A stretch of DNA of 59,117 bases, filler included, from 6 parts of 6 records of this genome joined end to end with filler, not necessarily neighbours in it, one strand, 5' to 3'. Counted from the whole stretch's first letter, positions 1 through 59,117 are shown. The notes: generated by a model from the sequence alone, not told the origin. Translations and numbers: made by a program.

Positions 1-1
1 A

Positions 2-1000
2 ATGACTGTACTTGTAACGGGTGGCGCAGGTTATATCGGTAGCCACGCAGCGCTTGCACTTCTGGATGCCGGGCGACATGTCGTCGTCCTCGATAACCTT
101 AGTCAGGGGCACCGCTGGGCTGTTCCGGCCGGGGCTGCCTTTGTCGAAGGTGACTGCGGCGATTATGAGCTGGTTGGCAAACTCATCACCGATCACGATG
201 TGACGGCAATCATGCATTTTGCGGGCTCGATCATCGTGCCGGAATCGGTCGTTTATCCGCTTGATTATTACTACAACAACACGGTGAATTCCCGTGCGCT
301 TGCACAGGCCACTGTTGATGCCGGTATCCGGCATTTCATCTTTTCCTCGACCGCAGGTGTTTATGGTGAACCGGCCAAAACCCCGATCCTTGAAGATTTC
401 CCGTCAAAACCGATTTCGCCTTATGGCACGTCGAAAATGATGACGGAAAAGATGCTGGCCGATGCCTCGGTTGCCCATGACATGAATTATGTCGCATTGC
501 GCTATTTCAATGTTGCCGGTGCGGATCCCAAAGGTCGGGCAGGGCAGACGTCACGCAAGGCGACCCATCTGATCAAGATCGCAAGCCAGGCCGCGACCGG
601 TGTCCGCTCGCATCTGGAAATCTATGGCGAAGATTACGAAACCCCCGATGGCACCTGTATTCGCGATTACATCCATGTTTCCGACCTTGCCAATGCGCAT
701 GTTCTTGCATTGGAATATCTGGAAAATGGTGGCGAAAGCGACGTGATGAATTGTGGTTACGGTCGCGGTTTCTCCGTCAAGGAAGTGATTTCGGCGGTCA
801 AGGAAGTATCAGGCGTTGATTTCCCGGTCAAACTGGCCGAACGCCGGCCGGGTGATCCTGCGGCGCTGATTGCCGGAGCAGACCGTGTTCGTGAAAAACT
901 CGGTTGGGTGCCGAAACATGATGATCTTGAAATGATCGTGCGTCATGCCCTTGACTGGGAGGAAAGCCTGAAAAACCGTCAGGTGGTCGACGCCGCATAA
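2..1000 (+). CDS. galE: UDP-glucose 4-epimerase
   Basis: TGGAGYIGSH Rossmann motif, YGTSK (YxxxK), LRYFNVAGA, DGTCIRDYIHV. Confidence 0.95.
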   Translation: MTVLVTGGAGYIGSHAALALLDAGRHVVVLDNLSQGHRWAVPAGAAFVEGDCGDYELVGKLITDHDVTAIMHFAGSIIVPESVVYPLDYYYNNTVNSRALAQATVDAGIRHFIFSSTAGVYGEPAKTPILEDFPSKPISPYGTSKMMTEKMLADASVAHDMNYVALRYFNVAGADPKGRAGQTSRKATHLIKIASQAATGVRSHLEIYGEDYETPDGTCIRDYIHVSDLANAHVLALEYLENGGESDVMNCGYGRGFSVKEVISAVKEVSGVDFPVKLAERRPGDPAALIAGADRVREKLGWVPKHDDLEMIVRHALDWEESLKNRQVVDAA

Positions 1001-1061
1001 CACCCGAGCGCCAAGAAGGGAGGAAACGTCCATTACGAGCAAGCGGTTCAGAAGGATCAAA

Positions 1062-2300
1062 ATGGCCCGAACCGCAATAGCAGGAGTACCAGAAATGAGC
1101 CAGATAACCCCCTCCACTGGCCAGAGGCCCCGTATCGGCGTTCTCATGCCGGCAGGCAGAGTTGTCGAAAATGTCGGAGTGGTAACGCATACTTTTGGAT
1201 CCCCGGAAAAAGCCACTCGGCTATTTACCAATATCGGTGACTGCTTCGTCTATGACTCATCCCTGAGAATTCTTGATTACGCTGAACTCTATCCTATTTA
1301 TGCTTCGGCCAATGGCGATATTTCAGAAGCCCAGATCGAAAAAATCAACCTGCTTGATTATCTGTTTCTGCGCGGATCGAATTACATCCATACCAACGGT
1401 CAATGGGATCCGATCATTCGGGTGTTGGAGCGAACCAAAGTTCCGGTAATTGCATTTGGTATTGGTGTGCAAACACCTGACAATTCGGAAGACTACGTCA
1501 ATGAGTCGACCAAGCGTTTCCTTCAAATCGTATCTCATCGGTCGGCAACGCTGGGGGTGCGCGGGAATCTTTCGAAAAAGGCGCTGAACTCGATTGGGAT
1601 CAAGAATGTCCGCGTTTTTGGGTGTCCGACGGCGTTCCGCCACTGCAAACCGAAACTCAGTCTCCCCCGCATCAAGGCCAACGAAATTAAAAGGCTTGGT
1701 TTTACCCTAAGGCGCAAAACACATGGTTTTGGGACGCTGCAACGCTATTTGATGCGCACACTTGCGGAACGATATCAGACCGAATTCCTGTGTGCGGGTG
1801 AACTGGAAGAAAAGGCCATTTTCTATGCCCGCTGCAACCAGATTGCCAACGCGGACGAAGTGATGGCAAAGGCCGTCAACCAGCTTATCAAGGAACGCTG
1901 GCTTTATGGTGAAAACGACCCGATCTTGCAACTGTATAAATCGTCACTGGCGGTTTTCGAAACGGTGGCAGATTTCGAGGAAGCAGAACAGCATCTTGAT
2001 GCCGTAACCGGCTTCCGTCTGCATGGTAATCTTCTGGCGCTCGCCAACGAAGTGCCAGCGCTTTACATCACCTACGACACGCGAACTCGCGAATTTGTCA
2101 AAACGCTGGGCATTCCGCATGTCGACGGTCGCTATATCGACAAGTTTTCCTTCGAAGAAGCCTGGGATCAGGCAGATTTCGGCCATTTCGAGGAAACCTA
2201 CCAGATGCGGTTTGGCGAACTTAAAACCTTCCTTGAAGAGAACGGCATGGCGCACCGCCTTGGTGCAACTCCGACCCCATACGTGGTCGAGGCGGCGTGA
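1062..2300 (+). CDS. Polysaccharide pyruvyltransferase family protein
   Basis: NIGD, GIGVQ, GVRG, FGCPT, GFRLHG and DTRTRE motifs typical of the family; alternative ATG at 1095 also has an AGGAG RBS. Confidence 0.8.
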   Translation: MARTAIAGVPEMSQITPSTGQRPRIGVLMPAGRVVENVGVVTHTFGSPEKATRLFTNIGDCFVYDSSLRILDYAELYPIYASANGDISEAQIEKINLLDYLFLRGSNYIHTNGQWDPIIRVLERTKVPVIAFGIGVQTPDNSEDYVNESTKRFLQIVSHRSATLGVRGNLSKKALNSIGIKNVRVFGCPTAFRHCKPKLSLPRIKANEIKRLGFTLRRKTHGFGTLQRYLMRTLAERYQTEFLCAGELEEKAIFYARCNQIANADEVMAKAVNQLIKERWLYGENDPILQLYKSSLAVFETVADFEEAEQHLDAVTGFRLHGNLLALANEVPALYITYDTRTREFVKTLGIPHVDGRYIDKFSFEEAWDQADFGHFEETYQMRFGELKTFLEENGMAHRLGATPTPYVVEAA

Positions 2301-2372
2301 TCAATGCTGCGCGGGCGTGGCCGGTTTTCCTAGTGCCGGTCATGCCTGTGTTTCTTTTCGTTTCAAACGGTA

Positions 2373-3575
2373 ATGGATGGCGACGTGTTAACCAGATCGC
2401 ATTTCCGCTACGCGGCAGTATTGATTGCGACCGTCTTTTCCGGCGGCAGCATACTTGCTTTCTCATCTCCGAATTCCTCGGCGCTTGAATTGACCGTCAA
2501 GGGACCGGAAAAAGTCATTTTTGACAGTGACGTTGCGGGTTGTGATTCACATCATTTGCCCGATGCGCCAGCACGTGCCTTTCGCGATGATAAGGGGCGC
2601 ATGATCCTGTTTGCGCCGAATTTTCAGAACCGGGCATTTGTCGGGTATGGTTTCGATAGCCTGAAACCCGATTGCGACAGCCGGTTTATGGCGGCAGGCA
2701 AGGCGCGGCCCGATCTTCTCGATGACCGCACCTGGATCCACGCCATTTACACCAATGATGGCAGAAATGTTTATGCACTGGGCAGTGCCAGCTTCATGCC
2801 GTATCGGCACGAAATGCCCTGCAAGGGACGGACAAAGCGGATTGATTGCTGGATCAACGGATTGGTAACGCTGAAATCGACCGATGGTGGCAAGACATTT
2901 GATTATCTGGGAAAACCGCCTCATCACGCACCCTTTCCGCCACCCGAACCTTATCGCGATGACCGCAAACGTGCGCCAAGCTACGTAACCGTGACCAACA
3001 TCATCAATTGGCAGAATTATCTTTATGCCATTGTCTGGCGACGGGAAGAGGAATGGAAAAATTCGCGCAATTGTCTGGTCCGCGCCCCCGCCAATGACCC
3101 GTCAAGCTGGCAGGTTTGGGATGGCGAGGATTTCATCGACGCTGCCCGCCTGACTGAAAACGTATGGCATGTCAAACAGACTGATTGCGCCCGAGTTGGT
3201 CCAAGAGGCATTACCTCGATCCGGGGGCTGGTGCGACACGAAGGCACCAATAACTTTATTGCGATCTATCAGCACCGGCAACGCAACAAGGACGGTACAG
3301 ATCGTCACGGAATCTTTTATTCGACGTCGGCAGATATGAAAAACTGGTCGGATCCGCAGTTCCTTCTGGATGAGGATCTGGACCCCGATGCCGGACCGGG
3401 GGATCCGTTTGCCGCCTATGCCACCATGATTGATGAAGACAGTCAGGATCGGCTTTTTAGCACTGTGGATGACGAGGCCAGCCTCGTGTTCGTGCGTTTG
3501 ATCCCAAAGCCTCATAACGGGAAGTGGCGGGTGCCGCGACAGTTGGTACGTTTTCCCGTTTCCATCAGGAAGTAA
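2373..3575 (+). CDS. Secreted beta-propeller protein, sialidase/glycoside hydrolase-like
   Basis: N-terminal signal-like segment; Asp-box STDGGKTF and a second STSADMKNW; beta-rich; co-oriented in a polysaccharide gene cluster. Confidence 0.55.
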   Translation: MDGDVLTRSHFRYAAVLIATVFSGGSILAFSSPNSSALELTVKGPEKVIFDSDVAGCDSHHLPDAPARAFRDDKGRMILFAPNFQNRAFVGYGFDSLKPDCDSRFMAAGKARPDLLDDRTWIHAIYTNDGRNVYALGSASFMPYRHEMPCKGRTKRIDCWINGLVTLKSTDGGKTFDYLGKPPHHAPFPPPEPYRDDRKRAPSYVTVTNIINWQNYLYAIVWRREEEWKNSRNCLVRAPANDPSSWQVWDGEDFIDAARLTENVWHVKQTDCARVGPRGITSIRGLVRHEGTNNFIAIYQHRQRNKDGTDRHGIFYSTSADMKNWSDPQFLLDEDLDPDAGPGDPFAAYATMIDEDSQDRLFSTVDDEASLVFVRLIPKPHNGKWRVPRQLVRFPVSIRK

Positions 3576-3587
3576 AAGGATAAGGCC

Positions 3588-4211
3588 ATGGAATTTGATC
3601 GTTTTGACATTGACGGGCCGGTGCTTTTTGTCCCCAACCGTCATCGTGACCCGCGTGGAACATTTGCCGAAACCTTCCGCGAGGATGAATTTCGTGCGGC
3701 AATTGGCGATGTAACACTCGTGCAGGAAAACCAGTCCATCAGCAAACCGATCAACACCATTCGTGGTTTGCATTACCAATCTGAACCCCATGTTCAGGGT
3801 AAGCTGGTCCGGGTGACAACGGGGGAGATCATGGATATCGCCGTTGATATCCGCCCGCATTCACCGACTTTCGGGCAGCATATCAAGATCAAACTGTCGG
3901 CGGAAAACTGGTATCAGCTATGGATACCGCCGGGATTTGCCCATGGTTTCCGTACCATGCGGCCCGACACCACCGTGATTTACAAGGTGTCGGATTATTA
4001 CAGCCCTGAAAATGACCGTGGGATCGCGTGGAATGACCCTGATCTTCAGATCGATTGGGAATTATTTGGTCAGCAGCCCGTACTATCGGAAAAAGACAGA
4101 GCGCAGCCCGCATTGATCGAACTGTTTTCAGTTGATGTTGCGCGTGCGGCGGCGGCGCATCATGCTCTTGCCAGGGATATCGGGCGTTATCACGCGTCGA
4201 CGGGTGATTGA
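3588..4211 (+). CDS. rfbC: dTDP-4-dehydrorhamnose 3,5-epimerase
   Basis: DPRGTFAE, IRGLHYQ, QGKLVRV, IPPGFAHGF, GIAWNDP, LSEKD; RBS present. Confidence 0.95.
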   Translation: MEFDRFDIDGPVLFVPNRHRDPRGTFAETFREDEFRAAIGDVTLVQENQSISKPINTIRGLHYQSEPHVQGKLVRVTTGEIMDIAVDIRPHSPTFGQHIKIKLSAENWYQLWIPPGFAHGFRTMRPDTTVIYKVSDYYSPENDRGIAWNDPDLQIDWELFGQQPVLSEKDRAQPALIELFSVDVARAAAAHHALARDIGRYHASTGD

Positions 4212-5320
4212 TATAGCGGGGCCAGCGCAATCAGGCTTTCGTCCGGGATTTTATCGTTGATTGCGTTGATGTTCTTTTCAAGCGTCCTGCCCAGGGCGTG
4301 CACCAGGACCTTTTCCACTTTGCCGTCATTGGCCATTTGCAAAAGGATGGATAAAGATTCTGTGACGCTGAAGGGTTCTTTGTAGGATCGCCGTTCAAGC
4401 AGCGCACCCATGATATCGCAAACGGTCAGAATACGGGTCAGATCGCGAATTTGGTCACCTGACAGGCCATCAGGGTAGCCAGTGCCGTTCAGGAATTCAT
4501 GATGATGCAGGATGGCATCCAGAACGTCTTCGTCAATGCCGCCTTGCCGGGAAAGGAACCGGTAACCCGCCAAGGGATGGGTACGGATGACGTCAAACTC
4601 TTCGGGGGTTAATTTTCCCGGCTTATCAAGGATTGCAGCCGGGATATCGACCTTGCCGATATCATGCAGCAATCCGGCGATGGTCAGCTTTTCGATATCG
4701 CCGCGCCGCATTCCCATTGCAGTAGCAAACGAGCAGGCAAGACCGGTTACGATCAGGATGTGCTGGAAGGTTGTCTGGTGATATGCCCGCACCGTCGATA
4801 GCCATTCATTTACACCGACATCGCCAATGGTTTTTGCAACTTCCTCGCCGGTTGCCGCAACTTCGTCAAGGTCGACGGGCCTGTTTGCTCCGAACTGGGT
4901 AAAGGTGTTTTCCAGTGTCTTTGCTGCTGCGTTTATCGCTTTGGTCGCTGTCGGGGTAAATATGCCCTCCGCCTCGCGAATGTCTTCGATAATCTTTGCC
5001 AGCCCGACATCGTTTAACGGTTTGTGCGTTGTCTTGCGCGCGCCAAGAGTGGTCGCCTGCAATTCTTCCTGCAGGTTGCCTTTGGTGATCGCGAAAATCT
5101 GTTTGCAGCGGGCAGGAGCCGTTTTGCGAAACGCTGTCAGCTTGGTGATATTATCGGCCTTCGCAAGATCGATATCCAGAACGATGGTTTGCGCATCCAG
5201 CGGAATTTTATCAGCAATGGACGAGACCCGAATGTCAAAACCAAGCAGGGATACCGGCATCAAAGCCGTGCGGTCGCTTTCGCACACGACATGCAATATG
5301 TTTTGGGTTCCGGTGGTCAA
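4190..5320 (-). CDS. HD-GYP c-di-GMP phosphodiesterase with degenerate receiver-like N-terminus
   Basis: LLHDIGK, KPGKLT, HHE, GTGYPDGL, R-x-YK; TTG start uncertain. Confidence 0.85.
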   Translation of the reverse strand: MTTGTQNILHVVCESDRTALMPVSLLGFDIRVSSIADKIPLDAQTIVLDIDLAKADNITKLTAFRKTAPARCKQIFAITKGNLQEELQATTLGARKTTHKPLNDVGLAKIIEDIREAEGIFTPTATKAINAAAKTLENTFTQFGANRPVDLDEVAATGEEVAKTIGDVGVNEWLSTVRAYHQTTFQHILIVTGLACSFATAMGMRRGDIEKLTIAGLLHDIGKVDIPAAILDKPGKLTPEEFDVIRTHPLAGYRFLSRQGGIDEDVLDAILHHHEFLNGTGYPDGLSGDQIRDLTRILTVCDIMGALLERRSYKEPFSVTESLSILLQMANDGKVEKVLVHALGRTLEKNINAINDKIPDESLIALAPLYQSPVDA

Positions 5321-5417
5321 CGAAGTGCCATGAGACTGAATTCCTGCCCGATATTATCGCTTTTATTCGTATGAATATAAGATTTTATCAAGCAATTAGA
5401 AGCCTCTAATCAAAAAA

Positions 5418-6422
5418 TTATGCGGCCAGTGCTGCAATCACCTGTTGTTTGCTTAAGATGCCGACCGTTTCTTGCCTGTCGTTAATCACGGCCATTGATC
5501 CCTCGGTCGCCAGTGCGACGGGCAGGATATCTTCAAGGCGCATGTCCCCGGCAATCCTGGGCCAACCCGCATTGACGTCGCTGCCATTTGCAACGGGCTG
5601 CATCAAGGTACGGGCACGCAGTACCCGTGATCTGTTCACATCGCGGGTGAAGGCACGTACATACGCATCAGCGGGCTGCATGATGATTTCTTCGGGTCGA
5701 CCGACCTGAATGAGTTTGCCATCCTTCAGGATCGCAATCCGGTCGCCCAGTTTAAGTGCTTCGTCCAGATCATGGGTAATGAACACGATGGTTTTATGAA
5801 GCTCGCCCTGAAGTTTCATCAACTCATCCTGCATGTCATTGCGGATGAGTGGATCAAGGGCTGAAAATGCCTCGTCCATCAGAAGGACTTCGGGATCGGT
5901 TGTTAAAGCACGGGCAAGGCCCACGCGCTGCTGCATGCCGCCTGAAAGCTGATCGGGGAATTTATCTTCGTATCCGGCAAGGCCGACCCGTTCGATCCAG
6001 TTGCGAGCCGCATCGTCGCGTGGTTTGCGATCAATCCCCTGAATTTCCAAACCATAGCCGACATTGTCGATCACACTGCGGTGGGGCAAAAGCCCGAAGC
6101 GCTGAAACACCATGCCAAGCCTTTTGCGCCGAAATGCATTCAATTCACTGATGCTCATGGCAAGGATATCAGTGCCGTCAAAAAGGACTTCGCCTGACGT
6201 CGGATCAATCAGACGGTTCAGATGCCGGATCAGGGTTGATTTTCCTGACCCTGAAAGCCCCATAACCACAAATGTTTCACCCCGTTCGACAGAGAGTGAT
6301 ACATCATGCAGGCCGACCGTATGGCCGGTCTTGGCAAGGATTTCATCCTTATCGGCACCGTCCTGCGCCAGTTTAAGTGCTGTTTGCGGATCCGGGCCGA
6401 AGATTTTGAAAATATTGCGGAT
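5418..6422 (-). CDS. Glycine betaine/proline ABC transporter ATP-binding subunit (ProV/OpuAA family), 5' truncated
   Basis: Frame stays open to the contig edge (IRNIFKIFGPDP...); GLSGSGKS, LSGGMQQR, DEAFSALDPLIR. Confidence 0.9.
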   Translation of the reverse strand: MRNIFKIFGPDPQTALKLAQDGADKDEILAKTGHTVGLHDVSLSVERGETFVVMGLSGSGKSTLIRHLNRLIDPTSGEVLFDGTDILAMSISELNAFRRKRLGMVFQRFGLLPHRSVIDNVGYGLEIQGIDRKPRDDAARNWIERVGLAGYEDKFPDQLSGGMQQRVGLARALTTDPEVLLMDEAFSALDPLIRNDMQDELMKLQGELHKTIVFITHDLDEALKLGDRIAILKDGKLIQVGRPEEIIMQPADAYVRAFTRDVNRSRVLRARTLMQPVANGSDVNAGWPRIAGDMRLEDILPVALATEGSMAVINDRQETVGILSKQQVIAALAA

Positions 6423-6423
6423 T

Positions 6424-6523
6424 NNNNNNNNNNNNNNNNNNNNNNNNNNNNNNNNNNNNNNNNNNNNTTAATTAATTAANNNNNNNNNNNNNNNNNNNNN
6501 NNNNNNNNNNNNNNNNNNNNNNN
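6424..6523. other. Artificial contig spacer
   Basis: 44 N + TTAATTAATTAA (stops in all six frames) + 44 N. Confidence 0.99.
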
Positions 6524-6527
6524 GGTC

Positions 6528-6580
6528 AAAAAGAAACGGCCCTGCTGTGGAGGAGCAGGGCCGTTTCAGAGGGAAGAGAC
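6528..6580 (-). ncRNA. Candidate anti-Shine-Dalgarno small RNA / terminator hairpin (cuckoo- or suhB-like)
   Basis: Minus strand TCTCTTCCCTCT-GAAACGGCCCTGCT-CCTCCAC-AGCAGGGCCGTTTC-TTTTT: perfect 14-bp stem, CUCCUCC at the loop, U-tail. Confidence 0.45.
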
Positions 6581-6617
6581 AAAAAATACCGCAAGGATCA
6601 TGAACCGTGATCCTGCG
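6581..6617 (-). terminator. Rho-independent terminator-like hairpin
   Basis: Minus strand CGCAGGATCA..TGATCCTTGCG stem (one bulge) followed by GTATTTTTT. Confidence 0.55.
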
Positions 6618-6660
6618 CTTCGTCATAAGGCATAAAACCAATTCGGGCGGGACTGATCCT

Positions 6661-6852
6661 TCAATCCTTGCCTTTGGTGTCTTCTGGTCCGGTTGGGGAC
6701 CGGTCAGAAACATCATCCGTCAGATGGGCAGGGCCTGTATCAAGACCATGTGCAGCTCTTTGACCAGCGGTCAGGCGCTCAAGGCCATCATAGGCCGTCT
6801 GACGACGACGAGATTGTACGACACTCAGGGCAGTAATAGGAAAACGGATCAC
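6661..6852 (-). CDS. Small protein, DUF1127 (YjiS/CcaF1)-like, possibly degenerate
   Basis: RRRQTAYDGLERLTAGQRAAHGLD resembles the DUF1127 pattern R-rich..LxxL(S/T)xxxLxDIGL; AGGAG upstream, but the nearest ATG (6859) is out of frame. Confidence 0.4.
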   Translation of the reverse strand: MIRFPITALSVVQSRRRQTAYDGLERLTAGQRAAHGLDTGPAHLTDDVSDRSPTGPEDTKGKD

Positions 6853-6916
6853 CGTTCATGGTCTCCTGCAAATTGACGTCCCGACGGGCCATCTTTTTGT
6901 CACGGAGATGTAATAG

Positions 6917-6932
6917 GTTAATCTTTAACTAA
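6917..6932 (-). promoter_or_regulatory. Possible CtrA box
   Basis: Minus strand TTAG-N7-TTAAC, one mismatch to TTAA-N7-TTAAC. Confidence 0.3.
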
Positions 6933-7095
6933 TTTGTATTGCGAAGCTTGCAACGCATTCATTCGCCTGACGCATGTGAGGTGTAACGGTATGAAAAAGT
7001 GGCGTAAAATTCCCCGATTGCCTTTGATACTTGCGCCGTATCAGGAATAACCCTTACATAGATCAACTGCCCCACGATTTTAAAAGAGGATATTC

Positions 7096-9120
7096 ATGGC
7101 CATTTCCGGTGATGCTCAACTTGCCGCACTTCTTGAACGCAACAATGTCGACAAGGATGTTAGCGCTGTCATTGATCTGGTCGATGGCGTTCTTGCCGCG
7201 GCGGACGGCGATACCCGTGCCGATTGGATTGACTTGATCGCAACGTCACCAGATGACGAGCTTAAGGCTGCCTTGTTGGCGCTGCGTGATGAACGCAAAC
7301 CGCTGTTCAAGATGGCGGAAGACGGTTTTGATCCGGTAGAACGTGTCGCATCACTGCGCACCTATCTTGCTGCAAAAGGTGTTGATGGATTTATCGTCCC
7401 GCGTGCCGATGAACATCAGGGCGAGCGTGTGCCGCTCCGCGCCGAGCGTCTGGAATGGCTGACCGGCTTCACCGGGTCGGCAGGCGCCGCTGTTGTTCTG
7501 TCAGACAAGGCTGCAATATTTGTTGATGGACGTTACACCATTCAAGTGCGCCAGGAAGTCAGCCGCGACCAGTTTGAATATCGTCATCTGGTCGATGAAC
7601 CGGTTGTGGGCTGGCTGCATGATAATCTGAAATCGGGGCAGAAACTGGCCTATGATCCGTGGGTGCATACCGTTCAGCAGGCCAACCATCTGCGCGCCGC
7701 CTGTGAGGGGATCGGGGCGGAACTGATCGCCATTGATACCAACCCGATTGATGCCCTGTGGCACGGGCAACCGGCCATGCCGCTTGGGCCGATACGTCCG
7801 CATCCGATGGAATATTCGGGTAAATCAACGGCTGAGAAGCGCGACCAGATTGCCGGGCTTCTATCGCGTATTTCATGTGACAGTGCGATCCTTTCTGCGC
7901 CGGACAGCATTGCGTGGTTGTTGAATATTCGCGGTGCCGATGTGTCGCAAACACCGCTTGCACTGGGCTATGCGATCATTCACAGCGACGCGTCGGTCGA
8001 ATTGTTTATGGATGAACGCAAACTTGTCAGCGAGACGGTCGAATGGCTTTCGAACGAGGCAACCTTGCGTGCGCCGGGCGAACTGGGCGAAGCCCTTTTG
8101 GCGATGGGCAATCAGTCTGTGCGCCTTGATGAGGCAACCGCGGGTGACTGGTTGCGCATGCAACTTGCCAAGGCCGGGGCAACCGTTCGTGTGGGCCGTG
8201 ATCCGGTAGCGATTCCCAAAGCATGCAAGAATGATGTGGAACTTGAAGGATCGCGCAAAGCCCATAAACGCGACGGCGAAAAGATCATCCGTTATTTCAA
8301 ATGGCTTGATGAAAATGCGGCAGATGGCAGCATGGATGAACGTGTTGCCGCCGACAAACTGCTTTCGCTTCGCGCCGAAGACCCGTTGTTCCGCGATTCC
8401 AGTTTTGAAACCATTCCGGGCAGCGGCCCGAATGGTGCACTTTGCCATTATCGCAACACACCGCAAAGCAACCGCAACCTGACACCCGGCGAGATTTTCC
8501 TGGTTGATTCCGGCGGCCAGTATCTTGATGGCACGACCGATATCACCCGGACCACAGTGATTGGCAATCCATCGCAAGAACACCGTGATCGGTTTACCCG
8601 TGTTCTGAAAGGTCACATTGCGTTGGCACGTGCAATTTTCCCGGTTGGCACCACGGGCCAGCAGCTTGACACCTTGGCGCGGATGCCGTTGTGGGAAGCC
8701 GGGCTTGATTTCGATCATGGAACCGGGCACGGGGTTGGCAGTTATCTTGGTGTGCATGAAGGCCCGCAGCGGATTTCCAAAGCACCAAACAAGATTGCCC
8801 TGAAACCGGGCATGATCCTGTCGAACGAACCGGGATTCTATAAGGAAGGCGAATACGGTATCCGGATCGAGAACCTGATTGCGGTAACCGAAATCGACGC
8901 CCCGATTGGTGCTGACCGCAAGATGCTGGGGTTCGAGACGCTTACCTTCTCGCCGATTGAACGCAAATTGATTGACCCTGAACTGATGTCAACGGACGAG
9001 CTTCAGTGGCTCAACGATTATCATGCGCAGGTCTATGGCATGTATGCCGATGATCTAGATGAAGATCACCTTGAATGGCTGCAAAAGGCTACAGCACCGA
9101 TCAAAAAGAAACGTATCTGA
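7096..9120 (+). CDS. Xaa-Pro aminopeptidase (aminopeptidase P, M24B) with extra N-terminal domain
   Basis: DSGGQYLDGTTDITRT, HGTGHGVG..VHEGP, NEPGFY, IRIENL metal ligands; GAGG RBS. Confidence 0.93.
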   Translation: MAISGDAQLAALLERNNVDKDVSAVIDLVDGVLAAADGDTRADWIDLIATSPDDELKAALLALRDERKPLFKMAEDGFDPVERVASLRTYLAAKGVDGFIVPRADEHQGERVPLRAERLEWLTGFTGSAGAAVVLSDKAAIFVDGRYTIQVRQEVSRDQFEYRHLVDEPVVGWLHDNLKSGQKLAYDPWVHTVQQANHLRAACEGIGAELIAIDTNPIDALWHGQPAMPLGPIRPHPMEYSGKSTAEKRDQIAGLLSRISCDSAILSAPDSIAWLLNIRGADVSQTPLALGYAIIHSDASVELFMDERKLVSETVEWLSNEATLRAPGELGEALLAMGNQSVRLDEATAGDWLRMQLAKAGATVRVGRDPVAIPKACKNDVELEGSRKAHKRDGEKIIRYFKWLDENAADGSMDERVAADKLLSLRAEDPLFRDSSFETIPGSGPNGALCHYRNTPQSNRNLTPGEIFLVDSGGQYLDGTTDITRTTVIGNPSQEHRDRFTRVLKGHIALARAIFPVGTTGQQLDTLARMPLWEAGLDFDHGTGHGVGSYLGVHEGPQRISKAPNKIALKPGMILSNEPGFYKEGEYGIRIENLIAVTEIDAPIGADRKMLGFETLTFSPIERKLIDPELMSTDELQWLNDYHAQVYGMYADDLDEDHLEWLQKATAPIKKKRI

Positions 9121-9152
9121 TTTTGGTTGGCTTTGCCGCGATGTGAAAAACG

Positions 9153-9184
9153 AAAGCCGCCCTGCCAAACGGGGCGGTTTTTTC
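9153..9184 (+). terminator. Rho-independent terminator
   Basis: AAAGCCGCCCTG..CGGGGCGGTTTTTT just after the stop codon. Confidence 0.75.
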
Positions 9185-9284
9185 GCCCATTGGGCACTGA
9201 CAAGTCTGATGGAATGACGTAATAAGAGCTCATTGGATCGATTCAATAAAAGCGGAATACCGCTTCTGATAACTGGAGGAAGAC

Positions 9285-10337
9285 ATGGCTGAAGTCGAAG
9301 AGCAGTGGATGGCAAACCCCAACCGCTATGACGACGAAACCTATAACCGTTGTGGTCAAAGCGGTTTGATCTTGCCGAAAATCACCCTTGGCCTGTGGCA
9401 GAATTTCGGCGGCGTGGATGTCTATGAAACCCAGCGCGCCATGATCCGCCGTGCCTTTGACCGTGGTGTTTTTCACTTTGATCTGGCCAATAACTATGGC
9501 CCGCCCCCGGGATCAGCCGAAGAAAATTTCGGCAAGGTTCTTGGTCAGGATTTGAAAAAACACCGCGATGAGCTGATCATTTCGACCAAGGCGGGTTACC
9601 GCATGTGGCCGGGACCGTTTGGTGAGTGGGGATCACGCAAATATCTGATTTCCAGTCTGGATCAAAGTCTTACGCGTATGGGGCTTGATTACGTCGATAT
9701 CTTTTATTCGCATCGGGTTGATCCCAATACACCATTGGCCGAAACCATGGGCGCACTTGATCAAATCGTGCGATCTGGCAAGGCTTTGTATGTCGGGATT
9801 TCATCCTATTCGCCGGAAATGACCCGTAAGGCGCACGCGATCCTGAAAGATCTGGGAACACCTTGCGTCATTCATCAGCCGTCCTATTCGATGATGAACC
9901 GTTGGGTCGAAGATGGTTTGCTCGATACGCTGTCGGAACTTGGTATGGGATGTATTGCGTTCTCGCCATTGGCGCAGGGTCTGTTGACCAACAAGTACCT
10001 GAACGGTGTGCCCGAAGCATCCCGTGCGGCCCTTGAAGGGTCGTTCCAGACCGGAATGCTGACCGAGGAAAACCTTAATCGTGTAAGAGCACTCAATGAA
10101 ATTGCCAAACGTCGGGGCCAGTCATTGGCGCAGATGGCAATTGCATGGGTGCTGCGCCGTCCGGAAATCACTTCGGCCCTGATCGGGGCACGTCACGTTC
10201 AGCAGCTTGATAACAGCCTTGATGCGCTTGATAATCTTGAATTCAGTGCAGATGAGCTTGCCGAAATCGATAAATACGCGGCGGATGGTGGTCTGAATCT
10301 GTGGCAGAAATCATCTGATTCACAGGCTCCGGCCTAA
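9285..10337 (+). CDS. gpr: L-glyceraldehyde 3-phosphate reductase (aldo-keto reductase, YghZ/MgrA family)
   Basis: LGLWQNFG, FDLANNYGPPPGSAE, ISTKAGY, YVDIFYSHR, FSPLAQGLLT; GGAGG RBS. Confidence 0.88.
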   Translation: MAEVEEQWMANPNRYDDETYNRCGQSGLILPKITLGLWQNFGGVDVYETQRAMIRRAFDRGVFHFDLANNYGPPPGSAEENFGKVLGQDLKKHRDELIISTKAGYRMWPGPFGEWGSRKYLISSLDQSLTRMGLDYVDIFYSHRVDPNTPLAETMGALDQIVRSGKALYVGISSYSPEMTRKAHAILKDLGTPCVIHQPSYSMMNRWVEDGLLDTLSELGMGCIAFSPLAQGLLTNKYLNGVPEASRAALEGSFQTGMLTEENLNRVRALNEIAKRRGQSLAQMAIAWVLRRPEITSALIGARHVQQLDNSLDALDNLEFSADELAEIDKYAADGGLNLWQKSSDSQAPA

Positions 10338-10368
10338 TCGGCAGAAACGGCGTTCTGACCTTTGCAAC

Positions 10369-10400
10369 AGCCCGACCGATGATTTTTCGGTCGGGCTTTT
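10369..10400 (+). terminator. Rho-independent terminator between convergent genes
   Basis: AGCCCGACCGA-7nt-TCGGTCGGGCT followed by TTT. Confidence 0.75.
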
Positions 10401-10425
10401 GTGTATCTGGATACGTGCTGTAAGG

Positions 10426-11331
10426 CTATTTTTCGGCCATCGGCAAGGTGCCCGCCAAATCGCGCAGGGTATCAATAACTGCCTTCGCCCCGGAACTGAG
10501 CGGGCGATCATGGAGCCATGACAACATAACCTTACGTGACAATTCCGGGCTTATGATCCGCCGGGCCCGCAAGCGGCCCGTCGAAAGTTCCATCACAAGC
10601 GAACTTCTTGGCAGCACAGTATGTCCCAGATTTCGATGCACCAGATCGACCAAAACGCGCAGTGCATCGGCCTCAACAACCGGGGTTAACGGGCGCCCGG
10701 CGCGGAAGGCGGCTTCTTGCATTTTTGCGCGAAGTCCGTGTTTGTTGGTCGGCATGATCAGGGGTAAGGAAAGGACATCTTCATAGGCAATCTCGGTTTC
10801 CTGTTCGCCAACCTGTGTCGGGTGGGAAATCAGAAACAGGTCTTCGCGCCATAGGGGTTCGGAATGGAGACTGCGCGAGATCATGCCGTCATGCAGGATG
10901 CCGATATCCAGACGCCCTGACAGCAATCCTTCCTGAACATCGCCCGTCAGATCCTCAGAGACCGAAATGTTGAGATCAGGATAGTGGTCTCGCAGCCGTT
11001 CAATCAGGGCACCTGTAATGACAATTCCGGCACTTGGCGGCACACCAACATGGACGTGACCGGTAACTTTGCTGCTGCGTGCAGATAAATCGGCCTCCAA
11101 TCGGGCAAGATCGGCCAGAATGACACGCGCGCGTTCGGCCAACATCTGACCCGATTCAGTCAGTTTCACCCCGCGTCCGGTGCGTTCCAGAAGCTTGGTA
11201 TCAAGGGTTTCTTCAAGCAGGTTTAACTGACGGCTAAGCGCTGGTTGTGACAGGTTTAACCGTTCGGCCGCACGCGACAGACTGCCGAGTTCTGCAATAT
11301 GAACGAAACTTCTAAGCTGCTTGATATCCAT
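10426..11331 (-). CDS. LysR-family transcriptional regulator (Nac-like)
   Basis: MDIKQLRSFVHIAELGSLSRAAERLNLSQPALSRQ HTH; RTGRGVKLT. Confidence 0.93.
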   Translation of the reverse strand: MDIKQLRSFVHIAELGSLSRAAERLNLSQPALSRQLNLLEETLDTKLLERTGRGVKLTESGQMLAERARVILADLARLEADLSARSSKVTGHVHVGVPPSAGIVITGALIERLRDHYPDLNISVSEDLTGDVQEGLLSGRLDIGILHDGMISRSLHSEPLWREDLFLISHPTQVGEQETEIAYEDVLSLPLIMPTNKHGLRAKMQEAAFRAGRPLTPVVEADALRVLVDLVHRNLGHTVLPRSSLVMELSTGRLRARRIISPELSRKVMLSWLHDRPLSSGAKAVIDTLRDLAGTLPMAEK

Positions 11332-11374
11332 AAAATCAGGCCCTGACGCCAGCATGTGTGTTGGTCTTGACTAT

Positions 11375-11397
11375 AGATATAGCCAAAACTGATATCT
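11375..11397. promoter_or_regulatory. Putative LysR binding site
   Basis: AGATAT-N11-ATATCT palindrome containing T-N11-A, in the divergent LysR/DMT intergenic region. Confidence 0.55.
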
Positions 11398-11472
11398 GTT
11401 AGCAATTAATTCGAATTGAATAATGTCAGGGCACGGGCGAGTATATCCTCAAAGAGAGGATCGGAGACCACC

Positions 11473-12441
11473 ATGACAACATCGCCCCAATCGCAGCTTG
11501 CGGCAACGCCCGCAGGTTCTGCCTTGATGATCGTGCTGTTGGCAACAGTTGCCTTTGCCATGAAGGGTTTGCTGGCAAAGTTTGTCTATGCCACGGGCAT
11601 GACGGTGGATGGCTTGTTGCTGTTACGGTTTTTGATTGCGATGCCGTTCTTTTGGGCCGGGGTGTTCTGGTTTGGCAAACACCGTCCGGGTGAGCGCAAA
11701 ATGAAGCCGCTCGATCTGGCATGGGGGGCTTTGTATGGCGGTTTGTTCTTTGCCGCTGCCTTGTTTGATTTTACAGCCGTCTCGCTGATTGATGTCACCA
11801 TCTCGCGGATTGTGCTGTTTACCTTTCCCGCCGTGGTCTTGATCCTTGAAAGTTTGCACAAACGGCGCTTCCCGCCGATGCGGCAAATCGTCTGTTTCGT
11901 CGTGACCTATTTTGGCCTGATGCTGGTTCTTGCCCCAAGTGGTTTTGGCGAGGTGTCTGACGGTTTGTGGTACGGGGCGTTGTTGGCTTTTGCCTCTGCA
12001 TTGACCTACGCCTGTTATCTTTATTTTGGGCAGCGGATGATAACAGTCATCGGTTCCATGCATTTTGCTGCCTTGGTCAACACCATGGCCGGGCTGTCGA
12101 TGGTTCTATATCAGCTGATCATGCAAAAGCCGCTGAACCTTAACCTCGATGGGGTTTTGTGGACGGCGGGCATTTCGATTTTCTGCACCGTGATCCCGTT
12201 CTTCCTGCTTTATGAAGGCATCCGGCGGGTAGGGGCGACGCAGGCATCGCTGATTTCGCTGTCTGGGCCGGCAATGACGTTTTTTGCGGCCTGGTTGCTG
12301 TTGGGCGAGATGCTGACAGTGCCGCAATTGATCGGTTTTGCGGTTGTTACCATTGGTGTGGCGTCCCTGAAAAACAGCTTTAGCCTGGCGGGCCTTGGTC
12401 GGTTGCTCGCACGGCCATTTGCCTCAAACACCAAGTCATAA
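11473..12441 (+). CDS. DMT/EamA family transporter
   Basis: About 10 hydrophobic segments, two EamA repeats, LLGEMLT..QLIG; GGAG RBS before ATG 11473. Confidence 0.88.
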   Translation: MTTSPQSQLAATPAGSALMIVLLATVAFAMKGLLAKFVYATGMTVDGLLLLRFLIAMPFFWAGVFWFGKHRPGERKMKPLDLAWGALYGGLFFAAALFDFTAVSLIDVTISRIVLFTFPAVVLILESLHKRRFPPMRQIVCFVVTYFGLMLVLAPSGFGEVSDGLWYGALLAFASALTYACYLYFGQRMITVIGSMHFAALVNTMAGLSMVLYQLIMQKPLNLNLDGVLWTAGISIFCTVIPFFLLYEGIRRVGATQASLISLSGPAMTFFAAWLLLGEMLTVPQLIGFAVVTIGVASLKNSFSLAGLGRLLARPFASNTKS

Positions 12442-12468
12442 GCGGTTGGCAGGCAAGGTCGGGGGCAG

Positions 12469-13050
12469 TCAGTCTGTTTCGCGTTGCCAGGTGCGAACCT
12501 CTGTTTCATGTTCGGGAAGTCGTACACCCTGACGCCATTTGAACGGATCAATGAATTGTCCTGCCCATACACCGGTGAGGGCCTGCTTGGCGCGGTCTTC
12601 GACCGGGCCATATTCTGGCATTTCATCGGTGCGGGCAACGGCCATGCCACGCATGATCAGGCTTTGCCCGATATCAACGCCATTGGCATTACGGCAGACC
12701 GCCATGTTGCGGTGATAGCGACTTTTGCCAAACACTTCGCATGTGATCGGTGTGGCGACCAGAAGGTTCGTGGTGACTTGCCATGCATCTGCACCGCAAG
12801 CCGTACTTTGCCCGTTGATCAGGCATTGTTGAAACCGTTCCAGCGCATCAGCACCCCACAAATCAATTCGGCGAAAGCCAAATTCAAGTGTGTCGGCGTC
12901 AATGGCGCGGGCGGGACCGGTTAGGCGATCAAAGTCCGGGTCTGCGACGGCACTGTTGGGAATGCTAACAGCGATCAGGTTTGCAAACGTGATTGCACAG
13001 AAACCTAAGCCAAGTGAGGCGAGCCTGAAGAAAGGTTTTTTGTTGTGCAT
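12469..13050 (-). CDS. Secreted thermonuclease (SNase)-like protein, ExoI-like subgroup
   Basis: Signal peptide; AIDADTL, LWGADALE..QQC, CG, RYHR, GVWAG..PFKWR. Confidence 0.8.
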   Translation of the reverse strand: MHNKKPFFRLASLGLGFCAITFANLIAVSIPNSAVADPDFDRLTGPARAIDADTLEFGFRRIDLWGADALERFQQCLINGQSTACGADAWQVTTNLLVATPITCEVFGKSRYHRNMAVCRNANGVDIGQSLIMRGMAVARTDEMPEYGPVEDRAKQALTGVWAGQFIDPFKWRQGVRLPEHETEVRTWQRETD

Positions 13051-13330
13051 TGTCAGTTGCCTTTCCTAGCCGGAATGAAGGTTCGCCTGGAAGAAATTTG
13101 TGGATGATACGTGGATTTCTTGACACCAATTGGTGATCACACTTTTGGCATTCCCATATGTTTGTTAATTGACAACAATACCAGAATAGCAAAGTAGCAG
13201 ATAATCAGCTTGTGGTGGTGTATGCTGAATCTGATCAGGAGAATATCGAAAATACGTAAAATCCTGAATGTCAGTGTTTTGGGGCATCCAATCGTCTCCT
13301 TTGCCACAAGATGGATCGATGAGGTTATAT

Positions 13331-14545
13331 ATGGACGGTAAAATTCCAAAAGTACTGTTGGACAGTATTGCGAAAGCCGATCTCCACAAGCCGGATCATG
13401 CTTCACTTGTTTTGGATTTTTCGGGAATACCGACTGCGGATAGTCGAACCGTCTTCTGTTCATTTGTTCGATACATCGAGAGTAGTGAGATCGATGGTTT
13501 GACGGCAAAGTTGCTGTCCAACAATACGGCTTCGTTGATGTTTCCTGTTGCGGTACGCCGTGAGGTCGTAGGGTTTATCAAACGCTTAAATGATTTTCTT
13601 CTTTCCCGTCGCTACGGAAAAATTGATGTTCGGTATTTTAATCTGGATGGGAATGCACAGGAGTTTGCCCAATGCTGTAGTCAATATCTTTTAAGAGGTA
13701 GCAGGGCGAGTGCTGAGGCATTTCGCGAGTTTTATCAGCAACCACCACATGGGTTGGATCAATTGGCGGAGCTGATTGATCTTGAACGTATCGTTGGCCA
13801 AGCTGACATGTCGATGCATTTGCGGCGTCAGCATATTTGGAAGCTTACAAAAAACAAGAAGCCTGTGATTCTCGGGGAAGAACTTTGGGTATCAATTGCA
13901 GCGATGGAAGAAATCACAGAAAAAAACATTATTCAGGATGCATGGATGTTCTCGCGGTTCACAGAACTGCTAGATAATAGAGTTCTTTCGCACCTTTCGG
14001 TTGATCAAACACTTTGGGAAAAGCAGTTATTTGTTAATTTGAATCCAGTTGCCATCATCAGCGATAATTTCCGAAAAGTTATTAAATCCTTGCCTTATCA
14101 AAGGCTTGAAAAACTAACTGTTGAGATGGGATTGACGGCTTGGCAGCAAAATAGCTCGCGGAGCAAAAGTATTCTTGAAGATTTTAACCGCGAAGGAATT
14201 GGACTGGCATTGGATGGAATTTCAGTATCGAAATTATCCGATCTTCCGGAAAATGATGCCGGGGCAAGCCAGTTCTTGAAGGTGCATGTTTCCCCACTTG
14301 AAGGAACAGATCTTCATGATGCATTGGTAAAACTCCCACCTGAAATGATGTCAAAAATCATTTGTACGCGGTGTGAAACTGTCGAGCAGATCGAAATTGC
14401 CGTAAAGGCAGGCGTGCAGTATTTCCAAGGATATGGGTTACGTGATTTTGTGAATGCCCCTGAAATTGTTGAGAGTATACTCGGACCTGTGGAGAATGCC
14501 GAGGAGCCTGAAGATGAAGAAGTCGAGGCCGCAGATAAGCAATAG
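13331..14545 (+). CDS. Degenerate EAL-domain protein
   Basis: EELWVSI, LFVNLN, LALDGI, FLKV, CET..Q, GVQYFQGY; GAGG RBS before ATG 13331. Confidence 0.65.
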   Translation: MDGKIPKVLLDSIAKADLHKPDHASLVLDFSGIPTADSRTVFCSFVRYIESSEIDGLTAKLLSNNTASLMFPVAVRREVVGFIKRLNDFLLSRRYGKIDVRYFNLDGNAQEFAQCCSQYLLRGSRASAEAFREFYQQPPHGLDQLAELIDLERIVGQADMSMHLRRQHIWKLTKNKKPVILGEELWVSIAAMEEITEKNIIQDAWMFSRFTELLDNRVLSHLSVDQTLWEKQLFVNLNPVAIISDNFRKVIKSLPYQRLEKLTVEMGLTAWQQNSSRSKSILEDFNREGIGLALDGISVSKLSDLPENDAGASQFLKVHVSPLEGTDLHDALVKLPPEMMSKIICTRCETVEQIEIAVKAGVQYFQGYGLRDFVNAPEIVESILGPVENAEEPEDEEVEAADKQ

Positions 14546-14612
14546 CTTCCAGCTGCGGCTGAAACTGTAATTCTGACTTGCTTCCCATATGGGAGGGGCG
14601 GATTAAATTAGG

Positions 14613-15005
14613 TTAGTAAAGATCGCTAAAGCGGATTTCATCAAGCTGGGCAAAGACAACTTTCCATTTGTCTTCTTGCTTGAGCAAGGCAAAAGCATAG
14701 TCACAATCAAAGATCAGATTGTTTTCCGAGTTGCCGAACCGGAATGACACAATCGCACGTGAGCCGCCCGGCAGTGCGGAATGCTGTTCAATCACGATGG
14801 ATTTCGCCATGGCAAGATCAGCATTTTTCAATTCTTCAAAGAATGATTGATGATAGGTATGAAGATCATCCACCGATGAAATCGCATGCACGCCTGACAG
14901 ATCATTGATCAGGGACGGGTAGTGATAAAATTCGTCAAGCGCATCTTCTTCCAGCTTGAGATGGGCATCAACATAGCGGTGAAAAAAACTTCCAAGGTCT
15001 TCCAT
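14613..15005 (-). CDS. NTF2/SnoaL-like fold hypothetical protein
   Basis: FF..Y...L.EFYHYP N-terminus and C-terminal DKWKVV strand; directly downstream of ligA. Confidence 0.55.
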   Translation of the reverse strand: MEDLGSFFHRYVDAHLKLEEDALDEFYHYPSLINDLSGVHAISSVDDLHTYHQSFFEELKNADLAMAKSIVIEQHSALPGGSRAIVSFRFGNSENNLIFDCDYAFALLKQEDKWKVVFAQLDEIRFSDLY

Positions 15006-15037
15006 CGGCACGCGTCCCTTTCGAAAATGATCCGTAA

Positions 15038-15112
15038 TTATTCGGCGGCAATCAGATCAAGCCAACCTTGTTCATCAAGTACTGTAACACCTAATTCTTC
15101 TGCTTTCTTTAA
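15038..15112 (-). CDS. ligA: NAD-dependent DNA ligase, C-terminal BRCT fragment (not in ORF track)
   Basis: Manual translation LKKAEELGVTVLDEQGWLDLIAAE* matches the LigA BRCT terminus; cut by the spacer. Confidence 0.85.
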   Translation of the reverse strand, partial: LKKAEELGVTVLDEQGWLDLIAAE

Positions 15113-15113
15113 T

Positions 15114-15213
15114 NNNNNNNNNNNNNNNNNNNNNNNNNNNNNNNNNNNNNNNNNNNNTTAATTAATTAANNNNNNNNNNNNNNNNNNNNNNNNNNNNNNN
15201 NNNNNNNNNNNNN
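15114..15213. other. Artificial contig spacer
   Basis: N44-TTAATTAATTAA-N44. Confidence 0.99.
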
Positions 15214-17487
15214 CGAGACGATACCTTGGCAGATGTTGCCATGTACTACTGGAAAAATGATTTGCGCAACGACCTCGATAACGTTGTGCCTGTTACAAAA
15301 GGGAACCCGGCTTTTTGGCAGCATATGGTGACGTTTGGCGTTGGCTTAGGGGTGACGGGAACGATAGACCCGGATACCGCCTTTGCCGCGATTGAGAGCG
15401 GTGCATCAATTTCATGGCCCAACCCCACCAGTGCGGATCAACATAAAATCGATGACCTGCTTCACGCGGCGGTTAATTCACGCGGCGGCTTTTTTAGTGC
15501 GGCCGACCCCGGTACGTTTGCCGATGAGTTATCGGATGCTCTGCAAGTCATTGCTAACGAAGCCAAGTCTTCCGCGTCGGCCATTGCGGCAAACTCTACG
15601 CGCCTGGATTCAGGTACCTTGGTCTATCAAGCCAGCTTTAACAGCTTGGATTGGAGCGGCAGGATGGTCGCCTACAAGGTGAATGACGATGGCACGCTGG
15701 GCGATGTGAAGTGGGATAGTCAAAAAGACAGTTATGGGTCGGTGTCGTCACGCAAGGTGTTCACTGCGGTGGGCGCGCCGGGAGCATTGACCACAACCGC
15801 GGTTGATTTTTCCACGTCGTCCTGGTCGTTGCTAGATACAACTCAGCGCGATGCGCTTCGCAATGGCGGTAGCAATGCCGACGGCCAGCTGCTTCTGAAT
15901 TGGCTGCGAGGTGATCGCAGCCAGGAAGGGAAAGCGTTTAGAAGTCGCGGCGCAATACTGGGTGATATTGTTAATTCCGACCCCGCCTTTTCAGGAAATC
16001 TTGATGACTATGGTTTTCACGTGCTCTCCGGTACAGAGGGTAGCACTTACAGAACGTTTCTAAAGTCCAAGAAAGCACGCCCGCCATTCTTGGTCGTTGG
16101 GGCGAATGATGGCATGTTGCACGGGTTTCATGCAGATAATGGTAAAGAGTTGTTCAGCTTTATGCCCGCCGCATCGTATCCGGCAATTGCAGAGCTGGCC
16201 GACCCCGATTATCAGCACCGTTACTATGTAGACGGTTCGCCACGTGTGAGTGATGCCTACCTGGCGAATAAGTGGCGCACCGTAACGGTTGCTGCGATGG
16301 GGGCCGGTGGGCGGTCAGTCTTTGCGGTGGATGTCACTGACCCGGAAGCGATGAGTAAGAATAACTTCCTCTGGGAATTTTCAACCTCCAGCAGCGATAC
16401 CGATAAATTGGGTGTCGCGATGAGTGCGCCCGCCATTGCGCGCCTCGCGGCGGGTAATCAGTGGGTTGCCGTTTTTGGCAACGGCTATAATTCCGGCGAC
16501 AACGTAAAATTGTTTATCGTTGATCTGGCCGACGGCAAGTTGTTGAAGGCCATTGATACCGGGGTTACAGGCTCTGGAAATGGCCTCGCTTCTCCCGTGC
16601 CTGTCGACGTTGATGGCGACCGCGTAACGGATTTTGTTTATGCCGGGGATTTGCAAGGCAATTTGTGGAAATTTGATTTGCGTGGCAGTACGGCCAATAA
16701 ATGGGATGTCGCGCTGAAATCCGGGTCTAAACCCGCACCGCTGTTCACTGCAGTCGATGACAATGGTGATCCTCAACCAATTACGAGCCGACCAACGGTT
16801 GGCAACCATCAAGAAGGTGGGTATTACGTTTATTTTGGTACCGGCAAGTTCTTCGAAACCGGGGATGCCAAGGTAGGCAATAGCCCGCAACTGCAGGACT
16901 TCTACGGCATTCGGGATGTCGATGCGGCGGTAAGTCGCTCGGACTTGCTCGTGCAGGATGTGATCTTCGAGCAGGTAGGCGTTACTAAAGACGGCAGTAA
17001 CACCCCCTTTCAAGTACGCCTCGTGACCAATAAAGCGGCGGATGACGCCCCCGATTACGGTTGGCGCCTGCCATTGCAGCCACCGAATGATAGCGTTGAG
17101 GGCGAGCGCGCGGTATCGCGCCCGATACTGCGCAATGGCCGTATCGTGTTTACCACGCTAATACCTACTGACAATATTTGCGGGTTTGGCGGACGTAGTT
17201 GGTTGATGGAATTGGACGCGCAGACTGGCGGCCGTTACGCTGATCCGGTTCTGGATACGAACGGTGACGGGCTGATTAACGAGTTGGATGTTGTGCTCTA
17301 CAACGGTGAGTACTTACCGATAAGCGGCCGCGGCAGTAACGAAATTATTAAGACCCCTGGTATCGTTGGCGCTGGTGATATCGAGTATAAGTTCACCTCA
17401 GGCAGCAGTGGCACTATCGGCATTGTGGTAGAAAAGGGTGATGACAACGGTATTGTTGGGCGACAGTCTTGGAGACAATTACAGTAA
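15214..17487 (+). CDS. pilY1: Type IV pilus tip adhesin PilY1 (copy 1), 5' truncated
   Basis: TLADVAMYYW, LGDIVNS, GANDGMLH, YYVDG, Ca loop DVDGDRVTD, YAGDLQGNLWKFD, C-terminal GRQSWRQL. Confidence 0.92.
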   Translation, partial: RDDTLADVAMYYWKNDLRNDLDNVVPVTKGNPAFWQHMVTFGVGLGVTGTIDPDTAFAAIESGASISWPNPTSADQHKIDDLLHAAVNSRGGFFSAADPGTFADELSDALQVIANEAKSSASAIAANSTRLDSGTLVYQASFNSLDWSGRMVAYKVNDDGTLGDVKWDSQKDSYGSVSSRKVFTAVGAPGALTTTAVDFSTSSWSLLDTTQRDALRNGGSNADGQLLLNWLRGDRSQEGKAFRSRGAILGDIVNSDPAFSGNLDDYGFHVLSGTEGSTYRTFLKSKKARPPFLVVGANDGMLHGFHADNGKELFSFMPAASYPAIAELADPDYQHRYYVDGSPRVSDAYLANKWRTVTVAAMGAGGRSVFAVDVTDPEAMSKNNFLWEFSTSSSDTDKLGVAMSAPAIARLAAGNQWVAVFGNGYNSGDNVKLFIVDLADGKLLKAIDTGVTGSGNGLASPVPVDVDGDRVTDFVYAGDLQGNLWKFDLRGSTANKWDVALKSGSKPAPLFTAVDDNGDPQPITSRPTVGNHQEGGYYVYFGTGKFFETGDAKVGNSPQLQDFYGIRDVDAAVSRSDLLVQDVIFEQVGVTKDGSNTPFQVRLVTNKAADDAPDYGWRLPLQPPNDSVEGERAVSRPILRNGRIVFTTLIPTDNICGFGGRSWLMELDAQTGGRYADPVLDTNGDGLINELDVVLYNGEYLPISGRGSNEIIKTPGIVGAGDIEYKFTSGSSGTIGIVVEKGDDNGIVGRQSWRQLQ

Positions 17488-17936
17488 TGACTCATCGTCA
17501 TTTATCTCGTGGGTTTACCCTAATGGAGCTCATGATCACCGTGGCAATCGTAGCGATACTCGCCTCGATTGCCTACCCGAGTTATCAAGAGCAAGTGGCT
17601 AAGTCGCGGCGCAACGAGGCGGCCAATGCCCTGATGATTGGCGCCCAGGCGCTAGAGCGCTACTACTCCGCTAATGGTCGTTATACCACCACTGCCGGGG
17701 GGAGTGACTTGCCTGCGGTGTTTCCCTCTCGGGTGCCGGAGAATGGCGGAACGTATTACACGATATCTGCGGATGGCACACCGACAGCGAATACGTTTAC
17801 CTTGATCGCAGCGCGCAGAGGTACGATGGCGGGCGACAGTTGTGGAGATTTCACTCTGGATGAAACGGGTGATATGGCGTTAAAAAACAAGCCCTCTGGA
17901 TCGACTAAATCCCTGGCCGACTGCTGGCGCAGGTAG
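17487..17936 (+). CDS. pilE: Type IV minor pilin PilE (copy 1)
   Basis: G|FTLMELMI prepilin site, IAYPSY, C-terminal Cys pair; TAATG coupling to pilY1. Confidence 0.9.
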   Translation: MTHRHLSRGFTLMELMITVAIVAILASIAYPSYQEQVAKSRRNEAANALMIGAQALERYYSANGRYTTTAGGSDLPAVFPSRVPENGGTYYTISADGTPTANTFTLIAARRGTMAGDSCGDFTLDETGDMALKNKPSGSTKSLADCWRR

Positions 17937-18226
17937 TGCCGTTATACGTAGATATGCGGGTGTCCATACGCGTTATTCAGAGGTGTCGAGTGGCTCGCGA
18001 AACACGTCATTTGTTTTGTACATGGCGGTAAATCTGCGTATTCTTGCCCAGTCGCTATAGAATTATAATCAAAGTGCTGGCCGTGCTGATTGGCATTTAA
18101 GCGTTTGTGCTTTTGCAAACCATCACAATGACTACGGAAAGTCGCTGGTAACTGCTACTGGCACCCCTACTCAATGCTCCATTTGTTCGGCCGATAATAA
18201 TTTCCATGCTTGGGAGAAGAGGCCGA

Positions 18227-18640
18227 GTGCGAGCTAAAGATATTTCCGGTTTTACCCTGATTGAATTAATGATCACTGTCGCGATCATTGGCATATTGGT
18301 TGCCGTAGCGCTGCCCTCTTATCAGGAGTATGTCGTGCGCACGAATCGATCGGCAGCGCAAAACTTCGCGATGGAGGTGGCAAATATGCAAGAGCGATTT
18401 TACTTGGACAATCGCAGTTATGCTGCCGACCTTGCTACCCTCGGCGCTTCTTTGCCGTCAGAAATTTCCGGCGCGTATGTCGTTAGTGTGACGGCCGACA
18501 ACACTGCTAACCCTCCTAGCTATATGATTAGCGCTGCTCCGAAGGGGACGCAGGCAAGTCGCGATGATTGCGGGACGCTTACCCTGAACAATAAGGGAGA
18601 AAAAGGTTATGCCTCGGGGGCAACGCGATGCTGGGAATAA
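18227..18640 (+). CDS. pilE: Type IV minor pilin PilE (copy 2)
   Basis: [29 protein letters not shown] start after GAGG. Confidence 0.9.
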
Positions 18641-19083
18641 GTAGGTTTAGAGGCTTTACGTTACTTGAGCTGTTAGTAACCTTGGCGGTAGTGGCCATCG
18701 TGACCGCCATTGCGGCGCCGTCATTCAACGACGTTATTGAGCGCCAGCGCGTTCGCAGCGCTGCCGATACCTTACGGTCTACCATTGACTTGGCGCGCAG
18801 TGAGGCAGTTAAGCGCAACGCGGTGGTTAGTGTCAGTCGAATTGGCGATAACTGGAACAAGGGGTGGCAGGTACTCGATGGTGCAACTGTACTACAGGTC
18901 GCACCGTCTCAGCCGAGCCTGACCATTACCAGCGCGGTCAATACGGTGCAGTTTAACGGCTCAGGACGGAGCAATGCCGCGGCAGAGTTCAGTCTAGTGC
19001 CCGATTCCGGGAATACCGCAAACGCCTACTGTGTGGATATAAGCCTCAGTGGTCGCCCGCGAAGCCGGAAGGGAGGCTGCTAA
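18628..19083 (+). CDS. fimT: FimT/FimU (GspH-like) minor pilin
   Basis: [27 protein letters not shown]. Confidence 0.88.
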
Positions 19084-19646
19084 TGCCAAAACGGCAAGTC
19101 GGATTTACCTTAGTGGAGATTCTTGTTGCCCTACTTATTGTCCTGGTCGGTTTAATGGGCGGAGCGGGCTTTATAGCGCGCTCTGTTCAGCAGGAAGTGG
19201 AGGCTTATCAGCGCTTACAGGCGCTTAATTTACTCCAGGATATGGTGAGTCGGATTAATGCAAACCGGCTTGTCGTGAGTTGTTATTCTGCGGGAGCCAA
19301 TGGCTTGGCCTTAGGGCACGGGGCCTCCAACCCGCCCGCTTGCGCTCAAGGTTCTGCCGAGCAACGCGAGACCGCAGACGAGGATCTTGTGCAGTGGAAT
19401 GCCGCATTGATTGGCAGCGCCCAACAAAATAAAAGTGACGAGAGTATCGGCGCGATGATTGGTGCCCGTGGTTGCATACAGCAGCTAGACGCGGCTACGC
19501 GTCAATATCGCGTGAGTGTCGCCTGGCAAGGTCTGAACGAAACCTCTGCTCCCTCTGATAACTTGACCTGTGGAAAGAACCAATACGGTGACGAAAAGCA
19601 GCGAAGAATTGTTACCGCGATCGTGCGAATTGGAGACTTAACGTGA
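19083..19646 (+). CDS. pilV: Type IV minor pilin PilV
   Basis: G|FTLVEIL, QR.QA..L.QDM..RI.AN, DL.QW; position in operon. Confidence 0.88.
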   Translation: MPKRQVGFTLVEILVALLIVLVGLMGGAGFIARSVQQEVEAYQRLQALNLLQDMVSRINANRLVVSCYSAGANGLALGHGASNPPACAQGSAEQRETADEDLVQWNAALIGSAQQNKSDESIGAMIGARGCIQQLDAATRQYRVSVAWQGLNETSAPSDNLTCGKNQYGDEKQRRIVTAIVRIGDLT

Positions 19647-20683
19647 ACCTGTCTAGGCGGCAGCAACGGGGCCTTTCTTTGGTTGAGCTCATGATTGCTC
19701 TGGGTTTGGGCGCCTTTATGCTATTGGGGATTATTTCCTTAGTTGCCTCCGTCAGTCAGACCCGCACCAAGCTCTCTCTGGTATCAGATCAAGCAGAGAG
19801 CGGGCGGTATGCTCTGCATGCACTGAATGAAGAGTTGGCACTGGCGGGTTTTCTCGGCACCTATCATCCGGGTGTTGGTGTGGCCGATTACCAGCTCGTT
19901 GACCCATGCGTAAATAGTGGCAATGCGAGTGACCTAGGTTTTGATCCGAGTACGCTTGCGCTGCCGCTTGCGGTGTCTGGTGTTGTCAGCGGTGCCGCAA
20001 TGCCGGCATGTATTGGTGCAGATAGTCCGGTGGCGAACTCGCCGATGCTGAACATTCATCGTGTGGACGTTGCCGAGGTGGACGTGGCGAGCATCGCGGC
20101 GGGAAACACGACACCGTATCTGCAGGTTTCCAACTGTGAGCTAGATGCTCTGCCTTATGTACTGAATACAGACCCTGCTGCGCTTACCTTGCGGGCAAAG
20201 GGTTGCGCGTCATTAGCAAGTGCTCGCCCTTACCTCGTTCGCAGCTACTTTATAAGCGATTGTGAGGATTGTGCCGATGGTGGTGATGGTCGCCCCACAC
20301 TTAAAATGCTGGAGTACAGCAGTGGGGTTCGGCGCGTACTGCCACTGGTCTCCGGCGTCGAAGACCTGCACATCGAATACGGATTAGATTTAGATATCGA
20401 CGGTGGCCCCGATTGCTATGTGAGTGATCCCGGAGCCGCCGTTGCGCCCGGTGGCTGCCCGGCCGCAGAGTGGTCTAGTACGGCAACGGAAAACTGGCGG
20501 GATACCGTTGCTGTGCGAGTACATTTATTGATTCGCTCTGAAGAACCGATTTTAGCGGAGCCAGTTGAAGACACCTTTGACCTTGGTCGCGCTGACAGGG
20601 TGGGGCCTTTCGACGACCGTTTTAAACGGCAAGTTGTGTCGACCGTTGTGTTAATACCTAATGTTGCGGGGCCGAGAGAATGA
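19643..20683 (+). CDS. pilW: Type IV minor pilin PilW
   Basis: G|LSLVELMIAL, ESGRYAL..AGF, GVEDL.IEYGLD, AVRVHLLIRS. Confidence 0.88.
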   Translation: MNLSRRQQRGLSLVELMIALGLGAFMLLGIISLVASVSQTRTKLSLVSDQAESGRYALHALNEELALAGFLGTYHPGVGVADYQLVDPCVNSGNASDLGFDPSTLALPLAVSGVVSGAAMPACIGADSPVANSPMLNIHRVDVAEVDVASIAAGNTTPYLQVSNCELDALPYVLNTDPAALTLRAKGCASLASARPYLVRSYFISDCEDCADGGDGRPTLKMLEYSSGVRRVLPLVSGVEDLHIEYGLDLDIDGGPDCYVSDPGAAVAPGGCPAAEWSSTATENWRDTVAVRVHLLIRSEEPILAEPVEDTFDLGRADRVGPFDDRFKRQVVSTVVLIPNVAGPRE

Positions 20684-21231
20684 TAAGCGTAAAGCGACAG
20701 TCAGGCTTGGTATTGATCGTAGTGCTCGTCATGCTGGGGATATTCAGCATTATCATTGTCAGCATGCTGAGCGGCAGCAATATTAATTTTAAAATAGCCG
20801 GTAATCAGCAGTATCACATCGAATCAAAAAATGCGGCGAGTAACGCCATAGAATCTTTTGTCAGTAATCCGGCTAATTTCGCAATTCCATTGCCCGACGG
20901 GAATACGGAGTTTGGCAGCGACTTCAATGGTGATGGTAGTGATGACATGGTTGCTGTGGTCGCGCCGCCAACCTGTCTGAGTACAGACCCAATAAAACAG
21001 GTAGAACTTGATGTCGCCGACCCAGCAGATGCTCAGTGCCTGGGAACGGGTAAAAATAATACCAGCGGTGTGCTGACGGATGACGACGTTGCCCTCCAAG
21101 GCAACTCCTGGTGTACCAAAATGCGCTGGGATATCGCCGCAACAGTGGGTGACGCTAAGACTGAAAGCCGCTTGGAAATGCACCAAGGGGTGTATTTGCG
21201 CGAAGTCATTGGGACGCCCTGTTTGAATTAA
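20680..21231 (+). CDS. pilX: Type IV minor pilin PilX
   Basis: QSG|LVLIVVL prepilin lacking Glu5 (typical of PilX), IAGN. Confidence 0.82.
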   Translation: MISVKRQSGLVLIVVLVMLGIFSIIIVSMLSGSNINFKIAGNQQYHIESKNAASNAIESFVSNPANFAIPLPDGNTEFGSDFNGDGSDDMVAVVAPPTCLSTDPIKQVELDVADPADAQCLGTGKNNTSGVLTDDDVALQGNSWCTKMRWDIAATVGDAKTESRLEMHQGVYLREVIGTPCLN

Positions 21232-21268
21232 TTCTCCGGTTTAACCGGTGTTAGAAAGAGTGAAGGCC

Positions 21269-24200
21269 ATGAAAACGCTAATTAGTTGGATCCGTCTGTC
21301 GCTTCTATTTATCGCGATGTCTGCGCCGACACAGGCCGAGGATATCGATTTATTCGCTGGGATCACCCCTGGCGGTGCCAACCCCCCAACGGTGTTGCTG
21401 GGTTGGCACAGTACGGCGAACTCCAATGCCAATGTCACCCACGGCTGCGTTTACGGAGATAGCGGCGCGGCCCCATCGCTTGGTGATACGGTGGGCGGTA
21501 TGGAGCAGTGTGCGCTGGTGAACACCATGCTCTCTCTATTAGACGCCGAAAATGATTACTTGCTAGGTGCAATTAAGATTGGCCTGATGGTATTCAATGA
21601 AAATGGTTACAGCAGCTTCAATAATGGCACGGGTTTAGGTAATGGCGATAACCGGTGTGGTTATTTGCTTGTGCCACCAACACTGATGGACAGCTCTGGC
21701 ATTAACAGCTTCATTAGCAAGCTTAAAAGTATTGATAAAAACAACTTGGCAAACCAGTCGCGGCTGGGTGATCTGATTGCCGAAAGTTGGGCCATGTTGA
21801 ATGGTCTGGCAACCTCTTGTTCAGGCGTTGACTACTCCGGTCTTGCGGAAGCGGCGACCCAATGCCGCGACGCCGTGCTCGTCTATATTGGCAATGCCAC
21901 GAAGGAAAACTCCAGTGTTGCCGATGGCACGGGAAGCCCCGATACGCTATTGAAAAACCAGTTAACAAGTGAGTTTTCCTACAGCACCGGTTCTTCTCAG
22001 TACAAGTTTTTTGCCACACCGCGCGCGGTTACCCAGCTCACCAATTCAGACTCATCCAATAATAAATATTGGGGGGATGAATGGGCGCAGTTTATGAATC
22101 TGGTAGATACCAGTGACAGCGCACAATCTGATCGCAATGTCAGTACCTACTCTATAGCGGTTTACGATCCTAGCTTAGAAACAAAGCTGGCTGGCGAGAT
22201 CAACTTCCTCGCAGATTTAGCCAATGTCGGTGGCGGCAAGGCCTTCAAGGTGACTGCCGATAATCATGCGGGGCTGGCGGAGGTGCTCCTGCAGATATTT
22301 AATGAAGTGCAGGATATTAACAGTGCATTTTCATCGGCGACGCTGCCTGTTAGTGCTAACACGCAAGGCACCTTTCTGAACCAAGTTTATATCGCCAGCT
22401 TTCGGCCAGACAGCGATGCGGCGCCTCGTTGGAACGGCAACGTTAAACAGTATCAGCTCGGCTTTGACGCCGGTGGAAATATCGTTTTAACTGATTCGAC
22501 TCAGGATGTGGCGTCGGTGGTTACTTCTGTTACTAACCCCATCACCGGAGCAATTGTTGATGATGCAGTGAGCTTCTGGACGACAAACACGCCCAAGGAT
22601 GCGTCAGGCGCCGCCGTGGCGGATTGGCCGCTGGATGGCTTCTGGCGTAATAGCCCGGAAGGAGAGGGCTTTGCCTTTGACCACCCTGACGGCGATTTAG
22701 TTGAGAAAGGCGGTGCGGGCCAGTTATTGCGCGTGAACAACCTGACCACATCGTCAGGCCGCAAAGTGTATACCTGTAACAGTGTCGGAAATTGTCCGAG
22801 TGCGTCGGCTCTACCAGAGTTTAAAACGACGAATACTGCTTTGGTGTCCCAGCTAGATGCGGAGCTGGGCGCTGCCGAAGAGGGTGGTAATGCATCGATA
22901 AGCGTTGGCCGCTATGACGATGGCGAAACGATATCAACAAGCTGTTCAGGTAAAGGGAATAATATTACCTGCACCATCGCTCACGATGGCAGTGGCGGTA
23001 CCCAGCTTGACGCCGCAACCGACAGAGTGGTGATACTAAACGCGTGGAACGAATCGCTGCAGGCCAACAAGCAGAGCTGTACCTTCGCCGCACCCTGCAG
23101 CATCAGCAATGTCACGGCCACTAGCTTTGACGTTGCCTCTCGCAATATCCCCGATGGTCAAACGTACAATGGTGCAGTGATTGTTGAAGTGAGCCGAGCT
23201 GCCCGTGTGGCGCAAACCTCCCATGGCTTGTCATTGGGAGACCAGGTTGAATTAGAGGGCTGTACTGTCGGCTCTACCGCCAATACACACAATAGCGCCT
23301 TGCTCAACGGTACGGTGCTTGGCAGTGTGATTGCAGTTACTGATGCGGATAACTACCTGCTCAGACTTGGCGATTATGTGCTTGCCGAAAACAACAATGT
23401 AAGTTGTGGCAGCAGTGCAGTGTCGCTAACCGCCGAGACCCTCATCGATTGGGTACGGGGGGAAGATATTATCGGCAATGAAAGCCGTCGAGGCCCATGC
23501 CCACCCGAGCTGCGCGGGAGCGATTGTCCGATCACCGCGCGGGGGTCGATTCATGCAGATGTCCTGCACTCGCGCCCCGCGGTTATCAACTACGGCGGCA
23601 CTACCGGGGTTGTTGTGTTCTACGGCTCCAACGATGGTCACTTCCACGCCATCAATGGTAATCAGGCAGGTAATATCGCCGGCGTACAACCCGGTGGTGA
23701 GTTATGGAGCTTTATAGCGCCGGAGTTCTTTGGCAAGTTTAAGCGGCAATTCAATAACGACCCGCTGGTGAAGTACCCAAATGTGCTCGACAGCCGGGCT
23801 CAGCCGCGCGACTACTTTTTCGACGGAAACACCACGATTCTGCAGGACAAGCGCACCGGTAAGCCCACGTCTGGAAAGTCCTTGATCTTTATGTCGGCGC
23901 GCCGTGGCGGACGTTTACTTTATGCACTCGATGTCAGCAATGTCGCGGAACCGCGTTATCTGTGGTCGCTGACGAATGATCAGGTTCCGGAGTTGGGGCA
24001 GACATGGTCGCAGGCCCAGCTGACCTTAATCAAAGGTCACAGCAACCCCGTATTGATCTTGGGGGCGGGCTACGACCCCGCCGAGGACCAAGAGCCAGCA
24101 CCTGCAACGAATAGCCAGGGGCGGGGTATTCTCATACTGGATGCGATGACCGGAGGAGTGCTGTGGGCAGCGCTGGCTGACTGTACCGGTGTCACCGTGG

Positions 24201-25096
24201 CAACAGGCGGACACTGCGAGACCGTTTCCGCGATGACGAAATCGTTTCCCGCTGATGTAACGGTTCTGGATAAGGACTTAGATGGCTTCACCGACCGCCT
24301 CTATGCGGCAGATGTGGGCGGGAATATATGGCGTGTTGACCTTGAGGCAGCCAGCCCCGCGACAACCGCCTTTAGCGACATTGAAGTCAATAAGTTCGCA
24401 AGCCTGGGGGGCAGTGGCAACAGTGCTCGCAAATTCCTCTTCGCCCCGGATGTCGTGCCCACGAATAATTTCGACGCTGTGGTGGCGGTCTCCGGCGACC
24501 GTGAGCACCCGCTTTATACCAGTAGTACCACCGCCGGGCTTGCCTACAATGTCGAGAATAAGTTTTTCATGATTATGGACAAAAATACCGGTAAGTCGAT
24601 GCCCTCGACTCACTCGGCAGTGACCGTAAGTGACCTCGTTGACCAAAGCACTTTGCAGTGTACCGACGGCAGCGGTGGCATTGTGTCCTGTGGTAGCGAA
24701 GGAGCGACCGAACTGTATTTTAGTGGTTTGGATAGCGGTGTCGCAGGGTATTACTTTGACCTGTTGGTGGGTGAAAAAGGCGTTAACGCACCATTGGCGG
24801 TTGCCGGGAAAGTCTATTTTGGTACCAACCAGCCGGATGTGCCCGATGCTGAAAGTTGCAGTGCAAATTTGGGTAACGCCGGCGCCTATGTTGTGAACCT
24901 TGTGACGGGTGAGCGGCAGAGAAATGAATTCTCTGGTGGTGGACTTCCACCGTCGCCCATTGCCGGGCTTGTGACGATTGACGGAAAAACCGTGCCCTTT
25001 GTGATTGGTGGGGCGGGGCCATCACCCTTTGATCCCAGCACCCCCGCGCTCGACCTGTCCGGCGGGCGAAAACGCACCTACTGGTATTACGAATAA
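21269..25096 (+). CDS. pilY1: PilY1-like adhesin (copy 2) with internal insertion
   Basis: Signal peptide, EDIDLF, WNGNVKQY, DVLHSRP, GSNDGHFHA, Ca loop DKDLDGFTD, YAADVGGNIWRVD, RTYWY. Confidence 0.88.
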   Translation: MKTLISWIRLSLLFIAMSAPTQAEDIDLFAGITPGGANPPTVLLGWHSTANSNANVTHGCVYGDSGAAPSLGDTVGGMEQCALVNTMLSLLDAENDYLLGAIKIGLMVFNENGYSSFNNGTGLGNGDNRCGYLLVPPTLMDSSGINSFISKLKSIDKNNLANQSRLGDLIAESWAMLNGLATSCSGVDYSGLAEAATQCRDAVLVYIGNATKENSSVADGTGSPDTLLKNQLTSEFSYSTGSSQYKFFATPRAVTQLTNSDSSNNKYWGDEWAQFMNLVDTSDSAQSDRNVSTYSIAVYDPSLETKLAGEINFLADLANVGGGKAFKVTADNHAGLAEVLLQIFNEVQDINSAFSSATLPVSANTQGTFLNQVYIASFRPDSDAAPRWNGNVKQYQLGFDAGGNIVLTDSTQDVASVVTSVTNPITGAIVDDAVSFWTTNTPKDASGAAVADWPLDGFWRNSPEGEGFAFDHPDGDLVEKGGAGQLLRVNNLTTSSGRKVYTCNSVGNCPSASALPEFKTTNTALVSQLDAELGAAEEGGNASISVGRYDDGETISTSCSGKGNNITCTIAHDGSGGTQLDAATDRVVILNAWNESLQANKQSCTFAAPCSISNVTATSFDVASRNIPDGQTYNGAVIVEVSRAARVAQTSHGLSLGDQVELEGCTVGSTANTHNSALLNGTVLGSVIAVTDADNYLLRLGDYVLAENNNVSCGSSAVSLTAETLIDWVRGEDIIGNESRRGPCPPELRGSDCPITARGSIHADVLHSRPAVINYGGTTGVVVFYGSNDGHFHAINGNQAGNIAGVQPGGELWSFIAPEFFGKFKRQFNNDPLVKYPNVLDSRAQPRDYFFDGNTTILQDKRTGKPTSGKSLIFMSARRGGRLLYALDVSNVAEPRYLWSLTNDQVPELGQTWSQAQLTLIKGHSNPVLILGAGYDPAEDQEPAPATNSQGRGILILDAMTGGVLWAALADCTGVTVATGGHCETVSAMTKSFPADVTVLDKDLDGFTDRLYAADVGGNIWRVDLEAASPATTAFSDIEVNKFASLGGSGNSARKFLFAPDVVPTNNFDAVVAVSGDREHPLYTSSTTAGLAYNVENKFFMIMDKNTGKSMPSTHSAVTVSDLVDQSTLQCTDGSGGIVSCGSEGATELYFSGLDSGVAGYYFDLLVGEKGVNAPLAVAGKVYFGTNQPDVPDAESCSANLGNAGAYVVNLVTGERQRNEFSGGGLPPSPIAGLVTIDGKTVPFVIGGAGPSPFDPSTPALDLSGGRKRTYWYYE

Positions 25097-25097
25097 A

Positions 25098-25125
25098 GAA
25101 AAAGGCAGCCTCGGCTGCCTTTTTC
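25098..25125. terminator. Bidirectional Rho-independent terminator
   Basis: GAAAAAGGCAGCC-TC-GGCTGCCTTTTTC between convergent pilY1 and pilR. Confidence 0.85.
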
Positions 25126-25139
25126 GTTCTATGAGTTCA

Positions 25140-26492
25140 TTAGTCGAGGTTGTACTTCTTTAGTTTGTAGCGAAATTGCCGGAAGGTGAGCCCCAGCAAC
25201 TTCGCTGACTCCGTCTTATTGCCCTGTTGGGCTTTTAGCGCGGCATTGATAATGTTTTGTTCAATGCTCGCCAGATACCCCTCCACGTCTCCGATAGCTG
25301 CCGATAGGTGGTCGGCGTGTTTATCCGGGTTCACGCTGCTATTTGATGCCGGTAGCGATAGATCCTTGGCAGTGATGATCTCGTCGTCGCACAGTGTTGC
25401 GGCGCGTTCAATAATGTTTTCCAATTCGCGGACATTGCCGGGAAAGGGGTAACTGCTCAGCGCATTAAGAGCATCTTCACTGAGGCGGGGGGCCGGTATA
25501 CCCCACTCGCTAGCGATTTTCTCTAGCATAAAATTGGCCAATAACGGGATGTCGCTGACCCGTTGCCGCAGGCTGGGCACCGCGACCTCGATAACGTTAA
25601 TACGGTAGAACAGGTCACTGCGGAAGTGTTCTGAGGCGACTTCGCGGGATAGGTCTCTATGCGTGGCACTGAGTATGCGAACGTCGACGGCTATTTCCTC
25701 ATTTGAACCGATACGTCGCACCGCCTTTTCCTGAATGGCGCGAAGCAGTTTAACCTGCATATTCAGCGGCAGGTCGGCGACTTCGTCCAGGAAGAGAGTG
25801 CCGCCATTGGCGGCTTCAAATAAGCCTTCCTTATCACCGTAGGCGCCAGTAAAACTGCCCTTAACATGGCCAAAGAACTCACTTTCGACAAGCTCGTCGG
25901 GGATGGCACCACAGTTCACTGGGACAAAGGGAGCATTGCGGCGCGGCCCATTGGCGTGGATCATGCGCGCCACCACTTCCTTGCCACTGCCCGACTCGCC
26001 ACTGATGTAAACGGGAGCCTGGCTGCGGGCAAGTTTGGTGATTTGCTGGCGCAGTCGGCTGATAACGTCGGTTTCGCCGAGTAAGCGGGTGTTGCGGCTG
26101 CTGTCGATGGCGGTGGCGCTGCTACTCTCCAGTTGCAGGGCGGTTTTGATCAGGTTGCGCAACTGCTCAATAGACACCGGCTTGTTGATGAAGTCGAATG
26201 CCCCCGCCTTTAGCGCCTCAACCGCTAGCTCTGTGCTGCCGTAGGCAGTTAACACCGCAACGGCGGTTTCGCTGCAGTGCTGCTGGATGTGGTGAACGAC
26301 GTCCAAGCCCGAGCCATCTGGCAATTTGATATCGGTAAGACAAAGTTGAATAGTGTTTTGCTGCAGGAGCGCGATAGCGTCACTGACACAGCCGACCGAC
26401 TCGGTATGAAGGCCCATGCGACTGATGGTAATTTCCAGAAGTTCGCGAATATCCGGTTCGTCGTCAATGATGAGTACGGTTTTCTGTGTCAT
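25140..26492 (-). CDS. pilR: Sigma-54-dependent response regulator PilR
   Basis: Receiver domain, GESGSGKE, ESEFFGH.KGSFTGA, FPGNVRELEN, Fis HTH; next to pilS and pilus genes. Confidence 0.92.
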   Translation of the reverse strand: MTQKTVLIIDDEPDIRELLEITISRMGLHTESVGCVSDAIALLQQNTIQLCLTDIKLPDGSGLDVVHHIQQHCSETAVAVLTAYGSTELAVEALKAGAFDFINKPVSIEQLRNLIKTALQLESSSATAIDSSRNTRLLGETDVISRLRQQITKLARSQAPVYISGESGSGKEVVARMIHANGPRRNAPFVPVNCGAIPDELVESEFFGHVKGSFTGAYGDKEGLFEAANGGTLFLDEVADLPLNMQVKLLRAIQEKAVRRIGSNEEIAVDVRILSATHRDLSREVASEHFRSDLFYRINVIEVAVPSLRQRVSDIPLLANFMLEKIASEWGIPAPRLSEDALNALSSYPFPGNVRELENIIERAATLCDDEIITAKDLSLPASNSSVNPDKHADHLSAAIGDVEGYLASIEQNIINAALKAQQGNKTESAKLLGLTFRQFRYKLKKYNLD

Positions 26493-26507
26493 ATCGGCTT
26501 GTCAGTC

Positions 26508-28100
26508 TTAATCGGGGAACGCGCTGCGCTGCGGGTGGGCGAATTGTAATCGAAAACAGCTGTCGCCGCTGGGTTCCCGTCGGTAGCTAATAGCGATTTG
26601 GTTCGCCAGGCAGAGCTCGCGGCAAAGGTACAAGCCGAGCCCATTGCCCTGAGACTCCGTGGTGAAAAAGGGCTCAAAGATTTTGTCTTGATTGTCCTGT
26701 GAAATGCCGGGGCCATTATCGATGATATCCAGTGTTACACCGCCGCTAATACCGTTGCTCAAACGGTAGCGGATAACGGCTGTGTCGGCCTCTGCCAGGC
26801 TATGGCGAATACCGTTTTCCGTAATATTACTGAGGATCTGGTTTAGCTGGCTTTGGTCGACATTCACCGTATCGTTACTGCATTGTGAGTCGTCAGTTAG
26901 CAGCTGAATTTGCCCCTGATGAATGCTGTGCCAGTCCCGGCAAAAGCGCTGCAACCAGGGCATTAGTGCGAAGGCTTCAGGTTTGGGCAGTCGGCCGCGT
27001 GACAGCTCGAGAACATTTTTCACAATATCGTCCATGCGTTTTGCATGGTTTTGGATAATGCCGACAAAGCGCGCATCGCCGTCGTCGAGGTGAGGGCCTT
27101 CGGCGAGCAGTTGTGCCGCATGGCTGATTGCCGAAAGAGGGTTGCGTATTTCATGCGCGATGCTGGCGGTGAAGCGCCCAAGGGAGGCAAGCTTCAAGTT
27201 TTGCGCGCGCTGATTGATCTTGCTGATATTTTCAATATACAGCAGGAAGTCTTCGTCGTTGTCTTGGTCCAGCTGGGCGATGTTGACGTGTAATTCCACG
27301 CCCGAGGGCTGCAGCTGAATGATTTTCGACAAGCTGCTACCCGGTGCAGTGAGGGCGGTGATTTGCGGGGGAGCATAGAGTGAGTCGGGGCGACGTTGGT
27401 AGGGGACTTGCAAGAGCTCTGCGGCAGCGGCATTGCAGAGCTTGATGCGGCCACTGCGTGACATGACCACAATGCCAGTCTGCATTCGCTGCACAATGCT
27501 TTGGTTGATTTGCGAGAGCCGCTCTAAGTCACTGCGGCGGCGCTCTGCCAACTGCTGAGCGGAAATAATTCGTTGGCTGAGGTAGCGAATGGCAATGGCT
27601 GTCGAAAAATAGGCCATCCCCATCATGCCAGCGACGACAAATTGCTGGGTCTCTACGCGCTCGTACAGGGTGTTGGCTGCGACCTCGGCGATGGCGCTGA
27701 TGGTCGCCAGTGAGGCCAGAGACAGGCACAAGCGGGCGGGTAAGGTCATGCTGGCTGCGCTGATGCTAACCATCAACAGGGAGGCGAGGCCAGAGTCGGC
27801 GCTTGCCGAGCAGTAGCTCATCAGCATGATGCAGCCAATGTCGATGAAAAACTCGAAGAACAGCCCCGTGTCGTGATAGTGACGACTGGTCAGCAAGTGC
27901 TGGAACAAGGCAAGCAGTGAAAAAGCCAGGTAAGCAAAGGAAATCAGCGAATAGATGCCGGGGGCGGTGCTTCCCAGCACCGATTGACTGAAGCCGTAAA
28001 TGAAGATGAAAAACAGCGCGCTGGCTAGCAGCAGGCGGTACACCGCATATACCCGCATGACGGCGCGGCGTTGGCTGTGGTCGATGCTGGCGCTATGCAT
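26508..28100 (-). CDS. pilS: Sensor histidine kinase PilS
   Basis: YRLLLA N-terminus, several TM segments, KLASLGRFTASIAHEIRNPL, DNGPGI, FEPFFTT, GLGL. Confidence 0.9.
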   Translation of the reverse strand: MHSASIDHSQRRAVMRVYAVYRLLLASALFFIFIYGFSQSVLGSTAPGIYSLISFAYLAFSLLALFQHLLTSRHYHDTGLFFEFFIDIGCIMLMSYCSASADSGLASLLMVSISAASMTLPARLCLSLASLATISAIAEVAANTLYERVETQQFVVAGMMGMAYFSTAIAIRYLSQRIISAQQLAERRRSDLERLSQINQSIVQRMQTGIVVMSRSGRIKLCNAAAAELLQVPYQRRPDSLYAPPQITALTAPGSSLSKIIQLQPSGVELHVNIAQLDQDNDEDFLLYIENISKINQRAQNLKLASLGRFTASIAHEIRNPLSAISHAAQLLAEGPHLDDGDARFVGIIQNHAKRMDDIVKNVLELSRGRLPKPEAFALMPWLQRFCRDWHSIHQGQIQLLTDDSQCSNDTVNVDQSQLNQILSNITENGIRHSLAEADTAVIRYRLSNGISGGVTLDIIDNGPGISQDNQDKIFEPFFTTESQGNGLGLYLCRELCLANQIAISYRREPSGDSCFRLQFAHPQRSAFPD

Positions 28101-28226
28101 GATGATCTCGTTCAGATAATGCCAATAAGTGTATCTGGCAATTCCTGCGGATGCACATCGCGAGTTTTGATAGAATGCCTGCGCACCGCGGTAAGCCAAC
28201 GCCTATTAACGGGGATACACAGATTC

Positions 28227-29855
28227 ATGACCACGCTTCGTATTGTTACTGCTCAGATCAACCCGGTAGTAGGGGACATCGAAGGCAACACCGACAAAAT
28301 TCTCAACGCCGTTGAACAGGCAATGCAGGCGCACAACCCCCAGCTCATATTGTTCCCAGAGCTTGTTGTAACGGGGTATCCGCCCGAAGATTTGCTGCTG
28401 CGCAGCAGCATCAGCCATCGGGTAGAGCGCGCGTTGGCGCGCATTGCCAAAGCCGCGAAAGAGACCTATATCGTTGTTGGCTATCCGCGCAGCCGAGAGC
28501 AGGGTTTGTACAACACGGCCGGGGTGTTCTACCGCGGCCGTTTGCTCCACGAATACCACAAGCAATGTTTGCCGAACTACCGCGTATTTGATGAAAAGCG
28601 CTACTTCAAAGAAGGCCGTGAAAGCGTCGTCTTTGACCTGTTTGGTGTGCCCACGGCGCTGAGTATTTGCGAAGACATTTGGCAGGATGGCCCCACCGCG
28701 GCTGCCAGAGCCGCCGGGGCACAGCTGATGCTGAATATGAGCGCCTCGCCCTTCCATGCGGGTAAGCAGATAGAGCGCGAAGCCCTGCTGGCGCAACGGG
28801 CCTGGCAAGGCGGCATGCCTATCGTCTACTGCAATTTGGTGGGAGGGCAGGACGAACTGGTGTTTGATGGTGCGTCAATGGTGGTTTCCAAAGAAGGCGA
28901 ATTACTGGCGCGAAGCCCCGCCTATGTCGAGCATCTGGCCTGTGTTACGGCACATTGGCAGGACGGCACGCTGTGCATTGATGAAGGGGCGGTGACCGAC
29001 CTTAAGCCGGTGCTGGACGATGTCTACGAAACGCTGGTGCTGGGGGTGCGCGACTACGTTGAGAAAAATGGCTTTAAGGGCGTGGTGTTGGGTTTGTCAG
29101 GCGGTATTGATTCCGGTTTGACGCTGGCGATTGCCGTAGACGCGCTGGGCCCTGAGCGCGTGGAGGCGGTGATGATGCCCTTTCGCTACACGGCATCCAT
29201 GAGCGTTGAAGATGCCCAAGAGCAGGCGAACATGTTGGGTGTGCGCTACTCCTGTCTGTCGATCGAGCCGATGTACGACGCCTTCATGTCGACCTTGGCT
29301 GACGAGTTTGCCGGGACCCAAGTCGATACCACGGAGCAGAATCTACAGGCCCGCTGTCGTGGTGTTCTATTGATGGCGATCTCCAACAAAAAGGGCTACT
29401 TGGTCCTCACCACGGGCAACAAAAGCGAAGTGGCGGTTGGCTACTCGACCCTGTACGGCGATATGGCCGGTGGCTTTGACGTACTGAAAGATGTCGCTAA
29501 AACTCGGGTGTTTGAATTGGCTCGCTATCGCAATACTCGCTCTCCAGCGATCCCGCAGCGCGTTATCGACAGGCCGCCCTCGGCCGAGTTGGCGCCAGAT
29601 CAGAAAGATGAAGACAACCTGCCACCCTACGATACGCTGGATGAAATCCTGGAGCGCTATATCGAGCGCGATGAAAGCGCCGAAGCGATTATCGCCGATG
29701 GCTTTGACCGCGACACCGTGTACAGGGTACTGCGCCTGGTAGATTTAAACGAGTACAAGCGTCGGCAAGCGCCGATCGGTACGCGCATCACCGAGAGAGG
29801 CTTCGGGCGTGACCGTCGCTATCCCATCACTCAGAAATGGCCGATTGGTGACTAA
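28227..29855 (+). CDS. nadE: Glutamine-dependent NAD+ synthetase
   Basis: Nitrilase domain (FPEL, LPNY.VFDEKRYF, ICEDIW) plus GLSGGIDS, TTGNKSE, PSAEL. Confidence 0.95.
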   Translation: MTTLRIVTAQINPVVGDIEGNTDKILNAVEQAMQAHNPQLILFPELVVTGYPPEDLLLRSSISHRVERALARIAKAAKETYIVVGYPRSREQGLYNTAGVFYRGRLLHEYHKQCLPNYRVFDEKRYFKEGRESVVFDLFGVPTALSICEDIWQDGPTAAARAAGAQLMLNMSASPFHAGKQIEREALLAQRAWQGGMPIVYCNLVGGQDELVFDGASMVVSKEGELLARSPAYVEHLACVTAHWQDGTLCIDEGAVTDLKPVLDDVYETLVLGVRDYVEKNGFKGVVLGLSGGIDSGLTLAIAVDALGPERVEAVMMPFRYTASMSVEDAQEQANMLGVRYSCLSIEPMYDAFMSTLADEFAGTQVDTTEQNLQARCRGVLLMAISNKKGYLVLTTGNKSEVAVGYSTLYGDMAGGFDVLKDVAKTRVFELARYRNTRSPAIPQRVIDRPPSAELAPDQKDEDNLPPYDTLDEILERYIERDESAEAIIADGFDRDTVYRVLRLVDLNEYKRRQAPIGTRITERGFGRDRRYPITQKWPIGD

Positions 29856-30252
29856 ACTGTACGACGCGAAGCAGGGCTCTTTAAGCCGGCGGCCACCCAC
29901 TGTCTAGAGTCTACCTCACTCAATAGAGCGCAGCGCTATACACATCCCGAAATATTTTTGAAGATCGGCGCTCGCAACCGCACAAGGCCTGTGAGGCGCC
30001 TCAAGTGTGCTGGCGATACCGCGGCGGTGAGCAGATGAGCGCAGACCGTCAGCGGGCTTTTCCCTTCCATCGGTACATATCTAAATTAGCTCGCCGGTAT
30101 CAACATCTAAAATCACGTTTCCAAACGTAATGCTAAGTTAATCGGTCAAACTGGCCAAAAGCACAGGGAATGGCGTGGCTGTCGATGCAGTCTCTATAAT
30201 CCCAGCGGCTTTGAACAACAATAATGTAAGCAGCCTCGAGGTAAGGAAACGT

Positions 30253-32322
30253 ATGACCCCCCGTCTGACTAGTAGGGAGCGGACACTCGCTCGTTTTTCA
30301 ATATTTTTCACCTGCATTGTTGGCGCGCAGCTGGCAACGGCGAATCAGCATATCGAAGAGGTTTTCGTAGAGGGGCGGCGGGGCGATTTACTCGGTATCG
30401 CGCGCTCGGCTTCTGAGGGCACAATCAGCCAACTTGACCTCGCTCTGCGGCCTATTCAGCGCCCTGGAGATATTTTGGAAGCAATTCCTGGTCTGATTGT
30501 TACCCAGCACAGTGGTTCGGGTAAATCTAACCAGATGTTTCTGCGCGGCTTTAATTTGGACCATGGCACCGATTTCGCCACGTGGATTGATGGTATGCCC
30601 GTCAATATGCGTACCCATGCACACGGGCAGGGCTATACCGACGTGAACTTTCTGATTCCAGAGGTGATTGCAAACCTGCGTTATGTGAAGGGCCCGTACC
30701 ACGCTGAACTCGGAGATTTTTCATCGGCGGGTGGCGTTCACATTAGCACCTACCGAAAAGCACCCGTTAACCGTTTACAGCTCGAAGTCGGCGAAGATAG
30801 CTATAACCGGCTTCTCGCGATGGGGGGCGTCGACATTGCCAACCAGCACCTATTCGCGGCGATTGAAAGCCAATATTTCGACGGACCCTGGGAAGATGTT
30901 GAGGGTAACGCCCAGAAGCTGAACGGCCTACTTCGCCTTAGTGGTGACGATAGCCAGGGCCTCGAGTGGAGCGTGTCGGCAATGTTCTATGACAATGACT
31001 GGGACTCTGCAGACCAAATTCCACAACGCGCCGTCGACCAAAAAATAATCAGCGAATTTGGATCCATTGATGACAGTTTGGGGGGAAACTCCCGCCGCTC
31101 GAGCCTTTCAACCCAATTTCGTCACCAGGGAGACAGCCTGGCTCGGTCATGGGGCGCTTATGTGATCAGTTACGATATGCAGCTCTGGTCTAACTTCACC
31201 TACTTTATCGATGACCCCGTGAATGGCGATCAGTTCGAGCAGCGTGATAAACGCCGTATTTTTGGTGGCTATTGGAAGCAGAACTGGGCAAGTGGGGGAC
31301 AGGAGCAATTCCGCCAAAATGTGGGGCTAGAGTTCCGGCACGATGATATCGATGAAGTCGGCCTCTATCGCACTGTTGCGCGTCAACGGTTCGCTACCAC
31401 CCGTCAAGACAGTGTAGACCAGAGCAGTGTGGCGTTATTTTACGAACTAGCGTGGCAAGTCAGTGAGCGCTGGCGAACGACGCTCGGCCTGCGCGGTGAT
31501 TACTATACCTTCGACGTTAATTCAGATTCCCCGTTAAACAGTGGTGAAGCTAACGATAGTATTATCAGCCCAAAAGCCAGCGTCGCTTATTCGCTCTCGT
31601 CAGCGAGCGAATTATATGTCAGCGTCGGGCGAGGGTTTCACTCAAATGACGCGCGGGGCACGACAATTACCGTAGACCCGGTTACAAACAACGCGGTAGA
31701 CAGGGTTGACCCGTTGGTTCGGTCGACTGGCGCTGAGGTAGGGATTAAAAGCCAACCGGTCGACCGATGGAATACCTCGCTCTCACTGTGGTACCTAAAG
31801 CTGGACTCCGAACTACTATTCGTTGGTGACGCCGGTAACACCGAGGCCAGCCGCCCCAGTCAGCGTTACGGGATAGAATTTAACAATTTCTTTGTGCTCA
31901 GTGATATTTGGACACTGGAGGCTGACCTGGCATGGACCGATGCTGAGTTTTCAGATAGCAGCCCGGATGGGAATGAAATTCCCGGGGCACTGCCATTTGT
32001 CGCAAGCGCGGGTGTCACGGCCCAAGCGCCAAATGGTTGGTTTGGTTCCATGCATGTGCGTCATTTCTCAAGCTACCCCCTCATTGAGGATGACAGTGTA
32101 GAGTCGGATGGCTCGACTGTTGCAAACGCTTCAGTGGGTTGGGGCCGGGGCAATCTAAAAATTCAAGTAGATGTACTAAACCTGTTTGACTCTACCGATC
32201 ACGATATCGACTACTTCTACGCATCGCGTCTTCCCGGTGAGCCAGCAGGGGGCGTTGAAGATATCCACTATAAAGTACTCGAACCCAGGCAGTGGCGGCT
32301 GAAGATCAGTTACGCACTGTGA
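30253..32322 (+). CDS. TonB-dependent receptor
   Basis: Signal peptide, TonB box EEVFVEG, plug QHSGSGKSNQMFLRGFNLDHGTDF, C-terminal NLFD...EPR..Y.L. Confidence 0.9.
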   Translation: MTPRLTSRERTLARFSIFFTCIVGAQLATANQHIEEVFVEGRRGDLLGIARSASEGTISQLDLALRPIQRPGDILEAIPGLIVTQHSGSGKSNQMFLRGFNLDHGTDFATWIDGMPVNMRTHAHGQGYTDVNFLIPEVIANLRYVKGPYHAELGDFSSAGGVHISTYRKAPVNRLQLEVGEDSYNRLLAMGGVDIANQHLFAAIESQYFDGPWEDVEGNAQKLNGLLRLSGDDSQGLEWSVSAMFYDNDWDSADQIPQRAVDQKIISEFGSIDDSLGGNSRRSSLSTQFRHQGDSLARSWGAYVISYDMQLWSNFTYFIDDPVNGDQFEQRDKRRIFGGYWKQNWASGGQEQFRQNVGLEFRHDDIDEVGLYRTVARQRFATTRQDSVDQSSVALFYELAWQVSERWRTTLGLRGDYYTFDVNSDSPLNSGEANDSIISPKASVAYSLSSASELYVSVGRGFHSNDARGTTITVDPVTNNAVDRVDPLVRSTGAEVGIKSQPVDRWNTSLSLWYLKLDSELLFVGDAGNTEASRPSQRYGIEFNNFFVLSDIWTLEADLAWTDAEFSDSSPDGNEIPGALPFVASAGVTAQAPNGWFGSMHVRHFSSYPLIEDDSVESDGSTVANASVGWGRGNLKIQVDVLNLFDSTDHDIDYFYASRLPGEPAGGVEDIHYKVLEPRQWRLKISYAL

Positions 32323-32490
32323 CTGGTCCCTGCTTCCACTAATGTCCACCAGTCGCTGGAGGGGGCTGCCTGGGGTGATAGTCGGGTTTGGTTGCAGGTG
32401 CTGCGGTTAATTAGGGTGGCGATGCAGGGGCTATAGGGGGAAGCGGCAGAGGGCGATTACTCGCCCCCCTTTTACTGGCTCAATCTCGGC

Positions 32491-33360
32491 TCACTCTTCG
32501 CTTTTGCTGCGGTTGTCAAAGCGCGGCGGCTCATAGCGGTCAAACAAGCCGAAGGTGGCCTTGTTGATGAATGAGCCTTCCTGTTCGATACCGACTTCGC
32601 TGATGAAGTTACCGTTTTTATCGAGGTTGGGGTGGTCAGGATAGTTCTTGCGCAACACGGCAAGTGACTGCTCCGCCAGATCATCCATGCCTAACAGCAG
32701 ATAGGCTTGCACCATTACCGCCAGTGCATCGGGCACGGCCGGCGTTTGCGGCAAATTTTCGATAACATAGCGTCCGCGGTTGGCCGCGGCCAAGTAGGCT
32801 TTACGCTTGAAGTAGTAATTTGCCACATTGATCTCGTAGCGCGCGAGACGGTTGCGCAGGTAGATCATCCGGGCGCGCGCATCGTCTGCATACACGCTGT
32901 TCGGGAAGCGCTGCAACAGCTGACGAAAATCTTCAAAGGATTGGATCGCCGACCCCGGGTCGCGCTGGGTCATATCAGTGGGGATGAATCGCTCCAGCAG
33001 GCCCTCGCCCTCGGTGTAGTTCGACAAGCCGCGCATGTAGTAGGCGTAATCCACTTTCTCGTGCTGTGGGTGCAGGCGAATAAAGCGATCGGCAGCAGCG
33101 ATCGCTGCCTCGTTGTCACCGCCGCGATAGTAGGCGTAGATAATCTCCAGCTGCGCTTGTTCGGCATAGGGGCCGAAGGGGTAGCGGCTTTCCAAAAGCT
33201 GCAGGTTCTGAATAGCCAGTGAAAAGTTCTTGCTGTTCAGGTAGCCTTGCGCGGTTTCGTATATCTCCCGCTCCGACAGTTCCTGTCGTTCAGGTTCGCT
33301 GGCGCAACCCGCGAGGGTGGCGATGAGAAGGAGTGCTAGGAGCTTGTTAAACGCTTTCAT
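32491..33360 (-). CDS. bamD: Outer membrane protein assembly factor BamD (ComL)
   Basis: Lipobox [34 protein letters not shown]; divergent from rluD. Confidence 0.95.
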
Positions 33361-33457
33361 TTACCCGTTCCAAATGGCGGAAGAACCCCGCATTTGCGAG
33401 GGCCTGCTATTTAACCACAGCGTGTCAGTGGTATAAAGAAGGCCTCGGAGAATCACT

Positions 33458-34414
33458 ATGACAGAAACCATCAATCGCCAGGAAATCGTTCCCGCCGACC
33501 TCAACTATGCGCGTTTCGACCAGGCCGCCAGCGCCTTGTTCCCCGAATATTCGCGATCGCGCCTACAAAGCTGGATAAAAGGCGGCCAATTAACGGCCAA
33601 TCACAGCAGCTGCCGCCCTCGGGACAAGGTTCACGAAGGCGACGTGCTGACCCTGCAAGCGGAGCTGCAACCCGAGGGGCGTTTTGAGGCCGAGGCGATA
33701 GCGTTGGATATCGTCTATGAAGACGACGATATTATCGTGATCAATAAGCCCGCTGGCCTGGTTGTTCACCCGGGTGCCGGTAATCCCAGCGGCACCCTGC
33801 TGAATGCTCTGCTCAGTCACTGTCCCAGTATTGATAGCGTGCCGCGCGCGGGTATTGTTCACCGTCTCGACCGCGATACCACCGGACTCATGGTGGTTGC
33901 CAAAACGCTGCAAGCCCACGCCGACTTGGTGGCGCAGCTGCAAGCGCGCGATGTTCACCGCGAATACGACGCCGTTGTGATGGGCAGCATGACCGGTGGG
34001 GGTAAGGTTGAGGAGCCGATGGGGCGTCACCCCCAGCAGCGCACAAAAATGGCGGTGGTGCAGTTTGGCGGCAAGGAGGCGATTACGCATTATCGCCTGC
34101 AAAAACGTTATCGCGACCACTGCCATGTGCGGTGTTTTCTTGAAACGGGCCGCACCCACCAGATTCGTGTGCACATGGCCCATATTCGCCACCCTTTGGT
34201 GGGCGACGCCACTTATGCCGGTCGGCCGCGCCTGCCCAAGGGCGCGAGCGATGCGCTGGTGAATATGCTGCGCAGCTTTCCCCGGCAGGCGCTGCATGCC
34301 CGTAAACTTGAACTCGAGCACCCCATAAGTGGCGATACCATGAGCTGGGAAGTGCCCTTGCCCGACGACATGCAAGCTCTACTAGCCGTATTGGATGCCG
34401 AGGAAAAGTTGTGA
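33458..34414 (+). CDS. rluD: 23S rRNA pseudouridine synthase RluD
   Basis: S4 domain, NKPAGLVVHPG, GIVHRLDRDT, LETGRTHQIRVH, RQALHA. Confidence 0.96.
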   Translation: MTETINRQEIVPADLNYARFDQAASALFPEYSRSRLQSWIKGGQLTANHSSCRPRDKVHEGDVLTLQAELQPEGRFEAEAIALDIVYEDDDIIVINKPAGLVVHPGAGNPSGTLLNALLSHCPSIDSVPRAGIVHRLDRDTTGLMVVAKTLQAHADLVAQLQARDVHREYDAVVMGSMTGGGKVEEPMGRHPQQRTKMAVVQFGGKEAITHYRLQKRYRDHCHVRCFLETGRTHQIRVHMAHIRHPLVGDATYAGRPRLPKGASDALVNMLRSFPRQALHARKLELEHPISGDTMSWEVPLPDDMQALLAVLDAEEKL

Positions 34415-34664
34415 TTCGCGCCTCATGGCCAGCGCCCGACAATGTGGTCGCGCTGACCACAACGCGGCGCGCGCCAGCGGGCACTATCGGCGCCAGTGAA
34501 GGGGCGTACGCGGATTTTAATCTTGCCCAGCATGTTCACGACAAGCCGCTGGCGGTCGCCGCCAACCGCGCGGCACTTTTCCATCAATTGCAGCCGCAGG
34601 GCTTGCGTCGTATTCAATGGCTGAACCAAACCCACGGCACTGCCGTGTATCGATCTCGGGCCGA
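34411..34664 (+). CDS. pgeF: PgeF/YfiH purine nucleoside phosphorylase-like protein, 3' truncated
   Basis: WPAPDNV.A.TTTR, FNLA.HV.D, NR, WLNQTHG; follows rluD. Confidence 0.9.
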
Positions 34665-34764
34665 NNNNNNNNNNNNNNNNNNNNNNNNNNNNNNNNNNNN
34701 NNNNNNNNTTAATTAATTAANNNNNNNNNNNNNNNNNNNNNNNNNNNNNNNNNNNNNNNNNNNN
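34665..34764. other. Artificial contig spacer
   Basis: N44-TTAATTAATTAA-N44. Confidence 0.99.
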
Positions 34765-35468
34765 ATGGTGTTGCCCGAGGCATTGGCATAGGCCAGCACG
34801 ACCAGGTTCTGCGAAGCCACCAGATTGCCCAGCTCGGCGCGGTAATCGGCCTTGCCTTCTTCATGGGCCAGATTGGCGGCCACGGTGCCACCACCAGCCT
34901 CATAGGCGGCGGCCAGCGCATCGGCAAAACCCTTGCCGTAGTCGTTGTTCACATAGGTGATGGCAATGTCATTGATGCCCTTGGCGAGCAGCAGGTCGGC
35001 CATCTTGACGCCCTGGAGCGCGTCGGACGGGGTGGTGCGATAGACAAGGTCATTGTCTTCGAGCGTGGTCAGGGCCGGGGCCGAAGAGGCCGGCGAGATG
35101 AACACCACATTGCCGCTCAGGCCCGAACCGTTGAAGGCGCCGATGGTTTCGCCGGTGCACAGGGCACCCACAACACCGATGACATTGTCGGAATTGATCA
35201 GTCGGTCGGCGGCAGCAGCGGCAGCGGTGGCATCGCAGGCCCCGTCAGCCGACAGGATGGAGAGTTCACCACCCAGAATGCCGCCCTGCTCGTTGACCTG
35301 GCTCACCACCAGTTCGGCGCCGGCGAAAATCGGCGGGGTCAGGGATTCAATCGGGCCGGTGAAGCCGCCGATAAAACCGATGGTAGCGCCGCTGTCCTGA
35401 GCCAGGGCCGGAGCGGCGATGGTCAGGGTGGTGGCGGCGACCGCCAGGGTCAGGGTTTTCTTGAACAT
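34765..35468 (-). CDS. Branched-chain amino acid-type ABC substrate-binding protein, 3' truncated
   Basis: Signal peptide, FTGPIES, VNEQGG, SPASSAPALT, RTTPSDALQG, NNDYGKG. Confidence 0.85.
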
Positions 35469-35703
35469 GGACGTCCCTCTGTTTGATGTTGCGCGCCGGG
35501 TGGCCTTGCTGGCCTCGCTTCTTGCGGCGCGTCAACGGTCAAGGGGGCGCGTTGGGCGCCCCGCTGGAGGGGACTGTTGCACACTCTTGGCTGCCATGTC
35601 ACCGGGGATTGCGCGCCAATTCCGTGAGGCGTTGCGGTTGCTTAACGGACCCGGCGCGGGCAAGACTGGCGTGCAGTGCAAAAGCGGTCGCCAGGAAACC
35701 AGA

Positions 35704-36747
35704 ATGCCCCATCTTTGCCGTGTCATTGCCATGTTGGGTCTGGTCCTGATCGCGCAGCCGGCCTGGGCACAGTTCGAGGTACTCGATACCGCCCAGGACG
35801 CGGCGGGATCGGACGCTGCCGGGCAGGGCACAGAGAGCGCGGCCGAGCCGGCCCCGATCTGCGGCGACCGACCCCTTTCAATCGCCCGTATGAGCTGGCC
35901 GTCGGCAGCTTTGCTGGCGGAAATTCATGCCCGCATCCTGGCTGCCGAATTCGATTGCGAGGTACGGGTGGTACAGGGCGATCAGGCCGCCACCGCCTCA
36001 TCCATGGGTTCGATCGGCCAGCCGCAGGTGGCGCCCGAACTCTGGATCAACCGCATTGCGGATCTCTGGAACGGCGCTATGGAAGGCCAGATGGTGCGCA
36101 GCGCAGCACCCAGCTATGCCACCAGCCAGTTCGAGGGCTGGTATATGCCTGCGACCCTGGCGGGCAATTTCAGCGCCGCGCCGACGGCCGCCGGTCTGGC
36201 CGAGGCCCTGCCGCAATTGCAGCCGGACGGGCCCGTGCGCTTCATTTCCTGTCCGCTCGATTGGGCCTGTTCGATCATCAACCGTAATCTGGTGAGTGCG
36301 CATGGTCTTTCGGGCCTCGTCGACATCATCGAACCGGCCAACCGGCTGGACATGGACCGGCTGATTGCCGAGGCGCTGAACCGGCGCGAGCCGTTCCTGT
36401 TCTATTACTGGCAGCCCAATGCCATTCTCGCCCAGCTCGATTTCACCGCCATCGATATGGGTGCCTATGACGAGGTGGCGGCCCAGTGCCTGGCGCAGCG
36501 CGATTGCGCGGACCCCCAGCCCTCGGCCTTTCCCAGCGACACGGTGGTGATCGCGCTGGTCGAGCGGGTGTTTACCGAGATGCCCGAGATTGCGCGCTAT
36601 TTCCAGCGCGCCAGCCTGCCGCTTGAGGAGATGAATGCTCTGCTCGCCCAGCTCAATGCGAGCGGGACCACGATCGAGGCAATTGCCGAGCGGTTCGTGG
36701 CCGAACGGGCCGCGCTTTGGCGCAATTGGGTCGACGCGCCACTCTAA
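35704..36747 (+). CDS. Glycine betaine-type ABC substrate-binding protein (divergent paralog)
   Basis: Signal peptide AWA|Q, MSWPSA, PELW, EGWY, CPLDWAC, FYYWQP. Confidence 0.8.
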   Translation: MPHLCRVIAMLGLVLIAQPAWAQFEVLDTAQDAAGSDAAGQGTESAAEPAPICGDRPLSIARMSWPSAALLAEIHARILAAEFDCEVRVVQGDQAATASSMGSIGQPQVAPELWINRIADLWNGAMEGQMVRSAAPSYATSQFEGWYMPATLAGNFSAAPTAAGLAEALPQLQPDGPVRFISCPLDWACSIINRNLVSAHGLSGLVDIIEPANRLDMDRLIAEALNRREPFLFYYWQPNAILAQLDFTAIDMGAYDEVAAQCLAQRDCADPQPSAFPSDTVVIALVERVFTEMPEIARYFQRASLPLEEMNALLAQLNASGTTIEAIAERFVAERAALWRNWVDAPL

Positions 36748-36983
36748 GGTGCACACCCGTCCGGGTGATATTTTTTCGACTTGAATCAGTCAAATTTCTA
36801 CATGTTCGCTTCTTGGACAATCAAGAAGTGAAGCTGTTTCAGTTTATGCGGCAAGTGTGCCAGTCTATTTGACAAGAAAAGCGGATGCAAAAAGTCTGTT
36901 AGTGTTCAAATAGTGGCCGATTTGACACACAATTCTGCCACGATTAAAGTCGTGTGCATTCCACAACCGCAGGAGCATACCTG

Positions 36984-38012
36984 ATGATTTTGAAATCCGG
37001 TGGCGTAGCCGCCGCGATCGCTGTTGCCTTTTTGTCCGCTGGCAGCCTCCCTGCCATCGCTCAGGAAGCCGACGCTGCCCAGTGCGGCACCGATCGCACA
37101 ATCGATATTGCCGAGATGTCCTGGCCCTCCGCCGCAGCCCTGGCGCATATTCATGCGACGATCCTGGAACAGGGTTATGGCTGTGACGTGGAGATCGTGG
37201 CCGGTGATACCGTGCCGACCTCTTCGTCCATGATGACTCGCGGCTCCCCCGCTGTAGCGCCCGAGCTTTGGACCAGTGCCATTGAAGAGCCCTGGGCCGA
37301 AGCGATTGAAGAAGGCACCGTGGTGGAACTGTCCGACGCCATCACCGATGGTACGGTCGAAGGCTGGTTCATTCCTGAATATACCCAGGCCGCCAATCCG
37401 GACCTGACCACGGCTGAAGCCGTGATCGCGCGTCCGGACCTGTTCCCCGATCCGGAGGACAACAGCCAGGGCCGCATCTATTCCTGCCCGCCGGGCTGGG
37501 CTTGCGAACTGTCGACGACCGCTCTGTTCGAGGCCTTCGACATGGAAGAGACCTGGAACCTGTTCTCGCCGGGTTCGGGCGGTGCGCTTGATGCCTCTAT
37601 TGCCCGTGCCTTCACGCGTGAAGAACCTATCCTGTTCTACTATTGGGGTCCGACCGCCATCCTGGGCAAGTATCCGGCTGTGCAGCTCGATATCGGCGAA
37701 GCCAATATGGAAATCTATGCCTGCAACACCGATCCGGACTGTGAAGAACCGGCCGGCGTGACCGCCTATCCGTCCAGCCCCGCCGTTGTTGGCGCCGCTG
37801 CCTGGATCCAGGAAGAAGCTCCGGCCGTGGCCGAGTACTTCACCAAGGTTGGCCTGACCAATGCGCAGATCTCCGAGCTCTTGGTCTATGGCGACGAAAA
37901 CCAGGCTGACGCCGAAGAGACCGCCGAGAACTTCCTTGCGACCAAGCAGGACGTCTGGACCGAATGGGTCCCGGCCGAGGTCGCCGAGAAGGTTCTGGCA
38001 GCGATTGGCTAA
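36984..38012 (+). CDS. Glycine betaine/proline ABC substrate-binding protein (ProX-like)
   Basis: AGGAG RBS, signal peptide, MSWPSA, PELW, CPPGWAC, FYYWGP. Confidence 0.88.
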   Translation: MILKSGGVAAAIAVAFLSAGSLPAIAQEADAAQCGTDRTIDIAEMSWPSAAALAHIHATILEQGYGCDVEIVAGDTVPTSSSMMTRGSPAVAPELWTSAIEEPWAEAIEEGTVVELSDAITDGTVEGWFIPEYTQAANPDLTTAEAVIARPDLFPDPEDNSQGRIYSCPPGWACELSTTALFEAFDMEETWNLFSPGSGGALDASIARAFTREEPILFYYWGPTAILGKYPAVQLDIGEANMEIYACNTDPDCEEPAGVTAYPSSPAVVGAAAWIQEEAPAVAEYFTKVGLTNAQISELLVYGDENQADAEETAENFLATKQDVWTEWVPAEVAEKVLAAIG

Positions 38013-38034
38013 GACCAGTCCCTGACTTTGCGAA

Positions 38035-38063
38035 TAGCGGCCGGGTTCCGACCCGGCCGTTTT
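38035..38063 (+). terminator. Intra-operon hairpin/terminator after the binding-protein gene
   Basis: GCGGCCGGGT-TCCG-ACCCGGCCGT then TTT. Confidence 0.6.
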
Positions 38064-38145
38064 GTGCGTTCGATCCCCAAACCAACGCCTTGCTGGCTTC
38101 GGGATCGCACGTCGAAACCGCCTCTCTTTGCAAGAAAGAGCAAAA

Positions 38146-39015
38146 ATGTTTCCAGAAATAATCGACACCCGCCCCTGGCGCCGGGCCATTGACGACAGCC
38201 TCAATTGGGTTGTGCGCAATTGGGGCGATGAGTTCGAGGCGGCGGCCTATCCGCTGCTGATGCTGCTCAACTTCATCGAAGACGTGCTGATCGCCACGCC
38301 CTGGTGGCTGATCATGGCCATTCTGGTCAGCGTTGCCTGGCTGGCGACACGGCGCTGGCAATTGCCGGTGATCGTGCTGGTGTCCCTGCTGTTCCTGGGC
38401 ATCATGGAATTGTGGGAAGATGCCATGACCACCATGGCGCTGATGATCGCGGCCACGTTGACGGCCATCATCTTCTCCATTCCGCTCGGGGTCTGGATGA
38501 GCCGCTCGGGCAAGGTGCGCCAGGTGGTGACCCCGCTGCTCGACCTGATGCAGACCATGCCCAGCTTCGTTTATCTCATCCCCACGGTGATGATTTTCGG
38601 CCCGGGCAAGATCCCGGCGCTGATCGCCACCATCGTCTATGCGGCGCCGCCTTTGGTGCGCCTGACCGATCTGGGCCTGCGCTCGGTCGATCCGGCGGTG
38701 ATGGAGGCCAGCCGGGCCTTCGGTACCACGCCGAGCCAGCGCCTGTTCGGCGTGCAGATTCCGCTCTCCCTGCCCACCATCCTGGCCGGGGTCAACCAGA
38801 CCACGATGATGGCGCTGGCCATGGTGGTGATTGCCTCCATGATCGGTGCGGGTGGCCTGGGCTACCAGGTGTTGCAGGGCATTGGCCGGCTCGAGGTCAG
38901 CCGTGGCCTGTTCGCGGGTCTCGGCATCGTGGCTCTGGCCATTGTCTTTGACCGCATCACCCAGTCCTTCGGCAAGCAGCTCCAGGCCAAGATCGGCCTG
39001 GCGGAGACCCGTTAA
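38146..39015 (+). CDS. Glycine betaine/proline ABC permease (ProW-like)
   Basis: LDLMQTMPSFVYLIP, EASRAFG (EAA loop), GVNQTTMMALAMVVIASMIG. Confidence 0.92.
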   Translation: MFPEIIDTRPWRRAIDDSLNWVVRNWGDEFEAAAYPLLMLLNFIEDVLIATPWWLIMAILVSVAWLATRRWQLPVIVLVSLLFLGIMELWEDAMTTMALMIAATLTAIIFSIPLGVWMSRSGKVRQVVTPLLDLMQTMPSFVYLIPTVMIFGPGKIPALIATIVYAAPPLVRLTDLGLRSVDPAVMEASRAFGTTPSQRLFGVQIPLSLPTILAGVNQTTMMALAMVVIASMIGAGGLGYQVLQGIGRLEVSRGLFAGLGIVALAIVFDRITQSFGKQLQAKIGLAETR

Positions 39016-39016
39016 G

Positions 39017-40069
39017 ATGAATGAAATCAAGCTAGACACGGATCTCGCCATTCGCATGCGCGGGGTTACCAAGATCTTCGGCGATGATCCGCAAAGCGCA
39101 TTGGAACTGCTCCGCACGGGCAAGACCAAGAACGAAGTGCAGGCCGAAACCAACCATGTGGTGGGGCTCGACAATGTCTCGCTCGACATTGCCCGCGGCC
39201 AGATCTTCGTGGTCATGGGCTTGTCCGGCTCGGGCAAGTCGACCCTGATCCGTCACGTCAACCGGCTGATCGAGCCGACCGCGGGCGAGATCATCGTCGA
39301 GGGCACCGATGTGCTCAAGATGAGCCTGGAGGAGCTCCGGACCTATCGCCGCAATTCGGTGGCCATGGTGTTCCAGAAGTTCGGCCTGTTGCCGCATCGC
39401 TCGGTCATCGACAATGTCGCCTATGGCCTGGAAGTGCGCGGCGTGCCCAAGGCGGAACGGCTGGAGCAGGCCGCCAAGTGGATCGATACGGTGGGCTTGT
39501 CGGGCTATGAGCAGAGCCGGCCACGCCAGCTCTCGGGCGGTCAGCAGCAGCGCGTGGGCCTGGCCCGTGCCCTGGCGCTCGACACTGACATCATCCTGAT
39601 GGACGAAGCCTTTTCCGCGCTCGATCCGCTGATCCGCTCCGGCATGCAGGACCAGCTTGTGGAACTGCAGAAATCGCTGGGCAAGACCATTCTGTTCATC
39701 ACCCACGACTTCGACGAAGCCCTCAAGATCGCCGACCGCATTGCCGTGCTCAAGGACGGGGCGGTGCAGCAGGAGGGCAAGCCCGAGGATATCGTGCTCA
39801 AGCCCGCCAATGAGCATATCGAGGAATTCGTGCGCGAGGTGAACAAGGCCCGCGCCATCCATGTGCGCACCATCATGGAGCGCGGCGAGTTCGAAGATTG
39901 CGAGTTCACCGTGCCCGAAACGGCCCGCTGCGAGGATGTGCTGCCCTATTTTGCCGAGCATCAATGGGTGGGCGTCACCAATGAAGAGGGCACCCAGATC
40001 GGCCGGGTCACGGCCAAGCGCGTCATCGGCGCCCTGGCGCGCTATACGCCTGGTGTCGGCGAGGGCTGA
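39017..40069 (+). CDS. Glycine betaine/proline ABC ATP-binding subunit (ProV-like)
   Basis: GLSGSGKS, LSGGQQQR, DEAFSALDPLIR, ITHD. Confidence 0.92.
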   Translation: MNEIKLDTDLAIRMRGVTKIFGDDPQSALELLRTGKTKNEVQAETNHVVGLDNVSLDIARGQIFVVMGLSGSGKSTLIRHVNRLIEPTAGEIIVEGTDVLKMSLEELRTYRRNSVAMVFQKFGLLPHRSVIDNVAYGLEVRGVPKAERLEQAAKWIDTVGLSGYEQSRPRQLSGGQQQRVGLARALALDTDIILMDEAFSALDPLIRSGMQDQLVELQKSLGKTILFITHDFDEALKIADRIAVLKDGAVQQEGKPEDIVLKPANEHIEEFVREVNKARAIHVRTIMERGEFEDCEFTVPETARCEDVLPYFAEHQWVGVTNEEGTQIGRVTAKRVIGALARYTPGVGEG

Positions 40070-40264
40070 CGCGTCAGTCTTTCGTTAAGCCTGTTCCAAG
40101 GGGCGGCGCGCATCGTCATCGGTCTGTTATAGTCGATGGCTAGCGTGCCGCCCCACTTGGCGTCGGCGAAGAATTTTTGTCATAATTTCAGCTATTTAGC
40201 ATTCGTTCAGACTTGATGGGCAATTCTTGCCGCGGCCGCTGTTCTGCCGACCAGGTCTTGCTGC

Positions 40265-41767
40265 ATGCGTATTCGCCCCGCCTTTGCCAATGTCAATGAT
40301 GCCTACCATCGGCTGCGCCTTGCCGTGGGGCTGGTGGCCGGCCTGCTCCTGGTGCTCAGCCTTGCTTGCCTGGTGAGCGGAACGGCATCGCCTTATGTCA
40401 TTGGCGCCATGGCGGTGCTGTCGGGGATCATTCCCCTCATCATGTCGGTGGCGCACCGGCTGATGCGGCGGCGTATTGCCGAAGCGGAAGGCGTGATGAC
40501 CGCGCAGCTCGACATGGCCCATCGCGACGCCCTGACCGGGACCTTCACCCGGTCCTATTTTCTCGATGAGCTCAATGCACGGGCCCATCACGGCTCTCTG
40601 GGCGCGCTGGGCTATCTGCAGATCGACATGGACAATCTCAAGGTGCTCAATGACAGCGCCGGGCATGGCGCGGGCGATGCGGCGCTCAAGGCGCTGGTGC
40701 GCGAAATGCAGTCGCTGATGCCGGGCGCCATTATCGGGCGGTTGGGCGGCGACGAGTTCGGGGTGTTGATCCCCGGCCACGACAACAAGCCGGCGCTGTG
40801 CCGGCTGGGTGAACAATTGCTGCGCCAGCTCGCCCAACCACATTCCATTGCCGGACGGGCAACCCGCCTCTCGGCCACCATCGGTGTGGCGCTGGCCCCG
40901 CTCGACAGCGATGATCCAACCGAACTGATCGCCATTGCCGACCTGGCGCTGTACAAGGGCAAGCAGACCGGCCGGGGCTGTGTGGTGCCCTTTGATCCGG
41001 ACATGCTGGGGGATGAGCGGCACCGCCGCTTCGTCGAACGCGAACTGCGCGCCGCCATATTGATGGACGAGCTGGAGCTGCATTACCAACCGGTCTTTGA
41101 CAGCCGGACGCGCCAGGTACGTTCCTATGAGGCGCTGGTGCGCTGGCGGCATCAGGTGCGCGGCACCATTGCCCCGGGACAGTTCATTGAGGTGGCCGAA
41201 CAGAGCAATCTGATCGACCGGCTGGGCGAATGGGTGCTGCGGCGCGCCTGCGCCGACCAGCGCCGCCTGGGCCATCCCGTCGCGATCAATATCTCGCCCA
41301 AGCAATTGCGCCGCAACGAATTTGCCGAGGCCTTCGCCGATATCCTGGTGGAGACCGGCACATCGGTCGCCGATATCATTGTCGAGATCACCGAGAACGC
41401 GCCGCTCACCGCCGGGAGCGTGGAAATGGAAACCCTCGATGATTTGCGGGCCATGGGGGTGCGCATCGCCATTGATGACTTCGGCGCGGGCCATGCGAGC
41501 CTGCATTATCTGCGCGATTTCGCCTTCGACATCATCAAGATCGACCGGGCCTATGTGGCCGAATTCACCACCAATCCGGTCAGTGCCATGATTGTTTCGG
41601 CGGTGTGCGATATTGCCCGCAGCCTGTCGCTGCAGGTGGTGGCCGAGGGCATCGAAACCGAAGAGCAGGCGCAGGCGCTGACGGCGGCCGGCTGCACGTG
41701 CCTGCAGGGCTTCCATCTGGGCCGGCCCCAGCCGCTGGCGCGCGACAAGGTGATCTGCGCCGCCTGA
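40265..41767 (+). CDS. Membrane-anchored GGDEF-EAL protein
   Basis: Two N-terminal TM segments, DALTG, RLGGDEF, YEALVRW, EITE, DDFGAG, IKIDR, AEGIET, QGF. Confidence 0.92.
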   Translation: MRIRPAFANVNDAYHRLRLAVGLVAGLLLVLSLACLVSGTASPYVIGAMAVLSGIIPLIMSVAHRLMRRRIAEAEGVMTAQLDMAHRDALTGTFTRSYFLDELNARAHHGSLGALGYLQIDMDNLKVLNDSAGHGAGDAALKALVREMQSLMPGAIIGRLGGDEFGVLIPGHDNKPALCRLGEQLLRQLAQPHSIAGRATRLSATIGVALAPLDSDDPTELIAIADLALYKGKQTGRGCVVPFDPDMLGDERHRRFVERELRAAILMDELELHYQPVFDSRTRQVRSYEALVRWRHQVRGTIAPGQFIEVAEQSNLIDRLGEWVLRRACADQRRLGHPVAINISPKQLRRNEFAEAFADILVETGTSVADIIVEITENAPLTAGSVEMETLDDLRAMGVRIAIDDFGAGHASLHYLRDFAFDIIKIDRAYVAEFTTNPVSAMIVSAVCDIARSLSLQVVAEGIETEEQAQALTAAGCTCLQGFHLGRPQPLARDKVICAA

Positions 41768-41878
41768 GGGGCAATCTGACAGGCTTATGACAGCTTTGCG
41801 CCCGTGCCAGTTGCGTCACGGGCAGGCGCGTGGCTATAACGGGCCGTCGCAGCCTCTGGCTTATGGGAGTATCGAGCC

Positions 41879-42295
41879 TTGGAATTGAAGCGGATCAACG
41901 ATCACGTCAGCGTCTCGGGTCAAATCCAGCCGGAGGATGTGAAAACGCTCAAGGATCTCGGCTTTACTGCCATCGTCAACAATCGCCCCGATGGGGAAGC
42001 GCCCGACCAGCCGGCCGGCGCCGAGATCGAGGCGGCTGCCAAAGAGGCGGGCCTGGCCTATCATGCCATTCCGCTGGGCCGCGACGGCGTGAACCCGGAG
42101 ATGGTTGCCGAGACCAAGGCCGTGCTTGAGGGGAGCGACGGCAAGGTGTTCTGCTTCTGCCGTTCGGGAACGCGCTCGACCACGCTCTGGGCGCTGAGCC
42201 AGGCCGGGGACGCCCCGGCCAGCCAGATCATCGCCCAGGCGGCAGAGGCCGGCTATGACATGAGCCATCTGGCCGGATATCTCGGCCAGAACTGA
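41879..42295 (+). CDS. TIGR01244/DUF442 sulfurtransferase (PTP-like)
   Basis: VSGQI, NNRPDGE..DQP, FCRSGTRS; TTG start after GGGAG. Confidence 0.85.
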   Translation: MELKRINDHVSVSGQIQPEDVKTLKDLGFTAIVNNRPDGEAPDQPAGAEIEAAAKEAGLAYHAIPLGRDGVNPEMVAETKAVLEGSDGKVFCFCRSGTRSTTLWALSQAGDAPASQIIAQAAEAGYDMSHLAGYLGQN

Positions 42296-42404
42296 GACTG
42301 AACATTTCTGCGGCGGTCGGGCGGACCACCGTCCTCCTTCCGTTGCAGTGCTGAGCCGGGCCTGAAAACAGGCCCTTTGCCCCTCCTGCTCGGAACGGAC
42401 ATCC

Positions 42405-42994
42405 ATGCCCATCAAGAAAATTCTCGTCGCCAATCGCAGCGAAATCGCCATCCGCGTGTTCCGCGCCGCCAATGAACTGGGTCTGAAGACCGTCGCCGCC
42501 TATGCCGAAGAAGACAAGCTGGCGCTGCACCGGTTCAAGGCCGACGAGGCCTATCTGATCGGCAAGGGCAAGGGCCCGGTCGAAGCCTATCTGCAAATTG
42601 ACGAATATATCCGCATTGCGCGCATTTCGGGCGCCGATGCCATCCATCCCGGCTATGGCCTGCTCTCGGAGAGCCCCGAATTTGTTGATGCCTGCGAGGA
42701 TGCCGGCATCATCTTTATCGGCCCGCGGTCCCAGACCATGCGCGATCTGGGCAATAAGGTTGCCGCCCGCAACATGGCCATTGCCTCGGATGTGCCGGTC
42801 GTGCCGGCCACCGAGCCGCTGCCGGACGACATGGAGGCCGTCCGCAAGATGGCTGCCGAAATCGGCTATCCGCTGATGCTCAAGGCAAGCTGGGGCGGTG
42901 GCGGGCGCGGCATGCGCCGCATCATGGATGAATCGACCCTGGTGGCCGAAGTCTCGGAAGGCAAGCGCGAGGCCAAGGCCGCCTTCGGCAAGGA
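42405..42994 (+). CDS. pyc: Pyruvate carboxylase, 3' truncated
   Basis: ILVANRSEIAIRVFRAANELG, HRFKADEAY, HPGYGLLSE, KASWGGGGRGMR. Confidence 0.92.
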
Positions 42995-43094
42995 NNNNNN
43001 NNNNNNNNNNNNNNNNNNNNNNNNNNNNNNNNNNNNNNTTAATTAATTAANNNNNNNNNNNNNNNNNNNNNNNNNNNNNNNNNNNNNNNNNNNN
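42995..43094. other. Artificial contig spacer
   Basis: N44-TTAATTAATTAA-N44. Confidence 0.99.
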
Positions 43095-43775
43095 GCCAAT
43101 ATGGACCCGAAACACCGCGACCGCGTGGCCTTTGTCCGCTTGGCGTCGGGGCATTTCAAACGCGGCATGAAATTGACCCATGTGCGCACGAAAAAGCCAA
43201 TGGCGATCTCCAACCCGGTGCTGTTTTTGGCCTCTGATCGCGAATTGGCCGAAGAAGCCTGGGCCGGAGACATCATGGGCATCCCGAACCACGGCCAACT
43301 GCGCATCGGCGACACCTTGACCGAGGGAGAAGACATCCGCGTCACCGGCATCCCAAGCTTTGCGCCTGAGCTGTTGCAAACGGTGCGCGCCGGCGACCCG
43401 ATGAAGGCCAAGCATTTGGAAAAAGCCTTGATGCAATTTGCCGAAGAAGGGGCCGCGAAAGTGTTCAAACCCGCAATTGGGTCGGGCTTTATCGTCGGCG
43501 TGGTCGGCGCGTTGCAGTTTGAAGTGCTGGCCAGCCGGATTGAATTGGAATACGGGTTGCCGGTGCGGTTTGATGCGTCGCAATTCACCTCGGCGCGCTG
43601 GGTCACGGGGCCCAAGGCCGAGATGGACAAGTTCATCAACACCAACAAACAGCATATTTCCTATGACCACGATGGCGACCCGGTGTTCTTGACCCGCTTG
43701 CAATGGGACATCGACCGGATCCAACGCGATTACCCGACGCTGACCCTGTCAGCGACCAAGGAAATGATGGTCTGA
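43095..43775 (+). CDS. prfC: Peptide chain release factor 3, 5' truncated
   Basis: ANMDPKHRDRVAFVR, AGDIMG..NHG, GIPSFAPE, EEG, GVVGALQFEV. Confidence 0.95.
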   Translation, partial: ANMDPKHRDRVAFVRLASGHFKRGMKLTHVRTKKPMAISNPVLFLASDRELAEEAWAGDIMGIPNHGQLRIGDTLTEGEDIRVTGIPSFAPELLQTVRAGDPMKAKHLEKALMQFAEEGAAKVFKPAIGSGFIVGVVGALQFEVLASRIELEYGLPVRFDASQFTSARWVTGPKAEMDKFINTNKQHISYDHDGDPVFLTRLQWDIDRIQRDYPTLTLSATKEMMV

Positions 43776-43874
43776 CATCGTTTAAAATGAGACAAATCGA
43801 ACCAAAAAGGCTGACCACAGTGATACGGTCAGCCTTTTCTTTTCATAATCGAACATTCTTCTGCAAAGCCCACT

Positions 43875-44294
43875 TTAGGCGATCGTCAGATCCATACTGA
43901 TCTCACAGTCCAAAACCTTGGACACCGGACAGCCGGTTTCAGCCGCCTTTGCCGCCTCTTCGATCAGCGCCTTGTCACCCTCCGCCCGGATTGAAACCGT
44001 CAAATGCGCTTTCACAATCTTCGGCCCACCCTCCATCGACAGGTGAATGGTGGATTTGGTATCGATCTGATCGGCGGTGATGCCGCGTTCCGCCAATTGA
44101 CCCGACAGCGCCATCGAGAAACAGCCCGCGTGGGCCGCGCCAATCAACTCTTCGGGGTTGGTGCCTGCGCCGTCTTCAAAGCGGGTGTTGAACCCATAGC
44201 GCGCGTCCGCGAGTACGCCGCTTTGCGTCGACACACGCCCTTTGCCTTCCTTCAGGTCACCACTCCATGTCGCAGATCCATGCTTTTTAATCAT
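43875..44294 (-). CDS. osmC: OsmC family peroxiredoxin
   Basis: W.GDLKEGKG, TRFE, GTNPEELIGAAHAGCFSMAL, CPVSK; GAGGAG RBS. Confidence 0.93.
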   Translation of the reverse strand: MIKKHGSATWSGDLKEGKGRVSTQSGVLADARYGFNTRFEDGAGTNPEELIGAAHAGCFSMALSGQLAERGITADQIDTKSTIHLSMEGGPKIVKAHLTVSIRAEGDKALIEEAAKAAETGCPVSKVLDCEISMDLTIA

Positions 44295-44505
44295 CGTGCA
44301 TCTCCTCTTTGGTTTCCTCTGACACCACTGTGCCAGACGTACAAAGTGATTCACAGTTGCAATCAGTGCGCAAATCGCAGCATTCCTTGACCTTTTCGTG
44401 ATTGAAGCGTATGAGGCGTCCCACAGACGTATCGGCAATATGGCCGAACGGGCCGCGCGGGATTTGCGGCCGAAAAAACAGCCGCAATATCGCGAAAGGC
44501 ACGAC

Positions 44506-46077
44506 TTGACCAAATTTTCCGACTTAAACCTTGCTCCCAAAGTTCTCAAAGCCATTGAGGACGCTGGCTACGAAACGCCGACCCCGATTCAGGCTGGCGC
44601 AATTCCCCCCGCCCTTGAGGGCCGGGATGTCTTGGGCATCGCCCAGACCGGGACAGGCAAAACCGCCTCATTCGTTTTGCCAATGATCACGCTCTTGAGC
44701 CGTGGACGGGCCCGTGCCCGGATGCCACGCTCGCTCGTGCTCTGTCCGACCCGCGAATTGGCCGCACAGGTGGCGGAAAACTTTGACACCTACACCAAAT
44801 ACATGAAGCTGACCAAAGCTCTGTTGATCGGTGGCGTGTCGTTCAAGGAACAGGACATCCTGATCGACAAGGGCGTGGATGTTTTGATCGCCACTCCGGG
44901 TCGGTTACTCGATCATTTCGAACGCGGCAAATTGATCCTCTCTGACGTCAAAGTCATGGTGGTGGACGAGGCCGACCGGATGCTCGACATGGGGTTCATC
45001 CCCGACATCGAACGCATCTTTGGCCTGACGCCGTTCACCCGCCAAACCTTGTTTTTCTCGGCCACAATGGCGCCGGAAATCGAGCGGATCACCAACACCT
45101 TTCTGTCAGCCCCGGCCCGCATCGAAGTGGCCCGCCAAGCCACCTCTGGCGAGAACATCGAACAGCATGTGGTGATGTTCAAAGGCTCGCGTCGCGACCG
45201 CGCAGCCTCGGAGAAACGTCAGCTTTTGCGTACGCTGATCGACCTGGAGGGCGAGAAACTCGACAATGCCATCGTGTTTTGTAACCGCAAGACCGATGTC
45301 GATATCGTCTCGCAATCCCTGAAAAAATACGGCTATGACGCGGCTCCGATCCATGGCGATCTGGAGCAAAGTCAACGCAACGCCACGCTTGAGGGCTTTC
45401 GCGGTGGCAAATTGAAAATCCTCGTGGCCTCCGATGTGGCCGCGCGTGGATTGGATGTGCCCTCCGTGACCCATGTGTTCAACTTTGACGTGCCAAGCCA
45501 CGCCGAGGACTATGTTCACCGGATCGGCCGCACCGGGCGTGCCGGCCGCGAGGGCAAAACCATCATGCTTTGTGAGCCGCGCGACGAAAAGAATTTCGCG
45601 GATGTGGAACGTCTGATTGGCAAAGAAATCCCGCGTTTGGACAATCCTTTGGGAACCGTTGCCGAGGCGGAGACCACGACGCCGGACCAAGCCCCGGCAG
45701 AGGCCAAATCTGAGGACAAACCGAAACGCACCCGTTCGCGCAGCAGCAGAAGCCGCAAATCTGACAAGACGGAGACTGCGGTCGAGACGACAGAGGTGCA
45801 AACCCCAGAGAGCCCGGCGCAAGAGGCCCGCGAGGCCACTGTGGAGGCAAAGACGGAATCGCGCACCAGAGAACGCGCTCCGCGTGAACCCCGCGAACAG
45901 CGCGAGTCGTCGCGCACGTCACAGGCCGCCTCCGATAGCAAATCCTCAGAGAACCGCGACCGCAGCAGCAGTTCGCGCAGCCGCGGTCGGCGCGACGATG
46001 ATAAAAAGGTTGTGGGTCTGGGCGATCACCTGCCCTCTTTCATTGCACTAAGTTTTGACGAACGCAGCGCCAGCTAA
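44506..46077 (+). CDS. DEAD-box RNA helicase (RhlE-like)
   Basis: Q motif, AQTGTGKT, PTRELA, TPGR, DEAD, SAT, ARGLD, HRIGRTGRAG; TTG start; charged low-complexity tail. Confidence 0.93.
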   Translation: MTKFSDLNLAPKVLKAIEDAGYETPTPIQAGAIPPALEGRDVLGIAQTGTGKTASFVLPMITLLSRGRARARMPRSLVLCPTRELAAQVAENFDTYTKYMKLTKALLIGGVSFKEQDILIDKGVDVLIATPGRLLDHFERGKLILSDVKVMVVDEADRMLDMGFIPDIERIFGLTPFTRQTLFFSATMAPEIERITNTFLSAPARIEVARQATSGENIEQHVVMFKGSRRDRAASEKRQLLRTLIDLEGEKLDNAIVFCNRKTDVDIVSQSLKKYGYDAAPIHGDLEQSQRNATLEGFRGGKLKILVASDVAARGLDVPSVTHVFNFDVPSHAEDYVHRIGRTGRAGREGKTIMLCEPRDEKNFADVERLIGKEIPRLDNPLGTVAEAETTTPDQAPAEAKSEDKPKRTRSRSSRSRKSDKTETAVETTEVQTPESPAQEAREATVEAKTESRTRERAPREPREQRESSRTSQAASDSKSSENRDRSSSSRSRGRRDDDKKVVGLGDHLPSFIALSFDERSAS

Positions 46078-46103
46078 AGCCAAAGCACCCTTTGCAAAAA
46101 TTC

Positions 46104-46131
46104 AAAAACCCGCGCTATGGCGCGGGTTTTT
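46104..46131. terminator. Bidirectional Rho-independent terminator
   Basis: AAAAACCCGCGC-TATG-GCGCGGGTTTTT between convergent genes. Confidence 0.85.
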
Positions 46132-46194
46132 CTTTGTGCATTTGCAGATTCGGCCAAAACCCACCCCGCAGCCAAAACAGCTACGGGGGCAAAT

Positions 46195-47859
46195 TCAATT
46201 GGACAGGCGGGAGATCACGATTTGGACCTCCGGCTTTTTGCCAGTCTCTTCATGCGTCGATTTACGGATGATGCGGCGCATCTCTTCTTCGAGTTTGCCG
46301 TCGTCCGAAAGGGTCTTGGGCTTGGCGCGCATCAGGAATTGGTTCACATCCTCTTCCAACACATCCACCAACGGCGCGCGTGACAGGCCGACTTCAGGCA
46401 GGCCACGCACTTCGCACCAGCAATCGCCCAAAGGCTCGTTGTCCTCAATGATCACCGTGGCAACAATCAACCCGTTCATCGCCATGCGAATCCGGTCGCG
46501 CACAATGCCATCCATCGCGCCGATTTGGATCGACCCATCGAGATACGTCCGCCCGGTTTCAACATATTCAACCACGCGTGGGGCATTGCCCGCCAGATCA
46601 AGACACACACCATTCGGCGCAACCACAGCCTGAAACCCGTTGGATTCCGCAAGTTTCGCATGTTCGCGCAGGTGACGGTGTTCGCCGTGCATCGGGATGA
46701 CGACCTGCGGTTTAACGACCTCATGCAGCGTCGCAAGATCGGGACGGTTGGCGTGACCTGAGACGTGGAACAAGCCGTCCTGGTCGGAAATCACGTTCAC
46801 ATCCATTTCGGAAAACGCGTTGACGATCCGACCGACAGAAACCTCGTTGCCGGGGATGGTTTTCGAGGAGAAAATCATCGTGTCCCCGGCTGCGAATTTC
46901 AGGCCAAGGTATTTGCCACGCGACAATTGTGCGGTGGCCGCACGATGTTCGCCCTGCGACCCTGTGGTCAGCAACATCAGGTTTTCACGCGGAATATCGG
47001 TGGCGTTCTCGGGTGATACCGTGGCGGGGAAATCGGAAATGATCCCGGTTTCAATCGCGGCGGTGATCATCCGGCGCATCGCGCGGCCCAAAAGCACCAC
47101 GGATCGTCCCGCCTGTGCCCCGGCCACGGCCAAGGTTTTGACCCGGGCAATGTTGGAGGCAAATGTGGTGGCGGCAACCATGCCGTCAAGTCCGGCGATC
47201 AGCTCGGTGAGCGGGCCGATGACTTCGGATTCGGAGCGCCCCGGATTGGGCGAAAACACATTGGTGGAATCGCACACCATGGCTTTGACGCCGTCTTTGG
47301 ACACCTCTTCCCACAGCGCGCGATCAAAGGCCTCGCCCACCACCGGGGTCTCGTCGAGTTTGAAATCGCCAGTGTGGATGACCCGTCCGGCAGGCGTGTC
47401 GATGACCAAGGCCGAGCTTTCAGGGATCGAATGCGAGATCGGCAGGAAGCCGACGGTAAAGGCCCCAACGGTCGTCGTGTCCGGCCATTTCGAAACCGTT
47501 TTGATTTGCAGCTCATCATGACCGTGCTCTTCGAATTTCAACCGCGCGAGGTGGGCGGTGAAGGCGCGGGCATAGATCGGCGCGCCGAGACGGGGCCAAA
47601 GATGGCCGACCGCGCCAACGTGGTCTTCATGCGCATGGGTGATGAAAATCGCGTCGATCCGGTCCTTGCGCTCCACCAGCCAAGCGATGTCGGCAAAGAT
47701 GAGATCAACACCGGGGGTGCCATCCATCGAGGGGAACGTCACGCCGAGATCGACGACGATATAGCGTTCGCTGCCCGCCGGGCCATAGCCGTACACATAA
47801 CAGTTCATGCCGATTTCGCCGGCGCCGCCTAACGGGAGGTAAAGAAGTCTATCGCTCAT
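46195..47859 (-). CDS. rnj: Ribonuclease J
   Basis: PLGGAGEIGMN, THAHEDHVG, HSIPE, TGDFK, DSTN, FASN, GSQGE, HVSGHA, PMHGE. Confidence 0.95.
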   Translation of the reverse strand: MSDRLLYLPLGGAGEIGMNCYVYGYGPAGSERYIVVDLGVTFPSMDGTPGVDLIFADIAWLVERKDRIDAIFITHAHEDHVGAVGHLWPRLGAPIYARAFTAHLARLKFEEHGHDELQIKTVSKWPDTTTVGAFTVGFLPISHSIPESSALVIDTPAGRVIHTGDFKLDETPVVGEAFDRALWEEVSKDGVKAMVCDSTNVFSPNPGRSESEVIGPLTELIAGLDGMVAATTFASNIARVKTLAVAGAQAGRSVVLLGRAMRRMITAAIETGIISDFPATVSPENATDIPRENLMLLTTGSQGEHRAATAQLSRGKYLGLKFAAGDTMIFSSKTIPGNEVSVGRIVNAFSEMDVNVISDQDGLFHVSGHANRPDLATLHEVVKPQVVIPMHGEHRHLREHAKLAESNGFQAVVAPNGVCLDLAGNAPRVVEYVETGRTYLDGSIQIGAMDGIVRDRIRMAMNGLIVATVIIEDNEPLGDCWCEVRGLPEVGLSRAPLVDVLEEDVNQFLMRAKPKTLSDDGKLEEEMRRIIRKSTHEETGKKPEVQIVISRLSN

Positions 47860-48635
47860 ATGTTGCCCTGATCCTTATTATATTGGTGAATGACCACGAG
47901 GCCGCGAATGGTCAGGAATTCGTCAAATGCGTCAAAGAGTTTGTGGCCCTGATTGAACAAAGGCGCAAGGCCTCCGGTGGCGATGACTTGCATCGGGCGG
48001 TCATATTCGACCTTAATCCGGTTGCAGGTTTCGCGCACGAGGCCGACGTAGCCCCAGAACACCCCCGATTGCATACAGGCGACGGTGTTGGTGCCGATCA
48101 CCTTTTCCGGCATGGTCACGTCCACATGCGGGAGAGCTGCGGCTTTGAGGTGCAGAGATTCAAGCGAGGTGTTGACCCCGGGAGAGATCACGCCGCCAAC
48201 ATAAGCGCCATCTTCGGCCACGACATCGAATGTGGTGGCCGTGCCGAAATCAACCACGATCAGATCGCCGCCAAAGCGGTCAAACGCGGCGGCGGAATTG
48301 ACCAGACGGTCGGGGCCGACCGTTGTGCCCTCGTCCACACGCGGCGCATGGGGCAAAAGACATTCGGGTTTGCCGACCACAAGGGGACGACAATCGAAGT
48401 AACGATTGGCCAGAACCCGCAGGTTAAACACCACCCGCGGTACGGTGGAGGATATGATCACCTCGGTGATGTCGGCCTCGATTTTTTGAAAATTCATCAA
48501 AGTCGCAAGCCAGACATAATATTGATCCGCCGTGCGTTGATGTTCGGTCGAGGTGCGCCATGTGGCGATGAAATCGGTCCCGTCCCAGATGGAAAAGACG
48601 GTGTTGGTGTTGCCGGTGTCGATACAGAGAAGCAT
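47856..48635 (-). CDS. coaX: Type III pantothenate kinase
   Basis: IDTGNTNT, GPDR, VDFGTATTFD, GGVISPG, ATGGLA. Confidence 0.95.
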   Translation of the reverse strand: MLLCIDTGNTNTVFSIWDGTDFIATWRTSTEHQRTADQYYVWLATLMNFQKIEADITEVIISSTVPRVVFNLRVLANRYFDCRPLVVGKPECLLPHAPRVDEGTTVGPDRLVNSAAAFDRFGGDLIVVDFGTATTFDVVAEDGAYVGGVISPGVNTSLESLHLKAAALPHVDVTMPEKVIGTNTVACMQSGVFWGYVGLVRETCNRIKVEYDRPMQVIATGGLAPLFNQGHKLFDAFDEFLTIRGLVVIHQYNKDQGNI

Positions 48636-49382
48636 TTAAAAATAAACCTCAGCGGCGGGGATGGTGAGTTTGCCATTGGATGTGGCGAGCACAAGATTGC
48701 CAAAGGCATCGACGGTTTCAAACGTGCCATGGTGCTCTTCGCGCATGGTACGCGCCCGGATCGGTTGGCCCAAACGCGCGGCCCGCGCGAGCCAGGCGGT
48801 GCGGATCGGCGCGAAGCCATAGGTGACAAATTGCGCCTCCCAATGGGCGTAAGCCGGGGCAAGCAGGTCCAGGAAGTCTTCGGGCACAACCAGCGCCCCG
48901 GTTTCATCGGCCAAGGAGACCGGGGCCACCGCGCCCTCCTCAAGCTGCGCCGGAACGGGGGCTGCGACAAGATTGACGCCAATGCCAATGGCCAAATGCG
49001 CAGGCCCACGTTCCAAAAGGATGCCCGCGACCTTGCCGCCATTGAGCAAAACATCATTGGGCCATTTCAGTGAAAACGGATCGGTGCGCCCGGTGGCGGC
49101 GACGAAAGCGTCATAAAGCGCCAGCGAGGCCACGAAGGAGCGCAAAGCCACCAGTTCCGGCCGCTCTGTAGGGAACATCAACAAGGTGGCGGCAAAATTG
49201 CCCTCGGGCATGGCCCAGGCCCGACCGCGCCGACCGTGGGCGGCGGTTTGCGACAGGGCCAAAATCCATTGCGAAAATGTGGAAGAGGCCGCGACACGCG
49301 CGGCCTCCGACATGGTGCTGTCCACGGAGGGCAGGACGGTGCGCCCTACCCCTTCGGGCCATCTGTACAGATTATTTGACAA
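48636..49382 (-). CDS. birA: Biotin-[acetyl-CoA carboxylase] ligase (no HTH)
   Basis: [41 protein letters not shown] start overlapping nuoN end. Confidence 0.92.
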
Positions 49383-49824
49383 GGGCTTCGGCCGCGAGCG
49401 CAGCCATGCCATCGACGCCAAACATATTGACGATCCCGACCAACATGATCAGCGCAGAGAGGGTCAACAACGCAAAGGTCACCGGCGAAGACACTTTGTC
49501 CAAAGGATCGGTCTCAACGCCAAAGTACATGTAATAGACGATGCGCAGGTAGTAGAAGGCACCGATCACCGACGCGATCACACCGAAGATGGCAAGGTAG
49601 ATGAGACCCGCCCCCCAAGCGGCCTGAAGCACGGCCAGTTTGCCGAAGAACCCGAGCATCGGCGGCACACCGGCGAGCGAGAACATCAGGACCAGCAAGG
49701 CCAGAGCCTTGGCCGGAGAATTGCGCCAATACAAGTTCAGCGAGGCGATGTCTGTGACCGGCTGGCCATCGCGTTCCATGGTCATGATAAAGGCGAAGGT
49801 GCCGATGTTCATGGTGACATAGAT
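49372..49824 (-). CDS. nuoN: NADH-quinone oxidoreductase subunit N, 5' truncated
   Basis: [28 protein letters not shown]; canonical nuoN-birA-coaX-rnj order. Confidence 0.93.
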
Positions 49825-49825
49825 C

Positions 49826-49925
49826 NNNNNNNNNNNNNNNNNNNNNNNNNNNNNNNNNNNNNNNNNNNNTTAATTAATTAANNNNNNNNNNNNNNNNNNN
49901 NNNNNNNNNNNNNNNNNNNNNNNNN
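49826..49925. other. Artificial contig spacer
   Basis: N44-TTAATTAATTAA-N44. Confidence 0.99.
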
Positions 49926-49926
49926 A

Positions 49927-50640
49927 CAAAGCCTGCATGCCGAACAGGCCAAAACGCCGACCAATGGCGATGGTTTTGGTATCGGCTGGTATGACGAGCG
50001 CAAGACGCCCGGTCTTTATCGTGAAATCCTTCCGGCTTGGAATGATCCAAACCTGCGGTCGCTTGCCCATCATATCCGATCAGGCATGTTTTTCGCCCAT
50101 GTCCGGGCATCGACGGGGACCGAAACCAGCCGCACCAACTGCCATCCGTTTGCGCATGACAATTACCTGTTCATGCATAACGGCCAGATCGGGGATTATC
50201 CGTTGGTGCGGCGCGTGCTGGAAGCGATGATCGATGATGAATTTTACGCCACCCGCCATGGCACGACCGATAGCGAGCTTATTTTCTGTCTGATGCTGAC
50301 ATTTGGTTTGCGCACCGATCCGCATCGCGCGATCCGCAAAACCATCGAAGTTGTCGAACGTGAAATGAACGAAAGAGGCGCAACTGCGCCCTTCCGTTTC
50401 ACCGCCTGTCTGTCAAATGGCGAAAGCGTTTGTGCCATCCGCCATGCCAGCGATGACAAGCCGCCATCGCTTTACTGGCGCAAGCGTGGGGATCATGTGA
50501 TTGTCGTGTCCGAACCGCTGGATGCCGAAAGCGATAGCTGGATCGCGGTGGCACCCAACCATACCCTGCATGTTTGCCGTGATTTGAATATCTGCGAAGA
50601 ACCGACACTGTCGGCGACCGGGTGCAAGGGCGCAGCGTAA
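49927..50640 (+). CDS. Class II glutamine amidotransferase (EgtC/Dug3-like), 5' truncated
   Basis: Frame open from the contig edge: NGDGFGIGWY, FFAHVRAST, NCHPF, FMHNG, GTTDSE, VSEPL. Confidence 0.85.
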   Translation, partial: QSLHAEQAKTPTNGDGFGIGWYDERKTPGLYREILPAWNDPNLRSLAHHIRSGMFFAHVRASTGTETSRTNCHPFAHDNYLFMHNGQIGDYPLVRRVLEAMIDDEFYATRHGTTDSELIFCLMLTFGLRTDPHRAIRKTIEVVEREMNERGATAPFRFTACLSNGESVCAIRHASDDKPPSLYWRKRGDHVIVVSEPLDAESDSWIAVAPNHTLHVCRDLNICEEPTLSATGCKGAA

Positions 50641-50642
50641 TC

Positions 50643-51416
50643 CTAGTTCGCGACGATCACCTGTGATCGGCCCCGAACCAGTTGCTGTTGCAAAATATCG
50701 CCCGGTGCGGTGTTAAGCATTACGGTTTTGAAATCCGATGCATGACCATCGCGGCACAGGGCCTTTCTGCCGACCTTTTTTTCATCGACCAATAGGATCG
50801 CGTGATCGCAGCAGGCGACAAGGGCGCGACGTGCGCGGACTTCGTCCATGTTGAAATCCATCAGGTCCCCGGTTTCCGACATCCCCCCGACACTGACAAT
50901 CCCGAAATCGGCGCGGTAGGTGCCAAAGAATTCCGCACTGTCAGCCCCGATGATATCAAGATCGCGGGTGCGGATGGTCCCGCCCGCAAGGCGTAACGTG
51001 ACACTGGGCGCGTTCTGTAATGTCAGTACCACATGGATATTGTTGGTCAGCACCGTCAGATTGCGGTGCGAGGCCAGGCTTTGAGCAGCGAGTTCGGCGG
51101 TGGTGCCGGTGCCAATCGCGATGGTGCAGCCTTCGGGGATGATATCGGCGAGTTTGGCGGCAAGGGCGCGTTTGCCACTGCGATTCCAGACTTCGCGTTT
51201 TTCATAGGCCGAGTTATCCGGATCGGGTGCCGGACCGGCAAGGCCATGACGGCGGAAGATGCGCCCCTGTTCCTGTAAATCGCGCAGATCGGTCCGGATT
51301 GTCTGGACCGAGACGTTAAAGCGGCGTGCCAGTTCTTCGACTGCCATGAAGCCGCAGGATTTGACAAGGGCGACAATCCGGTCGCGGCGGCGGTCAAGTG
51401 GCACGGGATCGGACAT
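50643..51416 (-). CDS. DeoR/GlpR family transcriptional regulator
   Basis: VEELARRFNVSVQTIRTDL HTH, IGTGTT, LTNN, DFNMDE; true start 51416 with AAAGGA RBS (ORF-track start is overextended). Confidence 0.92.
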   Translation of the reverse strand: MSDPVPLDRRRDRIVALVKSCGFMAVEELARRFNVSVQTIRTDLRDLQEQGRIFRRHGLAGPAPDPDNSAYEKREVWNRSGKRALAAKLADIIPEGCTIAIGTGTTAELAAQSLASHRNLTVLTNNIHVVLTLQNAPSVTLRLAGGTIRTRDLDIIGADSAEFFGTYRADFGIVSVGGMSETGDLMDFNMDEVRARRALVACCDHAILLVDEKKVGRKALCRDGHASDFKTVMLNTAPGDILQQQLVRGRSQVIVAN

Positions 51417-51433
51417 TGGTTTCCTTTGATATT

Positions 51434-51447
51434 CTTTCGTTCGAAAG
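51434..51447. promoter_or_regulatory. Putative DeoR/GlpR operator 1
   Basis: CTTTCG-TT-CGAAAG palindrome. Confidence 0.55.
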
Positions 51448-51584
51448 TATGTGTTTCGCGATGTCACGGAGTATAGACAGGCTTGGTTGTGTCTGAAAAG
51501 CCCGGTACGCTTGTTGAAACATTTAATTCTTTGCTTTGTCACACAACTGAAATCGAAATCCATATAGCGTCCCCGTCGGATTGT

Positions 51585-51596
51585 TTTCGAACGAAA
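51585..51596. promoter_or_regulatory. Putative DeoR/GlpR operator 2
   Basis: TTTCG-AA-CGAAA, exact reverse complement of the 12-bp core of operator 1. Confidence 0.55.
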
Positions 51597-51644
51597 CCTT
51601 CGGGGTGGCCGCAAAGGTACGCCCCACGCAATCAAGGGATGTGG

Positions 51645-52628
51645 ATGATGCGTAACGTTCTTCTTGCTGCCGTGGCTTCGGCTGCGATGATGCTGCCAGT
51701 TGTTGGTCAGGCCGCCGAGAAACTGGTTCTTTATACCAGCCAGCCAAATCAGGATGCCCAGACCACCGTCGATGCCTTCAAGGCTGCCTATCCGGATGTT
51801 GAAGTCGAATGGGTGCGTGATGGCACCACCAAGCTGATGGCAAAGCTGCGTGCCGAGATTGCAGCAGGTGATCCGCGCCCGGATGTTTTGCTGATTGCGG
51901 ATACCGTGACACTGGAAGGCATGAAGGGCGAAGGCCTGTTGCAGGCGTATAAATCGCCCGAAGCATCGGCCTATGAAGCCGCCCTTTATGATGCGGATGG
52001 TTATTACTATTCGACCAAGCTGATTACGACCGGAATTGTTTATAATACTGGTGTCGAGAAAGCCCCGAAAAGCTGGGCCGATCTTGCCGATCCGGCGATG
52101 AAAAATCAGGTCGTGATGCCAAGCCCGCTTTATTCCGGTGCGGCCCTTATTCATCTGTCGACCCTGACGGAAAACAAGGAACTGGGTTGGGACTATTATC
52201 AGGCACTGGCTGCGAACGAAGCGCGCGCACAGGGTGGTAATGGCGGCGTGTTCAAGGCCGTTGCATCGGGCGAAAAGCCGTATGGTGTGGTTGTCGATTT
52301 CCTTGCGATCCGTGGCAAGGCCGAAGGTTCGCCCGTTGATTTCGTCTTCCCGACCGAGGGTGTCACTTATGTGACCGAGCCGGTTGCGATCATGAAAGAC
52401 GCCAAAAACGTCGATGCGGCGCACAAGTTTGTTGATTTCGTTCTGTCGAGCAAAGGCCAGGAACTGGTTCTGGACATGGGTTATGTCCCGGCGCGCGGCG
52501 ACATGGCATTGCCGGAAGGTTTCCCGGCACGCAGCGACATCAAGCTGATGGATTTCAATCCGGCAGTGGCGCTGGAGCAGGCAGAAGCGAACAAGAAAAA
52601 GTTCGCGGACATTTTCGGGGCTGAATAA
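51645..52628 (+). CDS. ABC substrate-binding protein (AfuA/FbpA-like family)
   Basis: Signal peptide, LVLYTSQ, DGTTKL..KL.AE, PKSWADL, PSPLYSG, FPTEG. Confidence 0.88.
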   Translation: MMRNVLLAAVASAAMMLPVVGQAAEKLVLYTSQPNQDAQTTVDAFKAAYPDVEVEWVRDGTTKLMAKLRAEIAAGDPRPDVLLIADTVTLEGMKGEGLLQAYKSPEASAYEAALYDADGYYYSTKLITTGIVYNTGVEKAPKSWADLADPAMKNQVVMPSPLYSGAALIHLSTLTENKELGWDYYQALAANEARAQGGNGGVFKAVASGEKPYGVVVDFLAIRGKAEGSPVDFVFPTEGVTYVTEPVAIMKDAKNVDAAHKFVDFVLSSKGQELVLDMGYVPARGDMALPEGFPARSDIKLMDFNPAVALEQAEANKKKFADIFGAE

Positions 52629-54364
52629 TGCAGGCTGCAAGTCGCCTTCGCGGCTTCATGCCCGGCTTTGCAAGCCCAACGGTTGGCAACCGGTCTTCGG
52701 ACCGGTTGTTACCGTGGCTTTTATTGCCGGTGTTCGTGATTTCGATTTTACCGATTGCGCGCCTTGCGATTGAAGGCGTGTTTGTCGGTGGTGTGCCCAG
52801 TGCGGATTACATCCGCGATGTTCTGGGTAGTTCGACGACATGGCGGGCAACTGCCAACAGTCTTTATACCGCAGGGCTTGGAACGATCATTTCGCTTTTG
52901 ATTGGGGGCGCATTTGCCTTTCTGGTCGCGCTGACCGATATCCGCGCCAAGGCGGTACTGGTTTTCTGTTTCATGATCCCGATGATGATCCCGCCGCAGA
53001 TCACGGCGTTGGCGTGGGTGCAACTGACCGGGCCGAGCAGTGCACTTTTGAATGCGCTTGGCATGGCACCCCCGATGGGATCGCCCCAGCCGTTTTATTC
53101 GGCCGAGGGGATTGCGCTTTTGCTGGGGATTCAGCATGCATCAATCGTGTTTTTGACCCTTCGGGCCAATTTGCGCATGCTGCCGCGCGAACAGATCGAA
53201 GCAGCCCGTTTGGCGGGTGCGCGTGGCGGTCGTTTGTGGTGGCAGATCATTTTGCCACTGACCAGTCCCGGTCTGATCGCCGGAACCGCGATGGCGTTTG
53301 TCACGGCCCTTGGCAATTTCGGGATACCGGCGATGCTGGGGATACCCGCCAATTATTCGACATTACCGACCCTGATTTATCAGAAGCTGGCCGGATTTGG
53401 CCCGTCGGTTCTGGGCGAGGTATCGGTGCTGGCGATGCTGATCGGGATGATTGCGATTTTGGGTGTGGCGGTGCATCACCGGTTACTAGGCAAGCGTGAC
53501 TATCGTCTGATGGGGATGGTGGGGCGGCCACTTGATATCCGGTTGGGCGCACGCAGGACATTGGTTGAAGCGGTGCTTTGGGCGGTTTTGATGGCCATTC
53601 TGGTGATCCCGTTGATGGCGTTGGTTGCGACCGCACTGGTCCCGGCATTTGGTGTTAAGCTGAGCCTTGCCAATTACAGTTTTGATGCGTTTTACGAAGT
53701 CCTGTTTGTTCAGCCATCGACCATCCGGGCGTTCCATAACAGTTTCATGTTGTCGGTCGGGGCGGCGGTGACGCTGGTCGCGATCTGTTTGCCGCTGGCC
53801 TATGTGATTGTAAGGCGGCCGACCCGGTTGACCCATATGGTCAATCTTCTGGTCGAGGTGCCCTATGCCTTGCCCGGTGTGGTTCTGGCGATTGCCTGCA
53901 TTCTTCTGTTCATCCGCATTCCGGTAATCGATGTCAGTTTGTATGGCACGCTTGCGATCATTTTTGTTGCCTATCTGGCGCGGTTTCTGGTGATTGCGCT
54001 GCGCCCGGTGATGAACAGTTTTTCCCAGCTTGATCCGGCATTGGAAGAGGCGGCACAGGCGTGCGGTGCAGGACTTGGTCGCCGGTTGCGCGATATTCTG
54101 CTGCCATTGGCGGCACCGTCGGCAGCGGCTGGGGCGTTGCTGGTGTTTTTGACGGCGTTTAACGAATTGACGGTTTCGGCCCTTCTGTGGTCGGCCGGAA
54201 ACGAGACGCTGGGCGTTTTGATTTTCAATCTGGATGACAGTGGCGATACCGTTCTGGCCTCGGCCGTGGCGGTATTGGTCGTGCTGGTTGTTATTGCGTT
54301 GATGACCGGTTTCCAACTGGCATCACGTCGTTTGCCCAAGGGAGTTGTACCATGGCAGACATAA
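52628..54364 (+). CDS. ABC permease, two-module AfuB/FbpB type
   Basis: Two EAA loops (EAARLAGA, EEAAQACGA), NFGIPAMLG, PYALPG. Confidence 0.9.
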   Translation: MQAASRLRGFMPGFASPTVGNRSSDRLLPWLLLPVFVISILPIARLAIEGVFVGGVPSADYIRDVLGSSTTWRATANSLYTAGLGTIISLLIGGAFAFLVALTDIRAKAVLVFCFMIPMMIPPQITALAWVQLTGPSSALLNALGMAPPMGSPQPFYSAEGIALLLGIQHASIVFLTLRANLRMLPREQIEAARLAGARGGRLWWQIILPLTSPGLIAGTAMAFVTALGNFGIPAMLGIPANYSTLPTLIYQKLAGFGPSVLGEVSVLAMLIGMIAILGVAVHHRLLGKRDYRLMGMVGRPLDIRLGARRTLVEAVLWAVLMAILVIPLMALVATALVPAFGVKLSLANYSFDAFYEVLFVQPSTIRAFHNSFMLSVGAAVTLVAICLPLAYVIVRRPTRLTHMVNLLVEVPYALPGVVLAIACILLFIRIPVIDVSLYGTLAIIFVAYLARFLVIALRPVMNSFSQLDPALEEAAQACGAGLGRRLRDILLPLAAPSAAAGALLVFLTAFNELTVSALLWSAGNETLGVLIFNLDDSGDTVLASAVAVLVVLVVIALMTGFQLASRRLPKGVVPWQT

Positions 54365-55428
54365 ATCTTTCGCGGATTACCAAATCTTTTGGCGATTACC
54401 GCGCGGTCAATCAGGTATCGCTTGATATCCATGATGGCGAATTTGTTGCCCTTTTGGGGCCGTCGGGTTGTGGCAAGACGACGTTGCTGCGTCTTCTGGC
54501 CGGTTTCGAAGAACCCGATCAGGGCGTCATAGCCTTGGGCGGGCAGGCAGTTGCCGATCCGGTCAACGGGGTGATGATCAATCCAGAGGCACGCAATCTT
54601 GGCATCGTGTTTCAGTCCTATGCGCTTTGGCCGCATATGTCGGTGGCGCGCAATGTCGGTTATCCGTTGGAGGTGCGCGGGCTTGGCCGGGCGGAACGTG
54701 AGGCGAAAATTGCCGAGGCATTGTCGATTGTCGCCCTTGAACCTTATGCCGACCGCAGCCCGACGGAACTTTCGGGTGGGCAGCGCCAGCGGGTTGCATT
54801 GGCGCGATGTCTGGTGATGGAGCCGCGCGCGGTGTTGCTGGATGAACCGCTTGCAAACCTTGATGTGCATCTGCGCGAAACCATGCAGCAGGCATTTCTG
54901 GATTTCCATCGCCGGACCGGGGCGACGATGATTTACGTCACCCACGATCAGGCCGAAGCCATGGCCATGGCCGACCGGATTGCGGTGATGGACAAGGGCT
55001 GCATTCGTCAGATGGCGGCCCCGGAAACCCTTTACCGTGAACCGGCGGATCATATGGTCGCGGGCTTTGTCGGGGCCGGGGCGGTGTTGCCGATTGGTGA
55101 CGTATCCATGCGGGGTGCCGGACGGTGTTCGGTGCGATTGGGCGATGCGGCGATCCATGCGCGGATTTGCCAGAAGGCGGCCAGCAATATGAACGAACTT
55201 GGTTTGTGTTTGCGGCCAGAGGATGTCTGGGTCGACGAGGCCGGGACATTGCGCGGTTCGGTTGAGGATTGCGTTTATCTGGGCGGTCGGTTCCGTCTTC
55301 AGGTGCGGGTCGGTGCCGACCAGGTTTTACCGGTTTATGCGACGAAACGCGCACGGATCGGCGAAGCCGTCGGATTGGTGATTTCCGATGGCTGGGTGTT
55401 TAACCGATCAGAAGGTGAGGCCGCCTGA
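54352..55428 (+). CDS. ABC ATP-binding subunit (AfuC/PotA-like, TOBE tail)
   Basis: GPSGCGKT, FQSYALWPHM, LSGGQRQR, LLDEP, VTHDQ. Confidence 0.92.
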   Translation: MADINLSRITKSFGDYRAVNQVSLDIHDGEFVALLGPSGCGKTTLLRLLAGFEEPDQGVIALGGQAVADPVNGVMINPEARNLGIVFQSYALWPHMSVARNVGYPLEVRGLGRAEREAKIAEALSIVALEPYADRSPTELSGGQRQRVALARCLVMEPRAVLLDEPLANLDVHLRETMQQAFLDFHRRTGATMIYVTHDQAEAMAMADRIAVMDKGCIRQMAAPETLYREPADHMVAGFVGAGAVLPIGDVSMRGAGRCSVRLGDAAIHARICQKAASNMNELGLCLRPEDVWVDEAGTLRGSVEDCVYLGGRFRLQVRVGADQVLPVYATKRARIGEAVGLVISDGWVFNRSEGEAA

Positions 55429-56516
55429 TGTCTGCCCGGATGCGTGTTTTATCGGGCCTTGGTGAAAAAGGCCCGGCCTGTTTGCGGTTGGAATTTTTCA
55501 ATCGGCGATGGTTGCTGGATTGCGGGGTCGGCCCGGAAAATGACAGCGGTTTTGATCCGGCATGGTTGAACAAGGTTAACGCCGTTTTCATTACACACGA
55601 CCATGTCGATCATATCGGTGCCGCGGCGGAGGTGATAGCAGCCGGTTTACCGATTTACTGTACCGAGGTCACGGCGCGATCCCTGCCTGCAGGGGCGAAT
55701 GTGATCATTCTGCCGCCCTATGGGGAAATCCAGGTTGACGGTGTGACCGTCACCACCGGGCGGACCGGGCATGCCTTTGGCGGGGTGTGGCTGCATTTCG
55801 AACTGGGCGGCGGGGTTCTTTACACCGGTGATTTCTGCAAGGAGTCTGATTACTTCCTTTATGATATACCACCGGATGCTGCGACGGTTTTGATGGATGC
55901 GTCCTATGGTATGGAGCGCCTGACACAACAGGTGCGGATCGACGGGCTTTTGACCAAGATGTCCAAACTTGACGGCCAAATCCTGTTTCCCGTACCGCCG
56001 AGCGGACGGGCAGCTGAAATGGCATTGCTGTTTGAAAAGCACGGCATGACCGATTGGTCGATGGATGCGCGGTGCTATGGCCGGGTCAAACAGGTTCTGG
56101 GGGATGGCGGATCGGATTATGTATCGTTTGATGCGATCAAAAAGCTGCGAGGGCTTAAGGACAAGGCGCGTGATTTCAATCCGGATGCCAGATTGCTTTT
56201 GTGTCACGCGCCGTGCGGAACATATGGCATGGCGGGCGAACTGATTGAAAAATGGGGGCAGGACGGACGGCTGGGCCGCGATGCGCATGTAATCTTTACC
56301 GGTTTCATGCCAGCCGAGGCGCGCCGCATGGTCGAAAAGGGGCATGCGCATTTCCGGCGCTGGAACGTGCATCCGTTGTTTGATGATGTGGTCGCGATGG
56401 CCAATGATTGCCACGCGATGCAGATCGTGCCGCTGTTTAATGGCCGTCCCGAGGACTTTAGCCTTGTCGATGGCTTTGACGGGCGGTTACAGCTTTCGGA
56501 TCGGTTTTATCTGTAA
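55428..56516 (+). CDS. MBL-fold metallo-hydrolase, compact beta-CASP type
   Basis: LLDCG, THDHVDHIG, GHAFGG, YTGDF, MDASYG, FPVPPSGR, NVHP; TGATG coupling. Confidence 0.85.
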   Translation: MSARMRVLSGLGEKGPACLRLEFFNRRWLLDCGVGPENDSGFDPAWLNKVNAVFITHDHVDHIGAAAEVIAAGLPIYCTEVTARSLPAGANVIILPPYGEIQVDGVTVTTGRTGHAFGGVWLHFELGGGVLYTGDFCKESDYFLYDIPPDAATVLMDASYGMERLTQQVRIDGLLTKMSKLDGQILFPVPPSGRAAEMALLFEKHGMTDWSMDARCYGRVKQVLGDGGSDYVSFDAIKKLRGLKDKARDFNPDARLLLCHAPCGTYGMAGELIEKWGQDGRLGRDAHVIFTGFMPAEARRMVEKGHAHFRRWNVHPLFDDVVAMANDCHAMQIVPLFNGRPEDFSLVDGFDGRLQLSDRFYL

Positions 56517-56533
56517 ATGGGCAATGACCAGAC

Positions 56534-57124
56534 ATGATTTATCCTGCAAAGACGTTCGATTTTCCGAAAGTGCCGTTTGTGTTTATTCGGCACGGGGAAA
56601 CCGATGCCAACAAGGCCGAAATCATCGCCGGGTCAAGCGAGCCGCCATTGAACAATGCCGGTCGCGAACAGGCGCGTGCGATTGCGCCATTGATGGCGAT
56701 GGCAAAATGGCAGGCGGTTTATGTCAGCCCGCAGGACAGGGCGCGCAAAACAGCCGAACTGGTTTTGCCCGATTATGATTTGCATATTCTTGACGGGTTG
56801 CGCGAACGCCATTGGGGTGACCTTGAAGGCCGCCCGATTGCCGAGGCTGGATCACGGTTCGATACCCCGCCCAATGGCGAAGGGTTCGATGCGATGTGTC
56901 AGCGGGTATCGTTTGCCATGCAAACAGCTCTGGCCGAGGTAAGCGACCGTTTGACCGTGGTGGTTGCCCATTCCGGTGTCGGGCGTTGCATTCTTTATAT
57001 GACCGGTTTTGATGCCGAAGGTCCGCGTATTGCAAATGCAACGCCGATTCTGTTCCGCCCGGTCGGAACGGGATGGGAATATGAAAATTTGACCGAAGAT
57101 CTGATCAGGGAGATTTCCGCGTGA
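56534..57124 (+). CDS. Histidine phosphatase (phosphoglycerate mutase superfamily)
   Basis: IRHGET..N, SP..RA..TA, LRERHWGDLEG, VAHSG. Confidence 0.9.
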   Translation: MIYPAKTFDFPKVPFVFIRHGETDANKAEIIAGSSEPPLNNAGREQARAIAPLMAMAKWQAVYVSPQDRARKTAELVLPDYDLHILDGLRERHWGDLEGRPIAEAGSRFDTPPNGEGFDAMCQRVSFAMQTALAEVSDRLTVVVAHSGVGRCILYMTGFDAEGPRIANATPILFRPVGTGWEYENLTEDLIREISA

Positions 57125-57612
57125 CCCAGCCAGAAACCATAATATCCGGTTCGATCAGTAACCCGCGTGATGCGGTGGTGTTCGATATGGATGGCACGCT
57201 GGCCTATTTCGATGCCGATGAATTGGGGCATCTGGTGCATGGGGTGGAAAAGCATTGGGATGCGTTTTTCGATGCAATGGATAAAGCCGCCCCGATTGCC
57301 GATATCGAACGGCTTTTGCGCGTTTTGCACCAATCCGGGCAGGCGATTGTGATTTGTTCGGGCCGCCCGGCCGGGTGGCAGCACCGGTCCGAAGCATGGC
57401 TTCGGGCACATGGCATTCCGTTTGATGGCATGTATCTGCGCCCGGAAGATGCCGATCACCGCACGGACGAGGAAGTCAAAGAAGACCTTCTGGCACAAAT
57501 CCGTGCCGACGGCTTCAACCCGTGGCTGGTAGTCGATGACCGCAAGCGCGTGGTGGACAAATGGCGCGATATGGGGTTGACCTGCCTGCAATGTGCGCCG
57601 GGGGATTTTTAA
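57121..57612 (+). CDS. HAD phosphatase, T4 polynucleotide kinase/phosphatase C-terminal type
   Basis: FDMDGTLA, SGRP, R...D.R.DEEVKE, DDRKRVVDKWR.MG..C.Q.APGDF; GTGA coupling. Confidence 0.85.
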   Translation: MTQPETIISGSISNPRDAVVFDMDGTLAYFDADELGHLVHGVEKHWDAFFDAMDKAAPIADIERLLRVLHQSGQAIVICSGRPAGWQHRSEAWLRAHGIPFDGMYLRPEDADHRTDEEVKEDLLAQIRADGFNPWLVVDDRKRVVDKWRDMGLTCLQCAPGDF

Positions 57613-57625
57613 GGCCTTGATAGAG

Positions 57626-57651
57626 AAAGACCGGCGCGTGTGCCGGTCTTT
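57626..57651. terminator. Bidirectional terminator
   Basis: AAAGACCGGC-6nt-GCCGGTCTTT between the operon end and msrB. Confidence 0.8.
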
Positions 57652-57657
57652 GCTGTT

Positions 57658-58098
57658 TTAATCAAAAAGCGGTTTGTATTCGCCGTATCCTTCGGCCTCT
57701 AGATCGCGGACGGGGATAAAACGCAGCGATGCGGAATTGATGCAATAGCGCAGGCCACCGGCTTCTTTGGGGCCATCGGGGAAGACATGGCCCAGATGAC
57801 TGTCACCATGTTTGGAGCGGACTTCGATCCGGCGCATGCCGTGGGTATTGTCCTCTCGTGCGACGACATGATCTGTTTCGACAGGTCGGGTGAAGCTTGG
57901 CCAGCCACAGCCGGAATCAAACTTGTCGCGGGATGTAAATAACGGCTCGCCCGAGACGATATCGACATAAAGCCCGTCTTCCTTGTGATCCCAGAATTCA
58001 TTGCGAAACGGTGGTTCGGTGCCGCTGTTTTGCGTGACGTGATACTGGTTGGCGTCAAGGGCTTTGATTGCGTCCGGGTTCTTGGTGTATTTCGTCAT
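57658..58098 (-). CDS. msrB: Peptide-methionine (R)-S-oxide reductase
   Basis: [35 protein letters not shown]. Confidence 0.96.
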
Positions 58099-58199
58099 GG
58101 TTTCTCCGGGAGGCGTGATTTGGTCATGCTTCCGAAGATGGTCGGATTGGGCGCAATGTCCAGTGCCTTCACGGCAAAGTTATGGATTTTGGGACCGGA

Positions 58200-58664
58200 T
58201 CACCCTTGGCACCAGGGTTGGCGTTTTGTTTTGCCGTCATAGGGGCGGGCGAGACCCTGATTGATCAGTTCCTGATCGAGTGCCCTGCCGTCAATGCGCA
58301 CCGATGCGACGACGCGTCCGCCATAACGGCCCCATTCCGGTTCGCAGAATTCAACGCGTTTGGCCGATTTCAGGCTTTGACGGGCGAAATCGCGGGCTTT
58401 GCCCGCAAGGGACTTTTCGCTTTCGCATTTGCCGCGTATTTCGGGGGTGTCCACGCCGCGCACACGTACCGACATTTCGGCAATTTCGCCGGGAAGGCCG
58501 GGGATATTCACATAGATGGTATCGCCATCATAAGCGTATTCACCGTGCCGTTCGCGCAGCGGCCAGTCATAGCAGGCAGCGATAGCCGAGATGGAGGCCG
58601 CGGGCAGAAACATGCTGCAAAGTGTTAGAGGTGCGATGGTGAGTCGGATTGAGGTGCGGGGCAT
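58200..58664 (-). CDS. Secreted thermonuclease (SNase) family protein
   Basis: Signal peptide, YDGDT, VRVRGVDTPE, RYGGR, LI..GLARPYDG. Confidence 0.85.
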   Translation of the reverse strand: MPRTSIRLTIAPLTLCSMFLPAASISAIAACYDWPLRERHGEYAYDGDTIYVNIPGLPGEIAEMSVRVRGVDTPEIRGKCESEKSLAGKARDFARQSLKSAKRVEFCEPEWGRYGGRVVASVRIDGRALDQELINQGLARPYDGKTKRQPWCQG

Positions 58665-58696
58665 GTGGGGTGTTCTTTTGACTTGTCTAAGGCGGA

Positions 58697-59116
58697 TTAA
58701 AGTTTCAGGCGGGCAAGGATCTGGGCGGCGCGCTGTTCGACCGGGCCTTTGCGGATTTCAATCGGTTCATAACCGCATTGCAGATAGGTGCGATACAGAA
58801 CGACATATGTTCTGACGGCGTCCGCGAAACTTTGTGTTCGCGCGCTGTCGGTTTTGTAGATTTCCGACCATGGCGGCAGGATGAAAACCGTTTTGCGATA
58901 GCGATAGGTTTCAATGGCGCGTTTAAGGCCGGGGTCATCGGGTAGACCGGAAAGTTCCCGATGGGCCAGCGTATCGGGAAGGCCACGATCAAAGAACACG
59001 GTTTGCGGATCCTGACCCATGCCGTGTTGCCATGCGCGGATCGAGCCGCGCGTCATCAACCCGGCATAGGCTTCATTATCGCCCCAGGGCAGGGCATTGC
59101 CGCCGCGTTCCTGCTG
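58697..59116 (-). CDS. AAA_28/NadR-like ATPase, 5' part beyond the window
   Basis: GGNALPW, FFDRGLPD, VFILPPW.EIY.TD..R.QSF, Y...GY. Confidence 0.8.
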   Translation of the reverse strand, partial: QQERGGNALPWGDNEAYAGLMTRGSIRAWQHGMGQDPQTVFFDRGLPDTLAHRELSGLPDDPGLKRAIETYRYRKTVFILPPWSEIYKTDSARTQSFADAVRTYVVLYRTYLQCGYEPIEIRKGPVEQRAAQILARLKL

Positions 59117-59117
59117 T

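Follow-up and report, generated by a model that had tools for sequence, protein, structure and literature searches.

A candidate Pho-regulated cassette of seven genes for organophosphate scavenging in marine and enteric bacteria

Seven adjacent genes of a Thalassospira genome form a self-contained unit that is common to marine and enteric bacteria and combines a DeoR-family regulator, an ABC importer and three phosphoesterases. This cassette is probably a substrate-gated line of the Pho regulon, which imports a small phosphodiester, cleaves it and dephosphorylates the product. An uncharacterised organophosphate scavenging pathway had been proposed from the DNA alone (the sequence-only reading). 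This core is supported by the co-occurrence of the genes, by the Pho box together with published PhoB data, by the AfuA-like binding protein and by the literature, and our literature search gave no published characterisation of the gene set.

In phosphate-poor seas microbes draw on organic phosphorus, a large part of which is present as diesters, and the known import routes for it are few (Ugp, Phn, Aep). The identity of the ligand would name a compound important in the phosphorus cycle and would also give beta-CASP enzymes a metabolic role. To our knowledge these enzymes have been described only as nucleases that process nucleic acids, and all that have been studied cut long nucleic acids.

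The operon in the Thalassospira window

The window is the whole stretch of DNA that was analysed (59,117 nucleotides, filler included). Genes were called from open reading frames, their translations and Pfam and NCBIfam scans, which confirmed the layout read earlier: a divergent DeoR gene and a run of genes for binding protein, permease, ATPase, MBL hydrolase, histidine phosphatase and HAD phosphatase (Table 1). The single terminator that had been placed at the end of this run is a strong terminator-like hairpin, lying after the HAD stop and before the convergent msrB. According to the coordinates, the stop of the binding-protein gene is overlapped by the permease start at 52628 and that of the ATPase gene by the MBL start at 55428, permease and ATPase genes overlap by 13 nt, and a gap of 17 nt between the MBL and histidine phosphatase genes is followed by an overlap of 4 nt between the latter and the HAD gene. 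The start of the binding protein is ambiguous, with 51639, 51645 and 51648 all possible. A long minus-strand ORF (50643-52640) was rejected as an artefact of the G+C content, the DeoR gene ending at 51410.

Table 1. Features of the cassette in the Thalassospira window.
Feature	Position	Strand	Evidence or remark
DeoR/GlpR-family repressor gene	50643..51410	-	Pfam HTH_DeoR 4.4e-14, DeoRC 2.5e-37; divergent from operon
Operator-like palindrome TTTCGTTCGAAA adjoining the deoR start	51435..51446	.	Candidate autoregulation site
Pho-box-like direct repeat TTGTCACACAACTGAAAT	51536..51553	+	10/14 consensus positions; 31 nt upstream of main palindrome
Main operator-like palindrome TTTCGAACGAAA	51585..51596	.	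About 50 nt upstream of binding-protein start
Periplasmic substrate-binding protein, AfuA/P5PA-like	51645..52628	+	SBP_bac_6 2.9e-25; also SBP_bac_8/1/11
Fused two-domain ABC permease, 578 aa	52628..54364	+	BPD_transp_1 in 2 stretches
ABC ATPase with TOBE domain	54352..55428	+	ABC_tran 2.6e-35, TOBE_2 5.5e-09
Compact beta-CASP MBL-fold hydrolase, 362 aa	55428..56516	+	Lactamase_B_2 9.7e-10; predicted cytoplasmic phosphodiesterase
Histidine phosphatase (branch 1), CobC-like	56534..57124	+	His_Phos_1 8.2e-34
Stand-alone T4-Pnkp-type HAD phosphatase, 163 aa	57121..57612	+	HAD_PNKP 1e-28, 100.7 bits (cut-off 27.6)
Terminator-like hairpin shared with convergent msrB	57626..57651	+	11-pair stem, 6 G-C pairs, T-rich tail

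Distribution and conservation of the gene set

Among 50 alphaproteobacterial loci from outside Thalassospira (set A), the five genes from the binding protein to the histidine phosphatase are present at every locus, the DeoR gene at 47 and the HAD gene at 42, and the complete set of seven at 42, although the compared loci are related and these counts are therefore not independent events. The set is also complete at 10 of 11 Enterobacteriaceae loci, the eleventh lacking only the histidine phosphatase at the threshold used. Because the same gene order is found again in further orders and classes, between flanks that are unrelated from host to host, the arrangement is far beyond chance, and the association of phosphoesterases and transporter claimed from the window holds well beyond the genus. 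The hosts are Thalassospira, many Roseobacteraceae, Halomonadaceae and some Enterobacteriaceae, in which the cassette lies on chromosomes and large plasmids; the MBL gene was found on 45 plasmid records.

No other ORF cluster around the cassette recurs in more than 10 of the 67 loci. Kinase, dehydrogenase and aldolase genes, noted earlier as missing from the operon, are not recurrent neighbours in these loci, and the same is true for phosphonate-catabolic genes. Loci with just one of the two phosphatases occur in set A and fit an order of diesterase and then monoesterase. In two genera the MBL gene is swapped for a gene of the endonuclease/exonuclease/phosphatase (EEP) family; in this variant the binding protein is 62-63% identical and the Pho box matches 12 of 14 positions. 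Among 40 MBL homologues of greater distance, 14 are solitary and have neither a transporter nor a Pho box, so the enzyme family as such has no fixed link to import.

Control by PhoB and a DeoR-family repressor

The regulator has an HTH_DeoR and a DeoRC sensor domain, as expected for the DeoR/GlpR family. Its best NCBIfam model is the E. coli-type GlpR with 186.7 bits, which is below the equivalog cut-off of 331, and an orthologue of this glycerol-3-phosphate repressor was therefore rejected. Upstream of the binding-protein gene lies the palindrome TTTCGNNCGAAA, which in set A occurs only where a DeoR gene is present (both at 47 loci, neither at 3) and whose core is invariant in an alignment of 11 intergenic regions. 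An exact second copy near deoR is found also in the loci of Maritalea, Roseibium and Phaeovulum and is degenerate in most roseobacters, while in the Halomonadaceae loci with a DeoR gene this half-site is present as direct repeats.

A Pho-box-like repeat keeps a fixed distance of 31-48 nt to the palindrome; matches were scored over 57 loci by the 14-position consensus defined in the available portion of PMC4415409. The match in the window is weak, as its 10 of 14 positions are reached by 3.7% of background windows; at the same position in orthologous loci 14 of 14 are matched in Maritalea (L059) and 12 of 14 at L121, L200 and L201. Matches of at least 10 positions are present at 23 of 57 loci compared to 85 of 2280 background windows, and matches of at least 11 at 10 of 57 compared to 16 of 2280. 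By motif match, similar Pho boxes occur in Halomonadaceae, in Enterobacteriaceae and in the EEP variant; the stand-alone MBL homologues have none.

Published proteomics of Phaeobacter sp. MED193 show that the orthologues of the cassette are strongly induced without phosphate (supplement table, PMC10132767). Fold changes are 3.09 for MED193_03492, labelled 'metal dependent RNase', 5.15 for the ATPase MED193_03497, 4.47 for the binding protein MED193_03507 and 2.51 for the GlpR MED193_03512, and all four proteins are N/D in the phoB mutant; they were assigned to our locus L060 by their gene order and the consecutive run of their accessions. The binding protein alone makes up 0.79% of the proteome of this phosphate-starved roseobacter, and the label 'iron transporter' is wrong for it. 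The main text of PMC10132767 leaves the cassette proteins undiscussed.

The operon appears to be dually controlled by PhoB and the DeoR repressor, of which the sequence-only reading had missed the PhoB side. Its further suggestion, phosphorus release rather than carbon catabolism, is strengthened by the conserved Pho-box-like repeat, by the PhoB-dependent MED193 orthologues and by the lack of catabolic neighbours. The cassette would be an example of a control with two keys, in which PhoB signals the need for the nutrient and the repressor the presence of the substrate.

The three phosphoesterases

The AlphaFold model of the MBL hydrolase (pLDDT 95.5) has the whole-protein fold of beta-CASP enzymes including the inserted CASP domain, so that the name given to it earlier is borne out by structure. 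Its best structural matches are IntS11, aCPSF1, CPSF73 and TTHA0252 (Z 36-37, rmsd 2.7-3.0 A, 350-355 of 362 residues), the top Foldseek matches are all beta-CASP nucleases (TM 0.76-0.82, normalised to the query), and profile matches are aCPSF1, CPSF73 and TTHA0252; Pfam Beta-Casp and RMMBL did not match. In 50 sequences H57-x-H59-x-D61-H62, H115, D135, E197 and H315 are invariant and D31 nearly so, and the MBL motifs (Asp; HxHxDH; His; Asp) are present. Of the beta-CASP motifs, A is acidic, B a histidine and C a histidine or valine. By alignment only, candidates are E197 or D157 for motif A and H315 for motif B, all invariant in these sequences. No invariant His or Val follows H315 in the 50 sequences, which means that the histidine usual for motif C may be lacking. 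The enzyme shares fold and metal-binding motifs with the beta-CASP ribonucleases (CPSF73/Ysh1, IntS11, aCPSF1, TTHA0252, RNase J) but is about 70-100 residues shorter and, unlike them, belongs to an operon for nutrient uptake.

An ordinary RNase J has its own gene elsewhere in the window (46195-47859).

The catalytic motifs are kept in all three enzymes, for the beta-CASP enzyme those of the MBL fold, and no signal sequence could be read from their translations. The histidine phosphatase contains the RHGE motif and has the CobC/alpha-ribazole phosphatases as nearest solved relatives. It belongs to His_Phos_1, but identity with the CobC alpha-ribazole phosphatase was rejected at an equivalog score of 90 bits (cut-off 162.9). 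The phosphatase of T4 Pnkp is a 3'-phosphatase. The HAD phosphatase, with its DMDGT motif and a score far above the T4 Pnkp-type cut-off (Table 1), aligns with the phosphatase domain of T4 polynucleotide kinase from the DxDGT motif to the GDF at the C-terminal end (5uj0, 1ltq), with about 30% identity by eye; in contrast to the T4 enzyme it has no kinase domain.

The binding protein and its transporter

The binding protein begins with a signal-like hydrophobic stretch, as read from the sequence, and is the most conserved part of the cassette (median identity to non-Thalassospira orthologues 76%). Its nearest solved relatives in phmmer searches are the organophosphate binders AfuA (4r72, 2.3e-26, aligned over residues 29-284) and P5PA (6wce, 5.1e-22), while the matches to ferric-binding proteins are poorer by about 20 orders of magnitude, in agreement with the relationship to AfuA assumed at the outset. 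The AfuA authors define their family by the sugar-coordinating residues His205, Asp206 and Glu229 (available part of PMC4546632). In the HMMER alignment these positions are occupied by F222, L223 and V246; since D221 and E248, both nearly invariant, are one and two residues distant, a local register shift is possible. In the phosphate-holding loops, T64 aligns with Ser37 of AfuA, the second loop retains its S-G but has Ala aligned with Thr150, and the third loop is glycine-rich. For the nearest binding proteins, the ligands known so far are monoesters (hexose-6-P, PLP) and not diesters, as far as the available portions of PMC4546632 and PMC8427247 go.

The best NCBIfam model of the permease is PhnU2, far below its cut-off. 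The PhnS2T2U2 importer of 2-aminoethylphosphonate was rejected, as the equivalog scores are 159.9, 154.3 and 317.1 for cut-offs of 392.75, 593.25 and 457.7, respectively, and no phosphonate-catabolic genes recur as neighbours.

Comparison with known systems

The closest analogue of the cassette in logic is the acc operon of the Agrobacterium Ti plasmids. Judged by family, the working parts of the two appear not to be homologous: AccA is a binding protein of a different class, and AccF and AccG are from other enzyme families. The logic is the same, with the DeoR-family repressor AccR, an ABC importer, the cytoplasmic phosphodiesterase AccF, as well as AccG as phosphatase; expression needs both the substrate and phosphate limitation, and the phosphomonoester that the diesterase produces acts as effector (available portions of PMC4526662 and PMC4086400). 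The acc substrate is a sugar phosphodiester of plant tumours, whereas the hosts of the cassette are marine and enteric bacteria.

In E. coli, import by Ugp is followed by cytoplasmic cleavage by the diesterase UgpQ, with neither phosphatases nor a DeoR-type gate known in the operon. By description, transporter and diesterase are from different families than those of the cassette. Ugp combines control by Pho boxes (PMC4415409, available portion) with ABC import of a phosphodiester, as proposed for the cassette.

The nearest solved binding proteins belong to the importers AfuABC for hexose and heptose phosphates and P5PAB for pyridoxal phosphate from Actinobacillus, which have a fused permease and one ATPase like the cassette and were likewise once mislabelled as iron uptake systems. 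Both hold the phosphate by helix N-termini, a feature that may be partly kept in the binding protein of the cassette, and the available portions of PMC4546632 and PMC8427247 describe neither hydrolase genes nor Pho regulation for their operons.

Proposed mechanism, substrate and alternatives

Gene content, conservation as a unit, the conserved control motifs, the fold of the MBL enzyme and, for the Phaeobacter orthologues in print, the dependence of induction on PhoB are observations, whereas substrate, effector and both the direction and the sequence of the reactions are our inference. In the proposed mechanism, PhoB would activate the promoter via the Pho box, which would replace the -35 element, and the DeoR-family repressor would sit on the palindrome just downstream. 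An effector of the sugar-phosphate type would release the repressor; by analogy with the acc operon, the most plausible candidate is what the first enzyme produces. The AfuA-like protein would capture a small organophosphate in the periplasm for import by the ABC transporter, the beta-CASP enzyme would cleave its phosphodiester or cyclic phosphodiester bond in the cytoplasm, and the Pnkp-type HAD and the histidine phosphatase would remove the exposed monoester phosphate. If the products are Pi and a common metabolite, it is understandable that the cassette needs no additional catabolic genes of its own.

If this reading holds, the substrate could well be a breakdown product of RNA or DNA, such as nucleoside 2',3'-cyclic or 3'-phosphates, dinucleotides or very short oligonucleotides, an assignment we make tentatively. 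The lineages of the enzymes (RNA-type beta-CASP, Pnkp 3'-phosphatase, CobC-like) point to such compounds. A close relative (G001) encodes a near-full CpdB-like periplasmic 2',3'-cyclic-nucleotide diesterase (867.7 bits, cut-off 883), so that the need to import cyclic nucleotides is not obvious. We know of no ABC importer for oligonucleotides. It is rather doubtful that bacteria from the open sea to the gut own a dedicated route in which the AfuA-like importer takes up dinucleotides or very short oligonucleotides of RNA or DNA with 3'- or cyclic phosphate ends, which are digested in the cytoplasm by a miniature nuclease of the CPSF73/RNase-J type together with an end phosphatase of the Pnkp type. 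If true, this would be the first beta-CASP enzyme in nutrition instead of RNA processing, and a new way by which phosphorus of dissolved nucleic acids reaches the cell.

It is unlikely that lipid head groups or teichoic-acid-like polymers are the source of the substrate, which would then be a phosphodiester of glycerol or a polyol, or the cyclic phosphate of glycerol, and from which the MBL enzyme would free glycerol-3-phosphate and lift a GlpR-like repression before the phosphatases free Pi. The overall logic would be that of Ugp/UgpQ, and the best score of the regulator, that for GlpR, points to glycerol phosphate rather than nucleotides, but this score is far under the cut-off. The MED193 orthologue is labelled GlpR (supplement, PMC10132767) and the Pho regulon of MED193 is rich in glycerophosphodiester functions (Table 1 of PMC10132767); however, the same genomes already own Pho-induced Ugp and GlpQ (PMC10132767). 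Moreover, none of the three enzymes is in a known glycerophosphodiester family, and the enzymes closest to them have RNA ends, 3'-phosphates and a ribotide as substrates.

We regard it as quite improbable that the hydrolases serve the cell's own RNA and nucleotides, sparing phosphorus during starvation, and are merely co-regulated with an importer of an unrelated phosphate ester. The RNA-type beta-CASP fold, a putative 3'-phosphatase of the RNA-repair type and the solitary MBL homologues without any transporter would fit. However, the enzyme genes are translationally coupled to the transporter genes and kept together with them across classes, the solitary homologues have no Pho box, the replacement of MBL by EEP occurs behind the same transporter, and a local substrate-sensing repressor makes little sense for internal recycling.

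A mainly carbon-directed importer of sugar-phosphate monoesters like AfuABC, with accessory hydrolases, is very improbable. AfuA is the nearest solved relative with its phosphate-holding loops perhaps partly kept (T64, S-G), and DeoR-family regulators are typically sensors of sugar phosphates. In the alignment the sugar-coordinating residues are nevertheless replaced by F/L/V, although a register shift to D221 and E248 is possible, and Pho control with three phosphoesterases and no catabolic enzyme argues for phosphorus release.

Finally, import of ferric iron, polyamines or 2-aminoethylphosphonate, as in the source labels 'iron transporter' and 'PotA' and the best NCBIfam models PhnS2/PhnU2/PhnT2, is hardly credible given equivalog scores far under all cut-offs, the poor match to ferric-binding proteins, the lack of a recurrent phosphonate-catabolic neighbour among the 67 loci and the induction in MED193 by phosphate rather than iron limitation (PMC10132767).

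Gene arrangement and borders of the cassette

The host of the window is a Thalassospira (Rhodospirillales), and the MBL protein encoded there is 98-99% identical to its orthologues in T. australica, T. xianhensis and a Thalassospira sp. The sequence-only reading had described a divergent regulator gene and a run of transporter and hydrolase genes at 50643-57651, and exactly this run was recovered from the ORF list, the translations and the Pfam and NCBIfam scans. Four of the five plus-strand junctions overlap and the remaining one measures 17 nt. None of the cassette proteins reaches the curated cut-off of an NCBIfam equivalog. As read from the translations, only the binding protein carries a signal-like N-terminus, so that the three hydrolases would act in the cytoplasm; the mature binding protein would span about 51720-52628.

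Features of the cassette and its surroundings, in window positions
Feature	Position or size	Strand	Remarks
RNase J, ordinary	46195-47859	minus	beta-CASP, RMMBL and RNase_J_C domains
Type III pantothenate kinase	47856-48635		neighbour of RNase J
Biotin-protein-ligase-like gene	48636-49421		follows the kinase gene
Class-II glutamine amidotransferase ORF (EgtC-like)	50086-50640	plus	profile matches only from about position 74-86 on
DeoR-family regulator	50643-51410	minus	ORF list, Pfam/NCBIfam
Intergenic region DeoR/binding protein	226 nt
Palindrome, second copy	51435		adjoins deoR
Pho-box-like repeat	51536-51553		only 10/14
Palindrome	51585
Periplasmic binding protein	start most likely 51645	plus
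Permease		plus	fused, two-domain
ATPase		plus	with TOBE domain
MBL-fold hydrolase	362 aa	plus
Histidine phosphatase		plus	branch-1
HAD phosphatase	163 aa	plus	T4 polynucleotide-kinase type
Strong hairpin with T tail	57626-57651		end of run, before convergent msrB
SNase-like gene	58200-58664	minus	lipoprotein-type signal; SNase 1.4e-08

RNA-library contigs of one marine study (X2-X5), from a relative that is 95-99% identical, extend over most of the cassette; no meaning can be attached to the stretches they leave uncovered. They span the ATPase-MBL and the MBL-histidine phosphatase-HAD junctions, but are no proof of transcription, of its level or of a single transcript. The frame of the amidotransferase ORF on the other side of the regulator gene apparently lacks the N-terminal catalytic portion; possible causes are a sequencing error, a frameshift or decay to a pseudogene. 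Just past the cassette lies the SNase-like gene. Of the 28 Thalassospira loci extending that far, 27 have it near the cassette, and it stands directly 3' of the HAD gene where msrB is missing (L048-L050, L052); it was not found around the cassette in other genera. Staphylococcal-type nucleases leave 3'-phosphate ends. Such ends would suit a Pnkp-type phosphatase, but synteny at the genus level is no evidence for this.

Distribution and conservation

All Thalassospira loci are syntenic in the cassette as well as in its flanks and are uninformative on function. We rely on the 50 loci of set A, the comparison set, that come from other genera (Roseobacteraceae, Maritalea, Cohaesibacter, Devosiaceae, Rhodovibrionaceae and others). 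The genes for binding protein, permease, ATPase, MBL hydrolase and histidine phosphatase occur in the same order in all of them; 42 possess the full set of seven, five lack only the HAD gene, and three lack both the DeoR and the HAD gene (one of these at a contig end). None of the window flanks (amidotransferase, msrB, nuclease) was found at these loci, and clustering of all ORFs from 67 loci revealed no additional gene recurring in more than 10. Unexpectedly, the binding protein is the best conserved part with a median identity of 76% to the window, compared with 43-46% for DeoR, histidine phosphatase and MBL protein.

A second set comprised 40 loci around more distant MBL proteins. The Halomonadaceae in this set combine the transporter and MBL genes with either the HAD or the histidine phosphatase gene, three loci have neither phosphatase, and in 14, mostly from soil alphaproteobacterial MAGs, the MBL gene stands alone in unrelated contexts. 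The neighbours of eight such stand-alone homologues are likewise unrelated, e.g. pyruvate kinase and homoserine succinyltransferase, and ten further variant loci have no extra gene in common. In Alcaligenes pakistanensis (L112, 7520-11024) a stand-alone homologue lies between a gene of the Y_phosphatase3 family (tyrosine phosphatases) and one for a membrane protein that weakly matches 'nucleoside recognition' (Gate; 27.2 bits, Pfam cut-off 29.6); this trio may be another small phosphoester module.

Searching with the HAD protein led to the Enterobacteriaceae, where 10 of 11 loci (Raoultella, Siccibacter, Pseudescherichia) carry the full cassette. Complete E. coli genomes lack it: none of 5,426 matched the DNA of the cassette from 'Escherichia sp. 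ESNIH1'. The MBL gene is rare, being present in four of 401 alphaproteobacterial genomes at E 1e-40 in evenly drawn samples, and it occurs on 45 plasmid records, among others 27 from Phaeobacter, eight from Azospirillum, four from Enterobacter and three from Paracoccus. A 242-kb plasmid of Arenibacterium sp. harbours two full cassette copies (L086, L090). In Pacificibacter marinus F2R14 (L062, 257-4358) a second, distant binding protein-permease-ATPase set of 26-34% identity is located 3' of the DeoR gene on the same strand.

The three hydrolases

Profile comparison links the MBL family to the beta-CASP ribonucleases, with aCPSF1 (3.4e-21) as the best match, followed by CPSF73 and TTHA0252. 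A model built from 50 sequences (pLDDT 95.5) finds beta-CASP nucleases throughout its top Foldseek matches, and all 50 structural matches listed are RNA-acting members; 350-355 of the 362 residues align with IntS11, aCPSF1, CPSF73 and TTHA0252 (Z 36-37, rmsd 2.7-3.0 A). Invariant among the 50 sequences are H315 and the metal-binding residues, but no histidine beyond H315. Judged by profile and predicted fold, the hydrolase is a miniature beta-CASP protein. Among 1.84 billion representatives the family forms 219 clusters at E < 1e-30, nearly all of 340-390 aa. The protein atlas offers only generic 'MBL fold' cluster names. An ordinary RNase J is also encoded in the window, so that the genome contains a beta-CASP RNase of the normal kind in addition to the miniature protein.

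The HAD protein aligns as far as the extreme C-terminus of the T4 Pnkp phosphatase domain, and the histidine phosphatase is nearest to the CobC-type alpha-ribazole phosphatases.

In two genera from one family of large-genome Alphaproteobacteria, the transporter genes, whose binding protein is 62-63% identical, are followed by a gene of the endonuclease/exonuclease/phosphatase (EEP) family instead of the MBL gene. Two unrelated nuclease/phosphodiesterase folds thus stand behind the same importer, which supports a phosphodiester substrate. The variant operon (L200, 14410-16971; L201, 11760-14595) comprises the homologous transporter, the EEP-family gene, a 250-aa ORF and a PhzF-like gene; L200 has an insertion of about 2.7 kb, with an Imm11-like ORF in it, between the ATPase and EEP genes. 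By eye the 250-aa ORF resembled a Nudix protein, but Pfam finds no match to it at E 0.01.

The binding protein

The nearest solved relatives of the binding protein are AfuA, which binds hexose and heptose phosphates, and P5PA, which binds pyridoxal phosphate, whereas ferric-binding proteins match about 20 orders of magnitude worse. The sugar pocket of AfuA is defined by His205, Asp206 and Glu229 (PMC4546632). The positions aligned to these residues are F, L and V, and the pocket, as far as the alignment can tell, is different from that of AfuA. A hydroxyl residue (T64) is retained in the first phosphate loop and S-G in the second, and the third loop is rich in glycine. Two nearly invariant residues, D221 and E248, are just one and two positions away from those aligned to the AfuA pocket, so that we regard a sugar-type pocket as different here but not as necessarily lost.

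Regulatory elements upstream of the cassette

Two conserved elements emerge when eleven intergenic regions are aligned. One, about 15-20 nt ahead of the ribosome-binding site, is a palindrome whose core TTTCGNNCGAAA is invariant. It is present in 47 of the 50 set A loci and missing exactly in the three without a DeoR gene, with just five off-site matches in about 1.1 Mb, and is likely the operator. Halomonadaceae with a DeoR gene have three direct repeats of the half-site in place of the palindrome, those without it have none. At the gammaproteobacterial loci with DeoR (L105, L107, L109-L111, L114, L208, L209) the three direct repeats AACGAAAG(C) are about 20 nt apart and lie just upstream of the Pho-box-like repeat, in place of a single palindrome downstream of the box; between classes the repressor may have shifted its position with respect to PhoB.

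The other element resembles a Pho box, in which four bases separate two units of 7 nt; in E. coli the best conserved unit is CTGTCAT (PMC4415409). We scanned the 110 nt upstream of the palindrome at 57 loci, with 2280 random windows from the same loci as background. A match of at least 10/14 was found at 23 of 57 loci versus 85 of 2280 random windows, and of at least 11/14 at 10 of 57 versus 16 of 2280; these counts retain L048 and L052, which were mis-scored because an off-site palindrome was chosen. The repeat keeps a fixed distance of 31-48 nt from the palindrome. It is perfect in Maritalea and scores 12/14 in the EEP variant; in Halomonadaceae and Enterobacteriaceae it scores 9-11/14 and lies either beside the half-sites or 46 nt from the start codon, a distance that does not vary. 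No comparable box was found near the stand-alone MBL homologues (scores of 7-10, and one 12/14 match 221 nt upstream).

Phosphate starvation in Phaeobacter sp. MED193

For one orthologous cassette (L060), that of Roseobacter/Phaeobacter sp. MED193, values under the phosphate-free condition are tabulated in the proteome supplement of Westermann et al. 2023 (PMC10132767): 3.09 for MED193_03492 ('metal dependent RNase'), 5.15 for MED193_03497 ('iron transporter, ATP-binding'), 4.47 for the binding protein MED193_03507, which makes up 0.79% of the proteome, and 2.51 for MED193_03512 ('GlpR'). In the phoB mutant each of the four is given as 'N/D' (PMC10132767). The tags were matched by gene order, the acyl-CoA dehydrogenase MED193_03482 following the histidine phosphatase, and by consecutive GenBank accessions (dehydrogenase EAQ44648, histidine phosphatase 44649, ATPase 44651, binding protein 44653). 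This published induction and its absence in the phoB mutant independently confirm the Pho-box inference for the MED193 orthologue. The searched parts of the main text of PMC10132767 do not mention the cassette proteins, and locus tags and UniProt ids led to no paper. MED193_11409-11424 ('PotABCD') with MED193_11439 ('GlpR') was rejected as the orthologue, because its tags (PotC 11409, PotA 11419, PotD 11424) fit the separate-permease Pot layout; the true orthologue is MED193_03487-03512.

Proposed function and relation to known systems

The closest known logic is that of the acc operon of Agrobacterium. In this operon, which is induced by substrate as well as by phosphate limitation, the gene for a DeoR-family repressor is combined with those for an ABC importer, a phosphatase and a cytoplasmic phosphodiesterase; the true effector is the phosphomonoester produced by the diesterase (PMC4526662, PMC4086400). 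By analogy, PhoB would turn the cassette promoter on under phosphate scarcity, and the DeoR protein would hold it shut unless substrate is being processed; on this model the repressor would be released by the product of the diesterase and not by the compound taken up. The importer would take in a small phosphodiester or cyclic ester, the beta-CASP enzyme would open it, and one or both phosphatases would release Pi. The single-phosphatase variants fit such a two-step line in which the second steps are partly redundant.

If this general scheme holds, nucleotide-type substrates are a plausible but tentative choice. The three enzyme lineages, an RNA-type beta-CASP nuclease, a Pnkp-type and a CobC-like phosphatase, point to nucleic-acid breakdown products, with which the EEP displacement agrees. 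T4 Pnkp phosphatase acts on 3'-phosphate ends and 3'-nucleotides, and the CobC-like family acts on a ribotide. Against nucleotides it counts that the pocket relatives bind monoesters, that the regulator is most like GlpR, that a close, 99%-identical relative (G001) has a near-full CpdB-like periplasmic cyclic-nucleotide diesterase, and that we know of no ABC importer of oligonucleotides. Glycerol or polyol phosphodiesters as the imported compound we consider unlikely.

With Ugp/UgpQ and acc, the combination of a Pho-controlled importer with cytoplasmic cleavage is of a known kind. For the composition of the cassette, and for a beta-CASP enzyme in an import role, we found no earlier description in the literature searched, most subscription journals and PDF supplements lying outside its scope; none of the papers listed by one of these searches contains the term 'beta-CASP', and the searched passages of the R. 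pomeroyi transporter screen (PMC10130141) mention nothing relevant.

MED193 has a second 'Fe3+' ABC system, with the binding protein MED193_01855 (4.58, 0.80% of proteome) and the ATPase MED193_01870, which adjoins the CpdA-type phosphodiesterase MED193_01875 (3.67). Lack of phosphate likewise induces this system and the CpdA-type enzyme, and the phoB mutant has the entry 'N/D' for them (PMC10132767). An iron-type importer plus a cytoplasmic diesterase may be a recurring design of the Pho regulon.
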